A DNA stretch of 52,626 bases from Deltaproteobacteria bacterium (lineage in GTDB: Bacteria; Desulfobacterota; GWC2-55-46; UBA9637), in the NCBI GenBank assembly GCA_016195725.1, contig JACPZB010000018.1:1-52626 (forward strand). Reading direction: 5' to 3'. A program made the position numbers and the translations under genes. Shown here in pieces: positions 1-52,626 of this stretch. The notes under the pieces are model-generated. The model searched no databases. It saw only the letters and a list, made by a program, of their open reading frames with translations, and was not told the origin of the DNA. Numbering within the stretch: the stretch's first letter is position 1; each line of letters opens with the position of its first letter.

Positions 1-1743
1 ACGCATTTATCGCCGCATAAACCTGCTCATCCGTATATCCGCGCAAATCAATGGACTTGCTCCTGCATGCGGCAACGCACACGCCGCAGCCCTGACACAC
101 CCCTTCATTCACCCTTGCCAGCATCTTCAAAACAACACCCTGCCTGTTTTTAACCTCTTCCTTTTCAATGGCAGTATACGGACATGCAACCAAGCAGTCC
201 CAGCAGGCATTACATGTATTTCTGTTTACAACAGATGTTATCGGCTCCCTTGCCATCTGGTCATTTGAAAATAATGCCAAGACCTTGCTTGCGGCAGCGC
301 TTCCCATTGAAACCGAATCGGGAATATCCATCGGCCCCGCGCATGTGCCTGCAAGGAAAATCCCTGCTGTTACAGTCTCAACTGGTTTCAATTTCGGGTG
401 ATATTCATTATAAAATTTATATTTGTCGTAACCGATGCCGAGTTTCTGCGCAACAGTATCTGCGCCATCCCTTGATACAATAGCTGTTGCAAGAACAACC
501 ATATCCGCCTCAATCTCCACCTGATTGCCTGAAAGCGTATCAGCACCCTGAACAACCACCTTGCCGTCTTTTTCGTAGACCCTTGAAACCCTGCCTCTCA
601 GATACATGGCGCCGTCGTGCTCAATCGCCCGTCTCACAAATTCCTCATACCTTTTTCCGCCTGCCCTGATGTCCATGTAAAACACATACGACTGGCCGTC
701 ATGCACCTTGTGCTTATAAAGCATGGTATGCTTTGCAGTATACATGCAGCAGATTTTTGAGCAATATGAAACGCCCTTTTTCTCATCCCTTGAACCTACG
801 CACTGGATAAATACAACATTCTTTGGGGTCTTGCCGTCTGACGGTCTTTTGATTTCACCGCCTGTTGGTCCTGATGCAGAGACTAATCTTTCAAACTGCA
901 ATCCGCTTATAACATCCTTGATTTTGCCATAGCCATATTCGCCGAACCTTTCATTCGGCATCAACTGATACCCTGTTGCAACAACGATTGCGCCGACATC
1001 TTCTGTGATAACCGTATCCTGCTGTTTAATCTTGCCTTCTTTCTTATCTGGACAGTAAAGTTGCCAATATAGCCGTCAACCTTTTCAACCTCACTCCATG
1101 TTAAAATCTTTATGTTTTCATTGAGCGACGCCTCAACCATCTTTGGCGTCATAATGCACTGGGAGCAATCCATTGTCGGGAATGTCTCGGAAAGTTTTGC
1201 CATATTGCCGCCGATGGAAGGCTCTCTTTCAATAAGAATCACCTGCCTCCCGCCCTCTGCAATATCAAGCGCCGCCTGTATGCCTGCAATGCCTCCACCG
1301 ATAACAAGCGCCTTTTTCTTGATCGGTATCTTTATTTTTGAGAGAGACTTATTTTTCTTAAGTCGCTCAATGCTCATCCGCGTAAGGTCAATGCTCTTGC
1401 GCGTTCCTGCCGCCTTGGTCGTGTCGTGATGAACCCACGAACACTGCTCGCGGATATTGGTGATCTCGCACTTATAAGGATTCAGCCCCGCCGCTTCGCA
1501 CGCCTTGCGGAAGGTCTTCTCGTGCATGTGCGGAGAACAGGCAGAAACAATAACTCCGTCAAGTTTGTGCTGCTTTACAATCTCTTTTAGATTGTCCTGC
1601 CCGGGCGCGGAGCACATGAACTTATAATCGCCGGTGTAGACAACACCCGGCAGTTTCGCCATCTCCTCTGCGACCTTTTTGGTGTCAACAGTGGATGCTA
1701 TGTTTGTCCCGCACTGGCAGACGAATACGCCTATTCGCGGCAT
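1..1743 (-). pseudogene. hdrA: Heterodisulfide reductase subunit A, frameshifted with an internal deletion at ~1029; 3' end runs off the window
   Basis: N-part 1743-1030 has RIGVFVCQCG, SACSP, NIREQCSWVH, GGGIAG and TFPTMDCSQC. A second frame from 1027 reads KQQDTVITEDVGAIVVATGY..QCVGSRD..YCSKICCMY..CNACWDCLVACP..CQGCGVCVAAC with no stop to base 1. Confidence 0.9.
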
Positions 1744-1744
1744 A

Positions 1745-2608
1745 CTAAATCCCCTTCCCCTTCAACACCGGCCTTACATCAAACAAATTCTTTTCAAGCC
1801 CCAGACTACCTTCATCCTGACCCAGTGCCAAACCTAATAACTGTGTAAAATACAGGCTTGGCATTTGCGTACCTCCAACACTGCCTTCCATTCTCTTTTG
1901 GCTCTTCTCAAGATTATACTGGCACAGGGGACAACTTGTTACGATAATCTCTGCGCCTTTGTTTTTCGCCGAACTCAATACATTGCCAGAGAGTTTCGTA
2001 ACAACATCCTCATTCCCCATTGCGAGGTGGGTGCCGCAGCACTCTATTTTATTAGGAAACTCCACAGGCTCGCAGCCGAGCGTTTTTAATAAATCCTCAA
2101 ATATGGTCGGTGCCTCTGCATTGTCTATGCCCATGTCTTCAAAGGGTCTGAGCAACATACAACCATAATATGCGCCTGCCTTAACTCCCTTGAGCGGCCT
2201 CTTTACCGCTGCCTTTACCTTATCAAAACCTATCTTATCCCGCAAAACCTCTAAAAAGTGAATCACATTCAAACTGCCGTCGTATTCTTCTTCAATAAAA
2301 TTATTTATCACGCCGCGCTTCTCTTTGTCATCCCGAACCACCTTGTTCGTGCGCTTCAAGACATTGTAACAAACAGAGCAGAGCGTAGTTACCGTGTCCC
2401 CTTCTTTTCTTGCATTGCTCAAAACCTTTGCCGGCGCGGTCAAGCCCATAACATTGTCAGGGGTGAGAGGAAATGCGGCGCCGCAGCAATTCCACTGAAC
2501 AAGCTCCTTCAACTCAAAACCGAGGAGAACAGCGGACTGTCTTGCCGAAGTATCAAAACCTTTGGCAACGGTATTTAAAGTACAACCTGGGTAATAGGAA
2601 ATCTTCAT
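1745..2608 (-). CDS. hdrB: Heterodisulfide reductase subunit B (two CCG domains)
   Basis: YYPGC, NCCGA, LCSVC, YYGCML, ECCG and SCPLC motifs; start moved to ATG 2608 (MKISYYPGC). Confidence 0.93.
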   Translation of the reverse strand: MKISYYPGCTLNTVAKGFDTSARQSAVLLGFELKELVQWNCCGAAFPLTPDNVMGLTAPAKVLSNARKEGDTVTTLCSVCYNVLKRTNKVVRDDKEKRGVINNFIEEEYDGSLNVIHFLEVLRDKIGFDKVKAAVKRPLKGVKAGAYYGCMLLRPFEDMGIDNAEAPTIFEDLLKTLGCEPVEFPNKIECCGTHLAMGNEDVVTKLSGNVLSSAKNKGAEIIVTSCPLCQYNLEKSQKRMEGSVGGTQMPSLYFTQLLGLALGQDEGSLGLEKNLFDVRPVLKGKGI

Positions 2609-2639
2609 AGCTTTTTGTATTCGTAATGCATCTATCAAG

Positions 2640-2762
2640 TTCACGCTCAAAAATCGCCCAGATGCAAGGCGGAGCAAGGCTTCAAGCGAGGCATACTTTT
2701 ATAGTATGTTGAGCGCAGAAGCCGCAACGACAACACAGCAGATGGGCATTTTTCAGCGTCAA
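2640..2762. repeat. ERIC-like ~123-bp palindromic intergenic element
   Basis: Imperfect terminal IR acgctcaaaaatcgcccagatgc / gcagatgggcatttttcagcgt; core GAGGCATAC-loop-GTATGTTGAG; CAAGG and ACACAGCA motifs. Confidence 0.7.
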
Positions 2763-3170
2763 CTAACTTACAAACTTCCTGAACCCGCAAACTATCGCCT
2801 GCTGCGGGGCGTTTTTCATAAACGGGAATGCTATTTCCTTAATCTGCGCGTGGTCATCGCCTTTTCTAAGGGTAATCTGCCTCAATGCCTCAAGTATTTT
2901 TGCAGCGCTTACACCTTTTGGACATCTACAGTAACATTGCAGACACCCGACACACAGCCACATGGAATTTGAATTTTTTACAGCATCTTCCTGACCAAGC
3001 TGCAAGAGCCGTATAATCTCTCTCGGCCCGAAATCCATTGCAAATGATACAGGGCACCCGCCTGTGCAGTTTCCGCACTGGTAACAGTTTGCAAGCTCCT
3101 CGCCGCTTATCCTCTCAACGAGCTTAACAAATTCACTCTGTAAGTTTTCTTTTCCAAGCTTGATTAACAT
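2763..3170 (-). CDS. hdrC: Heterodisulfide reductase subunit C (2x[4Fe-4S])
   Basis: CYQCGNCTGGCP and WLCVGCLQCYCRCP; lies directly before hdrB and hdrA. Confidence 0.92.
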   Translation of the reverse strand: MLIKLGKENLQSEFVKLVERISGEELANCYQCGNCTGGCPVSFAMDFGPREIIRLLQLGQEDAVKNSNSMWLCVGCLQCYCRCPKGVSAAKILEALRQITLRKGDDHAQIKEIAFPFMKNAPQQAIVCGFRKFVS

Positions 3171-3177
3171 AAAATTA

Positions 3178-3247
3178 CAGGGTTAAGGGGCATGGGTCAT
3201 GGGTCAAGAAAAAACAACTTGTCCCTTGCTACTTGACCCTTGACCCT
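3178..3247. repeat. Inverted heptamer tandem array (GGGTCAW / WTGACCC)
   Basis: gggttaa-ggggcat-gggtcat-gggtcaa facing cttgtcc-cttgcta-cttgacc-cttgacc. Confidence 0.85.
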
Positions 3248-3800
3248 ATCTTTTATACTTCTCCACCCCTATCTTAAACAAATCATTTCCGAAAACATCA
3301 TTCACCACAATAGCCGGAAAATCTTTAACCTCAAGCCTTCTGATTGCCTCAGGTCCTAAATCTTCATACGCCACAATCTCTGCCTTTTTAATGGTCTTTG
3401 CAATGAGCGCCGCCGCTCCGCCCACTGCCGCAAGGTAAACAGCCTTGCGTTTTTTCATTGCCTCTACTACTTCCTGAGAACGTTGGCCTTTGCCGATTGT
3501 CCCTTTCAAACCAAGTTCTAAAAGTTTAGGTGTATATACATCCATTCTGCCGCTGGTCGTCGGCCCCGCAGAACCTATCACCTGCCCCGGCTCTGGAGGC
3601 GTCGGCCCCACATAATAAATCAACTGCCCCTTAATATCAAACGGCAGCTTTTCGCCTTTATCCAAAAGTTCAATAAGCCTCTTATGCGCCGCATCTCTTG
3701 CGGTGTAGAGGACACCTGTTATCAAAACCTTATCCCCTGCTTTGAGTTTCTCCACATCTGCATTCGTCAGCGGAGGGGTTATTTTGATTGGTTGAGCCAT
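3246..3800 (-). CDS. Class I Fe-S fumarate/tartrate hydro-lyase, beta subunit
   Basis: TARDAAH, YYVGP, GPTTSGRM, IGKG and EDLGPEAI motifs. Confidence 0.93.
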   Translation of the reverse strand: MAQPIKITPPLTNADVEKLKAGDKVLITGVLYTARDAAHKRLIELLDKGEKLPFDIKGQLIYYVGPTPPEPGQVIGSAGPTTSGRMDVYTPKLLELGLKGTIGKGQRSQEVVEAMKKRKAVYLAAVGGAAALIAKTIKKAEIVAYEDLGPEAIRRLEVKDFPAIVVNDVFGNDLFKIGVEKYKR

Positions 3801-3812
3801 AATTTGCTTGTT

Positions 3813-3867
3813 TGTAGCCGCGGATATTTATGTCCGCCATTAGCCGACCTATAGGTCGGCATCTACA
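3813..3867. repeat. GTAG-type REP doublet (REPIN-like)
   Basis: TGTAG...CTACA ends enclosing two hairpins, gcgga-tatttatg-tccgc and gccgaccta-taggtcggc. Confidence 0.6.
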
Positions 3868-3872
3868 TTTAT

Positions 3873-4709
3873 TTATATAATCGTCTCCTTATGCCTTGCC
3901 GCATGACACTGAATATTTACTGCCACAGGAAGGCTTGCGATGTGGCATGGCGCTGTTTTTATGTGAACGGCAAGCGCGGTTGTCCTTCCGCCGAAGCCCA
4001 TTGGGCCGATACCGAGATTATTAACCTTCTCCAGCAATTCTTTTTCAAGTGCACCCAATTCGTTATCCGGATTTGGGGTTCCGATATTTCTCAAAAGCGC
4101 CTCTTTCGCCAGCAGCGCGCTCTTTTCAAAATTTCCGCCTATGCCGATGCCCAGAATAATAGGCGGGCAAGGGTTTCCGCCTGCCTGTTTCACGGTATTG
4201 ATTACAAAATCTTTTATTGCCGGCAAACCCTGCGACGGCTTGAGCATCGCAAGCCTGCTCATGTTCTCGCTCCCCGCGCCTTTGGGCGCAATGGTTATCT
4301 TCACCCTATCTCCGTCAACAATTTTTGTATGGATGATGGCTGGCGTATTGTCTCCGGTATTTTTTCGGGTCAGCGGATGACAGACGGATTTTCTCAGATA
4401 GCCTTCTTTATATCCCTGCCTTACCCCTTCATTTATTGCATCTTCCAACCCGCCGTCAATCACCGCATTGCGTCCAACCTCAACAAAGAAAACCGCAATG
4501 CCCGTATCCTGACACATGGGCGCATCTTCTTTCAAGGCGATCTGTGCGTTTTTAATAATCTGGTCAAGAACCTCTTTGCCGAGCGGGGATTCCTCTTTTC
4601 CTCTGAACCCTTCCAATGCCAGCACAACATCGCTGCCCAACTCGCACGCAGCTTTGATGCAGAGTTCCTTTACCTTTGATGTTATTTCCAATGGAGAAAT
4701 TTTGCGCAT
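3873..4709 (-). CDS. Class I Fe-S fumarate/tartrate hydro-lyase, alpha subunit
   Basis: PMCQDTG, KGAGSEN, GNPCPP and CHAARH; start moved to ATG 4709. Confidence 0.93.
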   Translation of the reverse strand: MRKISPLEITSKVKELCIKAACELGSDVVLALEGFRGKEESPLGKEVLDQIIKNAQIALKEDAPMCQDTGIAVFFVEVGRNAVIDGGLEDAINEGVRQGYKEGYLRKSVCHPLTRKNTGDNTPAIIHTKIVDGDRVKITIAPKGAGSENMSRLAMLKPSQGLPAIKDFVINTVKQAGGNPCPPIILGIGIGGNFEKSALLAKEALLRNIGTPNPDNELGALEKELLEKVNNLGIGPMGFGGRTTALAVHIKTAPCHIASLPVAVNIQCHAARHKETII

Positions 4710-4718
4710 ATTTACTAC

Positions 4719-4806
4719 AGGGTCAAGCGGCAAAAACACAGGGTCATGGGGCAGGGGTCAGGGGTTATGAGAAAACTTGCCCCTTGACCCATGACCCTCG
4801 CCCCTA
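4719..4806. repeat. Inverted heptamer tandem array (GGGTCAD / HTGACCC)
   Basis: gggtcat-ggggcag-gggtcag-gggttat facing ttgcccc-ttgaccc-atgaccc-tcgcccc; same unit as 3178-3247. Confidence 0.85.
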
Positions 4807-5733
4807 TATTTTTATCTCCTCAATCAACTTCCTGATCGCCGAAACCGAATTGTCAAACTGAGCCTTTTCCTCTTTATTGAGTTCGATCTCAATAATATCT
4901 TCAACGCCGCCGCTCCCGAGTTTTACCGGCACGCCGACAAAAATGCCGTTCACGCCGTACTTGCCGTTGCAATAGGCCGCACACGGTATAACGCGCTTCT
5001 TATCCCGGATGATGGATTCCGCCATCTCAACAACAGCGGCGGACGGCGCATAAAATGCGCTGCCGGTTTTCAACAGACCCACAATCTCGCCGCCCGCCTT
5101 TTTTGTCCGCTCCATGATCGCGTCAATTCTCTCTTTTTTAAGAAGCTGTGTTACCGGAATCCCTGCGACACTGCAATATCGCGGAAGCGGCACCATCTCA
5201 TCAGCATGGCCTCCGATGACCATTGCATGGACATCCTCAACCGACACCTTCATTTCCATTGCAAGAAATGCCTTGAGCCTTGCTGCATCAAGCGCGCCGG
5301 AAAGACCGATCACCCTGTTGGGAGGAAAACCGCTCACCTTCCACGCCACATAGACCATCACATCCAGCGGATTGGTGACAATAAGGATAATGGCATTGGG
5401 TGAGTGTTTCGCGATCTGCTCGACAACGGCTTTGACAATGCCGGTATTGGTATTGATAAGGTCGCTCCTGCTCATGCCCGGTTTTCTCGGTATGCCTGCG
5501 GTGATAATCACCACATCGGAATTTGCCGTATCCTTGTAATCGTTCGTTCCGGTAATTGCAGAGTCAAAACCCTCAATGGGCGACGCCTGCGTAAGGTCAA
5601 GCCCCTTGGCCTGCGGCACGCCCTCCACCACATCTATCAAAACAATATCGCCAAGCTCTTTTATGCTTGCCCACACCACAGCATGGGCTCCCACATTTCC
5701 TGCGCCAACGATAGTTATTTTTTTACGGGCCAT
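4804..5733 (-). CDS. mdh: Malate dehydrogenase (LDH-like)
   Basis: [24 protein letters not shown] and KTGSAFYAP. Confidence 0.96.
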
Positions 5734-5801
5734 ACCGCCTCCTGTTGATTTTTATGAGATTTCGCTTACATAGTGCGACATCCACCACTATGCTACCATA
5801 T

Positions 5802-5835
5802 TGTATACTGTATACATAAACAAGCAAACTGTCAA
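5802..5835 (-). promoter_or_regulatory. sigma70 promoter of the mdh-fum-hdr operon with an overlapping palindromic operator
   Basis: TTGACA (5835-5830), 17 bp, TACAGT (5812-5807); palindrome TGTATAC-N-GTATACA at 5802-5816. Confidence 0.7.
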
Positions 5836-5961
5836 GGACAAAATAAAAGACCTTTTCTTGATGTGAAGGATAATCATCCAAGACCGGTTAAATCATGAAA
5901 TATTAATCAAGGAAGGGAAGTTCCTCTGGGGAAACTTTTTTTTGTGTCTCGTTGGATAAAA

Positions 5962-6684
5962 TCAGAGCGCCTCAGCCGCTTCTATGGCCTCTTTTAAATC
6001 TATAGCCCCTGTATAGAGGGCCTTACCAATTATTATGCCTTCAAGTTTTACACTCTTAAAGCCTTCTATGTCTTTCACAGAACTCATGCCGCCAGATGCA
6101 ATTACAGGGATATTTACTGCATGCGCCATTGCTTTAGCAGCCTTTACATTTGGACCCGTAAGCATTCCATCCCTTGATATATCTGTATAAATAATACAAG
6201 ATACGCCGAGACCCTCCAACCTCTTTGCCAAATCAACAGCCTTGTCCTGCGTAACCTTTATCCAGCCTCGTGTTGCGACCATTCCGTCTTTGGCATCTAT
6301 GCCAACCGCTATACTCCCTGAGAACATCGTGCACATCTTTTCTACAAAATCAGGATTTTCTTGCGCCACTGTTCCAATGATCACCCTTTGAACGCCCTGA
6401 ATGCCAAGATAAGTTTTAATAGTTTCCACATTTCTTATTCCACCGCCAATCTCTACATCTGTTTTTATAGATTTAACTACCTTTTTAATTATATCCTGAT
6501 TTTTTGGTATTCCTTCAATTGCACCATCAAGATCAACCAGATGTATGAGCCTTGCGCCTCTTTCTTCCCATCTCTTTGCAATTTCCACCGGGTTTTCAGA
6601 ATAGACTGTTTCCGCATTCATCCTCCCCTGCGTCAGGCGGACACATTTGCCATTTTTTATATCAATAGCTGGAATGATTAACAT
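5962..6684 (-). CDS. hisA: ProFAR isomerase
   Basis: IIPAID..GKCVRL, VDLDGA, GGGIR, TDISRDG and ASGG. Confidence 0.96.
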   Translation of the reverse strand: MLIIPAIDIKNGKCVRLTQGRMNAETVYSENPVEIAKRWEERGARLIHLVDLDGAIEGIPKNQDIIKKVVKSIKTDVEIGGGIRNVETIKTYLGIQGVQRVIIGTVAQENPDFVEKMCTMFSGSIAVGIDAKDGMVATRGWIKVTQDKAVDLAKRLEGLGVSCIIYTDISRDGMLTGPNVKAAKAMAHAVNIPVIASGGMSSVKDIEGFKSVKLEGIIIGKALYTGAIDLKEAIEAAEAL

Positions 6685-6689
6685 AAAAC

Positions 6690-7316
6690 CTATGCCTTAA
6701 TGTTTCCAAAATTCTTTAATATTTGCAACCCCACTTTCTGACTCTTTTCAGGATGAAACTGGCAGGCAAAGATATTATCCTTCCAGATACTGCTTGCGAA
6801 GTCTAAACCGTAATTGGTCTTTGTTGCTATAACACTCGCATCCTTTGGCACAACATAGTATGAATGAACAAAGTAAAAATAAGAACCGTCTGCAATATCA
6901 TTCAAAATAGGCGGTTTCCGTTCAATCTTTATATCATTCCAACCCATGTGGGGTATTTTGAGTTCTGGGTCCTGAGTTCTGAGTTCTGAGGAAAAACGAA
7001 CCGCCCTTCCCTTTATAATATCCAATCCCTCGTGTCTTCCGAACTCCTCACTCTCTGAAAATAAAAGCTGAAGCCCGAGACATATGCCTAAAAAAGGCCT
7101 GCCAGATTTAATAGCATTCAGTATAGGCTCTACAAGGTCATAGTTTTTCAGATTATCCATGCAATCCTTAAATGCACCGACACCTGGCAGAACCACATGA
7201 CTTGCATTTGAAATATCTTTTGGGTTCCGTGTAATAATACACTGGTGTCCAGCCCTCTCAAAGCCTTTCTGGACACTTCTCAGATTTCCCATGCCATAAT
7301 CAATGACGGCAATCAT
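6690..7316 (-). CDS. hisH: Imidazole glycerol phosphate synthase, glutaminase subunit
   Basis: DYGMGNL, PGVGAF, GICLGLQ, PHMGWN and QFHPEKS; start ATG 7316. Confidence 0.96.
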   Translation of the reverse strand: MIAVIDYGMGNLRSVQKGFERAGHQCIITRNPKDISNASHVVLPGVGAFKDCMDNLKNYDLVEPILNAIKSGRPFLGICLGLQLLFSESEEFGRHEGLDIIKGRAVRFSSELRTQDPELKIPHMGWNDIKIERKPPILNDIADGSYFYFVHSYYVVPKDASVIATKTNYGLDFASSIWKDNIFACQFHPEKSQKVGLQILKNFGNIKA

Positions 7317-7322
7317 AATAAA

Positions 7323-7394
7323 AGATAGGCGATAGGCACGAGGCAAGAGGTGATAGGAAAATCCTATAGCCTATTGCCCATGGCCCATTGCCTG
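7323..7394. repeat. Inverted heptamer tandem array (GATAGGC / GCCTATY)
   Basis: gataggc-gataggc-acgaggc-aagaggt-gatagga facing cctatag-cctattg-cccatgg-cccattg. Confidence 0.85.
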
Positions 7395-7399
7395 TTTTT

Positions 7400-7990
7400 T
7401 TACAGTTTTCCTTTCGTTGACATTACACCCTTTATTCTCGGGTCTATTGTTACGGCTTCTTTCAATGCCCTTCCGAATGCCTTAAAAATAGCCTCTATGA
7501 TGTGGTGCATATTCCTTCCATAGGGCACGCCAATATGCAGGGTAATCCCGCTTCTGTTAACAACGGCTTGAAGAAAATCTTCCATAAGGTCTGGATCAAA
7601 ATTTTTAATTTTTACTTTTTTAGGCAATATGACCTTATAAACCAGATATGGCCTATCGCTGATATCAAGCGTTGTTGATGCAATGGCCTCATCCATTGGC
7701 ACGACCGCGCTGCCATATCTTTTAATGCCGACCTTATTGCCAAGTGCCTTTTTCAATGCATCGCCGAGGCATATGCCAATATCCTCAACTGTGTGGTGAT
7801 AATCTATTTCAATATCGCCCTTTGCCTTTATCTTCAAATCAAACAGCCCATGCTTTGTAAAAAGGGACAACATGTGATCAAGAAAGGGAATAGATGTGTC
7901 TATGGTATACATCCCTTTGCCATCCAGATTCAGGTTAAGTGTTATATCCGTTTCCTTGGTCTTTCTAACAATCTGTGCTTTTCTTGGCAT
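7400..7990 (-). CDS. hisB: Imidazoleglycerol-phosphate dehydratase
   Basis: [31 protein letters not shown] and STKGKL. Confidence 0.97.
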
Positions 7991-8215
7991 GCGGTCCTCC
8001 GTAATAATTGCATTGTGACAGAATGGTATAATCTTCCTTTATAAATTCTAATAGGGCCTACGATTCAAATCTCCAATTTAGCGCACATCCTCAATTAAAA
8101 TAGAATTAACACAGGAGGCTTCATTCTACAAGAAGAAATACCAGCGGTTCAAGTATAATCTTTTATTGATTTCAGAGAGGGATATTTGTGAAAATTAAAA
8201 AATTTTAAAAAGTTC

Positions 8216-8252
8216 TTGACAAAGTTCTTAAAATAGGATAAAAAAGGTCTTA
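8216..8252 (+). promoter_or_regulatory. Promoter of the rrf2-cox operon with putative Rrf2 operator 1
   Basis: TTGACA at 8216-8221; TAGGAT-N7-GTCTTA at 8234-8252 covers the expected -10 position. Confidence 0.6.
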
Positions 8253-8288
8253 AATGTTTTTAATGGCGGACCCAAGGATGGTGTTAAA

Positions 8289-8735
8289 ATGTTTAGATTG
8301 AGCAAGGCAGCGGAATACGCAATAAGAGGGGTGTTGCATCTCTCTTTCAAGGCAGAGGGAGAGACGTGCGGCATAGATGAGATAGCCAAAGCTCAGGGTG
8401 TACCGCCTGCGTATCTTGCAAAACTATTTCAATCTTTGGCGAGAAAAGGATTTGTAAGATCCTTCAGGGGAGTTGAGGGCGGTTTTATCCTCACAAAAAG
8501 GCCGAAGGATATCACCCTCCTTGAGATTATAGAGGCCATGGAAGGCCGCATCTGTTTAAACGATTGCCTCATATACGCAGGCTATTGCCCGAAGGATGAT
8601 GTATGCCCTGTTCACCCTGTATGGAAAGAGGCGCATAAGAGGTTTGTTGACTATCTAAAGGGATGCACCTTTGAAGAGATGGCTAACGCATCAAAAGTAA
8701 AGGCAATGAGAACCAAAGAAAAGATTTCAGCATAG
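8289..8735 (+). CDS. Rrf2-family Fe-S transcriptional regulator
   Basis: YAIR..L, YLAKLFQSL, SFRGVEGGF, ITLLEIIEAMEG; Cys cluster C-x6-C-x5-C. Confidence 0.93.
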   Translation: MFRLSKAAEYAIRGVLHLSFKAEGETCGIDEIAKAQGVPPAYLAKLFQSLARKGFVRSFRGVEGGFILTKRPKDITLLEIIEAMEGRICLNDCLIYAGYCPKDDVCPVHPVWKEAHKRFVDYLKGCTFEEMANASKVKAMRTKEKISA

Positions 8736-8761
8736 AAAGGAGGTGTTTTTTTAAAAACCAT

Positions 8762-8780
8762 AAAGACTATTTTGGTCTTA
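8762..8780. promoter_or_regulatory. Putative Rrf2 operator 2 upstream of the oxidase genes
   Basis: AAAGAC-tattttg-GTCTTA, with the same 7-bp spacer and right half-site as 8234-8252. Confidence 0.6.
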
Positions 8781-8829
8781 TTATTCTGTTAATCTGTATG
8801 GAATCATAAAACTCAAGGAGGTAACATCA

Positions 8830-9600
8830 ATGAGCGAAAAAATAGTGGAACATGAACTCACCTGGCATACAAGCTATTGGCCGCTTATAGGGAGTGTAGG
8901 GGTATTATTCCTTGCGCCGCTGGCATTCGCCTTCTATTTTGTCTACAAGATGCCGATGATGTCAATAATCTCGCTTGGTATAGGTGCCCCTTTGACCATA
9001 ATATCCATAGCAGGATGGGTTAAGGAGGGAATAGAGGATGAGCATGGATACAGCGAAGGCCACAGTGTCTGGGCCATGCCAATATTTATCGTGGCTGAGG
9101 CGACACTCTTTGTGGGATTTTTTGCTGCCTACTGGGCGCTGAGACTTACTGCCCCTGTCTGGCCGCCTGCCGGCACGCCTCATGAGATGCCATTTGCTAT
9201 ACCTTTAATAATGACAGCAATTCTTTTGTCATCAAGCGTTACCATCCACATGGCGGAAAAGCATCTTGAGGAAGAGACCGGCAATAAGGGTGGTTTTTTA
9301 AAATGGCTCATTATAACCATCATACTTGGAGCGGCGTTTCTGAGCCTATCAGCCTATGAATGGTCTGAGCTCATGCACGAAGGATTTAACATCAAAACAA
9401 ATATTTACTCCTCTGTATTTTTCCCTTTAACCGGCTTTCACGGCTCCCATGTGCTGGTGGGTATAGCCATGTTTGTCTGCATCCTCATACCTGCCCTTGC
9501 GGGAAAGATCAGCGAACCTTTTGTAAAATCCGCATCCATTTACTGGCATTTTGTAGATATTGTTTGGTTATTTGTAGTTTCGCAGGTCTACTTCTGGTGA
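8830..9600 (+). CDS. ctaE: Heme-copper oxidase subunit III
   Basis: FIVAEATLF, WPP, LTGFHGSHV and YWHFVDIVW. Confidence 0.93.
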   Translation: MSEKIVEHELTWHTSYWPLIGSVGVLFLAPLAFAFYFVYKMPMMSIISLGIGAPLTIISIAGWVKEGIEDEHGYSEGHSVWAMPIFIVAEATLFVGFFAAYWALRLTAPVWPPAGTPHEMPFAIPLIMTAILLSSSVTIHMAEKHLEEETGNKGGFLKWLIITIILGAAFLSLSAYEWSELMHEGFNIKTNIYSSVFFPLTGFHGSHVLVGIAMFVCILIPALAGKISEPFVKSASIYWHFVDIVWLFVVSQVYFW

Positions 9601-9643
9601 TCGGGTTATTTTATTGAAAAAAATATGCCGTAAGGAGGAACAT

Positions 9644-9976
9644 ATGCGTAACATTATATGGCTAATAACTTTGTCAATAAATTTTGTGTTTGCCGGGACC
9701 GTTCTGGCGGCAGATGGAGCGACAATCTATAAGACAAAGTGCGCTCTATGTCATGGTGACAAGGGTGAAGGCAAGAAGGGGATGGCGCCGGCGCATAGAG
9801 GCAACGAGTTTATAAGCAAAGGAAAGACGGAGGATGTTAAGAAGGTTATCCTTGAAGGCCGAGAGGGCGCTGCAAAAAAATATAAAGAATTCCCGATTCC
9901 TATGCCCAAGTCCGGCCTATCAGACACCGATGCCGATGCGGTGGCAAAGTTTATGCAGGGCGACTTGCAGAAATAG
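9644..9976 (+). CDS. Periplasmic monoheme class I cytochrome c
   Basis: Signal peptide, CALCH and distal PMP; RBS aaggagg before ATG 9644. Confidence 0.92.
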   Translation: MRNIIWLITLSINFVFAGTVLAADGATIYKTKCALCHGDKGEGKKGMAPAHRGNEFISKGKTEDVKKVILEGREGAAKKYKEFPIPMPKSGLSDTDADAVAKFMQGDLQK

Positions 9977-10019
9977 ATTTATTTATTTTAGACACCTAAC
10001 TAAAGAAAGGAGGGAAATC

Positions 10020-10757
10020 ATGGGCAGAAAAAACTTTTTAAAAAGGCTTTTTTATTTACTATTTGCCACGGTTATCCTGTCTGCATCTATGGTGTATGCC
10101 AATGGAATAAAAATTGAAATGACGGGAACTCCCGCTGAAGGATGGGAACATCTCTGGAGAGAGTTGATGATAGATATAACCGTCATCGGCGTGGTATTTG
10201 CAGCTGTAACCATCTATCTCCTTATTACAAATAGGAGAAAGAGACCGGGCGACGAAGGGCAGGGGCCGAAGCTCAGTCCCCTGGCGGCATTTGGATGGGT
10301 TGTTATTCCGATATTTGTATTCATGGCAGACGACATCTATCTTGCAGCAGAGAGTTTTGAGCTCTGGGGTAATTACAGAAACGTCCCTGCAAATGCCCTG
10401 GTGATAAATGTTGAAGGGTATATGTGGGGTTGGGATGTCAAGTATCCTGAAAAGATAATCATAACCAATGAACTCCGGGTTCCGGCAGGAAGGCCGATTC
10501 ATATAAAACTTACCAGCCGTGATGTGGTGCACAGCTTCTTCATACCTGATTTCCATGTGAAATGGGATGCGGTCAAAGGTAGAGAAAACTATCTCTGGTT
10601 TTATCCCAAGCAAGTTGAGGCTGGAGAGCATGTTATGACCTGCACAGAATTCTGCGGAATGCTTCATTCAAGCATGTTTGGTAAGGTCATTGTCATGCCT
10701 GAGAATGAATTTAACAAGTGGATTGAAGATAACAAGCCAAAAGGAGGGAATGTATGA
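10020..10757 (+). CDS. ctaC: Heme-copper oxidase subunit II (CuA)
   Basis: DVVHSF and CTEFCGMLHSSM CuA ligands; RBS aggagg before ATG 10020. Confidence 0.94.
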   Translation: MGRKNFLKRLFYLLFATVILSASMVYANGIKIEMTGTPAEGWEHLWRELMIDITVIGVVFAAVTIYLLITNRRKRPGDEGQGPKLSPLAAFGWVVIPIFVFMADDIYLAAESFELWGNYRNVPANALVINVEGYMWGWDVKYPEKIIITNELRVPAGRPIHIKLTSRDVVHSFFIPDFHVKWDAVKGRENYLWFYPKQVEAGEHVMTCTEFCGMLHSSMFGKVIVMPENEFNKWIEDNKPKGGNV

Positions 10758-12364
10758 GTGTAGCATCTCAAGCCTTAACGGCACAGTCTAAATTCAGCCT
10801 TAAAGAATGGATATTTACTACAGATCATAAGAGAGTAGCCATACTCTATCTTATAGGTTCCTTTGCTGCCTTCTTTGTGGCAGGAATAATGGCCATGCTC
10901 ATGAGGACAGAGCTGGCAACTGTAGGGCCTACCATAACATCAAATCCAACAAATTATAATGTGTGGCTCTATTTCCACGGCGCGGCAATGATACTCGGTT
11001 ATCAGATACCCTCGCTTACAGGATTTTTTGCCAACTACTATGTCCCGCTCATGATCGGCGCGAAGGATGTGGCATTCCCCAGGCTTAATGCATTGAGCGT
11101 ATGGCTTTACTGGATGGGGATTGTGCTGGCCCTTCTCACATTTGTAATACCTGATCCGCCAGACATTATGTGGACAGGCTATCCACCTTATTCAATTATT
11201 ACACCTGGCAATACAGCATTCTACACCTTTACAGTTCTTCTCATAGGATTTTCTTCCATTGCCGGCGGGGTTAATTTCCTGACCACCATAATCCGCATGC
11301 GGGCCCCGGGCATAACATGGAATAAGCTCAACATCTTTATCTGGTGCACCATGGCCGCATTCGTCATGCAGGTTATATTTGTCCCGATCTTGGGCACGGC
11401 GGTTACACTGCTTTCTTTTGACAAGTACCTCGGCACCCATTTCTTTGATGCCAATGCAGGCGGGACCCCCCTTATATATGAAAATCTATTCTGGTTCTAC
11501 TCTCACCCCGCAGTCTATGTAATCCTGCTTCCAGGGGTTGGCCTAATCTATGAGATAGTGGCGACATTTGCCAGAAATAGGGTCTTTAACTATAAAGGGG
11601 TTGTATACGGCGGCATCTGGGGTACTGTCCTTTTAAGCGGCGTTGTCTGGGGTCATCACATCTATGTCTCAGCTATCCCAAGTTGGCTTGCCCTGATCAT
11701 AACCTTTACAACGCTTTTAATAAGCATTCCAGTGGGTTTGTTGGTGATAGGCATAGTAGGTACTCTCTATAAAGGTTCTATTGAATTCAAAACCCCCATG
11801 CTCTATGCAGTAGGGTTCATGTTCCTCTTCCTTATAGGAGGACTCACAGGCATACCCAATGCCATGTCCGCTATATATATTCACATCCACGGCACCCAGT
11901 GGATTACAGGACACTTCCATTATGTCATGGCTGTTTCAGTAACTACTGCCATCATAGGAGGCACATATTATGTCTGGCCAAAGATGACAGGAAAGATGTA
12001 TAATGAGACCCTTGGAAAGCTCGGATTCTGGCTTTTCTTTATAGGTGTGAATATCACTTTCTCTCTTACCATGTGGTTGGGCTATAAGGGATGGCCAAGA
12101 CGTTACTATGATTATTCACAGTTTCCTCAGTTTCAGGGTACACAGCAGATAATAACAGCGGGTTCGTATATAATATTCCTTGGCGCATTGGTTACCCTGA
12201 TAACATGGATACATTCGCTCATCTGGGGAGAGAAGGCCCCGCAGAATCCCTGGGGCTCAAAATCCCTTGAATGGACCCATGCTCCGACGCCTCCTCCTCC
12301 TGGAAACTATCCGGAACCGCTGAAACTCTCTGAAGATTGGCACCCTTATGGTTATGGGAAATAA
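10754..12364 (+). CDS. ctaD: Heme-copper oxidase subunit I, A2-type, with K-channel residues substituted
   Basis: TTDHK, KDVAFPRLN, WTGYPP, WFYSHPAVY, WGHH, GHFHY and PRRY. Confidence 0.94.
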   Translation: MSVASQALTAQSKFSLKEWIFTTDHKRVAILYLIGSFAAFFVAGIMAMLMRTELATVGPTITSNPTNYNVWLYFHGAAMILGYQIPSLTGFFANYYVPLMIGAKDVAFPRLNALSVWLYWMGIVLALLTFVIPDPPDIMWTGYPPYSIITPGNTAFYTFTVLLIGFSSIAGGVNFLTTIIRMRAPGITWNKLNIFIWCTMAAFVMQVIFVPILGTAVTLLSFDKYLGTHFFDANAGGTPLIYENLFWFYSHPAVYVILLPGVGLIYEIVATFARNRVFNYKGVVYGGIWGTVLLSGVVWGHHIYVSAIPSWLALIITFTTLLISIPVGLLVIGIVGTLYKGSIEFKTPMLYAVGFMFLFLIGGLTGIPNAMSAIYIHIHGTQWITGHFHYVMAVSVTTAIIGGTYYVWPKMTGKMYNETLGKLGFWLFFIGVNITFSLTMWLGYKGWPRRYYDYSQFPQFQGTQQIITAGSYIIFLGALVTLITWIHSLIWGEKAPQNPWGSKSLEWTHAPTPPPPGNYPEPLKLSEDWHPYGYGK

Positions 12365-12376
12365 AATTAGTCCTGT

Positions 12377-12409
12377 CTCACCCCTCTCCTATAACGGGAG
12401 AGGGGTGAG
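12377..12409. other. 13-bp GC-rich hairpin between ctaD and the heme O synthase gene
   Basis: ctcacccctctcc / ggagaggggtgag with no U-tract, so an mRNA-stabilising or REP-like hairpin is more likely than a terminator. Confidence 0.6.
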
Positions 12410-12427
12410 GTTATTTGGGGAATACCT

Positions 12428-13294
12428 ATGCTGAGCACCATAAAAAATTACCTCCCTCTCTTTAAATTCAGAATATGCTCTTTCATTACATTCAGCGCAG
12501 TTGTCGGTCTTATATCTACCTCCCCTATTAATATCTCAGCATCACATATCCTTGCATTAATAGTCGTTACCATGATGGCATCTGCAGGCGCCAGTATGTT
12601 CAACCATTACTTTGATATGGATATAGATGGAGTAATGCAGAGGACAAAGAAAAGGCCTATGCCGTCCGACAGGATTGGCGATTCAAAGGTCATCTTATTG
12701 ACAGCCGTTGGGATTTTTATTATATCCATCCTTCTTTCATATAAGATACTTAACTACATGGCCGGGCTGCATCTGTTCCTCGGCGGATTTGTATATGCCG
12801 TAGTTTATACAATATGGCTTAAGAGGAGGAGTTGGCTCAATATCGTAATAGGCGGCCTTGCAGGGAGTTTTGCTGTACTTGCAGGAGGCGCATCTGCAAC
12901 CCCCGAACTCTGTCTTCCACCAGTACTTCTCGCCATAACCATGTTTTTCTGGACGCCGTCCCACTTCTGGAGCTTTGCCATACTCTACAAGGAAGAATAC
13001 GAAAAGGCGGGCATCCCTATGCTTCCCAATGTAATAGGGGATTCGAAGACAGCAAGATATATTCTCATCAATACAATTCTTTTGGTTGTATCATCTTTTT
13101 TACCTTTACTTTTTGGTTATTTTGGCTTTTTTTATATTGCAGCAGCCGTTAGTTTTGGAACATTTTTTATCATAAGAAATATACAACTTCTATCCAATAT
13201 ATCAAAAGAGATCGCATGGAAGAATTTTAAGGCATCTATGATATATCTTGGAGGCCTTTTTCTGGCCGTTATAATAGATGTTATCACCAGGTAG
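12428..13294 (+). CDS. cyoE: Protoheme IX farnesyltransferase (heme O synthase)
   Basis: NHYFDMDIDGVMQRTKKRP, YTIWLKR, NIVIGG and FWTPSHFW. Confidence 0.95.
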   Translation: MLSTIKNYLPLFKFRICSFITFSAVVGLISTSPINISASHILALIVVTMMASAGASMFNHYFDMDIDGVMQRTKKRPMPSDRIGDSKVILLTAVGIFIISILLSYKILNYMAGLHLFLGGFVYAVVYTIWLKRRSWLNIVIGGLAGSFAVLAGGASATPELCLPPVLLAITMFFWTPSHFWSFAILYKEEYEKAGIPMLPNVIGDSKTARYILINTILLVVSSFLPLLFGYFGFFYIAAAVSFGTFFIIRNIQLLSNISKEIAWKNFKASMIYLGGLFLAVIIDVITR

Positions 13295-13300
13295 AAAGTT

Positions 13301-14122
13301 ATGAGGATCCTTAAGGCAATTTCTCTTTTTATAATGCTTGCAACTTTCTTAAACACAGTCCCCTCGTTTTCGCTTACTGCAAAAGATGAAGAGACTGCCA
13401 TCAAATTATCAAACAAAGTCATTGGAAATTATCTGGGTGAGTATACCCTTATTGACCAGGATGGCAAGAATTTCAGGTTAAAAGAGTTTTTGGGTAAACC
13501 TCTGCTTATAAGCTTCATATACACAAGTTGCGGACATATCTGCCCCACCATAACAATGAATCTCAAGAAAGCTATCAAAGAGGCAGGCAGGGATTTTGGC
13601 GTAAAATTTAATGCTATAATTATCGGCTTTGATGTGGAGAACGATACGCCGCAGAGGATGAAGGAATACGGAAGCAACTTCACGGATGATTTTAAAAACT
13701 GGAGATTTGCCGCAGCGAATAAGGAGACAATAGATAAGCTGGCAAAAGATATTGGTTTTTATTACAGAAAGGTTGAGGGGGGATTTGACCACCTGAATTT
13801 TGTAACAGTGGTTGACAAAGATGGAAAGATATATAAACAGGTTTATGGCATGGATTTCAAACCTCAGGATATATTGCAGCCCGTATATCAATCTCTATCA
13901 CCACAAAAAAGTGGCTTCATTGCACAACCTTCAGGCATAATAGGAAAGCTCCTGCTCTTCTGCTACAAATACGACGAGGCAACAGGCACATACAAGCTGG
14001 ATTATGGGATGTTGATACCAATGATAATAGGTCCAATCTTTTCTATAGGTGTTATGATATCACTAATCATCTACCTCTTCCGGGGCAGTGAAATAAAAGG
14101 CAAGGCTATCAAGCCGCACTAA
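13301..14122 (+). CDS. SCO/SenC copper chaperone
   Basis: DQDG, YTSCGHICP (CxxxC), FDH and a C-terminal TM. Confidence 0.93.
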   Translation: MRILKAISLFIMLATFLNTVPSFSLTAKDEETAIKLSNKVIGNYLGEYTLIDQDGKNFRLKEFLGKPLLISFIYTSCGHICPTITMNLKKAIKEAGRDFGVKFNAIIIGFDVENDTPQRMKEYGSNFTDDFKNWRFAAANKETIDKLAKDIGFYYRKVEGGFDHLNFVTVVDKDGKIYKQVYGMDFKPQDILQPVYQSLSPQKSGFIAQPSGIIGKLLLFCYKYDEATGTYKLDYGMLIPMIIGPIFSIGVMISLIIYLFRGSEIKGKAIKPH

Positions 14123-14224
14123 GTGCGTAGAATGTTATTATAAAGAACAAGTATAAACTTTCAAGCAATCTCACTCTTCCGGTCTGTCTGGCCGCATAAA
14201 CTCCAATACTCATTGCAACCATTG

Positions 14225-14258
14225 AAACTATTGACAATAGTTTGCATATTGCTACAAT
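14225..14258 (+). promoter_or_regulatory. sigma70 promoter of proA with a palindrome over the -35
   Basis: TTGACA at 14231-14236, TGcTACAAT at 14250-14258; perfect 9-1-9 palindrome aaactattg-a-caatagttt. Confidence 0.65.
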
Positions 14259-14284
14259 AGCCAAAAATCATTAGAGGTGTTTTT

Positions 14285-15541
14285 ATGTCCATAAAATCTG
14301 ATATCCAGCGCATAACCCAATCAGCCCGGCAGGCGTCTTTGAAACTGGCCAACCTGAACACATCTGTAAAAAACAATGCCTTATTAAGAATGGCTGACGA
14401 ACTTTTAAAAAATGCGGATGCAATGAAAAAGACAAACAAAAAAGACCTTCAGGCCGCAGAAGGTAAAGGGCTGTCTAAGGCCATGATAGACAGGCTTACC
14501 ATAAGCGACAAGGTCTTAAAGACCATGGCAGATGGCATCAGAGAGGTAGCAGCCCTGTCTGACCCTGTTGGCGAAATCACAAAAATGTGGAAAAGGCCGA
14601 ACGGACTTCTTGTTGGAAGGATGAGGATACCTCTCGGTGTCATTGGCATAATCTATGAGGCAAGGCCGAATGTTACTGCAGATGCGGCAGCTCTCTGCTT
14701 AAAATCCGGCAATGCCGTGGTTCTCAGGGGCGGCTCAGAGGCAATCAATTCAAATCTCGCCATTGCAAAGGTTTTGCAGGATGCTTGCAAAAAAGAGGGG
14801 ATTCCGGATACTGCAATCCAGGTTGTTCCAACAACTGACAGGGAAGCAGTGCTGGAGATGCTCAAACTTGAAGAGTATATTGATTTAATTATTCCGAGGG
14901 GTGGTGAAGGACTTATACGGTTTGTTGTAGACAACTCAAAGATTCCTGTCATCAAACACTATAAGGGTGTATGCCACATATTTGTTGATGAATTTGCAGA
15001 CATGGATATGGCAGAGAAGGTCTGCTTCAATGCAAAGGTGCAAAGGCCGGGTGTGTGCAATGCAATGGAGACTCTTTTGGTTCATAAAAAGATTGCCAAT
15101 GAGTTTCTGCCGAAAATGGGGAAAAAATATCAGGATGCCCATGTTGAAATAAGGGGCTGCGAAGAAACAAGAAAGATTCTCCCGTATGCAAGGCCAGCAG
15201 AAGAAGAAGACTGGTCTACAGAGTATCTTGATTTAATCCTATCAGTTAAAATTGTGAAAGATTTAGATGAGGCAATAAACCACATCGCAAAATACGGCTC
15301 TCTTCATACTGAATCAATTATCACAAAGGATTATAGCAATAGCCAGAGATTTTTAAGAGAGGTCAATTCTTCAACGGTCCTTGTTAATGCCTCTACACGA
15401 TTCTCTGACGGTTTTCAGCTCGGCCTCGGCGCAGAGATTGGCATATCTACAACAAAGATCCACGCCTTCGGCCCGATGGGGCTTGAGGAACTTACCACGC
15501 AGAAGTTTATCATTTTTGGAGATGGGCAGGTGAGAGAGTAA
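14285..15541 (+). CDS. proA: Gamma-glutamyl phosphate reductase
   Basis: [38 protein letters not shown] and GPMGL. Confidence 0.97.
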
Positions 15542-15546
15542 GAAAC

Positions 15547-16341
15547 CTATTTCTCCAAGTCCTCATACCTCCTCCACCGGTAAGGAAGGTCTCTGATAGT
15601 GCCGGGCTCTTTTATATCCGTCAATGCCTCTAATGCCTTTTTTAAGACAATGGCCTGCTGTTTTATGTTGAACGGCTCACCCAACGGATGTCCCAGAGGC
15701 CATTTCAAAAAAACAGCCCGCGGTGGTTTTATTTCTTCTGTGAATTTGCGCACAATGGAGATGCTTATAGTTGGTATGCCATACTTTTCTATCTCCCTCT
15801 GTATCAGTCCAACGGACCGATTGCACAAGCCTCAGCCAGGGGTTAAAAGCACTGCATCAACGCCTTGCGCCCTTAATTTTTCCGCCACCTCTTGCGCAGT
15901 TCCATTTATAAGCGTATAGATATGGCCGCCGTCTATATGCCCCATAAAACCAAAGTTTATTTCCGCAATATCAGCTATTTCACCTCTCTCTTTCAACTCT
16001 TTAAGCCTGTCTATGGGAAAAACGATGTTTATATCTTTATCTGCATCTTTATGGTCATAGTAATCGTGGGTTATGATAAATTGCCCTTTTGGAGTGTCTC
16101 GCGGGATTTCTCGAAAGGTGGGGTCTCCATTTGGGTCTTTCATGTTAAACGGTTTTTGGCTTTTGAGATGCACTCCTGCGGTTGTGGCAAGGGCTATCTT
16201 GCAGTCTTTGACAGGCTTTGTCAGAGGCGCCCATGGAATATCTTGTGCCTTCCACGGCGCAGCCTTTTTAACCCATCTTTCTACAAGGAATGGGAATTTG
16301 GTGAAGAGTTTTGATATGAGTTGGTTTTTTAATCTGCCCAT
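15547..16341 (-). CDS. PrdB/GrdB-like selenoprotein, 264 aa, with Sec at UGA 15834-15832 (UxxC)
   Basis: The two track ORFs are in frame across one TGA: LLTPG-U-GLCNRSVGLIQREIE. IALATTAGVH, GDPTFR, HDYYD and DINIVFPIDRL are typical of the family; a SECIS-like hairpin follows the TGA. Confidence 0.88.
15803..15821 (-). promoter_or_regulatory. Bacterial SECIS-like hairpin
   Basis: ATCGGTCC-GTT-GGACTGAT stem, with a G-led apical loop starting 18 nt after the UGA. Confidence 0.75.
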
Positions 16342-16467
16342 AAGAGACGGCTTCGCAACAGGTCGGGCGCTTTTTACTTTGCCGGTTAAGGTTTGACTTT
16401 TACACTATCAGGATTTGGCAAGCAGTCAGAAATTAAAACAAGAAAATATTTTGAGCTTAGCGTTTGC

Positions 16468-16597
16468 TATACAAACGCAAGATTTGAGCCAAAGACAAGG
16501 AAAAGGTGGCTGGACAAAACGGAGCATACTCTTTTATGTATGTGAGTATTTGGACAGCCACCTTTGACACAGCATTTGGCCAAAGATTGCGTTTGAC
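16468..16597. repeat. ERIC-like ~130-bp palindromic element
   Basis: Begins TATAC; nested IRs caaacgcaa/ttgcgtttg, gccaaa/tttggc, aaaggtggctg/cagccaccttt and catac/gtatg. Confidence 0.8.
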
Positions 16598-16615
16598 TAA
16601 TTGGGCAGTTTAGCG

Positions 16616-16684
16616 TCATGCCCAGGACCATGTATGGCAACCGTCGCTGCAATGGGCGGTCCTTGGAATCATGAATCGTTTCAT
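16616..16684 (-). CDS. Unannotated 22-aa peptide MKRFMIPRTAHCSDGCHTWSWA
   Basis: RBS GAAAGGGGTG (16700-16691) and a perfect extended -10 TGcTATAAT (16726-16718) upstream. Confidence 0.55.
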   Translation of the reverse strand: MKRFMIPRTAHCSDGCHTWSWA

Positions 16685-16805
16685 TTTCATCACCCCTTTC
16701 GGCCTGTAATCGTACCAATTATAGCACATATTTTCTATAAATCCGTACGAGAAACATTTTTCTTACCTATACAGCGGACTTAAAGTTTTGATTAAAATCT
16801 TTTCT

Positions 16806-17987
16806 TTAATTGGCGGCAGAGAAACAGCCTTTCACCCATCTAACGATTAACCTCCACGGCTTCGCCTTAACTCGCGACACTATTGCCGCATAGAATTCTT
16901 TGTAACTTTCCTCTCCCCTGACAACATTATAATATTTTTCCATGAGCGAAGGCTCTGACTCCAATATGCGATACCACAATCTTGGATAATTATAAACCCA
17001 ATTCCCTACTTTGGCTGCTGCCTCAAGTTCAGGATATAGCTCTGCTGCTACCGCCTCATTATAGCGGCTCAAGTCTATTTTATCATCATTTATTCTTTCT
17101 GATATAACCTTTGCGGCAAGCTGGCCGCTCCTTATAGCATAGTATATGCCTTCTCCGAGAAACGGGTCAACCAAATGTGCTGCATCACCTACCGCCAAAA
17201 TCCTCCCCTTAACTATCCTCTGCATCGTGTCATTAAAATAGGGTATTGTCCAACCGTGCATACTGCTTATGGTTGCCTGAGAAAGGCTCTTTTCCTTCTG
17301 AACAAAATCCGCAAAATATCTCTTTACGCGGCCTTTAACTTTTTTAGAAAGACCAGCTATGCCTACTGAGAGGCTGTTAGCTTTGGGAAAAACCCATGCA
17401 TATCCATGCGGTATGCAGCCAAAATCTATCAGAAGTTTTCCCTTTAAGGCTCCAAGTTTTCCTTTGTCAAAGGAAATCTCAGCCTCAATCGCAACAGCGC
17501 AAGCCTTTGCATCAAGCTCCAGCACCTCTCTTCCTACAAAACCATTTGCACCATCAGCGCCTATCAAAATCTTTGTCTTGTATAAACCTTGAGAAGTTTT
17601 GATATCTATAGAGTCGCCTGCCTCAGCAACAGCGGTTATCTTTTCCCCTTCCCTAATATCTGCGCCGGCTTCTTTTGCCTTTTCCTTTAAAAGGTTGTCA
17701 AATCTATCCCTGCTTACATTATAACCAATGACCTTTTGAGATAGTATAGGAAGAGACCTTCTTGACCTGTATGTGAAAATAGCGCCGTAAACTGTATCCT
17801 CTACAACTGCCTTGAAATCAAACGGCAATATCTTTTCAACCTTTAAGGATACGCAACCGCCGCACGGTTTATATCTGGGAAATTTTTCCTTATCAAAGGC
17901 AAGAACCTTTAACCCTCTGGAGGCGAGATCATAGGCAGCAGCTGCACCTGCGGGACCAAGACCGGACACAATCACATCATATATCAT
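16806..17987 (-). CDS. Geranylgeranyl reductase-family FAD oxidoreductase
   Basis: GLGPAG, FPRYKPCGG, IGADG, GYAWVFPK and GDAA..VDPFLGEGI. Confidence 0.92.
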   Translation of the reverse strand: MIYDVIVSGLGPAGAAAAYDLASRGLKVLAFDKEKFPRYKPCGGCVSLKVEKILPFDFKAVVEDTVYGAIFTYRSRRSLPILSQKVIGYNVSRDRFDNLLKEKAKEAGADIREGEKITAVAEAGDSIDIKTSQGLYKTKILIGADGANGFVGREVLELDAKACAVAIEAEISFDKGKLGALKGKLLIDFGCIPHGYAWVFPKANSLSVGIAGLSKKVKGRVKRYFADFVQKEKSLSQATISSMHGWTIPYFNDTMQRIVKGRILAVGDAAHLVDPFLGEGIYYAIRSGQLAAKVISERINDDKIDLSRYNEAVAAELYPELEAAAKVGNWVYNYPRLWYRILESEPSLMEKYYNVVRGEESYKEFYAAIVSRVKAKPWRLIVRWVKGCFSAAN

Positions 17988-17999
17988 ACATCATGAATT

Positions 18000-18542
18000 T
18001 TATTCTAATTCCTTTTCTACACTGAATTCCATAAAATCGGCCCAAAAGCCTGTGCGCACAATAGACCCGTGCTCCCATCTCAAAAGCTTCAGGTGATTTC
18101 TTTCCATGTCAAGAATCTTTGTAATGACCGTCTTCTCATCCGGCTCACTTGCAGCCTTCAGCAGTCCTGAATAAAAATGAACAGCCTTTTCTTCTACTTC
18201 CACAGCAATAGTTACCGCACCTATTTCTGTCGGGTTCTGTTTCAACCTCTTTGTAAGCTCATTTTCTTCTAAAAATATAGGCGCCCCGCCTTTGTTCGGC
18301 ACTCCCTGGGCAACCGCATCATTGTAAGAAAGCCATCCTCCGCCGACATTGAATGACCTATTTATGGCACTCAATACTGTTATATGTTCAAGTTCTTCCT
18401 TAGCTAAATGACGAAACACATTTTGTCCATGCTCATCCTTTATTGCATTGGAGGCGGCGATGTAGAAACTATATCCTTCCATCTCAGTACGGACTGCTGT
18501 TTTAAGATTCTCTATAACTTTCTCTATAACCTTCTCCTTCAT
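18000..18542 (-). CDS. Rubrerythrin/ferritin-like diiron protein without a rubredoxin domain
   Basis: E..GYSFY, LAKEELEH, EEKAVHFY and MERNH; GGAGG before ATG 18542. Confidence 0.85.
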   Translation of the reverse strand: MKEKVIEKVIENLKTAVRTEMEGYSFYIAASNAIKDEHGQNVFRHLAKEELEHITVLSAINRSFNVGGGWLSYNDAVAQGVPNKGGAPIFLEENELTKRLKQNPTEIGAVTIAVEVEEKAVHFYSGLLKAASEPDEKTVITKILDMERNHLKLLRWEHGSIVRTGFWADFMEFSVEKELE

Positions 18543-18562
18543 CAAGCACCTCCAAAACACCG

Positions 18563-18664
18563 TCTAAAAGTCTAATAACCTACAACTCAATAAGCCAGCT
18601 CAGAGGGCGAGTGATAGGGCAGTTAAAAACTTTGAGATTAACGACTTGTAGACTTTTAGGCTGT
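18563..18664. repeat. Inverted 8-mer tandem array
   Basis: gtctaaaa-gtctaata-acctacaa facing ttgtagac-ttttaggc. Confidence 0.55.
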
Positions 18665-18673
18665 TTTTCTTAT

Positions 18674-18838
18674 TTATCGTCTCCCTGTATCTGTCCGCCC
18701 TGCCTTTTCTACATCTTTCTTCTTTTCCAGCGCCTCGCCTCTTATCTTTTCCTCGCAGGCATGACATATGGTAGCCTCTGACGGCTTGCCGCAGATCGTG
18801 CAGACATGTTTTTTTTCTTTTCTTTCCTTTTCTTCCAT
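18674..18838 (-). CDS. Small zinc-ribbon protein
   Basis: CTIC-x8-CHAC; RBS aaggag. Confidence 0.75.
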   Translation of the reverse strand: MEEKERKEKKHVCTICGKPSEATICHACEEKIRGEALEKKKDVEKAGRTDTGRR

Positions 18839-18884
18839 AATCTCTCCTTTTTGCAATAAGCTGTTTAATTTAGTTTGCTCTTCG

Positions 18885-18982
18885 CCCCGTTAGAAATCTT
18901 CAGATGAACATCAAACTTTATGAGCGATTCTTAGAGCTTAGAGATAGCACAAGCTTCATTATTCTATAAATTTCTAACAGGG
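18885..18982. mobile_element. MITE-like element with CCCCGTTAGAAAT terminal inverted repeats
   Basis: ccccgttagaaat ... atttctaacaggg; supplies the last codons (PVRNL*) of the neighbouring ORF. Confidence 0.6.
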
Positions 18983-19248
18983 TTCATTTTTTTATTACAG
19001 CAAACAGGCTCTAATTTTTCCACATCCTTTATTACCATAAGCTCGCTGCGGCATACAGAGCAAACATACACGGTATTTACCGCCTCAAGCATAATCATTT
19101 TTGTATTGCAGCATATTGGTTTCAACTCCCCGCTGCCGCTTTTGATGACAGAAAGTTCTGCGCCGCAAACAGGGCACCGGTAAATACGACCCAGTATATT
19201 TCTACTCTTCACAGCGGTTTTACCAACTAATGTTTTACCTGATATCAT
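18964..19248 (-). CDS. Tandem desulforedoxin-like domain protein
   Basis: YRCPVCG..PICC and YVCSVC..PVCC; the start (ATG 19248 or GTG 19212) is uncertain. Confidence 0.78.
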   Translation of the reverse strand: MISGKTLVGKTAVKSRNILGRIYRCPVCGAELSVIKSGSGELKPICCNTKMIMLEAVNTVYVCSVCRSELMVIKDVEKLEPVCCNKKMNPVRNL

Positions 19249-19441
19249 CCGGCTTCTCCACCAAAGCCATAGCCCTGCCGCAGCACTTAGGCTCCATAAC
19301 TCCAACGCCGCCCTTTGTAACCATTGCCATTGTCCCACATATGGAACAGCGGTATGCCTTGCCAACATGAATAGTCCACTCCTTTGTCCAATCATCCACC
19401 GACCATTCTTGGCTGCTTGAAAAATCCATCTCTTCTGCCAT
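19235..19441 (-). CDS. Desulforedoxin-like protein
   Basis: YRCSICG..EPKCCG; GGAGG before ATG 19441. Confidence 0.8.
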   Translation of the reverse strand: MAEEMDFSSSQEWSVDDWTKEWTIHVGKAYRCSICGTMAMVTKGGVGVMEPKCCGRAMALVEKPDDIR

Positions 19442-19459
19442 AGAGCCTCCCATGAAACC

Positions 19460-19578
19460 AACTCAAATCTCAAAACGCAAAAGTCAAAACTATAACTTTA
19501 CAACGCAAGGCCTTATTTGAGATCAGTTTTAAGGTTTTGTGTTTTAGTTTTGAGATTTGACATTTGAGTTTTGAAATT
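19460..19578. repeat. Inverted heptamer tandem array (CTCAAAA / TTTTGAG)
   Basis: actcaaa-tctcaaa-acgcaaa-agtcaaa facing tttgaga-tttgaca-tttgagt-tttgaaa. Confidence 0.85.
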
Positions 19579-19584
19579 ATCCTT

Positions 19585-20802
19585 TTACAGCGTATATTCC
19601 AAATTTTTAAAACTAAAACCCTTCAACAGAGGATTTTCAATGCCTTTATGCTGAATAAGAACTTTGAAATCATCGCCCATGCCACCAGACATCATAAGTT
19701 CCTTAATCCCTTGATTCCATTTAAAGGTTTCCAGATTATTTATAGTTAGCTCCGCTGTCTCTTTGAGTTCCTCAAGTATGCCAAGGCCCATGAGAAAATA
19801 AAACTGGGTTGTAAAACCAGCAACCTCAAGGCCAGCATCTCTGCCTGACATTGTAAGGGTAGTAAAGTCCACCTTTGATGTTATATCCTGATATCCAATC
19901 CTCTGGAACGGGTTGTCATTCATTGTGTGCCTGTAATGACATTGAAGGTTAGAGCCTCTGCCTGGCTGAAAGAGCTCTTTTGCAGGAAGACCGTAATCTA
20001 TAGTAATAACAAAACCCTTATCCAAGAACGCCCCTATAGACTTAATCCAGTCAATTGCATGTAAATTTACCTCTCCCCTTTGTCCATAGCCAATTTTAAC
20101 TCCAAGCCTGTCAAAATAATCATTAAGACTCTGTGTTGAGGGCTCTTCTATTGCTTCAATAAATCCTGCACTTTCATAATCTACATAGACTTCCTTTAGG
20201 CCGTCCATTTCAATAACCCGATGGATAGGAAATGCATCGACGAGTTCGTTGGAGATAATGCAACCGATAATGTTTGGCTCAATTTCTTCTATTGCAGAAT
20301 GGCAGGAAAATTTTTTATTTGCCTTTCCTGTTGGAACCGCCTTCACCCCGTTAGGAGGCTCTGATATATGGGTGCTATTCTTGTCTAACTGGGCAACATT
20401 CTTCTCTATGGACCTTCTACCGGGGTTCAGGTCAACCAATTTAAAATCAACTGCCTTATGGAACTCCGGGAATAAATCTTCTACGACATCCTCAACCTGA
20501 AATGATAAATCTCCTCTGCCTGCACCAATCTCTACAACGGTAAACTGAGAAGGACATCTCAGAATATCCCACATCTGGTATAGTTGTGATGCAAGCAGCT
20601 TGCTGAAAACAGGGCTTATATCGCTATTGGTCAGATAATCACCATGTTTCCCCCATCTTACTCTATCTGAGGTATAGTAGCCTTTGTCAGGCCAATAAAG
20701 GGCAATCTCCATAAATTCAGCAAATGTTATCCTGCCCCTTTGCTGAATCTGTCTCTCTATTTCGGAAACAAGGTCAGGATGGCCAAGGATGCTGTCAACC
20801 AC
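19585..20802 (-). CDS. MidA/NDUFAF7-family SAM-dependent methyltransferase
   Basis: [41 protein letters not shown] and QDITSKVDF. Confidence 0.92.
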
Positions 20803-20888
20803 TGCTTACCTCCATAGAGGCATTATTATAGCAAACTATTCTCAAGAAAGGAAATAAAACAACACCTCTACGGAAGGCATATTCAACT

Positions 20889-21125
20889 TCAATCTTCCAA
20901 TACCCCAATCTTTTTCACACCCTCGAAGATCTCTGCCCCATGGGGCGCATCTCCCAGTTCAGCTGTTAAATCCACGCCTGCGAAATGCGATTCCAGATGA
21001 TTTCCATCTGTCCAATACAGATTATCCGTCACATCGTATACGCTGCCGTTGTATGCTATATATGCAGGCCTGCCGTCTTTACCGTCAAAATTCTGTAAAC
21101 CCTTCTTTGAGATTCTCTTTTCCAC
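20889..21125 (-). CDS. Cytochrome b5-like heme/steroid-binding domain protein
   Basis: FDGKDGRPAYIAYNGSVYDVT, HFAGVDLT and APHG. Confidence 0.9.
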   Translation of the reverse strand: MEKRISKKGLQNFDGKDGRPAYIAYNGSVYDVTDNLYWTDGNHLESHFAGVDLTAELGDAPHGAEIFEGVKKIGVLED

Positions 21126-21154
21126 TTTAATCGAGCAGATCCTTCCCTAAATTA

Positions 21155-21217
21155 CAGGCGATGGGCTATAGGCTATTGGTTTGCCTACCGCCCATTTACC
21201 TATCGCCTGTTGCCTGT
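21155..21217. repeat. Inverted heptamer tandem array (GATAGGC family)
   Basis: gatgggc-tataggc facing gcctacc-gcccatt-tacctatc-gcctgtt-gcct. Confidence 0.75.
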
Positions 21218-21219
21218 CT

Positions 21220-21645
21220 TCACTTTCTTATTCCCAGGGTTGTCTCCCATGTGTCAGCATGCCCCTCTTCATCAGAAAGAATCTGCTCCAGCATAAGCCT
21301 TGTGGTCGGATCACTCTCCTGCTCGCATAACTTTATATGGTCTTTATATCTCTTTATTGCATCATTCTCGGCAGCAAGGTCATCCTTTATCATTTTCTTA
21401 AGATCGCCTCCACGCGCTATATTAGTGGGTTTCTGCACAGGAATTCCGCCAAGATACACAATCCTTTCTGCCAGTATTTCAGCATGTCTCATCTCGTCAA
21501 TAGAGGTCTTTTTGAATATCTCTATCACTGCCGGACTCTCAAGCCCCTCTGCCTCGTAGTGGTGTCCCATATACTGGATTATTGCCGCAAGCTCATACGC
21601 CCTGTCCTCATTCAATGCATCTACAATCTCTTTGCTCATATCCAA
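21220..21645 (-). CDS. Bacterioferritin/ferritin-like protein
   Basis: ELAAIIQY, DEMRHAE..AERI..LGG, AENDAIKRY and DEEGH. Confidence 0.9.
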   Translation of the reverse strand: MDMSKEIVDALNEDRAYELAAIIQYMGHHYEAEGLESPAVIEIFKKTSIDEMRHAEILAERIVYLGGIPVQKPTNIARGGDLKKMIKDDLAAENDAIKRYKDHIKLCEQESDPTTRLMLEQILSDEEGHADTWETTLGIRK

Positions 21646-21812
21646 CTCCTCCTTTTTATTTTAAAATCTTGCTTTATGATGACACTATAGCAGAGGAATC
21701 CCGACTTTGCAAATGCAAAAGGGCTCTTTTTATGCACCCTTTTTGCAAATCACCCCCCCTTTTTGTCAGAGGATTGCGTTTGCTCAAAATGCATCTGCAT
21801 TGTGGGCCAATC

Positions 21813-23435
21813 CTAATCTTCTTTTGCAGCCTCTAACATCGGATATGCTATATTCGCAATATAGGAGTTTATCCTTTTGAGGTTTGTTAAAACATCCAGA
21901 TGTATGGCGCTCGTATCTATGGATTCCCTCAAACCGAGATGAAGGCGGTTTATATGGGCCTGCCTTAAATCCCTTTCTATTTCTCCAAGTCTTGTCTTAT
22001 GCCGCAGGAGTTTATGGGCAAGTTCAATATCCCCGCTTGCAAAGGCTGATATGCCCAACTCAAAATTTTCCATGACTTTTTGATGAAATTCCAGAATCTC
22101 ATTCAACCCTTCACCGGAAAAAGACAATTGATTTTTAATCTTTTTCTTTGCGAGTTCCATCAGGTTTTTATCTATCACATCGCCGATATTTTCAAGATTG
22201 TTTGTAAAGGTAATTATCTCCATCTCTCTCTTTGCCTGCTCAGAAGTCAAACCCTCTTGAGATAGCTTTGTGAGATACAATTTTATCTCTCTGTCAAGCG
22301 CATCTACCTCATCATCTTTTTCCTCTATTGCCTCCAGAAGTCGTGCATCGTTTGCCCTAAAAACCTCAATGGAGTTTTTCAGCATATCCTGCACTATGTC
22401 TGCCATTCTGAGCGCCTCTCGTGTTGCCTGGCCAATCGCCAGAGGAGGGGATGTGAGGACACGCTTATCCAGATATTTCGGCCCAAACTTTCCTTCGGAA
22501 GGCGCACCTTCTATCAGCAACATCTCAATAAACCTTGTAAAAGGCCCGATAAAAGGCAGAAATACTAGGGTAATTGCGATATTAAAAAAGGTATGGGCAT
22601 TTGCAATCTGCCTCGGAAGGTTTCCAGCGCTTAGACCAACAAGATGGGTAAACGGCGTTAAGAAAGGAAGGATAATGACAACACCTATTACCTTGAAAAA
22701 CACATGCGCAATGACAACACGCTTGGCGCCCACAGGTGCGCCAACGCTGGAGGCAATTGCGCTGACGCATGTCCCTATATTTGCGCCTAACACAATCGGC
22801 ATCGCGGCATCCAGGGTAATAAGGTTATTGTGCGCTGCTGTCAGTGCAAGGCCGATGGTGGCTACGCTGCTGTGGAGTACGGCGGTCAAGAGCGTGGCTA
22901 TAATTATCCCTGCAACAGTATCTCTGCCAAAATTTATCAGAATTTCTTTAAAGAGAGGATCGCTGGCGAGCGGTGAAAAAACATCTGTCAATACCTTTAA
23001 GGCGAGGAATATAAACGCAAAACCCAAGACAGCCCGGCCCAGATCGTGAAAAGGGCCTTTCCTGCCCAAAAATTCCAAAAATATGCCGATACCAATAAAG
23101 ACTATTGCATAATCGTATATCTTAAAGGCGATTATTTGAACTGTGATGGTTGTGCCGATATCCGCGCCGAGGATAACCCCCATAGTTGCGGAAAGGCTTA
23201 AGAGTCCTGAACCTGCGATACTCACCAACATAATGATTGTAGCGCTGGAACTTTGCAGGAGCGCAGTTATTAACGCGCCAAAAACCACACCCTTCACGCG
23301 GTTGCCTGTAATGGCCATGAGAAATCCTCTGAGCCTGGCCCCGGCCGCCTTCTGCATACCGTCGCCAGCCATCTTCATGCCGTAGAGAAGCAGTAAGATG
23401 CCGCCAAAGAGCGTAAGGAGGTTAATGGTTGTCAT
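21813..23435 (-). CDS. Na+/Pi cotransporter with PhoU domains
   Basis: QSSSAT, GADIGTT, HSSVA, GANIGT and LENIGD. Confidence 0.94.
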   Translation of the reverse strand: MTTINLLTLFGGILLLLYGMKMAGDGMQKAAGARLRGFLMAITGNRVKGVVFGALITALLQSSSATIIMLVSIAGSGLLSLSATMGVILGADIGTTITVQIIAFKIYDYAIVFIGIGIFLEFLGRKGPFHDLGRAVLGFAFIFLALKVLTDVFSPLASDPLFKEILINFGRDTVAGIIIATLLTAVLHSSVATIGLALTAAHNNLITLDAAMPIVLGANIGTCVSAIASSVGAPVGAKRVVIAHVFFKVIGVVIILPFLTPFTHLVGLSAGNLPRQIANAHTFFNIAITLVFLPFIGPFTRFIEMLLIEGAPSEGKFGPKYLDKRVLTSPPLAIGQATREALRMADIVQDMLKNSIEVFRANDARLLEAIEEKDDEVDALDREIKLYLTKLSQEGLTSEQAKREMEIITFTNNLENIGDVIDKNLMELAKKKIKNQLSFSGEGLNEILEFHQKVMENFELGISAFASGDIELAHKLLRHKTRLGEIERDLRQAHINRLHLGLRESIDTSAIHLDVLTNLKRINSYIANIAYPMLEAAKED

Positions 23436-23441
23436 AAATAC

Positions 23442-23547
23442 AGGTTGTTAGGGTGTCAGATTTTAGGTAATAGGCCGCAGGTTAGAGGTTTTCCTATCAC
23501 CTATCGCCTATCGCCTATCATCCATCACCTATTTCCCATCACCTGCC
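23442..23547. repeat. Inverted heptamer tandem array (GATAGGY family)
   Basis: ttaggt-aataggc-cgcaggt facing cctatca-cctatcg-cctatcg-cctatca-tccatca-cctattt-cccatca. Confidence 0.85.
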
Positions 23548-23551
23548 TTTG

Positions 23552-24571
23552 TCATACAATCGTCTTTATTTCCTGCAGATATCTTGCAGATTCCTCGGGT
23601 GGGACAGGGTTTATGTATATGCCTGTTCCAAGCTCAAAACCGGCGGCAATAGTAAGCCTTGGGGTTATTTCAAGATGCCAGTGAAACTGGCCGATAACTC
23701 CTGAATTAATAGGGCTGTTAATAATGGTGTAATTATAGGGAGGATCATTAAGGCAGAGTTCTAATTTTAAAAGAATCATTTTTAATGTGATAGACAGCTC
23801 ATCTATCTCCGTCTCGTTCATCTCTACAAATGATGCGCTATGTCTTTTGGGTATTATCCATGTCTCAAACGGATGTCGTGCAGCATAAGGCTCTATGGCT
23901 ATAAAAGAGTCGCTTTCAATTACCGTCCTCGTCTCCCCTCCTGATTCTGCCATAATGATATCGCAGTATGCGCAGTTATCTCTGTAGTCATAGTACTGCT
24001 CTATCCCTTTAATCTTTATCCACACCTGCTGAGGAATCATGGGGGTGGCAATCAGTTGGGAATGGGAATGTTCAATGGATGCGCCTGCAATTTTACCATG
24101 ATTTTTGAATATGAGAATATATTTTAAACGAGGGTCTTTACAGAGGTCTACATATCGTTCCCTATATGCCCACAAGACTTCCTTCGTCTGTGATTCAGGA
24201 AGCCTTGAGAGCGGCTTCCCGTGCTCCGGTGTTTCAATGATTACCTCATGAGCGCCAATACCATCCATCCTGTCATATATTATATGCTCGCTCCTATTCA
24301 GTTTCCCTTCTACCATAAGCGCAGGAAAACGGTTGGGTATAACCCGCACCCACCACCCTGATGAATTTGGCTTGGCGCTTTTATCTCTAAAAGCGAGTAT
24401 CTCGGCTGGGGTTTTTGATTCATTGCCGGAACAGAAAGGGCATATAGAATGATCCTTTGTAACTACTGCCTGAGCCTCATGTTGATGGTGAAAATCCGAT
24501 AGCCTTCTTGCCCTTTCAGGGGCCATGATAACCCATTCTCTGGTTATAAGGTCTTTTCTTAATTCAGACAT
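23552..24571 (-). CDS. galT: Galactose-1-phosphate uridylyltransferase family protein
   Basis: CPFC.GNE, PNRFPAL, GAHEVIIE and GASIEHSHSQ; start ATG 24571. Confidence 0.92.
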   Translation of the reverse strand: MSELRKDLITREWVIMAPERARRLSDFHHQHEAQAVVTKDHSICPFCSGNESKTPAEILAFRDKSAKPNSSGWWVRVIPNRFPALMVEGKLNRSEHIIYDRMDGIGAHEVIIETPEHGKPLSRLPESQTKEVLWAYRERYVDLCKDPRLKYILIFKNHGKIAGASIEHSHSQLIATPMIPQQVWIKIKGIEQYYDYRDNCAYCDIIMAESGGETRTVIESDSFIAIEPYAARHPFETWIIPKRHSASFVEMNETEIDELSITLKMILLKLELCLNDPPYNYTIINSPINSGVIGQFHWHLEITPRLTIAAGFELGTGIYINPVPPEESARYLQEIKTIV

Positions 24572-24608
24572 AGTTTTTTTGCCTAACACAACAGTGTTAT
24601 TTTATAAA

Positions 24609-24690
24609 TAACGCAAAACTTTCCTTCTTTAAAGTTAGAAGACTTTGCGTTTTAGTTTTGAGATTTGACATTTGAGTTTTGAGTTTTCCT
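24609..24690. repeat. Heptamer array sharing a >30-bp identical tract with 19541-19574
   Basis: gttttagttttgagatttgacatttgagttttga occurs at both loci. Confidence 0.85.
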
Positions 24691-25060
24691 ACCCCTTTTT
24701 CACCCATTCCTCTATTTTGTCCCTTATTTCTTCAGCGAGGTCCAAAAACTTTATCCCCATACCAGGCTCATGCGACGACCTGGGGATAAACTCCCTCCGC
24801 CATACAACACAACACTTGCATCTTGCCGGAGTTTTGTCCGGAAGAGAAAATTCTATGACAAACTCATCGCCGACATTTTTTGGATTAACGGATGCAATAA
24901 ACATCCCGCCTCGGCTTATGACCTTTGCGTAGCCAAAGAAGCTCTTATTCTCAGAATTCACCTTGACATTGAGAACAAGAAGCTGGTTTCTTAAATTTTT
25001 TCTCCTGTCAGGCCTAAGAAGCACATAGCCCTGTTTGTCTTTTTTGTCACCATTTGCCAT
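24689..25060 (-). CDS. Stand-alone PilZ domain protein
   Basis: DRRKNLR, ISRGGMFI, VVW and PGMGIKF. Confidence 0.88.
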   Translation of the reverse strand: MANGDKKDKQGYVLLRPDRRKNLRNQLLVLNVKVNSENKSFFGYAKVISRGGMFIASVNPKNVGDEFVIEFSLPDKTPARCKCCVVWRREFIPRSSHEPGMGIKFLDLAEEIRDKIEEWVKKG

Positions 25061-25580
25061 AGTGAATAATGCCCTCCAATGGCTTTCTGTTCTTCTCTTC
25101 TTTTACAAGAGGGGACTTTGGATAACCGACTGCTATTAGGGCAACAACCTCTATATTGACAGGTATGCCAAGAATCTCTCTAACCTTCGCCGGCTCGATT
25201 GCCGCAATCCAGCAGGTTCCAAGCCCTTCTGCTGTCGCAGCCCCGATCATCTCTGTTATGGCAATGGTAACATCAACCCACGCATAGTTTTTGCCGTCTG
25301 CCTTTCTCAGCCATGCGCTTTGCGGTTCTGCGCAGGCGGCAATAATAAGAGGCGCGGTCTTAAATCCCTCTTTGGTGAATACCTCGTATAATTTCTTAAC
25401 ATCTTGCTTTTCAATGATGATAAAATGCCACGGCTGGCGGTTGGCTGCGCTCTGCGCCCTTCGCAGCGCCTCTATCAGGCGCTCAAGTTTGTCTTTCTCT
25501 ATCTCTTTATCCAGGAACTCCCTTATGCTTTTTCTTCTTTCATAAAGCTCGTAAAAGGTCTCAAGCTTCTCATCCATCAC
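25047..25580 (-). CDS. Nitroreductase family protein
   Basis: RKSIREF, SAANRQPWHF, GLGTCW and VGYP. Confidence 0.93.
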   Translation of the reverse strand: MMDEKLETFYELYERRKSIREFLDKEIEKDKLERLIEALRRAQSAANRQPWHFIIIEKQDVKKLYEVFTKEGFKTAPLIIAACAEPQSAWLRKADGKNYAWVDVTIAITEMIGAATAEGLGTCWIAAIEPAKVREILGIPVNIEVVALIAVGYPKSPLVKEEKNRKPLEGIIHYGKW

Positions 25581-25599
25581 GTAGCCTCCGCCAAAACAG

Positions 25600-25679
25600 T
25601 TTCAAGTTGCAAGATTCAAGTTTCAAGAGTTCGCTTTTTGACTTGCAACTTGTACCTTGCAACCTGCATCTTGCAACTT
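25600..25679. repeat. Inverted heptamer tandem array (TTGCAAG / CTTGCAA)
   Basis: tttcaag-ttgcaag-attcaag-tttcaag facing cttgcaa-cttgtac-cttgcaa-cctgcat-cttgcaa. Confidence 0.9.
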
Positions 25680-26574
25680 AAATCATCGCCTCCACGAACT
25701 CCTTTGCGTCAAAATCCCGCAGGTCTTCAACACCTTCACCCACGCCTATAAAACGAATAGGTATCTTTAATTCATTTGCTATTGCCACTATTATGCCGCC
25801 TTTGGCCGTTCCGTCCAGTTTGGTAAGGGCTATGCCGGTAAGGCCGACTGCCTCGTTGAATATCTGCGCCTGAGCCAAGGCATTCTGGCCGGTGGATGCA
25901 TCCAACACCAGAAGCGCCTCATGCGGGCCGCCTGGAATTTCTCTGGACACAATCCTTTTAACCTTTTTTAACTCCTCCATCAAGTTTACCTTTGTGTGCA
26001 GCCTTCCTGCCGTGTCTAAAATCACAATATCAGCCTTTCTTGCCAGACCGGCCCGGACAGCATCAAAGGCAACCGCAGCCGGGTCGCCTCCCTGCTCTTG
26101 CTTGATAATATCACAGCCGGCCCTTTTTGCCCATATCTCCAACTGCTCTATTGCCGCTGCCCTGAATGTATCGCCTGCCGCAAGGAGAACCTTTTTACCC
26201 TCTGATGTAAATCTTGTCGCAAGTTTCCCGATGGTTGTTGTTTTTCCGACTCCGTTCACGCCCAGAGCCATTATTACAAAAGGTTTTGCCGTAATTTCCA
26301 GAGGTTTCTGACAGTCTTTTAGTATATTGAAAATCACCTCTCGCAAATAAATCTTAAGCCCTTCTGCGTCAGAACCCTTAAGCCCTTTCCTCATATCATC
26401 CACAATAAGACCGGATGTCCGGACGCCGACATCCGCGGTTATAAGGGTTTGCTCCAGCATCTCAGCCAATTCCTCCCGCGAAGGCCCGGAAGAAAAAAAT
26501 TCTTCTATCTTGTTAACAATGTTATTGTGAGTTTTGGCAAGACTTGATTTCAGGCGTTCTAAAAGGCTTTTCAT
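25678..26574 (-). CDS. ftsY: SRP receptor GTPase
   Basis: GVNGVGKTTT, DTFRAAA, DTAGR and TKLDGTAKGG; start ATG 26574 or 26586. Confidence 0.96.
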   Translation of the reverse strand: MKSLLERLKSSLAKTHNNIVNKIEEFFSSGPSREELAEMLEQTLITADVGVRTSGLIVDDMRKGLKGSDAEGLKIYLREVIFNILKDCQKPLEITAKPFVIMALGVNGVGKTTTIGKLATRFTSEGKKVLLAAGDTFRAAAIEQLEIWAKRAGCDIIKQEQGGDPAAVAFDAVRAGLARKADIVILDTAGRLHTKVNLMEELKKVKRIVSREIPGGPHEALLVLDASTGQNALAQAQIFNEAVGLTGIALTKLDGTAKGGIIVAIANELKIPIRFIGVGEGVEDLRDFDAKEFVEAMI

Positions 26575-26702
26575 AACAGTTTTCATAACATAGAATAATG
26601 ATTTTGAAAAGGAGATTTTGTAATTTTTTAGATTCACTTGACACAGCAATTTTAATAATATATATTTTATGGTAAGAAAGATTATCTAAGGAGGATGTAT
26701 AG

Positions 26703-27557
26703 ATGAACTTTTTAAAGACCACAGTACTTCTTGCCGTGCTCACAGCAATACTTGTATTTGCCGGTGACGCATTGGGCGGCAGGAATGGGGCAATGATGGC
26801 CCTTGTATTTGCAGGTATTATGAACTTTGGCGCATATTGGTTCAGCGACAAGATAGTGCTCATGATGTACGGCGCAAAAGAGGTGTCAGAGGCAGATGCG
26901 CCTGAATTGTATGCCATAACCCGTGATCTGACCATGAAGGCGGGCCTTCCTATGCCAAAGGTATATATCATGGAAAATGATACCCCCAATGCCTTTGCAA
27001 CAGGCAGAAACCCCCTTCATGCGGCAGTGGCGGCAACCGCAGGTATTATGAGGCTCCTGACGAGAGAGGAGCTGAGCGGTGTTATTGGCCATGAACTGGC
27101 CCATATTCAAAACAGGGATATACTTATATCCACCATCGCTGCTACTATTGCAGGCGCCATAAGCTATCTTGCGCACATGGCGCAGTGGGCAGCCATGTTC
27201 GGCAGTTCACGTGATGATGAAAGAGGCGGAAATCCGATAGCGCTTATTGTCATGATGATTGTTGCGCCTCTGGCAGCAATGATTATTCAGATGGCCATAT
27301 CCCGCTCAAGGGAATACGGCGCAGATGAAGGCGGGGCAAGGATAACCGGCAATCCCCTTTCCCTTGCAAACGCCTTGAGAAAGCTCGAATATGCCAACAA
27401 GAGAATCCCAATGGATGTTCCAAATGAGGCAACAGCGCATATGTTTATTGTAAGCCCGCTGAGCGGCGGAACCCTTTTGAGGCTTTTCAGCACTCACCCT
27501 CCTATTGAAGAAAGGATAAAGAGGCTTGAGGCAATGGGGGGTGGTCCAAGATACTAA
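26703..27557 (+). CDS. htpX: Zinc metalloprotease HtpX
   Basis: PNAFATG, HELAH, SRSREY.AD and FSTHPP. Confidence 0.96.
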
Positions 27558-27561
27558 AGTA

Positions 27562-27601
27562 ACTGAACCTCCCTACCCTTTTTGGGGTAGGGAGGTTCAG
27601 T
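27562..27601. terminator. Hairpin between convergent genes
   Basis: 17-bp perfect stem actgaacctccctaccc / gggtagggaggttcagt. Confidence 0.75.
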
Positions 27602-27624
27602 AATAATAGCAAGCGGCAGTCCGA

Positions 27625-28320
27625 TTAGACTGTGGCTTCTGGATGTCTCTTTACATAGCTATCAATCGTCCATTTATCTTCTTCCTTCATGTCCAAAAAC
27701 TTAATACCTAAACGATTGGCTCCATGTTGGCTATCATTTAACATTCTTACCACCTTTCCCGAAGCATTTATTGGCGTAGAGTTGCCTGGGATAACAAATG
27801 AACAAAACACGATTTCCTCTACATTAAGGCCATGACTGGTTTCTATCAAGATACCACCCCTGCTAATATTTACTGTATTTCCCAGAAACGATTCTGAAGC
27901 AACCCCCTTTGTCATTCTTTCAACCCCTATTTTTGCAAGAATACGTATGTCGCATCTGAGAGGTATATTTAGATATTTCCCAATCTTTTTTAATAGCTCT
28001 GTAGCATTTATGGGCTTAGTTATATAATCATTGGCCCCTGACGCAAGACACATATCAGCATCTTTGGCGCTGCTTGTAACTATTATTATAGATACCTTCT
28101 TAAGATTGTTATCAGTTCTTATAATCCTGCATACCTCATCCCCATTCATTCCTGGCATATACAAATCACATAAAATAAGGTCAACCTTTTCTCTCTTATG
28201 TATATCTATGGCCTCTGGACCAGAGCTGGCTGTAAATATCTGAAGGTTTTGCCTCGTTAAAAAAGTTTTCTCCATCGACAGAAACAGCTTCACATCATCA
28301 ACAAGCAATATCCTTTTCAC
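27625..28320 (-). CDS. Receiver + PilZ domain response regulator (copy 1)
   Basis: LLVDD, DLYMP and KP; RCDIR and NISRGG. Confidence 0.9.
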   Translation of the reverse strand: MKRILLVDDVKLFLSMEKTFLTRQNLQIFTASSGPEAIDIHKREKVDLILCDLYMPGMNGDEVCRIIRTDNNLKKVSIIIVTSSAKDADMCLASGANDYITKPINATELLKKIGKYLNIPLRCDIRILAKIGVERMTKGVASESFLGNTVNISRGGILIETSHGLNVEEIVFCSFVIPGNSTPINASGKVVRMLNDSQHGANRLGIKFLDMKEEDKWTIDSYVKRHPEATV

Positions 28321-28472
28321 CCCGTTACACCTCCTCTAATCATTTTATTCTTAACTTAAACATAATAATTCTTTCCGTTTACACATACAGTCTAAAACAA
28401 TGAGCAGGCGGAACTGGGTTCATCCAGAACCTTCAATTTTGTGTTAATAATATTTTAAAAATTGGATGTGAG

Positions 28473-29165
28473 TTAGGCGGCAACTTCGGGATGCCCTTTT
28501 ATATAACTCTCAATAGCCCGTCTATCTTCTTCCATTATATCTATAAATTTAACACCGTAATAATTCATGCCAGGCTGATTACCATTGGCCTGCCTTACAA
28601 CCTCGCCTGTAGCAGTGATTGGGGTAGAGTTGCCTGGCAGAAAGAAGGAGCATGATACATTCTCTCCTATAGTAAAGGCATGTCTGGTTTCTATTAAAAC
28701 ACCGCTAACGCTGAGATTCACCGTATTCCCCAAAAACGATTCTGAACCAACCCCCTTTACACCCTCCACCCCTATTCTGGCAAGTATACGCACATCTCGC
28801 CTCATTGCAACATTGACATATTTGCCGACCTTTTTGAGAAGCTCTGTTGGATTTATAGGTTTGAGTAAATAATCATTCGCTCCAGCAGCCATACACATAT
28901 CAATATCTCTAGCGCTGGTTGTCACCATGATAATAGACACCTTCTTAAGCCCTTCCTCGCTTCGTATTCTTCTGCATACCTCATCCCCATCCATCCCTGG
29001 CATATACAAATCACATAAAATAAGGTCAACCTTTTCCTTTCTGTGTATATTTATTGCCTCTTGACCTGATATAGCTGTAAACAGATGGAGATTGCTTCTG
29101 GTAAGCAGAGTTTTTTCCAACTCAAGAAAAAGTTTCACATCATCCACTAAAAGCAGCTTTTTCAC
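28473..29165 (-). CDS. Receiver + PilZ domain response regulator (copy 2)
   Basis: LLVDD, DLYMP and KP; RRDVR and NLSVSG; close paralog of copy 1. Confidence 0.9.
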   Translation of the reverse strand: MKKLLLVDDVKLFLELEKTLLTRSNLHLFTAISGQEAINIHRKEKVDLILCDLYMPGMDGDEVCRRIRSEEGLKKVSIIMVTTSARDIDMCMAAGANDYLLKPINPTELLKKVGKYVNVAMRRDVRILARIGVEGVKGVGSESFLGNTVNLSVSGVLIETRHAFTIGENVSCSFFLPGNSTPITATGEVVRQANGNQPGMNYYGVKFIDIMEEDRRAIESYIKGHPEVAA

Positions 29166-29476
29166 CCTGTTAGACCTCCTTCTACCCCTTTAAACCTGAA
29201 TCTGAATACCCTATCAACGGCGTGACAGGCCAAGGGAGTTCATAGTGAGAAATTTAGCATATTGTTGTTTACAGGTCAATTGTTATGTTTTCATTAAGAA
29301 ATATTCTAAAAAGCATTTGGCTGAAAATAAATAGAATTGAGATACGTCTGATACAAAAGCTATTTGCTGATATCAACTGTATAACTTTACTATAAATCCA
29401 TCTATTGTCAAGCCTTGGAGATATGTGATATATTTTTTGCGCCGGCGAGGTTTTCTGGTCGTGGTGATAAACAAAG

Positions 29477-29947
29477 ATGAAACTCCAATTCATAGGCAGT
29501 GTCAGGTCTGTAACTGGAAGCTCTTATCTGGTTATAACAGATACTGCCAAAATCTTAGTTGACTGCGGCATGTTTCAGGGACATGACGGAGAAAAAAGAA
29601 ATTTTCTGCCTTTCCCCTTTAACCCCTCTGAATTAGATGCAGTTCTTTTAACCCACTCCCATATAGACCATTCCGGCTTAATACCAAAGCTTGTCAAAGA
29701 AGGATTCAAAGGAAAAATAATTACAACAAAGGCAACTGCTGATTTGTGCGGCATAATGCTCCTTGACTCTGCCCACGCGGACAGACAGGGGCTTTTAGAC
29801 TGTCTTACCCATTTCAAAACAAGGCCAAAGAGGGTGTTTGTTGTACACGGCGAAGAAGAAATATCTTTGGAATTTGCAAAGACAGCGCATGAAAAATTCT
29901 TGGTTGATAGTTATGTGCCGAGGGTGTTGGAAGAGGTGAAGCTGTGA
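29477..29947 (+). pseudogene. Beta-CASP metallo-beta-lactamase RNase with a large in-frame internal deletion
   Basis: N-terminal VTGS, DCG.FQG, THSHIDH and LLDSAH are joined directly to C-terminal SAHAD..VHGE. Confidence 0.82.
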
Positions 29948-29961
29948 GAGTATGCTCATTC

Positions 29962-30030
29962 TGTCATTCCGTGCTTGACACGGAATCCAGTCTTTTTGTT
30001 TCCTGAATTCCTGCTTCCGCAGAAATGACA
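29962..30030. repeat. GTCATTCC..GGAATCC / ..AATGAC palindromic repeat (dRS3/RPE-like)
   Basis: tgtcattccgtg-cttga-cacggaatcc ... aattcctgcttccgcagaaatgaca. Confidence 0.7.
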
Positions 30031-30297
30031 TTTTCATACCTCTTTGTGTGCCAAAAGCGTATTGAAGTCTCATAGACAAGTCTCATAGAAATAATTGACA
30101 ACAAAACTTACTGGATGTATTCTTCTTTTTAAAGAAAAGAGAGCATGAGTTTAAAAGTAAATATCCGCGTGAAAAAATAGGGAGTCAATAGCGATGGATT
30201 GGGATAGTATTCTTTCTAGAATTGCAGACATTGCTTTAAGGCACAATGTCTCTATTTATAAATTGTAGTAACCTGAAGAAGAATTTTATCTTTTTAA

Positions 30298-30425
30298 ATA
30301 CAAACACAAGATTTGAACCAAAGTCAAGGAAAAGCTGGCTGGACAAAAAGACAAAAGTTCAACATTGTTTAAGCAGGTCAATTTGAACGATTTGAACGAT
30401 TTCCATTCAGGGGATTGCGTTTGTA
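30298..30425. repeat. Second copy of the 16468 ERIC-like element with a replaced right arm
   Basis: First ~51 bp match 16469-16519 with 4 mismatches; terminal gattgcgtttg retained. Confidence 0.8.
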
Positions 30426-30432
30426 AAAAGCT

Positions 30433-32787
30433 ATGGACATCCTAAGACACTTAAACCCTCAACAATCCAACGCCGTTAAAAAGACCGACGGCCCTATTCT
30501 CATCCTTGCAGGCGCTGGGAGCGGAAAGACCAGGGTCTTGACTCACAGGATTGCCTACCTCATAAGAGAAAAGGACATCTCCCCTTTCAATATCCTTGCT
30601 GTGACATTCACCAACAAGGCCGCAGGAGAGATGAAGGAGAGGCTGGAAAAGATTTTAGGGCCAAAAGCCAAAGACCTGCTGCTCGGCACATTTCACTCAA
30701 CAGGGCTACGTATCTTAAGAAAAGACGGGCACAACATCGGCATCGACCCAAATTTTGTGGTGTATGACGATGATGACCAGCTTGCGCTGGTAAAACTCTG
30801 CATGTCTGAGCTGAATATAAATGAAAAATCGTTCAGTCCGAGGGCGATCCTTTCCCATATCAATCAGGCAAAGAATGAGGTTCCCTCTGCAAAGGACTAT
30901 GCGCTCCGCGCTGACGACTTCTTCGGACAGAGGGTTGCTTCGGTGTATAAACTCTACCAGGAAAAGCTCCGTCAGAATAAGGCCCTAGATTTTGGCGATT
31001 TAATAGTAGAGCCTATAAAACTCTTCAGAGAGGCGCCGGCGGTTCTGGAGAAATATCAGAAACGGTTTAAATACATCCTTGTAGACGAATATCAAGATAC
31101 AAACCGCGCCCAGTATGAGCTTATAAATCTTTTATCTGCGATGCACAAAAACCTGTGCGTGGTCGGCGATGAAGACCAGTCTATCTACGGCTGGCGCGGG
31201 GCTGACATAAGAAATATCCTTGAATTCGAAAAGGATTATCCGAATGTTGAGATAATAAGGCTTGAACAAAACTACCGCTCAACAAAGAATATTCTCTCCG
31301 CTGCTAATTCTGTTGTTGAAAAAAACACCAAGAGAATTGGCAAGACCCTCTGGACAGAAAATCCTGACGGCGAGATGGTTGCATATCAGATGGCAAGGGA
31401 CGAGCATCATGAGGCAAGCCTTGTGTATAATAAGATAGAAAACTATATGTCGTATAAGACCTATACGGCTTATAAGGACTTTGCAATCTTTTACCGCACC
31501 AATGCCCAGTCCAGAATATTTGAAGAGCATTTCATAAGGAGCGGGCTGCCATACAATATTGTCGGCGGATTAAGATTCTACGAAAGAAGAGAGATAAAGG
31601 ACGCCATCGCCTATCTAAAGGTTATTGCGAATCCGAGCGATTCATTAAGCCTTATGCGCATAATAAACACGCCTCCGAGGGGCATTGGAAAGACAACCAT
31701 TGACAGGGTCGCGTCGTTTGGCGTAGGGCATGGTCTGCCGCTTTTTGAAGCCTTGAAACTGGCTATCGGAAAAGGCATACTGCCGCCGCAGAAAGGACAG
31801 AATTTTATAAATCTGGTTGAAAGATTCAGAGACTTGTTGGGCAGCCAAAAAAAATCCCCTCCCCTGGCGGGAGGGGCGGGACACCCATCCGAAGGATGGG
31901 TCGGGGAGGGGGAACAAATGGAAAACGGCTCACCCTCACCCCAGCCCTCTCCCATCAAGGGAGCGGGGGAGTTAAGCAACGTCAATGGCTATTCCCGGGC
32001 AAATAAATTCCCCATCCATGAACTTGCAAAAAGACTTCTTGAAGAGAGCAGCTACATAAAGATGTGGGAGGGAGAAAAAACAGAGGAGGCTGAGGCGCGT
32101 ATTGAGAACCTGCACGAACTTATATCAGCCATGAGGGATTTTGAAAAAGGCAGAGAGAACCCCAGCCTTGCAGAGTTTCTTGACCATGTGGCGCTCATAA
32201 GCGATATAGATACTTTTGAGGATAAACACAACAGGGTAACTCTTATGACGCTTCACTCGGCAAAGGGATTGGAGTTTCCTGTTGTATTCATGGTGGGTAT
32301 GGAAGAAGGCCTATTCCCTCATTCACGGTCTATCAATGGAGACAGCGCGGATGAGCTTGAAGAGGAGAGACGGCTCTGCTATGTGGGCATGACAAGGGCA
32401 ATGAAAAAGCTATTTCTCCTTGGCGCAAGAGAGCGGACTATCTATGGAGAGTCAAGATTCCAGGGCCAGTCAAGGTTTATAGATGAGATAGACCCCAATT
32501 ATTTGGAGATAATAACTCCAGAGAGGAGCCAGAAATCAGAAATCAGTAGCCAAGAGAAAGATAAAACTTACTATACGGAAGAACCAAGGGTTGTGTATGA
32601 TGACTATAGAGACTATAGAGACAATGACCCTTGGAAAATAGGCATGAGGATAAAACACCCGAGCTTTGGCATCGGCATTGTAAAGGCAAAGGAAGGCTTG
32701 GGTGAAGATACAAAACTTACTGTGATGTTCCCCGGTATGGGGCAGAAAAAGTTGATAGTAAAATATGCATCTATAACCGAGGCTTAA
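30433..32787 (+). CDS. pcrA: PcrA/UvrD DNA helicase with an in-frame repeat insertion
   Basis: AGAGSGKT, VDEYQD, VGDEDQSIY, QNYRST, HSAKGLEF, EERRLCYVGMTRA and a Tudor-like C-terminus. Confidence 0.96.
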   Translation: MDILRHLNPQQSNAVKKTDGPILILAGAGSGKTRVLTHRIAYLIREKDISPFNILAVTFTNKAAGEMKERLEKILGPKAKDLLLGTFHSTGLRILRKDGHNIGIDPNFVVYDDDDQLALVKLCMSELNINEKSFSPRAILSHINQAKNEVPSAKDYALRADDFFGQRVASVYKLYQEKLRQNKALDFGDLIVEPIKLFREAPAVLEKYQKRFKYILVDEYQDTNRAQYELINLLSAMHKNLCVVGDEDQSIYGWRGADIRNILEFEKDYPNVEIIRLEQNYRSTKNILSAANSVVEKNTKRIGKTLWTENPDGEMVAYQMARDEHHEASLVYNKIENYMSYKTYTAYKDFAIFYRTNAQSRIFEEHFIRSGLPYNIVGGLRFYERREIKDAIAYLKVIANPSDSLSLMRIINTPPRGIGKTTIDRVASFGVGHGLPLFEALKLAIGKGILPPQKGQNFINLVERFRDLLGSQKKSPPLAGGAGHPSEGWVGEGEQMENGSPSPQPSPIKGAGELSNVNGYSRANKFPIHELAKRLLEESSYIKMWEGEKTEEAEARIENLHELISAMRDFEKGRENPSLAEFLDHVALISDIDTFEDKHNRVTLMTLHSAKGLEFPVVFMVGMEEGLFPHSRSINGDSADELEEERRLCYVGMTRAMKKLFLLGARERTIYGESRFQGQSRFIDEIDPNYLEIITPERSQKSEISSQEKDKTYYTEEPRVVYDDYRDYRDNDPWKIGMRIKHPSFGIGIVKAKEGLGEDTKLTVMFPGMGQKKLIVKYASITEA
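31855..31971. repeat. CCCTCTCCC/GGGAGAGGG-type REP doublet inserted in frame in pcrA
   Basis: tcccctcccctggcgggagggg..ggggaggggg and caccctcaccccagccctctcccatcaagggagcggggga. Confidence 0.85.
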
Positions 32788-32885
32788 AATAAATTAGGGG
32801 AGGCGCATACCTATCCTCTGCAGAACCTCCCCTCTTCCCTATGAGACAGCGGCCCCAGCTATCTCAGGAAAGACTTTAGAATTTC

Positions 32886-32970
32886 TGATTACACAGATTG
32901 GATAATACGATTACACAGATTATAAGATAGATGTTTATCTGTGTAATCTGCTTTTATAATCGGTGTAATC
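32886..32970. repeat. Inverted GATTACACAGAT repeat array
   Basis: gattacacagatt twice, facing atctgtgtaatc and atcggtgtaatc. Confidence 0.85.
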
Positions 32971-32975
32971 AACTT

Positions 32976-34277
32976 TCACATGCCAAATTTATGCGCCCTT
33001 TCTGTTGAAAATATGCCTGACGGTCTTTTTGCCGGAAATTCTGTTATTTTTTCAAATGTGGTTGGATTATAGACAACCACCTTGTCTTCATCCATTAGAG
33101 ATATATAAACCGCATCGCCCTTTGGCGTGAACTGAGGGTGGGTTGCCCCTTTGCCAGGTGTGAATGTTTTTACAACCTCAAGATTCTTAAGGTCTATCAC
33201 CTGTATTGTATCTCCATTTTTGCCAACCAGGTCTACCCAGACATACCGCCCGTCAGGGCTGGAAACGGCATAAAGGGCAGTGCCGATAAGAGACACCTCT
33301 TTTACAAGACCCCAATCCTTTGTATTGTAAACCAGCGCCACTTCCCTCTTTATAGCCGGAAGAACCGCCAAATCCCTTGCAATCGACCATCCCTTTAAAT
33401 GCGGTATCTTCCATAAAGGAACCGTCTCTCCCTGCGCTTCGCCGTTTTCCCTTATCTTTATGGTTGTAATCTTTTTGACCTCTGACATCTCCCATGTATC
33501 CAGAAGCCCGACCCAGTTGGAATTTAAAAAACCGTTCAGATAATATCTTCCGCCCGGTGTTATTAGGGCATCATACGGGGTTTCGCCTATATCCCAGAAT
33601 TTCTTTATTACGGGAAAATCCTTTTTACCGGCATCTGCAACCCAGATCCCGTTACTGTCCATAAGCGAGAATATAAGGAGATTTCCCGGCGCATCTACAA
33701 GGCCTACAACCCTTGCTGTTACCTTCCTTCCGTCAGGATATTCCCTCTCAGCTGGTATTATTTTTACTGTCTCCAATGTTTCCGCATCAAGGATTCTAAC
33801 CTCTCCGGGCACATAGTTGCTGAGCGCAATATATTTGCCATCCTGCGTCATGACGCCGCCTACAGAGTCGTCCCCTGCCTTAACCCTCTTTACAAGCTTC
33901 AATTGGAGCAGGTCTATCTTGCTTACAGAGGCATCCCTTCCAATTACATAGGCAAATCTTGCATCCTTTGAAAATTTGACCGTGCCGTGGATGAGATTGC
34001 CGAGGCCTGAAATCCTGCCAAGGAACTTGTGCCTTGAGGAGTCAATGACAATTACACTCCCTGCCTCCCTCTCAACAATCACCATTAAGGAGGCGGTGCC
34101 GTAGGTATCCGTCTCTTTAGCAAATGCCAGGATGTTGAAGAATATTAAAAACCACAGGAACGCAAACAGTATGGATAATTTCGGATTTCGGATTTTGGAT
34201 TTCAGATTTAAAATATTACCCTTCAAATCACGAATCTCAAACCTGTTATCAGCAAATCTCCGCATATCCTTTTTCAT
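32976..34277 (-). CDS. nirF: Heme d1 biosynthesis protein NirF
   Basis: d1-type beta-propeller without CxxCH; VERE.GS, YVIGRD, PYDALI, PHLKGW and PSGIF. Confidence 0.88.
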   Translation of the reverse strand: MKKDMRRFADNRFEIRDLKGNILNLKSKIRNPKLSILFAFLWFLIFFNILAFAKETDTYGTASLMVIVEREAGSVIVIDSSRHKFLGRISGLGNLIHGTVKFSKDARFAYVIGRDASVSKIDLLQLKLVKRVKAGDDSVGGVMTQDGKYIALSNYVPGEVRILDAETLETVKIIPAEREYPDGRKVTARVVGLVDAPGNLLIFSLMDSNGIWVADAGKKDFPVIKKFWDIGETPYDALITPGGRYYLNGFLNSNWVGLLDTWEMSEVKKITTIKIRENGEAQGETVPLWKIPHLKGWSIARDLAVLPAIKREVALVYNTKDWGLVKEVSLIGTALYAVSSPDGRYVWVDLVGKNGDTIQVIDLKNLEVVKTFTPGKGATHPQFTPKGDAVYISLMDEDKVVVYNPTTFEKITEFPAKRPSGIFSTERAHKFGM

Positions 34278-35482
34278 CTATTGCCTATCGCTTGCCTCTC
34301 TATTATTATCTCTTCATCAGTCAGATAGCATGCAGGGTCTTCTGCCCAGACATTTCCATACACTGCCTCTGCCCTGACCCGGTAGTTGCCCCCACATATC
34401 TCAAGGTATGCGCACCGGCTACACCTGCCCATAACAGATTCCTTTTTATTTTTGAGCCTCCGCATAATCGGGTCTCTTGTATCCAGCCATATTTCGCTGA
34501 ACGGCCTCTCTTTTACATTCCCGAATGAATAGTGGCTCCAAAACTGGTCTGCATGAACATTGCCGATATTGTCAATGCAGCCTATTGCAGTGCCGGAGCT
34601 GTTTCCACTGCGCATTTTTAAAAGCTTATAAATCCTTTCAGCCTTATCAGGATCTTCTTGCTTTACCTTCAGATAAAGGTACACGCCATCCGCATCATTA
34701 TTACCAGTAAGAATATCTTTCTCAATCCCCTTCTCGTAAAACTCTATAGCCTTCTTAAATATAAAGCCAACCGCCTCTCTTGTCTCTTTATGGGTCAAAT
34801 CATCCTTTGTTATCCTCCTTCCTCTCCCAGAATAGACAAGATGAGAAATATATATCCTCGGGATGTCCTCTTTTTCTGCAAGGTCGAATATGGCCGGAAG
34901 CTGGGGCAACGTCCTCTTGCTTAAGGTAAGACGAAGCCCTGTTCTTACGCCCGCATCCCTGCAATTTCTTATGCCTCCCAGCGCCTTGCTGTAGACGCCG
35001 ATCATGCCTCTGAATCTGTTATTAAATTCGCCTATGCCGTCTATGCTCACGCCGACATAAGCAAAACCCGCATCTTTAATCGCCTTCGCAATATCTTTAT
35101 CTATTAATACGCCATTTGTGGACAAGGCGCATCTGATGCCCTTTGCGCCTGCGTACTTGGCAAACTCAAATATATCATCCCTTAAAAGTGGGTCTCCGCC
35201 TGAAAATATGATGACAGGCACATGGAATGCTGCCAGATCATCTATAACGGTTTTTACCTCAGGGACTGTCAACTCACCCTCATATTCCTTATCAAGCGAA
35301 TCAGCATAGCAATGGATGCATTTTAAGTTGCATTTTTTTGTGATGTTCCATACAACGACCGGCCTTTTAACCTCTGAAAATTGCAGGAGCCTTGCAGACT
35401 CCCCATGTCTGTGTATTTTATGGACGCAGGCGCCTTCTTCCATCTTTTTTGTTTCGCATAAAAGTTTTGTAACACCCAGCAT
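34274..35482 (-). CDS. nirJ: Heme d1 biosynthesis radical SAM/SPASM protein NirJ
   Basis: PVVVWNITKKCNLKCIHCY, SHLVYSGRG, TGNNDADG and EDPACYL. Confidence 0.87.
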   Translation of the reverse strand: MLGVTKLLCETKKMEEGACVHKIHRHGESARLLQFSEVKRPVVVWNITKKCNLKCIHCYADSLDKEYEGELTVPEVKTVIDDLAAFHVPVIIFSGGDPLLRDDIFEFAKYAGAKGIRCALSTNGVLIDKDIAKAIKDAGFAYVGVSIDGIGEFNNRFRGMIGVYSKALGGIRNCRDAGVRTGLRLTLSKRTLPQLPAIFDLAEKEDIPRIYISHLVYSGRGRRITKDDLTHKETREAVGFIFKKAIEFYEKGIEKDILTGNNDADGVYLYLKVKQEDPDKAERIYKLLKMRSGNSSGTAIGCIDNIGNVHADQFWSHYSFGNVKERPFSEIWLDTRDPIMRRLKNKKESVMGRCSRCAYLEICGGNYRVRAEAVYGNVWAEDPACYLTDEEIIIERQAIGNR

Positions 35483-35502
35483 AATTCTCCTCTAAAAGAA
35501 AT

Positions 35503-35601
35503 ACCAAAAGGCAAATATCAAAAATTAAGGTATTGCATTTTTACATTTTGATTTTTAATCTTTGATTTTGCCTATCTCCCATTGCCTATCGCCTATTGCC
35601 T
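35503..35601. repeat. Two adjacent heptamer arrays at the nirN/nirJ junction
   Basis: caaaa..tcaaaaa / tttttac-attttga-tttttaa, and gcctatc-tcccatt-gcctatc-gcctatt. Confidence 0.75.
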
Positions 35602-37009
35602 GTATTTTAGGATATGTTTTATTCAAGGCGTTATATTTGCCGGCAGGCTTTTTAAAAGGCAGCCTCATTTTCTCCTCTAATTTTAAAGCATCGTATACAA
35701 CAACAGCGCCTTCGTCTTCATAGACACTGACCAGGGCATATCTTCCATCTTTTGTAAATTCAATGTGCATGGCTTTCTTTCCCTTAGAAGGGAAGAGGGT
35801 TTTTACAACCTGCAGCGAAGTCTTATCTATAATCTGAATTGCATCGGTGTTTGTATCAACCCATATAAACGGCGTATTCTGATGCGTCCTTACAAAAAAA
35901 CCGGCCCCGCTAAGATTAATCTCTTTAATTATCTTTCTATTGTTCAAATCCAGGATAGTTACAACAGGCCTTTTCAAATGGTTTATAGCGGCATAAAGCG
36001 CGCCCTTATCAACCCAGTATGTAGCGGAAGCAAGATGCGGCATGCCGTCTGTATCAAAGGCGCTTAAAATCTTTTTCTCCTTTAAATTATAAATATAAAT
36101 CATGGTCCCTTTCCTTGAAGAGCCGATAATTATGTCCTCAAAGGGGCTTATAGATATATCTTCAAATGGCTCAGGCAGAGAGAGCCTTTCTATTTCAAAG
36201 CCCTTTGCGTAATTTATGAGCCATAGGTTTGGCATATCTCTAAAAGAGCACAAAAATCTTTGGTCAGAGAATAGGGTATATATGCCGCCAATCTTCCCTG
36301 ATGTCTCCAAAACATAGCTTGCTTCTAATTTATCATTTAAAAATACAATATTGCTTGGCAGGTAGTTGGCTGCAGCAATCCATTTGTCATCGGCAGAAAC
36401 GGCTATGTTTCTTGTATTTATGCCCGTTTTTACACTGTCGACTTTTTTGAATGTATAAAGGTCGTATTTGGTAATCGTCCCGTCTCTTGCCGGAACATAG
36501 ACATAGCGAAACCCGTAAGAAAATTTAGGGCCGCCGTGAATCGCCCCCGCCTGAAACTTATCAAGCGTCTTGAAATTTTGGCCGTCCATAACAGTTACGC
36601 TTCTGGAGCTTTCAACAACCAATGTTATATTTTCGTAATCAATATTCGGTATCGGTTTTTTAGGCTCGGGGGCTGCAAAAACCTCCCTGCTTTTTGCAAT
36701 ATCGTCCATCCCCCATCGGACATTATTCAGAGGTAAAGTTATGTGCGAGATTATTTTGTCAACGTCCCCTTCTGTTAAGATATCTTTAAAAGGAGGCATC
36801 TGGGTTGCAGGCAGGCCGTCTTTTATAATCTTTGAAAGGTCTTCGTTTTTATATGTCTTCAGGGTTTCAGGTATTAAGGCAGGGGCCTTAAGTCCATATC
36901 TTTCGGCATGATGACAGGAAGCGCAGTGTTTCATATAAAGCGTCTTCCCATCATCAGCCGATACGGAACCGGCTATAAAGATTAGCAATGAAACAAGTAC
37001 CTTCTTCAT
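35555..37009 (-). CDS. nirN: Cytochrome c / d1-domain protein NirN
   Basis: CASCH, HGGPKFS, MPHL, FFVRTH and KPAGKYN; start ATG 37009. Confidence 0.9.
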   Translation of the reverse strand: MKKVLVSLLIFIAGSVSADDGKTLYMKHCASCHHAERYGLKAPALIPETLKTYKNEDLSKIIKDGLPATQMPPFKDILTEGDVDKIISHITLPLNNVRWGMDDIAKSREVFAAPEPKKPIPNIDYENITLVVESSRSVTVMDGQNFKTLDKFQAGAIHGGPKFSYGFRYVYVPARDGTITKYDLYTFKKVDSVKTGINTRNIAVSADDKWIAAANYLPSNIVFLNDKLEASYVLETSGKIGGIYTLFSDQRFLCSFRDMPNLWLINYAKGFEIERLSLPEPFEDISISPFEDIIIGSSRKGTMIYIYNLKEKKILSAFDTDGMPHLASATYWVDKGALYAAINHLKRPVVTILDLNNRKIIKEINLSGAGFFVRTHQNTPFIWVDTNTDAIQIIDKTSLQVVKTLFPSKGKKAMHIEFTKDGRYALVSVYEDEGAVVVYDALKLEEKMRLPFKKPAGKYNALNKTYPKIQAIGDRQWEIGKIKD

Positions 37010-37086
37010 GGGGCCTCTTTTTGCTTGCGTCAAGAAAATCCCTGAGGGGAGGTTATGCCCTCAGGAACGAGATTAGGAATGTTTGA

Positions 37087-37587
37087 CTACAGCCTGTTGC
37101 CGCAAAGGTAACCTAATTTTTTGCACACATCTTTAAAGCCCTTATGGCAGTTGGCGCATGTCTCAGGATTCAATGGATGCTTTGCCTCTTTTGATGCAAT
37201 TGATTTGCCGTCTTTAATGGAAACCACATCATAAACAGGCTCGCCGTTTTTGTGGTCTGTTGTAAATGCCGCACCTATCTTCTTGAAAACCAGAACAGCA
37301 GTTTTGCCATCCGGATATTTGCTCCCCTTCTTCTTATAGATATCCACCGCCTTTGGATTGACATAACCCACATACCCGCCTGGTTTCACTCCGCAATAGG
37401 TATCCACCGTGGCCTGAAGTATATCATCTCCGCCTGCGCCAAGGACATTCACGCCGCAATCAGGGAATATATCCAGAGAGATGGTCTTTGTCCACTTGTC
37501 CCAGTAGTTTCCTGCTGCAAAACTATTACTTGTCGTAACTGCTAAAATCATTGCTCCTGCTAATACTGCTAATAATAGCTTTTTCAT
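37087..37587 (-). CDS. Cytochrome P460/c'-beta-fold periplasmic cytochrome
   Basis: Signal peptide, YVN, YPDG and C-terminal CANCH. Confidence 0.7.
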   Translation of the reverse strand: MKKLLLAVLAGAMILAVTTSNSFAAGNYWDKWTKTISLDIFPDCGVNVLGAGGDDILQATVDTYCGVKPGGYVGYVNPKAVDIYKKKGSKYPDGKTAVLVFKKIGAAFTTDHKNGEPVYDVVSIKDGKSIASKEAKHPLNPETCANCHKGFKDVCKKLGYLCGNRL

Positions 37588-37609
37588 GTTTTCTCCTTTA
37601 TTGTATTGT

Positions 37610-37661
37610 AAGGTTGAGGTTGAGGTTGAGGTTAAGGTTTTCTTAACCTCAAGCTCAGCCT
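37610..37661. repeat. Inverted hexamer tandem array (AGGTTG / CAACCT)
   Basis: aggttg x3, aggtta, facing taacct-caagct-cagcct. Confidence 0.85.
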
Positions 37662-37672
37662 GTTTTTCTCTG

Positions 37673-39313
37673 TTAATAAGTATCAGTCATTGTATTGTAT
37701 ACATTAAAGTGACCAGTCGGGGTTACAAGCCAGTCTGCCTTGATCCTTGTCTTTTCCTTTAGTGTCTTGTCATCATAGATTACAAGCTCGCCTACCTTGT
37801 CCCATACAGCTATCCATACTTCATCGCCTGCCTTGTTATATTCAAAATGAACCACCCTGCCGTGGTCAGCCACCTGCCAACACTGGGGTTTCTCATTGGG
37901 GCTGTCCTTACCAAAGGCGCAGACACTGGTGCGAATCTTTTCATCCGGATTCAATGTATGGTCAACCCACACATGTTTTGCCTTTGGATGGGTCTTCACA
38001 AACAGACTGCCGCCGCCGAGGGTTTCTATCTTTCTCACAACCTTCCATGCGTTTTTAGGATGCCCCTTTGGGTCGCTGCCCCATACGGCGACTAATCCTT
38101 CTCCCAGATGGGGTGTTGCACTAACTGGCCCAAATTCAGGGTCCGTCCAATTTGCGCCTCTGCCAGGATGGGGTTTGTTGCCTACCTCAAACTGGGCAAC
38201 CTGTTTTTTCGTCTCGCTGTCAACAACCACCATCTTGTTTCTCATGTTGGCCGCCATCATGATATATCTCTTGCTGGCATCCCAGCCGCCGTCGTGCATG
38301 AATCGCTCTGTTTCTATCTGCGTTATCTTCAGGTTCTTTATATCAGTATAATCAATTGCCCATATATACCCTGACTCTTTAACATTTATTATCCATTCAG
38401 GGTCATGATGAGCGGAAATAATAGCCGCCACCCTCGGCTCCGGATGATATTCACCGGTATCATAAGTATATGACCTCGTGCTTACAACCTTCTTGGGCTC
38501 CAGCGTTTGCCCGTCAAGGATTACGAAATGCGGCGGCCAATAGCACCCTATGATAGCGAGCTTATCTTCAAAATTCCCCTTCTTCCCTTTATATTTGCTG
38601 CTATCTATGCTTCTTGCCTCAGTGCAGGTCTTTACCTCTGCCACCTTATCAGGCTTAGCCATCCATAAATCAATCATGGTTGCCTTGCCATCCCTGCCTA
38701 TAGAGTAAAAATACCTGCCTGAAGCAGATGACCGCAAGATATGGACTGCAAAGCCAGTATCTACAATAGATATAACTTCTTTGCTATCTCCGTCAAGTAT
38801 GGCCACCTTGCCAGCATCCCTCAAAACAACGCCAAAGAAGTTCTGCCAGTTTTTGTTGTGTTCCGGTTTCTTGGGCCTTTGAGCCTCAGGGACTATAAGC
38901 TTCCAGCTCTCCTTCATCTCTGCCAGCGAAAACTCAGGCGGGACAGGAGGAGCCTCCTGGAGGAATCTTGCAAGGATATCTATTTCCTCTTCAGATAGAA
39001 TATTATTCCAGCTCGGCATTCCGCCGCCGGTTCCATTGGTAATGAATGCCTTGATTATGTTTGTATCGTAATTCTTCTGTTTTAGATTTACATCTGTAAT
39101 GTTAGGTCCTGTAGCGCCCTTTCTAAGTGTTCCGTGGCAGCCGGCGCATCTATTGAAAAACAGGCCTTTTGCCTTCGCAAGCTCCTCAGGCGTCAAGTCA
39201 GGACTGGCATTGACCTTACAAGGAAACCCTATAGCCATAAGAATAGTTAGGGCTACTGGTAAAGCCATTCTTTCCATTGCAGAAACTGCATTTCTTTTAA
39301 ATTGGACTAACAT
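37673..39313 (-). CDS. nirS: Cytochrome cd1 nitrite reductase
   Basis: RCAGCHGTLRKGATG, LRDAG, GFAVH, YHPEPRVAAI, HDGGWD, PHPGRGAN and TPTGHFN. Confidence 0.97.
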   Translation of the reverse strand: MLVQFKRNAVSAMERMALPVALTILMAIGFPCKVNASPDLTPEELAKAKGLFFNRCAGCHGTLRKGATGPNITDVNLKQKNYDTNIIKAFITNGTGGGMPSWNNILSEEEIDILARFLQEAPPVPPEFSLAEMKESWKLIVPEAQRPKKPEHNKNWQNFFGVVLRDAGKVAILDGDSKEVISIVDTGFAVHILRSSASGRYFYSIGRDGKATMIDLWMAKPDKVAEVKTCTEARSIDSSKYKGKKGNFEDKLAIIGCYWPPHFVILDGQTLEPKKVVSTRSYTYDTGEYHPEPRVAAIISAHHDPEWIINVKESGYIWAIDYTDIKNLKITQIETERFMHDGGWDASKRYIMMAANMRNKMVVVDSETKKQVAQFEVGNKPHPGRGANWTDPEFGPVSATPHLGEGLVAVWGSDPKGHPKNAWKVVRKIETLGGGSLFVKTHPKAKHVWVDHTLNPDEKIRTSVCAFGKDSPNEKPQCWQVADHGRVVHFEYNKAGDEVWIAVWDKVGELVIYDDKTLKEKTRIKADWLVTPTGHFNVYNTMTDTY

Positions 39314-39368
39314 CTGCTTAACCTCCTTTTTTGTGGTTTGTTTCTGATACCTGTTCTCTTAATATTAA

Positions 39369-39480
39369 AGTAAACTCCCACCTCCTGCCCTAAAGGGCAG
39401 GGCCTTTCTGAGGAATCGATTTTCAATTGACCATCCACCCTCGGTTTTCAAACCGAGGCTTTCTGGGTATGGGAGTAAAC
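39369..39480. mobile_element. IS200/IS605-type non-autonomous element (two hairpins, no transposase)
   Basis: Hairpins cctgccctaaagggcagg and cctcggttttcaaaccgagg, each preceded by ccacc and followed by ctttctg; agtaaac at both boundaries. Confidence 0.65.
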
Positions 39481-39514
39481 CCTATTATTATTATTATCAT
39501 TCACCTCCTTTTCT

Positions 39515-39895
39515 TTAACTCTCCCTTAAAAGTTTTTGGCTTATCTGATAGGCAAGAGGATTTTTTTCCAGAAGATATTTTATCCTCCACGCTGTTTTGT
39601 AAGTAACGTGCAGTTTATTTTTAATGTCCATAGCTGACGAACCCTTTGTCCAGAGTATAATGGCGTCAAACCATTTATGAAGAGACAATCTGCTGCCGTG
39701 AAATACAGTCATTGATGTATCAGAAAAGGTATACCTGCAATGAGAGCAGTAATATCGCTTGCGTTCAGGAAAGACCCTTATATGCCCTACCTTGATAACA
39801 GGCCCGCTCCTGCATTTAGGACATTTTACCCCTTCGGGCCAACGAATCATTCTTAAAAGTTCAACACACTGATTTTCAATAGAATCTCTTCCCAT
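39515..39895 (-). CDS. IS1595-type transposase N-terminal module only (Zn ribbon + HTH, no DDE domain)
   Basis: RWPEGVKCPKC, YYCSHCRYTFS, TVFHGSRLSLHKWF and VTYKTAWRI, followed by a stop. Confidence 0.8.
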   Translation of the reverse strand: MGRDSIENQCVELLRMIRWPEGVKCPKCRSGPVIKVGHIRVFPERKRYYCSHCRYTFSDTSMTVFHGSRLSLHKWFDAIILWTKGSSAMDIKNKLHVTYKTAWRIKYLLEKNPLAYQISQKLLRES

Positions 39896-39962
39896 ATCTT
39901 CATGAAGGGGATAACTATTTTGCTATCTTTACTATAACAAAGCACTGTCTTTTCTATAATAA

Positions 39963-39978
39963 AGCAATAACTATGCCA
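39963..39978 (-). promoter_or_regulatory. sigma54 -24/-12 promoter for the nir operon
   Basis: TGGCAT-AGTTA-TTGCT (GG-N10-GC). Confidence 0.8.
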
Positions 39979-40064
39979 TCCCCCTTATGAAGTAAAAATA
40001 GACTGAAGAGGCTGATTTTTCGTATAAAATAGTTTAAGTATCGTCGTGACACAACCATTAGAAG

Positions 40065-40099
40065 TGGCGTAAAATAGCCATTTCGGCGGTAATACGCCA
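40065..40099. promoter_or_regulatory. Putative tandem enhancer (UAS) sites for a sigma54 activator
   Basis: TGGCGTAAAATAGCCA and CGGCGGTAATACGCCA lie ~90-120 bp upstream of the -24; a related pair sits at 41130-41168. Confidence 0.65.
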
Positions 40100-40131
40100 C
40101 CAATGAAAAAACCTAATTTTCTTCAGATTAG

Positions 40132-40404
40132 AAAATTGACCGTGCGATTGAGTATGAAAATGGGGCCGAAGTCCTCGATTTAAGCGGACCTGAAAAGAAG
40201 GATGTCAGCTTCAGTCTTACCAAGGATGCTAAGTGGACAATATGTCTCTCTGGACAGTGTGCTGAAAAAACAGGGAGTGAAGGGTTCAGCATGGTCAATG
40301 AATATGCAGCCTTTGAAGCGTATGTCATTACGCCCAAAGGCTGCAACATAATCCTATATCAATCAGGAAATTCAATAATAGACCTAAGGGTCAACCTCTG
40401 CTAA
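40132..40404 (+). pseudogene. Startless 90-codon frame, probable 5'-truncated gene
   Basis: KIDRAIEYENGAEVLDLSG...WTICLSGQC...IIDLRVNLC*, preceded by an in-frame TAG. Confidence 0.45.
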
Positions 40405-40952
40405 TTGCCGTCAGCAAAAGCAAGGGCATTTATCCTTTTCTCTAAATATGACGACAATTGCCCTGCTGCGTTAACCCTTATCTTAGCAAGAACCCTCAAA
40501 GAAGCCGCTGGATCATAACCAGCGGCCTTCATAATCTTTAGACTATATTCATCAGCTTCCATCTCTTGACGCAAACTGTCAGGAAAATAAATATCTGTGG
40601 AAATACCTAATATCTCTGAACCGCTCTTATAATGTTTACTGACCATATGGGACAACTCATGGCCTATGATAAAGGCCATCTCCGCATCATCTTCAAAAAA
40701 ATTCATAAGACCAGTAGTTATGACTATGTGACCCGCGGGATGAAGATATGCATCTATCTTACTCGAATCTTCCACACAAATCTTGATGCCGTACCCTGTG
40801 ATGTTCGTCAAATTGTTTGCTATTGCCTGCAGTCTTGCAGTATCCATGCAATAAGCCGATTGGAATCCGAAAAAGATAGCTATGAATAAGCAGCACGATA
40901 TTACAACTCTGCTGATACCCTTCTCTAAATATCCTAATACATTCTTCCTCAT
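40401..40952 (-). CDS. M48 family metallopeptidase, secreted
   Basis: IVITTGL, EMAFIIGHELSH, EMEAD and AGYDP. Confidence 0.88.
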   Translation of the reverse strand: MRKNVLGYLEKGISRVVISCCLFIAIFFGFQSAYCMDTARLQAIANNLTNITGYGIKICVEDSSKIDAYLHPAGHIVITTGLMNFFEDDAEMAFIIGHELSHMVSKHYKSGSEILGISTDIYFPDSLRQEMEADEYSLKIMKAAGYDPAASLRVLAKIRVNAAGQLSSYLEKRINALAFADGN

Positions 40953-41129
40953 GCCTCTAATTATCCCGCAACAACTGTGACAAGCTATTCAGAATGCATG
41001 ATTAAGTTCCAATTTCAAAAGCCAACAGACAAAAAGCCTAACCATTTCTGGCTCATAGGTTAAGCCTCATCTTTATATTTTCATGCTTTTCTGTATATTC
41101 AGGAGAGAGTTAAGAAGATTGGATTAGGT

Positions 41130-41168
41130 TGGCGTAGAAAGGCCAGATTTGGCGGCAGAACACCGCCA
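41130..41168. promoter_or_regulatory. Second putative UAS pair
   Basis: TGGCGTAGAAAGGCCA (13/16 identical to the 40065 site) plus TGGCGGcagaacaCCGCCA. Confidence 0.6.
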
Positions 41169-41213
41169 GTCTTTGGCAATACTTTGCTGACAGTATATTA
41201 AAAAGATAGGATT

Positions 41214-42611
41214 TTAAGCTTTGCTGCTACTGAGTGCTTGGGCAGGTTCTAATGCAATGCCATATTTTTCAACTTTATCCCTCAAGGTTTCTCTTTTCAT
41301 CTTGAGTATCCTGGCAGCCTCGCTCTTATTCCAGCCAGCCTTTTCAAGGGCCAGTATAAGAAGCCTCTTTTCCATATCCGTAATCATTTCCTCAAATGAA
41401 GCAGCCTCTCTCATAATGTCTATCAGATGCCTGTCGCACATCTTTTCAGGCGATGCTATAAGAAAATCAGGCAGATCCTGAATTCTAACATCGTTTGATC
41501 TTGCAAGTGTCACAACCCTTTCTACTACATTTTCCAGTTCCCTAACATTACCAGGCCAATCGTAATCTATCAGCACCTTCATGGCTTCAGGGCAAAAGGC
41601 TTTCTTATCTCCTTTTGAGCAATATTTATTAAGAAGATGTCCAACAATAAACGGGATATCCTCTTTTCTGTCTCTTAACGAAGGAAGATTTATAGGAACT
41701 ATGTTTAAACGATAGTATAAATCTTCCCTGAACTTGCCTTGATTTACCAGTTTCAGAAGGTCAATCTTCGTGGCGCATGTGATGCGAATATCTATTTTTA
41801 TGGTCTTGACTCCGCCTACTCTCTCTATCTCTCTTTCTTGCAGAACTCTCAACAGTTTTGTCTGTATTGACAGAGGGATATCATCAATATCATCAAGAAA
41901 GATGCTGCCGCCGTTTGCCAGCTCAAATCTGCCTTTTCTTTCCTTAACAGCACCGGTAAAAGCGCCCCTCTCATGACCAAAGAGCTCGCTTTCCAGTAAA
42001 GTCTCGGTAAGGGCTACGCAGCTAAATTTTATAAATGGCTTATCCTTCCTTGGGCTGTTGTAATGGATGGCATTTGCAATAAGTTCCTTTCCTGTGCCGC
42101 TTTCTCCGATAATAAGCACTGTTGCGTCACACGGGGCAACGATCCCAATCAGCTCATAAATATCTTTCATCTTCTTGCTTTTCCCGACTATATTGCTGAA
42201 GCTGTATCTTTCTGTTATCTCCTGTTTAAGTTTTATATTTTCTTCAACAAGGAGACTGAGGTCTTTGAGTCTCTCAAGGATAAGGATTAACTCCTCAGAC
42301 GAGAAAGGCTTTGTTATGTAGTCGTATGCGCCCAGCTTCATTGCCTTTATTGCCGTATCTACTGTTGCATATGCTGTCATTACAATAACAGCGATAGCTG
42401 GCTTTAAAGACTTTGCCTTCTCTAAAAAGTCCAGGCCGTTCATATGAGGAAGTCGTATGTCAGTAACGACAACATCAAATTCTTTCTCCTTAAAGATATT
42501 TAAGGCCTCAACAGGATTTTCAATGGCCAGGACGTCATAACCTTGCTTTATAAGTGCATCTGTCAGGGTTATTCTCTTTATCTTTTCATCCTCTACAATA
42601 AGCACCTTCAC
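41214..42611 (-). CDS. NtrC-family sigma54-dependent response regulator
   Basis: REC domain, GESGTGKE, GAFTGA, FREDLYYRL, WPGNVREL and a C-terminal HTH. Confidence 0.96.
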   Translation of the reverse strand: MKVLIVEDEKIKRITLTDALIKQGYDVLAIENPVEALNIFKEKEFDVVVTDIRLPHMNGLDFLEKAKSLKPAIAVIVMTAYATVDTAIKAMKLGAYDYITKPFSSEELILILERLKDLSLLVEENIKLKQEITERYSFSNIVGKSKKMKDIYELIGIVAPCDATVLIIGESGTGKELIANAIHYNSPRKDKPFIKFSCVALTETLLESELFGHERGAFTGAVKERKGRFELANGGSIFLDDIDDIPLSIQTKLLRVLQEREIERVGGVKTIKIDIRITCATKIDLLKLVNQGKFREDLYYRLNIVPINLPSLRDRKEDIPFIVGHLLNKYCSKGDKKAFCPEAMKVLIDYDWPGNVRELENVVERVVTLARSNDVRIQDLPDFLIASPEKMCDRHLIDIMREAASFEEMITDMEKRLLILALEKAGWNKSEAARILKMKRETLRDKVEKYGIALEPAQALSSSKA

Positions 42612-42687
42612 GCCGTTATACCTCCTTTTACCCTCTTGACCCTTAAATTCATGATGAAAATAATTAGTTCGTTAGGTCTAAGGGTGT

Positions 42688-44052
42688 TTATATACGGTGC
42701 GTTGCCTCCATAATATTTGATCTCTCCTGATCCTTAATAGCTACTGGTATGGTTATGCTAAAGATAGAGCCTATGCCTACTTCACTATAAACATTTATGG
42801 TTCCATGATGTTTTCTCACAATATCCAGACTGACAGGCAGACCAAGGCCAGTCCCTTCTCCTAATGGTTTGGTTGTATAAAACGGCTGGAATATATTGGC
42901 CAACTCCTCCTGCGGTATGCCGACACCCGTATCAATTATCTTTATATCCACAAAATTACCTATACCTCTCACCTCTATGGTAAGTCTGCCGCCTTTTGGC
43001 ATAGCATCTATTGCATTAAGGATAATATTAAAGAAAACTTCCTGCAGTTGGTGCGGATCCCCCAGTATATGAGGAAGGTCGTCTTCAAACTCCGTATCAA
43101 CGTGTATACCAGTCTTCTGAAGTTTATACTCAGCCATAATAATCGTCCTTTGCAGAATACTGGTTACATCAACCTTTTCTAATGTAGGCTCGTGCCTTTT
43201 TGCATAATCCAGAAGATTTCTGACTGCATTCTCAATATCGCATATTGCCTCGCCCATCAACTCAATATATTTCTTCTTCAGTTGAGTGTCTTCTGAATCC
43301 CTCTCGATGACCGCAAGACAGTTCTTGATGCCATCGAGAGGATTATTTATCTCATGGGCAAGTTCTGCTGACAGCCTTCCAATGGATGCAAGCTTTTCCG
43401 ATTGTTCAACTTGGGTTTTCACATCTTGAAGATTTTTATATGCGCTCTCTAAATCCTTTTGCAGCGCATTTAATCTCAACTGGGTTTTTACAAGTTCATC
43501 CCTGTCGTACCTCTCCTTTTCGGCAATAAAACCGAGGAAACCTGCTATGATAAATATTACAGCTATTCTAAATAAAAGGTCTGTCCAATGCAGGATCCCC
43601 CACTGATCATACACTGCCACAAAATATACAAACGAAGCAACAGCAGCAAGGGCAACACCTCTGTAAAACCCATAATAGAATGAATGAAGTGCCACCAGCG
43701 GATAGATAACAAGAAAAACAATGCTGTTCAAGCCGCCTGACAGCTTTATGGATAGCCCTGTAAATATTAAATCCAAACTCAAGCATACAAGATATATGGT
43801 TTCTACTTTTTGGGGCCAGATTAGGATAAGTGCGTGGATAATGAGACTGTAAACAATAAAAATAAGGAATAGAGTCAGAAGCCATAGCTTAAGGGCAGCT
43901 GGATATGGATGGAATATAAGCCAGACCCCTCCCCCCGCCACAACAATGCCCCTCATGAGCATGAAGGCATAATCAACGATAGTCAATCCTTCCCTACTTC
44001 GCCCCGTAATCCTGCCCATCTGCAGAAGAGATGAAACTTTTGAGGTGTCCAT
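42688..44052 (-). CDS. Membrane sensor histidine kinase
   Basis: Multi-TM N-terminus, LAHEINNPL, NAIDAM, DTGVGI and GTGLGL. Confidence 0.95.
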   Translation of the reverse strand: MDTSKVSSLLQMGRITGRSREGLTIVDYAFMLMRGIVVAGGGVWLIFHPYPAALKLWLLTLFLIFIVYSLIIHALILIWPQKVETIYLVCLSLDLIFTGLSIKLSGGLNSIVFLVIYPLVALHSFYYGFYRGVALAAVASFVYFVAVYDQWGILHWTDLLFRIAVIFIIAGFLGFIAEKERYDRDELVKTQLRLNALQKDLESAYKNLQDVKTQVEQSEKLASIGRLSAELAHEINNPLDGIKNCLAVIERDSEDTQLKKKYIELMGEAICDIENAVRNLLDYAKRHEPTLEKVDVTSILQRTIIMAEYKLQKTGIHVDTEFEDDLPHILGDPHQLQEVFFNIILNAIDAMPKGGRLTIEVRGIGNFVDIKIIDTGVGIPQEELANIFQPFYTTKPLGEGTGLGLPVSLDIVRKHHGTINVYSEVGIGSIFSITIPVAIKDQERSNIMEATHRI

Positions 44053-44114
44053 CAGATTATCCTTGTTAAAAAATACTACTACATTTTCAGGAGTTTCTCA
44101 ATAATTTATACTCA

Positions 44115-44145
44115 AGGCAAGAGGTGATAGGCTATGGGCCAGAGG
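44115..44145. repeat. One-armed heptamer array (GATAGGC family)
   Basis: aggc-aagaggt-gataggc-tatgggc-cagagg; shares aggcaagaggtgatagg with the 7323 array. Confidence 0.65.
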
Positions 44146-44189
44146 TTTTCCTCTCAAGATTATCCTGTCCCATACCCCTGTGAGTATCA

Positions 44190-44292
44190 AGCAATAGCTC
44201 TCTATCACAGAGGTTGGCATCCTGAGTTCATGGGATGCATCAGATAAAAACTGTCTCTGTCTTAAAAGAAGGCTTGCTCTAATCGTTCCAGA
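44190..44292 (-). pseudogene. Remnant of a histidine kinase H-box
   Basis: LERLEQAF, frameshift, then RQRQFLSDASHELRMPTSVI. Confidence 0.7.
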
Positions 44293-44435
44293 GCAGTAGT
44301 TAAAATATATATTCTTATACGAATATGACTTGCTGTATTATTTTTTTGACAAATCAGGCTTGACCTGTTAAACTTTTCTCCTCATGGAGAATAGCAAAAT
44401 GCCATTCTCAAAATAACAACACAAAGGAGAATCAG

Positions 44436-45125
44436 ATGAAGATATTCTGGGCAGCAATTTTGGGCATTGCGCTTTTGACAGAGCAGGCAAGCGCCGCTGA
44501 CAAAACAGCGCTCAAAAATGAAAAGGATAAGGTGAGCTACAGCATCGGTATGCAGATTGGAAGCAGTTTTAAAAATCAATCAATAGATGTTGATGCAGAT
44601 GTGCTTATAAAGGGTATTAAAGACGCCATCTCCGGCGCTAAGCCTTTACTGAGCGAAAGGGAGGTTCAGGAAACCATGACAGCCTTTCAAAACGAAATGA
44701 AGGCAAAACAGGCCGAACGGATGAAGGTCATTGCTGAAAAAAACAAGAAAGAGGGAGAGACATTCCTCGCTGAGAATAAGAAAAAGGGAGGCGTTAAAAA
44801 CACTGCCAGCGGCCTGCAGTATAAAATCGTGAAGGATGGCAACGGCAAAAAACCCACGGCAACAGATACTGTAACCGTGAATTATCGCGGCACATTGATT
44901 GACGGAACGGAATTTGACAGTTCCTATAAGCGCGGAGAGCCAGCAAGCTTTCCTGTAAATCAAGTTATTGCGGCTTGGACAGAGGCATTGCAGTTGATGA
45001 GCGTAGGTTCAAAATGGCAGTTGTTTATTTCTCCTAATCTCGCATACGGTGAACGGGGCATGGGGGCGCAAATCGGACCGAATGCAACCCTCGTATTCGA
45101 GGTTGAACTGCTTTCAATTAAGTAG
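44436..45125 (+). CDS. FKBP-type PPIase (FkpA/Mip-like)
   Basis: SYSIG, TASGLQY, YRGTLIDGTEFDSS and LVFEVELL. Confidence 0.95.
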   Translation: MKIFWAAILGIALLTEQASAADKTALKNEKDKVSYSIGMQIGSSFKNQSIDVDADVLIKGIKDAISGAKPLLSEREVQETMTAFQNEMKAKQAERMKVIAEKNKKEGETFLAENKKKGGVKNTASGLQYKIVKDGNGKKPTATDTVTVNYRGTLIDGTEFDSSYKRGEPASFPVNQVIAAWTEALQLMSVGSKWQLFISPNLAYGERGMGAQIGPNATLVFEVELLSIK

Positions 45126-45130
45126 AATTG

Positions 45131-45173
45131 AAATAACCCCCGCCACTTCTTTAGAGCGGCAGGGGTTATTTTT
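45131..45173 (+). terminator. Rho-independent terminator
   Basis: aaataacccc.gcc / ggc.ggggttattt followed by a T-run. Confidence 0.75.
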
Positions 45174-45308
45174 GGACAGCCTTATTCCCAATCTGCCTAA
45201 AGCCTTTTCAAAGAATAACACTTCCCATGGACAAGGGACGCGCATCTTAATGAATCCTTAATTATCTTGAAAGGTTGACATCAGATGAGGATTTAGTAGA
45301 ATGCTTGC

Positions 45309-46538
45309 ATGCCCCAGCATAACAAGAACAATTTCAACCAGTCTGCTCTTGTGAAACACCTCTTCCTCCCTCTATGGTTCGCCCTTTTAGTTTTGCCCTT
45401 TATGGGGGTAAAAGACGCTGTTCTTCTATCCCTTGCCGTTGCTGCAGGCAGAATGATATTCATTGGCTTTACAAAACTCAGTTGGACAACACGCATCAGA
45501 AAAGCGCTATTATCTGTTTACCAATCCCTCACAAAAAAGATAACAGTAAAAGGCCACAATATCTTATTTATCAATAGCGCTATTCTTGCGCTTCTCATTG
45601 CCCTGCCCCTTTTTCTCAATAACTACTATAGAGATGTTCTAACCCTAACAGGGCTTTATGCAGTTCTGTCCCTTGGTTTGAATATATCTGTTGGCTTAGC
45701 AGGACTTCTGGATTTGGGTTATATTGCATTTTATGCAATCGGCGCATATACATATGCGCTCCTATCAACAAAACTCGGCATCTCTTTCTGGCTTGCCTTG
45801 CCCATAGGCGGTCTCTTTGCATCAGGCATTGGCTTTATACTCGCCATAATCACCCTGAGACTTCGCGGCGACTATCTGGCCATCGTAACACTCGCCTTTA
45901 TTCAGATAGTGCATCTTATCTTGAATAACTGGGACAGCCTCACGGGTGGACCAAATGGAATCCTCGGCATAGCACGGCCGTCCATCACATCCTTCAAATT
46001 CAGTCAGCCAATCCACTTTTATTATCTCGTTCTATGTATTGCGGTTTTAACCACAATTGTAATAAACCGCCTTAATCATTCCAGGGTAGGCAGGGCATGG
46101 ATTGCCATGCGGGAAGATGAGATTGCAGCAGAGGCCATGGGCATAGATACGACAAAGATGAAATGCCTCGCCTTTTCCCTCGGTGCATTTTGGGCGGGTA
46201 TTGCAGGCGTTTTCTTTGCAGGCAAATTCGCCTTTGTATCACCTGAAAGTTTTACATTCTTTGAGTCGATCTTTGTTTTGGCAATGGTTGTGCTTGGCGG
46301 CATGGGAAGCATCCCTGGCGCAATCACCGGCGCCGTAATCCTGATTATCCTCCCGGAAATATTGAGAGGCTTTGCAACATACAGGATGCTTATCTTTGGC
46401 GCTGCGCTGGTTGCTATGATGGTCTTCAGGCCGCAGGGGCTTATAGGAAGCCCAAGGCGAAAGATTGAGCTTCATCCAGAAGATGAAAAAAATTATCTTC
46501 AGGAGATGCAGTCGTTATATGAGGTGGAGAAACAATAA
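45309..46538 (+). CDS. livM: Branched-chain amino acid ABC transporter permease
   Basis: GLAGLLDLGY, LRLRGDYLAIVTL, TGGPNG, REDEIAA and VLGGMG. Confidence 0.93.
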   Translation: MPQHNKNNFNQSALVKHLFLPLWFALLVLPFMGVKDAVLLSLAVAAGRMIFIGFTKLSWTTRIRKALLSVYQSLTKKITVKGHNILFINSAILALLIALPLFLNNYYRDVLTLTGLYAVLSLGLNISVGLAGLLDLGYIAFYAIGAYTYALLSTKLGISFWLALPIGGLFASGIGFILAIITLRLRGDYLAIVTLAFIQIVHLILNNWDSLTGGPNGILGIARPSITSFKFSQPIHFYYLVLCIAVLTTIVINRLNHSRVGRAWIAMREDEIAAEAMGIDTTKMKCLAFSLGAFWAGIAGVFFAGKFAFVSPESFTFFESIFVLAMVVLGGMGSIPGAITGAVILIILPEILRGFATYRMLIFGAALVAMMVFRPQGLIGSPRRKIELHPEDEKNYLQEMQSLYEVEKQ

Positions 46539-46567
46539 TATTGCATTTTTTCAGACCTCTCCAACGG

Positions 46568-46603
46568 TTCACCCCCCTCCCGTCCCCCATCAAGGGGGGA
46601 GAG
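46568..46603. repeat. Single REP-like copy related to the pcrA insertion
   Basis: tcacccccctcccgtcccccatcaagggggga resembles tcacc..cccatcaaggga at 31930-31962. Confidence 0.6.
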
Positions 46604-46731
46604 AAAAATGCGTCAACCCTCCATAAACCACCACACCTTTACCCTGCACACCCATACATCGGTGTGAAGGTTTACAGGCATGGCTTTTCCTCATCTTGAC
46701 ATTATCCAATAACTTTGCTAATCATGTGCGC

Positions 46732-47022
46732 ATGGCCCTCAAGTTTGGAAAGGACAAGAAATATTTTATCCCCCTGCTATTATTTGTTGTAATAATTATC
46801 GCACTGACTATATTCGGAGACCGAGGACTTGTCCGAGTTTACAAACTTTCTAAGGAGAGAGATTCCATAAAAAATTACAATGAGAAAATTCAGGCTGAGA
46901 ATAGTTCAATGAGAAATGAGATTGAGCGATTAAAAGCAGATGATAAATATATAGAGATGATAGCCAGAAAAGAGCTGGGAATGATAGGTAAAAATGAAGT
47001 AGTTTACCACTTTAAAAAGTAG
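46732..47022 (+). CDS. ftsB: Septum formation initiator FtsB/DivIC
   Basis: TM, FGDRG, coiled coil and IEMIARKELGM..NEVVY. Confidence 0.9.
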   Translation: MALKFGKDKKYFIPLLLFVVIIIALTIFGDRGLVRVYKLSKERDSIKNYNEKIQAENSSMRNEIERLKADDKYIEMIARKELGMIGKNEVVYHFKK

Positions 47023-47111
47023 GCATCCCAATAAGAAAAATTGCAGAACCTTGCCACATTCGGCATTCATTTGATGCATAAGTTTTCTTTTTCAACTTTG
47101 AGCTTTGACAT

Positions 47112-48437
47112 TTAAATTTCATCTTCCTGCAGAAACTTTTCTATCACATTTGCAATAGTCGGCTTCCCCATGTCTTCTATTTCGTAATTTATCCGCATAG
47201 CAGGTTTATTAATCTTTATTATCCTTGCCAGGTCCACAGGTGTTGCAATAAGCACTAAATCACAGGGTGTGTTATTTATAGCATCCTCCAAATCTTTTAT
47301 CTGGCGGCTTGCATAGCCCATAGCAGGAATGAGATTTTTGATGTTAGGATATAAAGCAAGCGTGTTCTTTATGCTGCCGACCGCATATGGCCGAGGATCA
47401 ACTATTTCTTTAGCATGATGCTTCTCTGCAGCCACAATGCCGGCACCATAAGTCATTCCGCCATGCGTGAGGGTTGGGCCGTCTTCCACGACCAACACCC
47501 TTCTGCCTTCAATCAAATTCCCATCCCCTACCCTTATGGCTGAGGCGGCGCATAGAACGACAGCCCCTGGATTTGTCTCTTTTATATTTTTCATAATCAC
47601 ATCCACATCTGAGCTTTTGGCTGTATCCATCTTGTTTATGATTAATACATCCGCCCTTCTCAAATTTGTCTCGCCGGGATAATATAAAAGTTCATGGCCC
47701 GGTCTGTGCGGATCAAGAACAACAATCTCCAAATCTGGCTTTATGAAAGGCAAATCATTATTGCCGCCATCCCACACTATAATATCAGCCTCTTTTTCAG
47801 CCTCTTTTAAAATATCAGCATAATCCACCCCTGCATAGACAGCAATGCCCGCATCCAGCAGCGGCTCAAATTCCTCTCTTTCTTCTATAGTACAGTCGAA
47901 TTTTATTAAATCTTCCTGCGCGGCAAACCGCTGGATTCTCTGCTTGATAAAATCTCCGTAAGGCATTGGGTGGCGGATGGCTACAGGCTTTTTACCTTTC
48001 TCTATAAGAATTTTACAGACAAGTTTTGTCACACCGCTTTTCCCGCAGCCTGTCCTTACAGCGCATACAGATATGACAGGCTTATTTGCCTTAAGCATGG
48101 TCTTTTCTGCGCCAAGAAGGACGAAGTTAGCCCCCATGCCTGTCACAAGAGACGCCCTGTGCATTACATATTCATGAGACACATCGCTGTAGGAAAAGAC
48201 CGCCCCATCAATCTTATATTCTTTTATGAGCGGTATAAGCTTTTCTTCCGGATAGATGGGGATGCCATTTGGATACAAAACCCCTGCAAGCTCGTTTGGG
48301 TACGTCCTGTTTTGAATAAATGGTATCTGGGTTGCTGTAAATGCAACAACCTCATATTGAGGATTATCCCTGAAGCAGAGATTGAAATTATGGAAATCCC
48401 TGCCGGCGGCACCCATGATGATTATCCGTTTTTTCAT
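47112..48437 (-). CDS. COG2403 P-loop NTPase (cyclic 2,3-diphosphoglycerate synthetase-like, possibly arginine synthetase)
   Basis: GAAGRDFHNFN, AVRTGCGKS, RHPMPYG, WDGGNND and EDGPTLTHGGM. Confidence 0.85.
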   Translation of the reverse strand: MKKRIIIMGAAGRDFHNFNLCFRDNPQYEVVAFTATQIPFIQNRTYPNELAGVLYPNGIPIYPEEKLIPLIKEYKIDGAVFSYSDVSHEYVMHRASLVTGMGANFVLLGAEKTMLKANKPVISVCAVRTGCGKSGVTKLVCKILIEKGKKPVAIRHPMPYGDFIKQRIQRFAAQEDLIKFDCTIEEREEFEPLLDAGIAVYAGVDYADILKEAEKEADIIVWDGGNNDLPFIKPDLEIVVLDPHRPGHELLYYPGETNLRRADVLIINKMDTAKSSDVDVIMKNIKETNPGAVVLCAASAIRVGDGNLIEGRRVLVVEDGPTLTHGGMTYGAGIVAAEKHHAKEIVDPRPYAVGSIKNTLALYPNIKNLIPAMGYASRQIKDLEDAINNTPCDLVLIATPVDLARIIKINKPAMRINYEIEDMGKPTIANVIEKFLQEDEI

Positions 48438-48613
48438 AATTGACTTAAGCATATACACGATGGATGTAAAAAGCAAGCGGCTCATTATCCTTTACCATTG
48501 ACAAATTATGGATTTTGCTTCAGCAAAACACTAAGCTGCCTTATCACAGACAAATTAGATAATTTATCAAGGGTTTATTGCAAATTATTCCGTATTGCGT
48601 TAAATTATAATTT

Positions 48614-50791
48614 ATGGTCAGGCTTGAAGAAATTATAGACAAGGTATCTTCATACAATCCCGCAGCAGATACTGAGCTTATAAAAAAGGCATATATATTT
48701 TCTGCTAAGGTTCATCAGGGGCAGATGCGCCTATCAGGAGAACCGTATCTGAGCCACATTATAGAAGTGGCCCATATCCTTACCAATATGCAGATGGATG
48801 TGGTAACAGTTGCCGCAGGCATCCTTCACGATACGGTGGAGGATACTTTAACAACCATAGATAAGATTAAAGAATTATTTGGAGATGAGGTCGCAGCGCT
48901 GGTAGACGGAGTTACAAAGATAGGAAAGATAAGTTTTGAGAGTAAAGGCGCATCAGGAGAGGAACAGGAGGCAGAGAACTTCCGTAAAATGATAATTGCA
49001 ATGGCTCAGGATATCAGGGTTATTATGATAAAACTTGCTGACAGGCTGCACAATATGCGGACCCTTTCCGCCCTTAGTCCTGAAAAAAGAGTAAAGATAG
49101 CCCAGGAGACTATGGATATATATGCACCGATTGCAAACCGTCTTGGTATCGGATGGATAAAGACAGAGTTGGAGGATATTTCTTTCTATTATCTAAAATC
49201 TGAAGCCTATAAAGAATTAGAAGAACGGCTTGCCACAGAAAAAGAAGAAAGAGAGAAGTATGTCTACGAGGTTAAGAGAATCATAGAAAAAAGGCTTGCT
49301 GAATATAACTTAAAGGTTGAGGTTGCCGGCAGGCCAAAGCACCTTTACAGCATATACACGAAGATGCTGAAGGACGGGCTTTCCTTTGAGCACATCTACG
49401 ATGTCCTTGCATTCAGAGTTATAGTTGACACAGTTAAAGAATGCTATGAAGCCCTTGGTATTATCCACTCTACATGGAAACCAATCCCCGGGAGATTTAA
49501 AGACTACATTGCCATACCGAAACCCAACATGTATCAATCCCTGCATACGAGCGTCATAGGGCCCTATGGTGAGAGGATGGAAATACAGATAAGAACGCAG
49601 GAGATGCATAAGATTGCAGAAGAAGGTATCGCTGCCCATTGGAGATACAAGGAAGGCAAGGCAATGCCTGAAAAAGATGACAAGAGATTTGCATGGCTCA
49701 GGCAGATGATGGAGTGGCAGAAGGATATGCGCGATGCGCGGGAGTTCATGGATACCATGAAGATGGACCTCTTCTCAGAAGAGGTGTTTGTCTTTACGCC
49801 GAAGGGCGCTGTAAAGGATCTGCCAAAAGGCGCAACGGCTGTGGACTTTGCATATGCCGTTCATACCGATGTGGGGAACAGATGTTCTGCTGCGCGCGTT
49901 AATGGAAGGCTTGTGCCGCTGAAATATCAGCTCAAAAATGGCGATACCGTGGAGGTAATAACCTCGCCCAACCATACCCCGAGCAAAGACTGGCTCAAAT
50001 TCGTAGTTACATCCAGGGCCAGGGCAAAGATAAGGCAGTGGGTGAAGACAGAAGAGCGGGAAAAGAGCATAGCCCTCGGCAAGGAGATATGTGATAAGGA
50101 TTTTAAAAAGCACAATGTTGATTTTTATAAACTTCTAAAATCAGGCGAACTGGACAAGATTGCAAGGGAAGGGTTGGACCTTTCTTCTATTGACGATGCC
50201 CTTGCCGGTATAGGTTACGGCAAGTTGTCTGCCCATCAGCTTTTAGGCAAACTACTTCCGCCAGAGAAAATTCAGGAAGTATCTGCATTTAAAAAAGTTC
50301 TGCAGAAGTTTACCCCCGATAGATTCAATCGGGGGCTTAGAAAGGCCCCTCGCGAAGCTGTGCTTGTAAAAGGGGTAGATGATGTTATGATAAGATTTGC
50401 CAGGTGTTGCAACCCATTGCAGGGCGATGAGATCGTGGGATACATAAGCAGAGGCAGAGGCGTTGTGGTTCATTTAAAGGGATGCCCAAGTATACGAGAC
50501 AGCGATCCTGAGCGCTTGATAGATGTTGCATGGGAAAAGGGATTAAAGACAACCAGGCCCGCAAAGCTAAAAATAATATGCCATGATGAAAAAGGGCTTT
50601 TGGTTAATATGAGCAGTGTCATTACAGGACAGGAGGCCAATATTATAAACGCTACCATTACAACCACGCCTGATAAAAAGGCAATATGTATATTTGAGAT
50701 AGAGGTAAACAGCCTTGATCATCTTACGACTATCATCAACGGCCTTAAAAAGGTAAAAAGGGTTATAAAGGTGGAGAGGATTAAAGGATAA
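48614..50791 (+). CDS. spoT: Bifunctional (p)ppGpp synthetase/hydrolase (long RSH)
   Basis: LHDTVED, KLADRLHNM, GRPKH, YQSLHT, EIQIRT, TGS and ACT domains. Confidence 0.95.
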   Translation: MVRLEEIIDKVSSYNPAADTELIKKAYIFSAKVHQGQMRLSGEPYLSHIIEVAHILTNMQMDVVTVAAGILHDTVEDTLTTIDKIKELFGDEVAALVDGVTKIGKISFESKGASGEEQEAENFRKMIIAMAQDIRVIMIKLADRLHNMRTLSALSPEKRVKIAQETMDIYAPIANRLGIGWIKTELEDISFYYLKSEAYKELEERLATEKEEREKYVYEVKRIIEKRLAEYNLKVEVAGRPKHLYSIYTKMLKDGLSFEHIYDVLAFRVIVDTVKECYEALGIIHSTWKPIPGRFKDYIAIPKPNMYQSLHTSVIGPYGERMEIQIRTQEMHKIAEEGIAAHWRYKEGKAMPEKDDKRFAWLRQMMEWQKDMRDAREFMDTMKMDLFSEEVFVFTPKGAVKDLPKGATAVDFAYAVHTDVGNRCSAARVNGRLVPLKYQLKNGDTVEVITSPNHTPSKDWLKFVVTSRARAKIRQWVKTEEREKSIALGKEICDKDFKKHNVDFYKLLKSGELDKIAREGLDLSSIDDALAGIGYGKLSAHQLLGKLLPPEKIQEVSAFKKVLQKFTPDRFNRGLRKAPREAVLVKGVDDVMIRFARCCNPLQGDEIVGYISRGRGVVVHLKGCPSIRDSDPERLIDVAWEKGLKTTRPAKLKIICHDEKGLLVNMSSVITGQEANIINATITTTPDKKAICIFEIEVNSLDHLTTIINGLKKVKRVIKVERIKG

Positions 50792-50792
50792 A

Positions 50793-50864
50793 ATTGAATT
50801 TACGAATTACGATTTTCGATTTTTGAATTCAATTCTTAAATCGTAAATCGGCAATCGACAATCG
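50793..50864. repeat. Inverted heptamer tandem array (TTACGAW / AATCGWM)
   Basis: ttacgaa-ttacgat-tttcgat-ttttgaa facing aatcgta-aatcggc-aatcgac-aatcg. Confidence 0.85.
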
Positions 50865-50879
50865 AGGAAGGAGGTTTCT

Positions 50880-51764
50880 ATGACGAGTATAATCGGTTTT
50901 GTATTTTTGGCCCTTATTGCAGGCATTATTTATGCCATAGTTGGGAAGAAGTTTGGCGGTGGAACCGCAGGGCCGAGGGTTTTGACAGGGTTTATTATCG
51001 CAGGGCTTTTAATAGGCATAGGAACGAGATTGTTTGTCATTATAGATGCAGGCACAGTTGGTGTAGTAGATTTCTGGGGGAAGGTTTCTCCTACGCCGCT
51101 TGAGGCAGGGGTGAATATGAGAAACCCCTTGGCGGATATTCACTCCTTCTCCATCAAGACTATGGAGCTTAAAGAAGATGTTGATACACCTTCAAAGGAA
51201 GGGCTTATCACGCACCTGGAGGTTTCTCTATGGTATAAAGTCATCCCTGACAAGACGCCTGAAATATACAGAACCATTGGCGTAGCATATGAGGATATCA
51301 TTCTGAAGCCGCTTATAAGAAGTGTGCTTCGGTCTGTTACCGCTGAATATGAGGCAAAGGCGCTTTATACTGCAGGTAGAGAGGCGATAGGCGCTGAGAT
51401 ACTTAAGGTGGCAGAGCCGGTGGCAAGGGAAAAGGGCATGGCTATTGATAAGGTGCTTTTACGGGCAGTAAAACTGCCTCAACTCGTAGCAGAGGCCATA
51501 GAAAGAAAGCTCCAGGCTGAACAGCAGTCAGAGCAGATGAAATTTGTTCTGGATAAGGAAAGACAGGAGGCAGACAGAAAAAGGATTGAGGCGCAAGGTA
51601 TTGCGGATTTTCAGAAGATTGTAACGCAAGGCATTACACCGAGCCTTTTAGACTGGAAGGGAATTGAGGCAACGGAAAAATTGGCTGCAAGCCCGAATAC
51701 AAAGGTTGTGATAATCGGAAATCCAAAGAACGGACTGCCTCTTATATTGGAAGGTCAAAAATAA
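50880..51764 (+). CDS. SPFH/prohibitin family membrane protein
   Basis: N-terminal TMs, PSKEGL, AIERKLQAEQ, EADRKRIEAQG and GLPLIL. Confidence 0.92.
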   Translation: MTSIIGFVFLALIAGIIYAIVGKKFGGGTAGPRVLTGFIIAGLLIGIGTRLFVIIDAGTVGVVDFWGKVSPTPLEAGVNMRNPLADIHSFSIKTMELKEDVDTPSKEGLITHLEVSLWYKVIPDKTPEIYRTIGVAYEDIILKPLIRSVLRSVTAEYEAKALYTAGREAIGAEILKVAEPVAREKGMAIDKVLLRAVKLPQLVAEAIERKLQAEQQSEQMKFVLDKERQEADRKRIEAQGIADFQKIVTQGITPSLLDWKGIEATEKLAASPNTKVVIIGNPKNGLPLILEGQK

Positions 51765-51769
51765 AAAAG

Positions 51770-52626
51770 ATGAAATTGCTCTTAATCCTTCCAAAAAATG
51801 AGCGCAGTTACTGGGGTGGCGTATCCAAAAGTGGCAAGGCGGGTTTTGTGCGCCTGAACCTTCCAACCATAGCGGCGCTCACGCCTGAAGACTGGGACGT
51901 GGAGGTACACGACGCAAGAGTCAAGCCTGTTGATTATAATGCAAAGGTTGATTTGGTCGGCGTAACAGGGTTCACGGCAGAGATGCCCGGCGCCTATGAG
52001 ATAGCGGATAATTTCAGGAAAAAGGGCGTAAAGGTTGTGATGGGCGGTGTTCATGTCTCCGCCATGCCGGATGAGGCATTGCGACATGCGGATGCGGTTG
52101 TAATCGGCGAGGCGGAGTTAGTCTGGCACAACCTATTGGACGATTTTAAAAAAGGCGCTCTGAAACCGAAATACAAGGCCGACAAGCTGCATGACATGAA
52201 AAATATGGTCATCCCAAAGAGAGACCTCCTTGACAGAAAGATGTATTCCGGTTTCAACACGCTTCAGGCAACCCGCGGCTGTCCGTTTAACTGCGATTAC
52301 TGCGCGGTTACCGCATTCTTTGGCCATGAATTCCGGGTAAGGCCCATTGACGAGGTGATTGAAGAAATAAACGGATTTGACACAAAAGATTTTTTCTTTA
52401 TGGATGACAACATAGTGGGCAGGCCGAAATATGCAAAGGAGCTTTTTAAACGGCTCATACCGCTCAAGGTTGCATGGGGAAGCCAGGCGTCCATCACCAT
52501 GGCAAAGGACTCTGAACTGTTGGAACTCTATGCAAAGAGCGGCGGCAAATATGCATTTATCGGCCTTGAGAGCCTTTCGCAGAAAAGCCTTGAAAATCTG
52601 CACAAGGGCTGGAACTCGGCAAAAGA
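51770..52626 (+). CDS. B12-binding radical SAM protein (truncated by the window end; absent from the ORF track)
   Basis: ATG 51770 MKLLLILP.., VMGGVHVS, VIGEAE, TRGCPFNCDYC, FMDDN and FIGLES. Confidence 0.92.
   Translation, partial: MKLLLILPKNERSYWGGVSKSGKAGFVRLNLPTIAALTPEDWDVEVHDARVKPVDYNAKVDLVGVTGFTAEMPGAYEIADNFRKKGVKVVMGGVHVSAMPDEALRHADAVVIGEAELVWHNLLDDFKKGALKPKYKADKLHDMKNMVIPKRDLLDRKMYSGFNTLQATRGCPFNCDYCAVTAFFGHEFRVRPIDEVIEEINGFDTKDFFFMDDNIVGRPKYAKELFKRLIPLKVAWGSQASITMAKDSELLELYAKSGGKYAFIGLESLSQKSLENLHKGWNSAK

Follow-up and report, generated by a model that had tools for sequence, protein, structure and literature searches.

The cox operon described here, situated in a window of 52,626 nucleotides (the whole stretch of DNA analysed, contig JACPZB010000018.1 of the Deltaproteobacteria bacterium assembly GCA_016195725.1), encodes a member of a distinct, horizontally spread subclade of the A2-type haem-copper oxidases (HCOs) from which the residues of the K proton channel have disappeared. 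The reading of the sequence that we favor, with modest confidence, is that the operon specifies a functional A2 cytochrome c:O2 oxidoreductase that has lost the K-channel from subunits I and II alike and would be fed with protons mainly by the D-channel. The K-channel Lys is among the most studied residues in bioenergetics, and its mutation nearly abolishes turnover in model oxidases.

The operon and its proton channels

The gene order of the operon is Rrf2, coxC, cytochrome c gene, coxB, coxA, cyoE, sco1:

8289..8735, + strand: Rrf2-family regulator with a C-x6-C-x5-C-x2-H cluster motif (Pfam PF02082, E 6e-34), directly 5' of the cox genes
8830..9600, + strand: subunit III (COX3; PF00510, E 4e-32)
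9614..9976, + strand: small cytochrome c with a single haem and a hydrophobic N-terminal stretch (PF00034 and PF13442)
10020..10757, + strand: subunit II (COX2; PF00116; TIGR02866 at 152.5 against a cut-off of 147.7)
10754..12364, + strand: subunit I (COX1), A2-type, 536 aa (PF00115, 436 bits)
12428..13294, + strand: haem O synthase, CyoE/UbiA family (PF01040, E 7e-50)
13301..14122, + strand: SCO1/SenC copper chaperone (PF02630, E 9e-22)

The open reading frames lie where an earlier note on this DNA had placed them. A Shine-Dalgarno sequence (AGGAGG) stands eight bases 5' of the COX2 start at 10020, and the COX1 start overlaps the COX2 stop by four bases. The small cytochrome c is the probable electron donor; a tblastn search of 33 loci (L007-L038 and L059) found no counterpart of it, its place being taken by an SCO-like gene in most of them. 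In those clade and sister loci that extend far enough upstream COX3 comes before COX2-COX1, with no COX3 match found at locus L031, and an Rrf2 gene stands 5' of COX3 at three clade loci (the window, L007 and L015) and at the sister locus L032. Among the NCBIfam models, the window's regulator passes the superfamily model alone, falling under the cut-offs for IscR and NsrR (52.8 bits for NsrR against a cut-off of 182). Four groundwater DNA runs, all from one study, contain the operon, and no RNA run among those listed does.

Subunit I belongs to the A family: its closest PDB match by phmmer is Thermus caa3 (2yev_A, E 9.7e-116) and its best 41 PDB matches are all A-family chains, the match to ba3 of the B family being weak (E about 1e-13 to 1e-15). 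The A2 subfamily is defined by the YSHP motif. Tyr-Ser (Y249, S250) replaces the helix VI Glu in subunit I, and a definition of A2 by this pair is consistent with the accessible part of Degli Esposti et al. (2020, bioRxiv 10.1101/2020.03.01.968255). Against the CtaD_CoxA equivalog TIGR02891 the protein scores 528.6 bits, under the cut-off of 670.75, consistent with the generic or wrong NCBI record names ("cbb3-type subunit I") carried by clade members.

Residue counts for subunit I refer to 145 aligned clade relatives (55-100% identical) and 53 outgroup rows, and those for subunit II to 145 clade rows, 41 outgroup rows and a separate set of 120 homologues. The features within the two subunits are:

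10173..10175, + strand: Asp52 in TM helix 1 of subunit II, a clade-specific acidic residue (Asp in 143/145 clade rows)
10281..10298, + strand: LAAFGW of subunit II, K-channel entry Glu replaced by Ala90, aligned with the L-E-x-x-W-T motif
10326..10334, + strand: Ala103-Asp104-Asp105 in a four-residue insertion, TM helix 2 of subunit II ([AS]DD in 120/120 homologues, 119 of them matched by regex and the last recognized visually)
11033..11089, + strand: D-channel entrance N94, D105, N112 (invariant in 145/145 clade and 53/53 outgroup rows)
11498..11518, + strand: YSHPAVY, the A2 Tyr-Ser motif with CuB ligand His251 and cross-link Tyr255 (invariant in 145/145 clade rows)
11588..11590, + strand: Asn279, helix VI-VII loop, cytoplasmic side (Asn in 145/145 clade rows versus Gly in 53/53 outgroup rows)
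11639..11641, + strand: Gly296, helix VII, five positions ahead of the CuB His pair (Gly in 143/145 clade rows versus Phe in 53/53 outgroup rows)
11720..11755, + strand: helix VIII, ISIPVGLLVIGI, with the former K-channel face Ser324, Val327, Leu330, Ile332, Gly333, Ile334 (caa3 alignment)
11888..11893, + strand: His379-Gly380 at the position of an outgroup His-Asp pair (outgroup His 47/53, Asp 52/53)

The active site and the D-channel are complete. The six His ligands of subunit I (H75, H251, H301, H302, H387, H389), the cross-link Tyr and the D-channel, which the earlier note had listed as kept, are all invariant across the 145 clade rows. Tyr255, the predicted cross-link residue, stands four residues after His251 (H251-P-A-V-Y255), and the further D-channel residues S168, N174, Y249 and S250 are each kept in every clade row, as is the Arg449/Arg450 pair. 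The CuA site of subunit II is likewise intact (H171, C208, E210, C212, H216, M219), and its motif occurs in 118 of the 120 homologues.

Of the canonical A-family K-channel (helix VIII Thr and Lys, subunit II entry Glu), none of the elements is found. The query ISIPVGLL aligns with AVPTGVK of Thermus caa3 2yev_A in the phmmer search against PDB, the alignment from which the Thermus residue numbers are taken. Thr325 of caa3 corresponds to Val327 here (GTG, 11732-11734) and Lys328 to Leu330 (TTG, 11741-11743), with Gly333 at the helix VIII N/S position and Ile334 at the Trp position, so that the Thr-to-Val, Lys-to-Leu and Ser-to-Gly substitutions proposed earlier stand and neither Lys nor Thr falls at the K-channel positions. 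Lys fills position 330 in 52 of the 53 outgroup rows and in none of the 145 from the clade (there Leu 75, Met 40, Thr 15, others 15), no close homologue keeping it, and Val fills position 327 in 143 of the 145. The reported change of the helix VI Ser to Tyr is real (Tyr266 in GLIYE, Ser in 46/53 outgroup rows); across the clade this position is aromatic or hydrophobic, not a conserved Tyr (Tyr 78, Phe 59, Met 6 rows).

Subunit II has changed in parallel. Loss of the entry Glu, also proposed in the earlier note, is borne out by the alignment: Glu occupies the position in 39 of 41 outgroup rows and never in the 145 clade rows (Ala 109, Ser 15, Val 14), and none of the 119 motif-matched homologues (of 120) has Glu or Asp within three residues before the Trp. 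The unusual FMADD noted there (10320-10334) is equally real, its ADD forming the end of the four-residue insertion, which is missing from 41/41 outgroup rows. D104 occurs in 144 and D105 in all 145 clade rows, the pair lying 11 and 12 residues past the conserved Trp, and position 52 in the outgroup is Val, Ile or Leu.

Other signatures accompany the loss. Tyr73, Asn244, Asn279 and Gly296 of subunit I are clade-fixed, 144 of the 145 clade rows have Ser324 and 134 have Lys281, and Asn333 of the outgroup becomes Gly or Ser. The outgroup His-Asp pair at 379-380, which we take to be Mg/Mn ligands, is variable within the clade, its first residue being Ser (66 rows), His (36) or Gln (15) and its second Asp (89), Glu (29) or Gly (20); on this ligand assignment the Mg site appears degenerate. 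These many added fixed changes, namely the acidic cluster in subunit II, the Gly substitutions around helices VII/VIII, Asn279 and the degenerate Mg site, suggest that something has been rebuilt and not merely lost.

Phylogeny and distribution of the clade

The clade is monophyletic (26 rows in the tree, SH-aLRT 100, stem length 0.47) and nested with K-bearing A2 enzymes of Aquificota and Nitrospirota/Myxococcota (SH-aLRT 100). These sister lineages (L032-L038, P0121) are 44-49% identical to the clade and share the gene order COX3, SCO-like, COX2, COX1, but they keep Thr/Lys and the subunit II Glu and lack the ADD insertion, L034 being the exception as to Lys and Glu. According to their MAG record labels, carriers of the clade include Sulfuritalea, Rhodocyclaceae, Ca. 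Nitricoxidireducens, Sideroxydans, Thiomargarita, Nitrospinota, groundwater "Deltaproteobacteria", Gallionellaceae and Thalassospiraceae; the Sideroxydans MAG locus (L026, Gallionellaceae) is among its members. Of 40 relatives of this genome, 22, spread over several families of one class, have kept a homologue at 66% identity or more, which argues for long-term purifying selection. Conservation across the clade rules out both lineage-specific decay and chance.

That the K-less A-family enzymes all go back to one origin can be rejected, as the K/no-K state takes at least eight changes on an 83-row tree, at least six of them forced by starred branches, the rows having been picked non-randomly so as to include K-less sequences. 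L034 (Aquificales) lost Lys and Glu independently of the clade, its grouping with the clade being rejected by an AU test (p 0.0013; 28 rows, LG+G4, tested group named after the tree was seen), and helix 2 of its subunit II has Asp 8 and 12 residues past the conserved Trp. A second K-less lineage (L136, L141, L154 and others) makes up 18 of 80 metagenome loci; it has lost the Glu and has no ADD insertion in the five subunit II sequences read, leaving a general link between K loss and helix 2 Asp unsupported. For the K-less, YS-type representative P0171, the search found no K-less close relatives, only K-bearing proteins at most 47% identical.

Comparison with described oxidases

The window enzyme shares with Thermus caa3 (2yev) the YSHP-x-VY Tyr-Ser D-channel motif, the haem and CuB ligands, CuA and a cytochrome c donor. 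Thermus caa3 uses haem A and has its cytochrome c fused to subunit II, whereas here the two are separate genes. The Thermus enzyme retains T325 and K328, both absent from the window enzyme, and its subunits I and III are fused (PDB entry title), again separate genes here. This organism probably uses haems B and O in place of haem A, since the operon carries a haem O synthase and CtaA (PF02628) was not found in this 90.5% complete genome (G000); it was not found in the congener G001 either, and is present in four betaproteobacterial clade carriers.

The earlier note left undecided whether such enzymes had been described. K-less A2 oxidases as a phenomenon are already in print, in acidophilic Fe(II) oxidizers (Degli Esposti et al. 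2020) and in Ferrigenium straubiae (bioRxiv 10.64898/2026.01.22.701106), judging by the accessible parts of both preprints, while the present clade was not found described in the literature searched by K-channel/K-pathway wording (the ADD insertion was not a search term). Like the clade, the enzymes of Degli Esposti et al. are A2, have a hydrophobic residue for Lys and a substituted subunit II Glu, and keep the D-channel; the authors read the group as having no functional K-channel. The taxa named in the accessible text are different (Acidithiobacillus, Acidithrix, Chloroflexi, Thioclava), and a word search of it returned no mention of Sideroxydans, Gallionella, Sulfuritalea, Nitrospin- or Aquific-. 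That group is also described with haem A, whereas no CtaA was found in the window's genome, and its K-less state is said to be early-branching, whereas that of the clade lies within K-bearing A2 lines; the group is set beside the clade by description, its sequences not being in our tree. Figures S9-S11 of that preprint might include members of the present clade.

The K-less A2 COX of F. straubiae has also lost the subunit II Glu, as far as the accessible text tells, and is encoded by an operon coxBA11C, which differs from the COX3, SCO-like, COX2, COX1 of clade loci (bioRxiv 10.64898/2026.01.22.701106). F. straubiae shares the family Gallionellaceae with the Sideroxydans MAG of the clade (L026), and membership of its COX in the present clade is plausible. 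Under denitrifying conditions this cox operon had the lowest expression of three HCOs, according to the same part of the preprint, and the Sideroxydans ES-1 paper lists no aa3-type oxidase. We met no biochemical test of K-less A2 oxidases, those of the present clade included, in the accessible literature.

Proton supply and substrate

D-channel-only proton supply is the simplest reading of these residues. We predict an electron path from the cytochrome c of the operon through CuA and the low-spin haem to the high-spin haem/CuB, with all substrate and pumped protons entering via the D-channel from Asp105 to Tyr249/Ser250; this channel would also supply the reductive-phase protons, the task of the K-channel in textbook enzymes. 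The aa3 enzymes of Rhodobacter and Paracoccus lose nearly all O2 turnover when the K-channel Lys is mutated, so a supply by the D-channel alone would need compensating changes. Acidithiobacillus, one of the taxa in the K-less A2 group of Degli Esposti et al., has an aa3 that is an active oxidase. O2 reduction in HCOs needs the Tyr cofactor, and all NOR families (cNOR, qNOR, eNOR, sNOR, gNOR, nNOR, bNOR) are without it, as stated in the accessible part of Murali et al. (2024, PMC11214002); by this rule the retained His-Tyr cofactor, three CuB His and CuA point to an oxidase. A single proton input channel serves both chemistry and pumping in the B family (Thermus ba3), according to the same source, but what survives in the B and C families is the K-analogue and in the window enzyme the D-channel.

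Tentatively, the enzyme may instead be an O2 reductase in which the function of the K-channel has been replaced. One route would be a cytoplasmic-side groove filled with water, for which the clade-specific small residues Gly287, Gly296, Gly328, Gly333, Gly336 and Ser324 would make room and whose entrance would be near Asn275, Asn279 and Lys281; the other would be periplasmic proton access via Glu48, Asp52, Asp104 and Asp105 of subunit II, adjoining the remodelled Mg-site region. The fixed changes of Phe296 to Gly, Gly279 to Asn and Asn333 to Gly/Ser, together with Ser324 and Lys281, are in keeping with such a replacement, although Val327 and the uniformly hydrophobic position 330 speak against a polar path on that face and no new fixed basic partner residue was found in subunit I. 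Replacement also accords with the ADD insertion and Asp52 (near-invariant in 145 clade rows, absent in 41 outgroup rows), with the degeneracy of the 379-380 pair and with the helix 2 Asp of the independently K-less L034. However, residue counting would place the Asp pair near the periplasmic helix end, far from the old Lys, and the other K-less lineage (L136, L141, L154) does without the insertion, so that acidic residues in helix 2 are no general correlate of K loss.

We regard as unlikely a re-plumbed oxidase that, its cytoplasmic K-channel closed, draws the protons for reduction of the haem-CuB centre from the periplasm through the subunit II carboxylates at the subunit I/II interface, beside the degenerate Mg site, in the manner of cNOR, with the D-channel as its solely electrogenic path. 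Were it so, this would be an A-type oxidase with a lowered H+/e- ratio, which would suit the lifestyles of the taxa in the MAG labels, at very low O2 or on electron donors of high potential (Fe2+, nitrite, sulfur).

The groups named in the carriers' MAG labels are denitrifiers or chemolithotrophs of low-oxygen habitats, and K-channel mutants retain peroxidase-type partial reactions. Both facts would suit a change of substrate to mainly NO, N2O or H2O2, whose reduction would not need the K-channel, and the carriers are largely uncultured MAGs of such groups. A nirS cluster (32976-39313), whose NirS the earlier note had observed, is in the same window, the regulator adjoining the cox genes is an Fe-S type Rrf2 protein, and A-family oxidases show weak NO reduction (Murali et al. 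2024, accessible part). We nevertheless give this proposal little credence. The Tyr, three CuB His and CuA are invariant, whereas the NOR families, as listed in that source, have no Tyr; the other marks of HCO-type NORs, FeB-type ligation by an added Glu or altered His, are absent too, no Glu around the active site appearing in the list of clade-specific residues. The Rrf2 regulator falls short of the NsrR cut-off. The earlier argument from a missing nor gene fails, since the genome holds three Tyr-less B-family-type HCO genes (C3, C15), each beside a CuA subunit II gene: the PF00115 search gave six matches, with His-x3-Tyr only in this COX1, which was also the only cox gene placed on the window's contig. 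A cbb3-type gene was not found in this genome and one bd-like gene was. Among five clade-bearing genomes checked, four also have cbb3-sized HCOs, a NorB-sized HCO occurs in one, and in three an HCO adjoins CtaA, as described for eNOR operons. Of the distinct enzyme class proposed in the earlier note, the monophyletic, conserved clade with changes in both subunits survives, and the other substrate, given the kept Tyr, CuB His and CuA, is not supported.

That the operon is a decaying or non-functional copy is very improbable, for although loss of this kind of Lys nearly abolishes activity in laboratory enzymes, the frames are uninterrupted and COX2 and COX1 are coupled by their overlap, the cofactor ligands are invariant in 145 rows, and the clade extends across several phyla at 55-87% identity with the homologue retained in 22 of 40 relatives.

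The general phenomenon being known, what this case adds is a clade that is clearly delimited and open to assay, together with the acidic insertion in its subunit II. Such a clade offers a natural experiment, one that asks if the D-channel by itself can sustain an A-type oxidase and which changes this would require. The genes of the clade score under the CtaD cut-off of NCBIfam and go by the name "cbb3-type" in many MAG records, and the aerobic capacity and energy yield of many carriers may thus have been misjudged.

The cox operon and its core subunits

Seven genes on the + strand of the window, from 8289 to 14122, make up the cox operon:

8289-8735, +, Rrf2-family regulator
8830-9600, +, COX3
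9614-9976, +, small mono-haem cytochrome c
10020-10757, +, COX2, with an AGGAGG Shine-Dalgarno sequence upstream
10754-12364, +, COX1, its start overlapping the COX2 stop
12428-13294, +, UbiA-family haem O synthase
13301-14122, +, SCO1 copper chaperone

An opposite-strand open reading frame at 10059-10667 lies entirely within COX2 and was taken as spurious. The host genome (G000, in which the window is contig C85) comprises 2.07 Mb and is 90.5% complete, and the operon is present in four groundwater metagenome DNA runs, all from one study. The cytochrome c gene has no counterpart between COX3 and COX2 in the 33 loci compared by tblastn (L007-L038 and L059); an SCO-like gene occupies its position in most of them, and L007, the closest relative, lacks both. 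The regulator carries a C-x6-C-x5-C-x2-H motif, which we take to resemble that of IscR, and scores below every NCBIfam equivalog cut-off (for NsrR, 52.8 bits where 182 are required). Because an Rrf2 gene also precedes cox in L007, L015 and the sister locus L032, this regulator may control the operon by redox or O2 sensing.

A phmmer search of all PDB chains returned Thermus thermophilus caa3 (2yev_A, E 9.7e-116) as the best match of COX1, followed by other A-family oxidases, with the B-family ba3 only at ~1e-13 to 1e-15. As the earlier note had claimed, COX1 keeps the six His ligands (H75, H251, H301, H302, H387 and H389), the cross-link Tyr255 four residues C-terminal of His251, the A2 pair Tyr249-Ser250 and the D-channel residues N94, D105, N112, S168 and N174. 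COX1 S324-I-P-V327-G-L-L330 aligns with caa3 A322-V-P-T325-G-V-K328, placing V327 and L330 opposite T325 and K328; the K-channel Thr is thus replaced by Val (GTG, 11732) and the Lys by Leu (TTG, 11741), in exact agreement with that note. In COX2 the CuA ligands are intact and the K-channel entry Glu is indeed missing, the L-E-x-x-W-T motif reading L-A-A-F-G-W, with FMADD 13 residues further on. The reported replacement of the helix VI Ser by Tyr holds for the window, but the position varies between Tyr, Phe and Met among related K-less enzymes and retains no conserved hydroxyl.

A conserved clade altered in both subunits

YSHP-x-VY is present in each of the 120 best-matching subunit I homologues in the database (65-87% identity), and 116 have IS[IV]PVG followed by hydrophobic residues, the remaining four merely having been missed by the regular expression. 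A locus scan in which each GTDB species was represented by a single genome yielded 80 loci, among which all 27 at ≥55% identity lack the K-channel Thr and Lys, whereas the 53 at ≤48.5% identity keep both with the sole exception of L034. The labels of the 27 include a RIFCSP 'Deltaproteobacteria' MAG (87%), Thermodesulfobacteriota, Thiomargarita, Sulfuritalea, Rhodocyclaceae, Ca. Nitricoxidireducens bremensis, Sterolibacterium, Burkholderiaceae, Sideroxydans, Nitrospinota and Thalassospiraceae/Rhodospirillales, and this scatter across several phyla indicates horizontal spread. In a maximum-likelihood tree of 71 rows, 26 clade rows form one group (SH-aLRT 100, stem length 0.47) joined with two K-bearing groups, Aquificota and Nitrospirota/Myxococcota (SH-aLRT 100). 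Although the tree is unrooted, secondary loss of the Lys is the parsimonious reading because Lys is present on every other side of the clade. A homologue at least 66% identical occurs in 22 of 40 relatives of G000 (same class, ~2-Mb genomes), and the gene has therefore long been retained in this lineage; given this retention and the conservation of the K-less state across the clade, decay of the oxidase was rejected.

We aligned subunit I from 145 clade rows with 53 outgroup rows. The clade rows comprise the window itself, 118 proteins from the database (each ≥500 residues long) and 26 loci, and these sets are likely to overlap. Lys at position 330 is found in 0/145 clade rows versus 52/53 outgroup rows, and position 327 is Val in 143/145 versus Ser/Thr in 52/53. 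Further fixed substitutions set the clade apart from every one of the 53 outgroup rows: Thr73 to Tyr (145/145), Asn for Gly279 in the loop between helices VI and VII (Asn in 145/145; Gly in 53/53), Phe296 to Gly in helix VII (Gly in 143/145; Phe in 53/53) and, on helix VIII, Phe332 to Ile, Asn333 to Gly/Ser and Trp334 to Leu, with Ser324 fixed in 144/145. His244 has become Asn in 145/145, a residue shared with two outgroup rows. The His-Asp pair at 379-380, presumably Mg/Mn ligands, is present in 47/53 and 52/53 outgroup rows, respectively, and is degenerate in the clade (His-Gly in the window).

Subunit II has changed together with subunit I. In 25 loci of the clade and in 120 homologues from the database the entry position is never Glu or Asp, versus Glu in 39/41 outgroup rows, and a four-residue insertion ending [AS]-D-D in transmembrane helix 2 is present in 120/120 homologues and in no outgroup row (0/41). 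Among the aligned clade rows, D104 is found in 144/145 and D105 in 145/145, and transmembrane helix 1 has Asp52 in 143/145 and Glu48 in 123/145. By residue count from the basic cytoplasmic loop, the four acidic residues would sit towards the hairpin's periplasmic end. The alignments of both subunits and the 71-row tree thus bear out the proposal of a distinct, conserved K-less subclade. Automated annotation misnames its members, as the window COX1 falls under the TIGR02891 CtaD cut-off (528.6 versus 670.75) and many NCBI MAG records give clade members the name 'cbb3-type cytochrome c oxidase subunit I' (P0010, P0026, P0034, P0048, P0066, P0067, P0075, P0078, P0081, P0105 and P0115).

Predicted function and proton supply

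All features needed for O2 reduction, and the D-channel, are invariant in the clade. Reduction of O2 in the haem-copper superfamily requires the Tyr cofactor, which is absent from all NO-reductase families (Murali et al. 2024, PMC11214002), and by that rule the window enzyme, having kept the Tyr, is predicted to be an O2 reductase. We predict that the operon encodes this organism's cytochrome c oxidase, since G000 has only one haem-copper oxidase (HCO) with His-x3-Tyr, no cbb3-type gene that we could find, and one bd-like gene (C25:6155-6838, L087). L087 lies in a 633-codon open frame, and its match to the cytochrome bd subunit I profile is confined to profile positions 1-227; it is a 'bd-like' protein and not a canonical bd oxidase. 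Electrons would come from the operon's own cytochrome c, and the haems are probably B and O because CtaA was found neither in G000, at its 90.5% completeness, nor in its congener.

The D-channel would deliver the protons, and the enzyme is plausibly D-channel-only. The surroundings of the former K-channel and the periplasmic face are both extensively remodelled, which would allow for a replacement proton route, a less likely reading to which we give roughly one chance in four.

The earlier note had also raised a change of substrate, such as to NO, arguing that NirS lies close by and that the window has no nor gene. We confirm the nirS cluster, which spans 32976-39313 on the - strand:

37673-39313, -, NirS, cytochrome c plus d1 domain (418 bits)
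35555-37033, -, second cytochrome c plus d1 protein
34274-35482, -, radical-SAM/SPASM protein, taken as NirJ-like
32976-34277, -, d1-domain-only protein

The two further d1-domain genes are taken to be NirN- and NirF-like. Against this argument, G000 encodes other HCOs elsewhere. Of its six PF00115 matches only the window COX1 has His-x3-Tyr; one is a fragment of 158 residues interrupted by a stop, and four (L002-L005) are HCO-like genes without the motif:

Contig C3, 20739-21992 and 29563-30861
Contig C15, 28091-29401 and 30323-31648

Two of these paralogues are GHSSQQ, one GHILMN and one highly divergent; three adjoin CuA-type subunit II genes, and three Tyr-less HCOs are of B-family type. 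Their neighbourhood also includes an SCO1 gene and another haem O synthase. We regard them as candidate eNOR/sNOR-type NO reductases because similar genes adjoin CtaA in three betaproteobacterial carriers (G002-G004; L012, L021 and L022), where CtaA neighbours a ~218-bit Tyr-less HCO and not the K-less cox operon; many eNOR operons contain CtaA (Murali et al. 2024). Five carriers checked have cbb3-sized HCOs in four cases and a NorB-sized HCO in one, and the operon's Rrf2 regulator is no NsrR equivalog. A substrate change is thus a weak alternative, and a new substrate for the clade enzyme finds no support.

Recurrent loss of the K-channel

Several unrelated lines lack the Lys among the best 150 50%-identity representatives, and at least eight K/no-K state changes fall on an 83-row tree whose rows were picked non-randomly to include K-less sequences. 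In L034, an Aquificales MAG (COX1 at 7941-9566 with COX2 upstream), Thr/Lys and the subunit II Glu are lost within the K-bearing sister group; uniting L034 with the clade was rejected (AU p 0.0013), and it lost both Lys and Glu independently. Its subunit II helix 2 has Asp residues without the insertion. A second K-less A-family lineage accounts for 18 of 80 metagenome loci (contigs L096, L121, L136-L138, L141-L144, L147-L148, L154-L155, L157-L160 and L162). It is GHPEVY-type, keeping the helix VI Glu, and its helix VIII, ISIPVGFLVLV (ISIPTGMLFLVI in L096), is strikingly similar to, and convergent with, ISIPVGLLV of the window; its subunit II has lost the entry Glu and carries an N-terminal extension (five loci: L096, L121, L136, L141 and L154).

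These data agree with published reports that loss of the K-channel is recurrent, and as a general phenomenon in A2 oxidases it is already published, from sequence. In acidophilic Fe(II) oxidisers and relatives such as Thioclava, the A2-type COX1 has a hydrophobic residue for the K-channel Lys and COX2 loses the entry Glu; the authors view these as rare A2 enzymes that conserve the D-channel while lacking a functional K-channel (Degli Esposti 2020, bioRxiv 10.1101/2020.03.01.968255). The same group discussed repeated loss in archaeal family A enzymes (2021, PMC8239418), and the A family is still summarised with two conserved channels (Murali et al. 2024). Neither the clade nor its subunit II Ala-Asp-Asp insertion was found in the literature on K-channel or K-pathway loss; members could be present in the supplements of the 2020 preprint. 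The K-less enzyme reported from Ferrigenium straubiae (bioRxiv 10.64898/2026.01.22.701106) may well belong to the clade, as a Sideroxydans MAG of the same family, Gallionellaceae, carries it. This large, well-delimited clade is open to assay, and the feature that most merits experiment is the correlated acidic insertion of subunit II.
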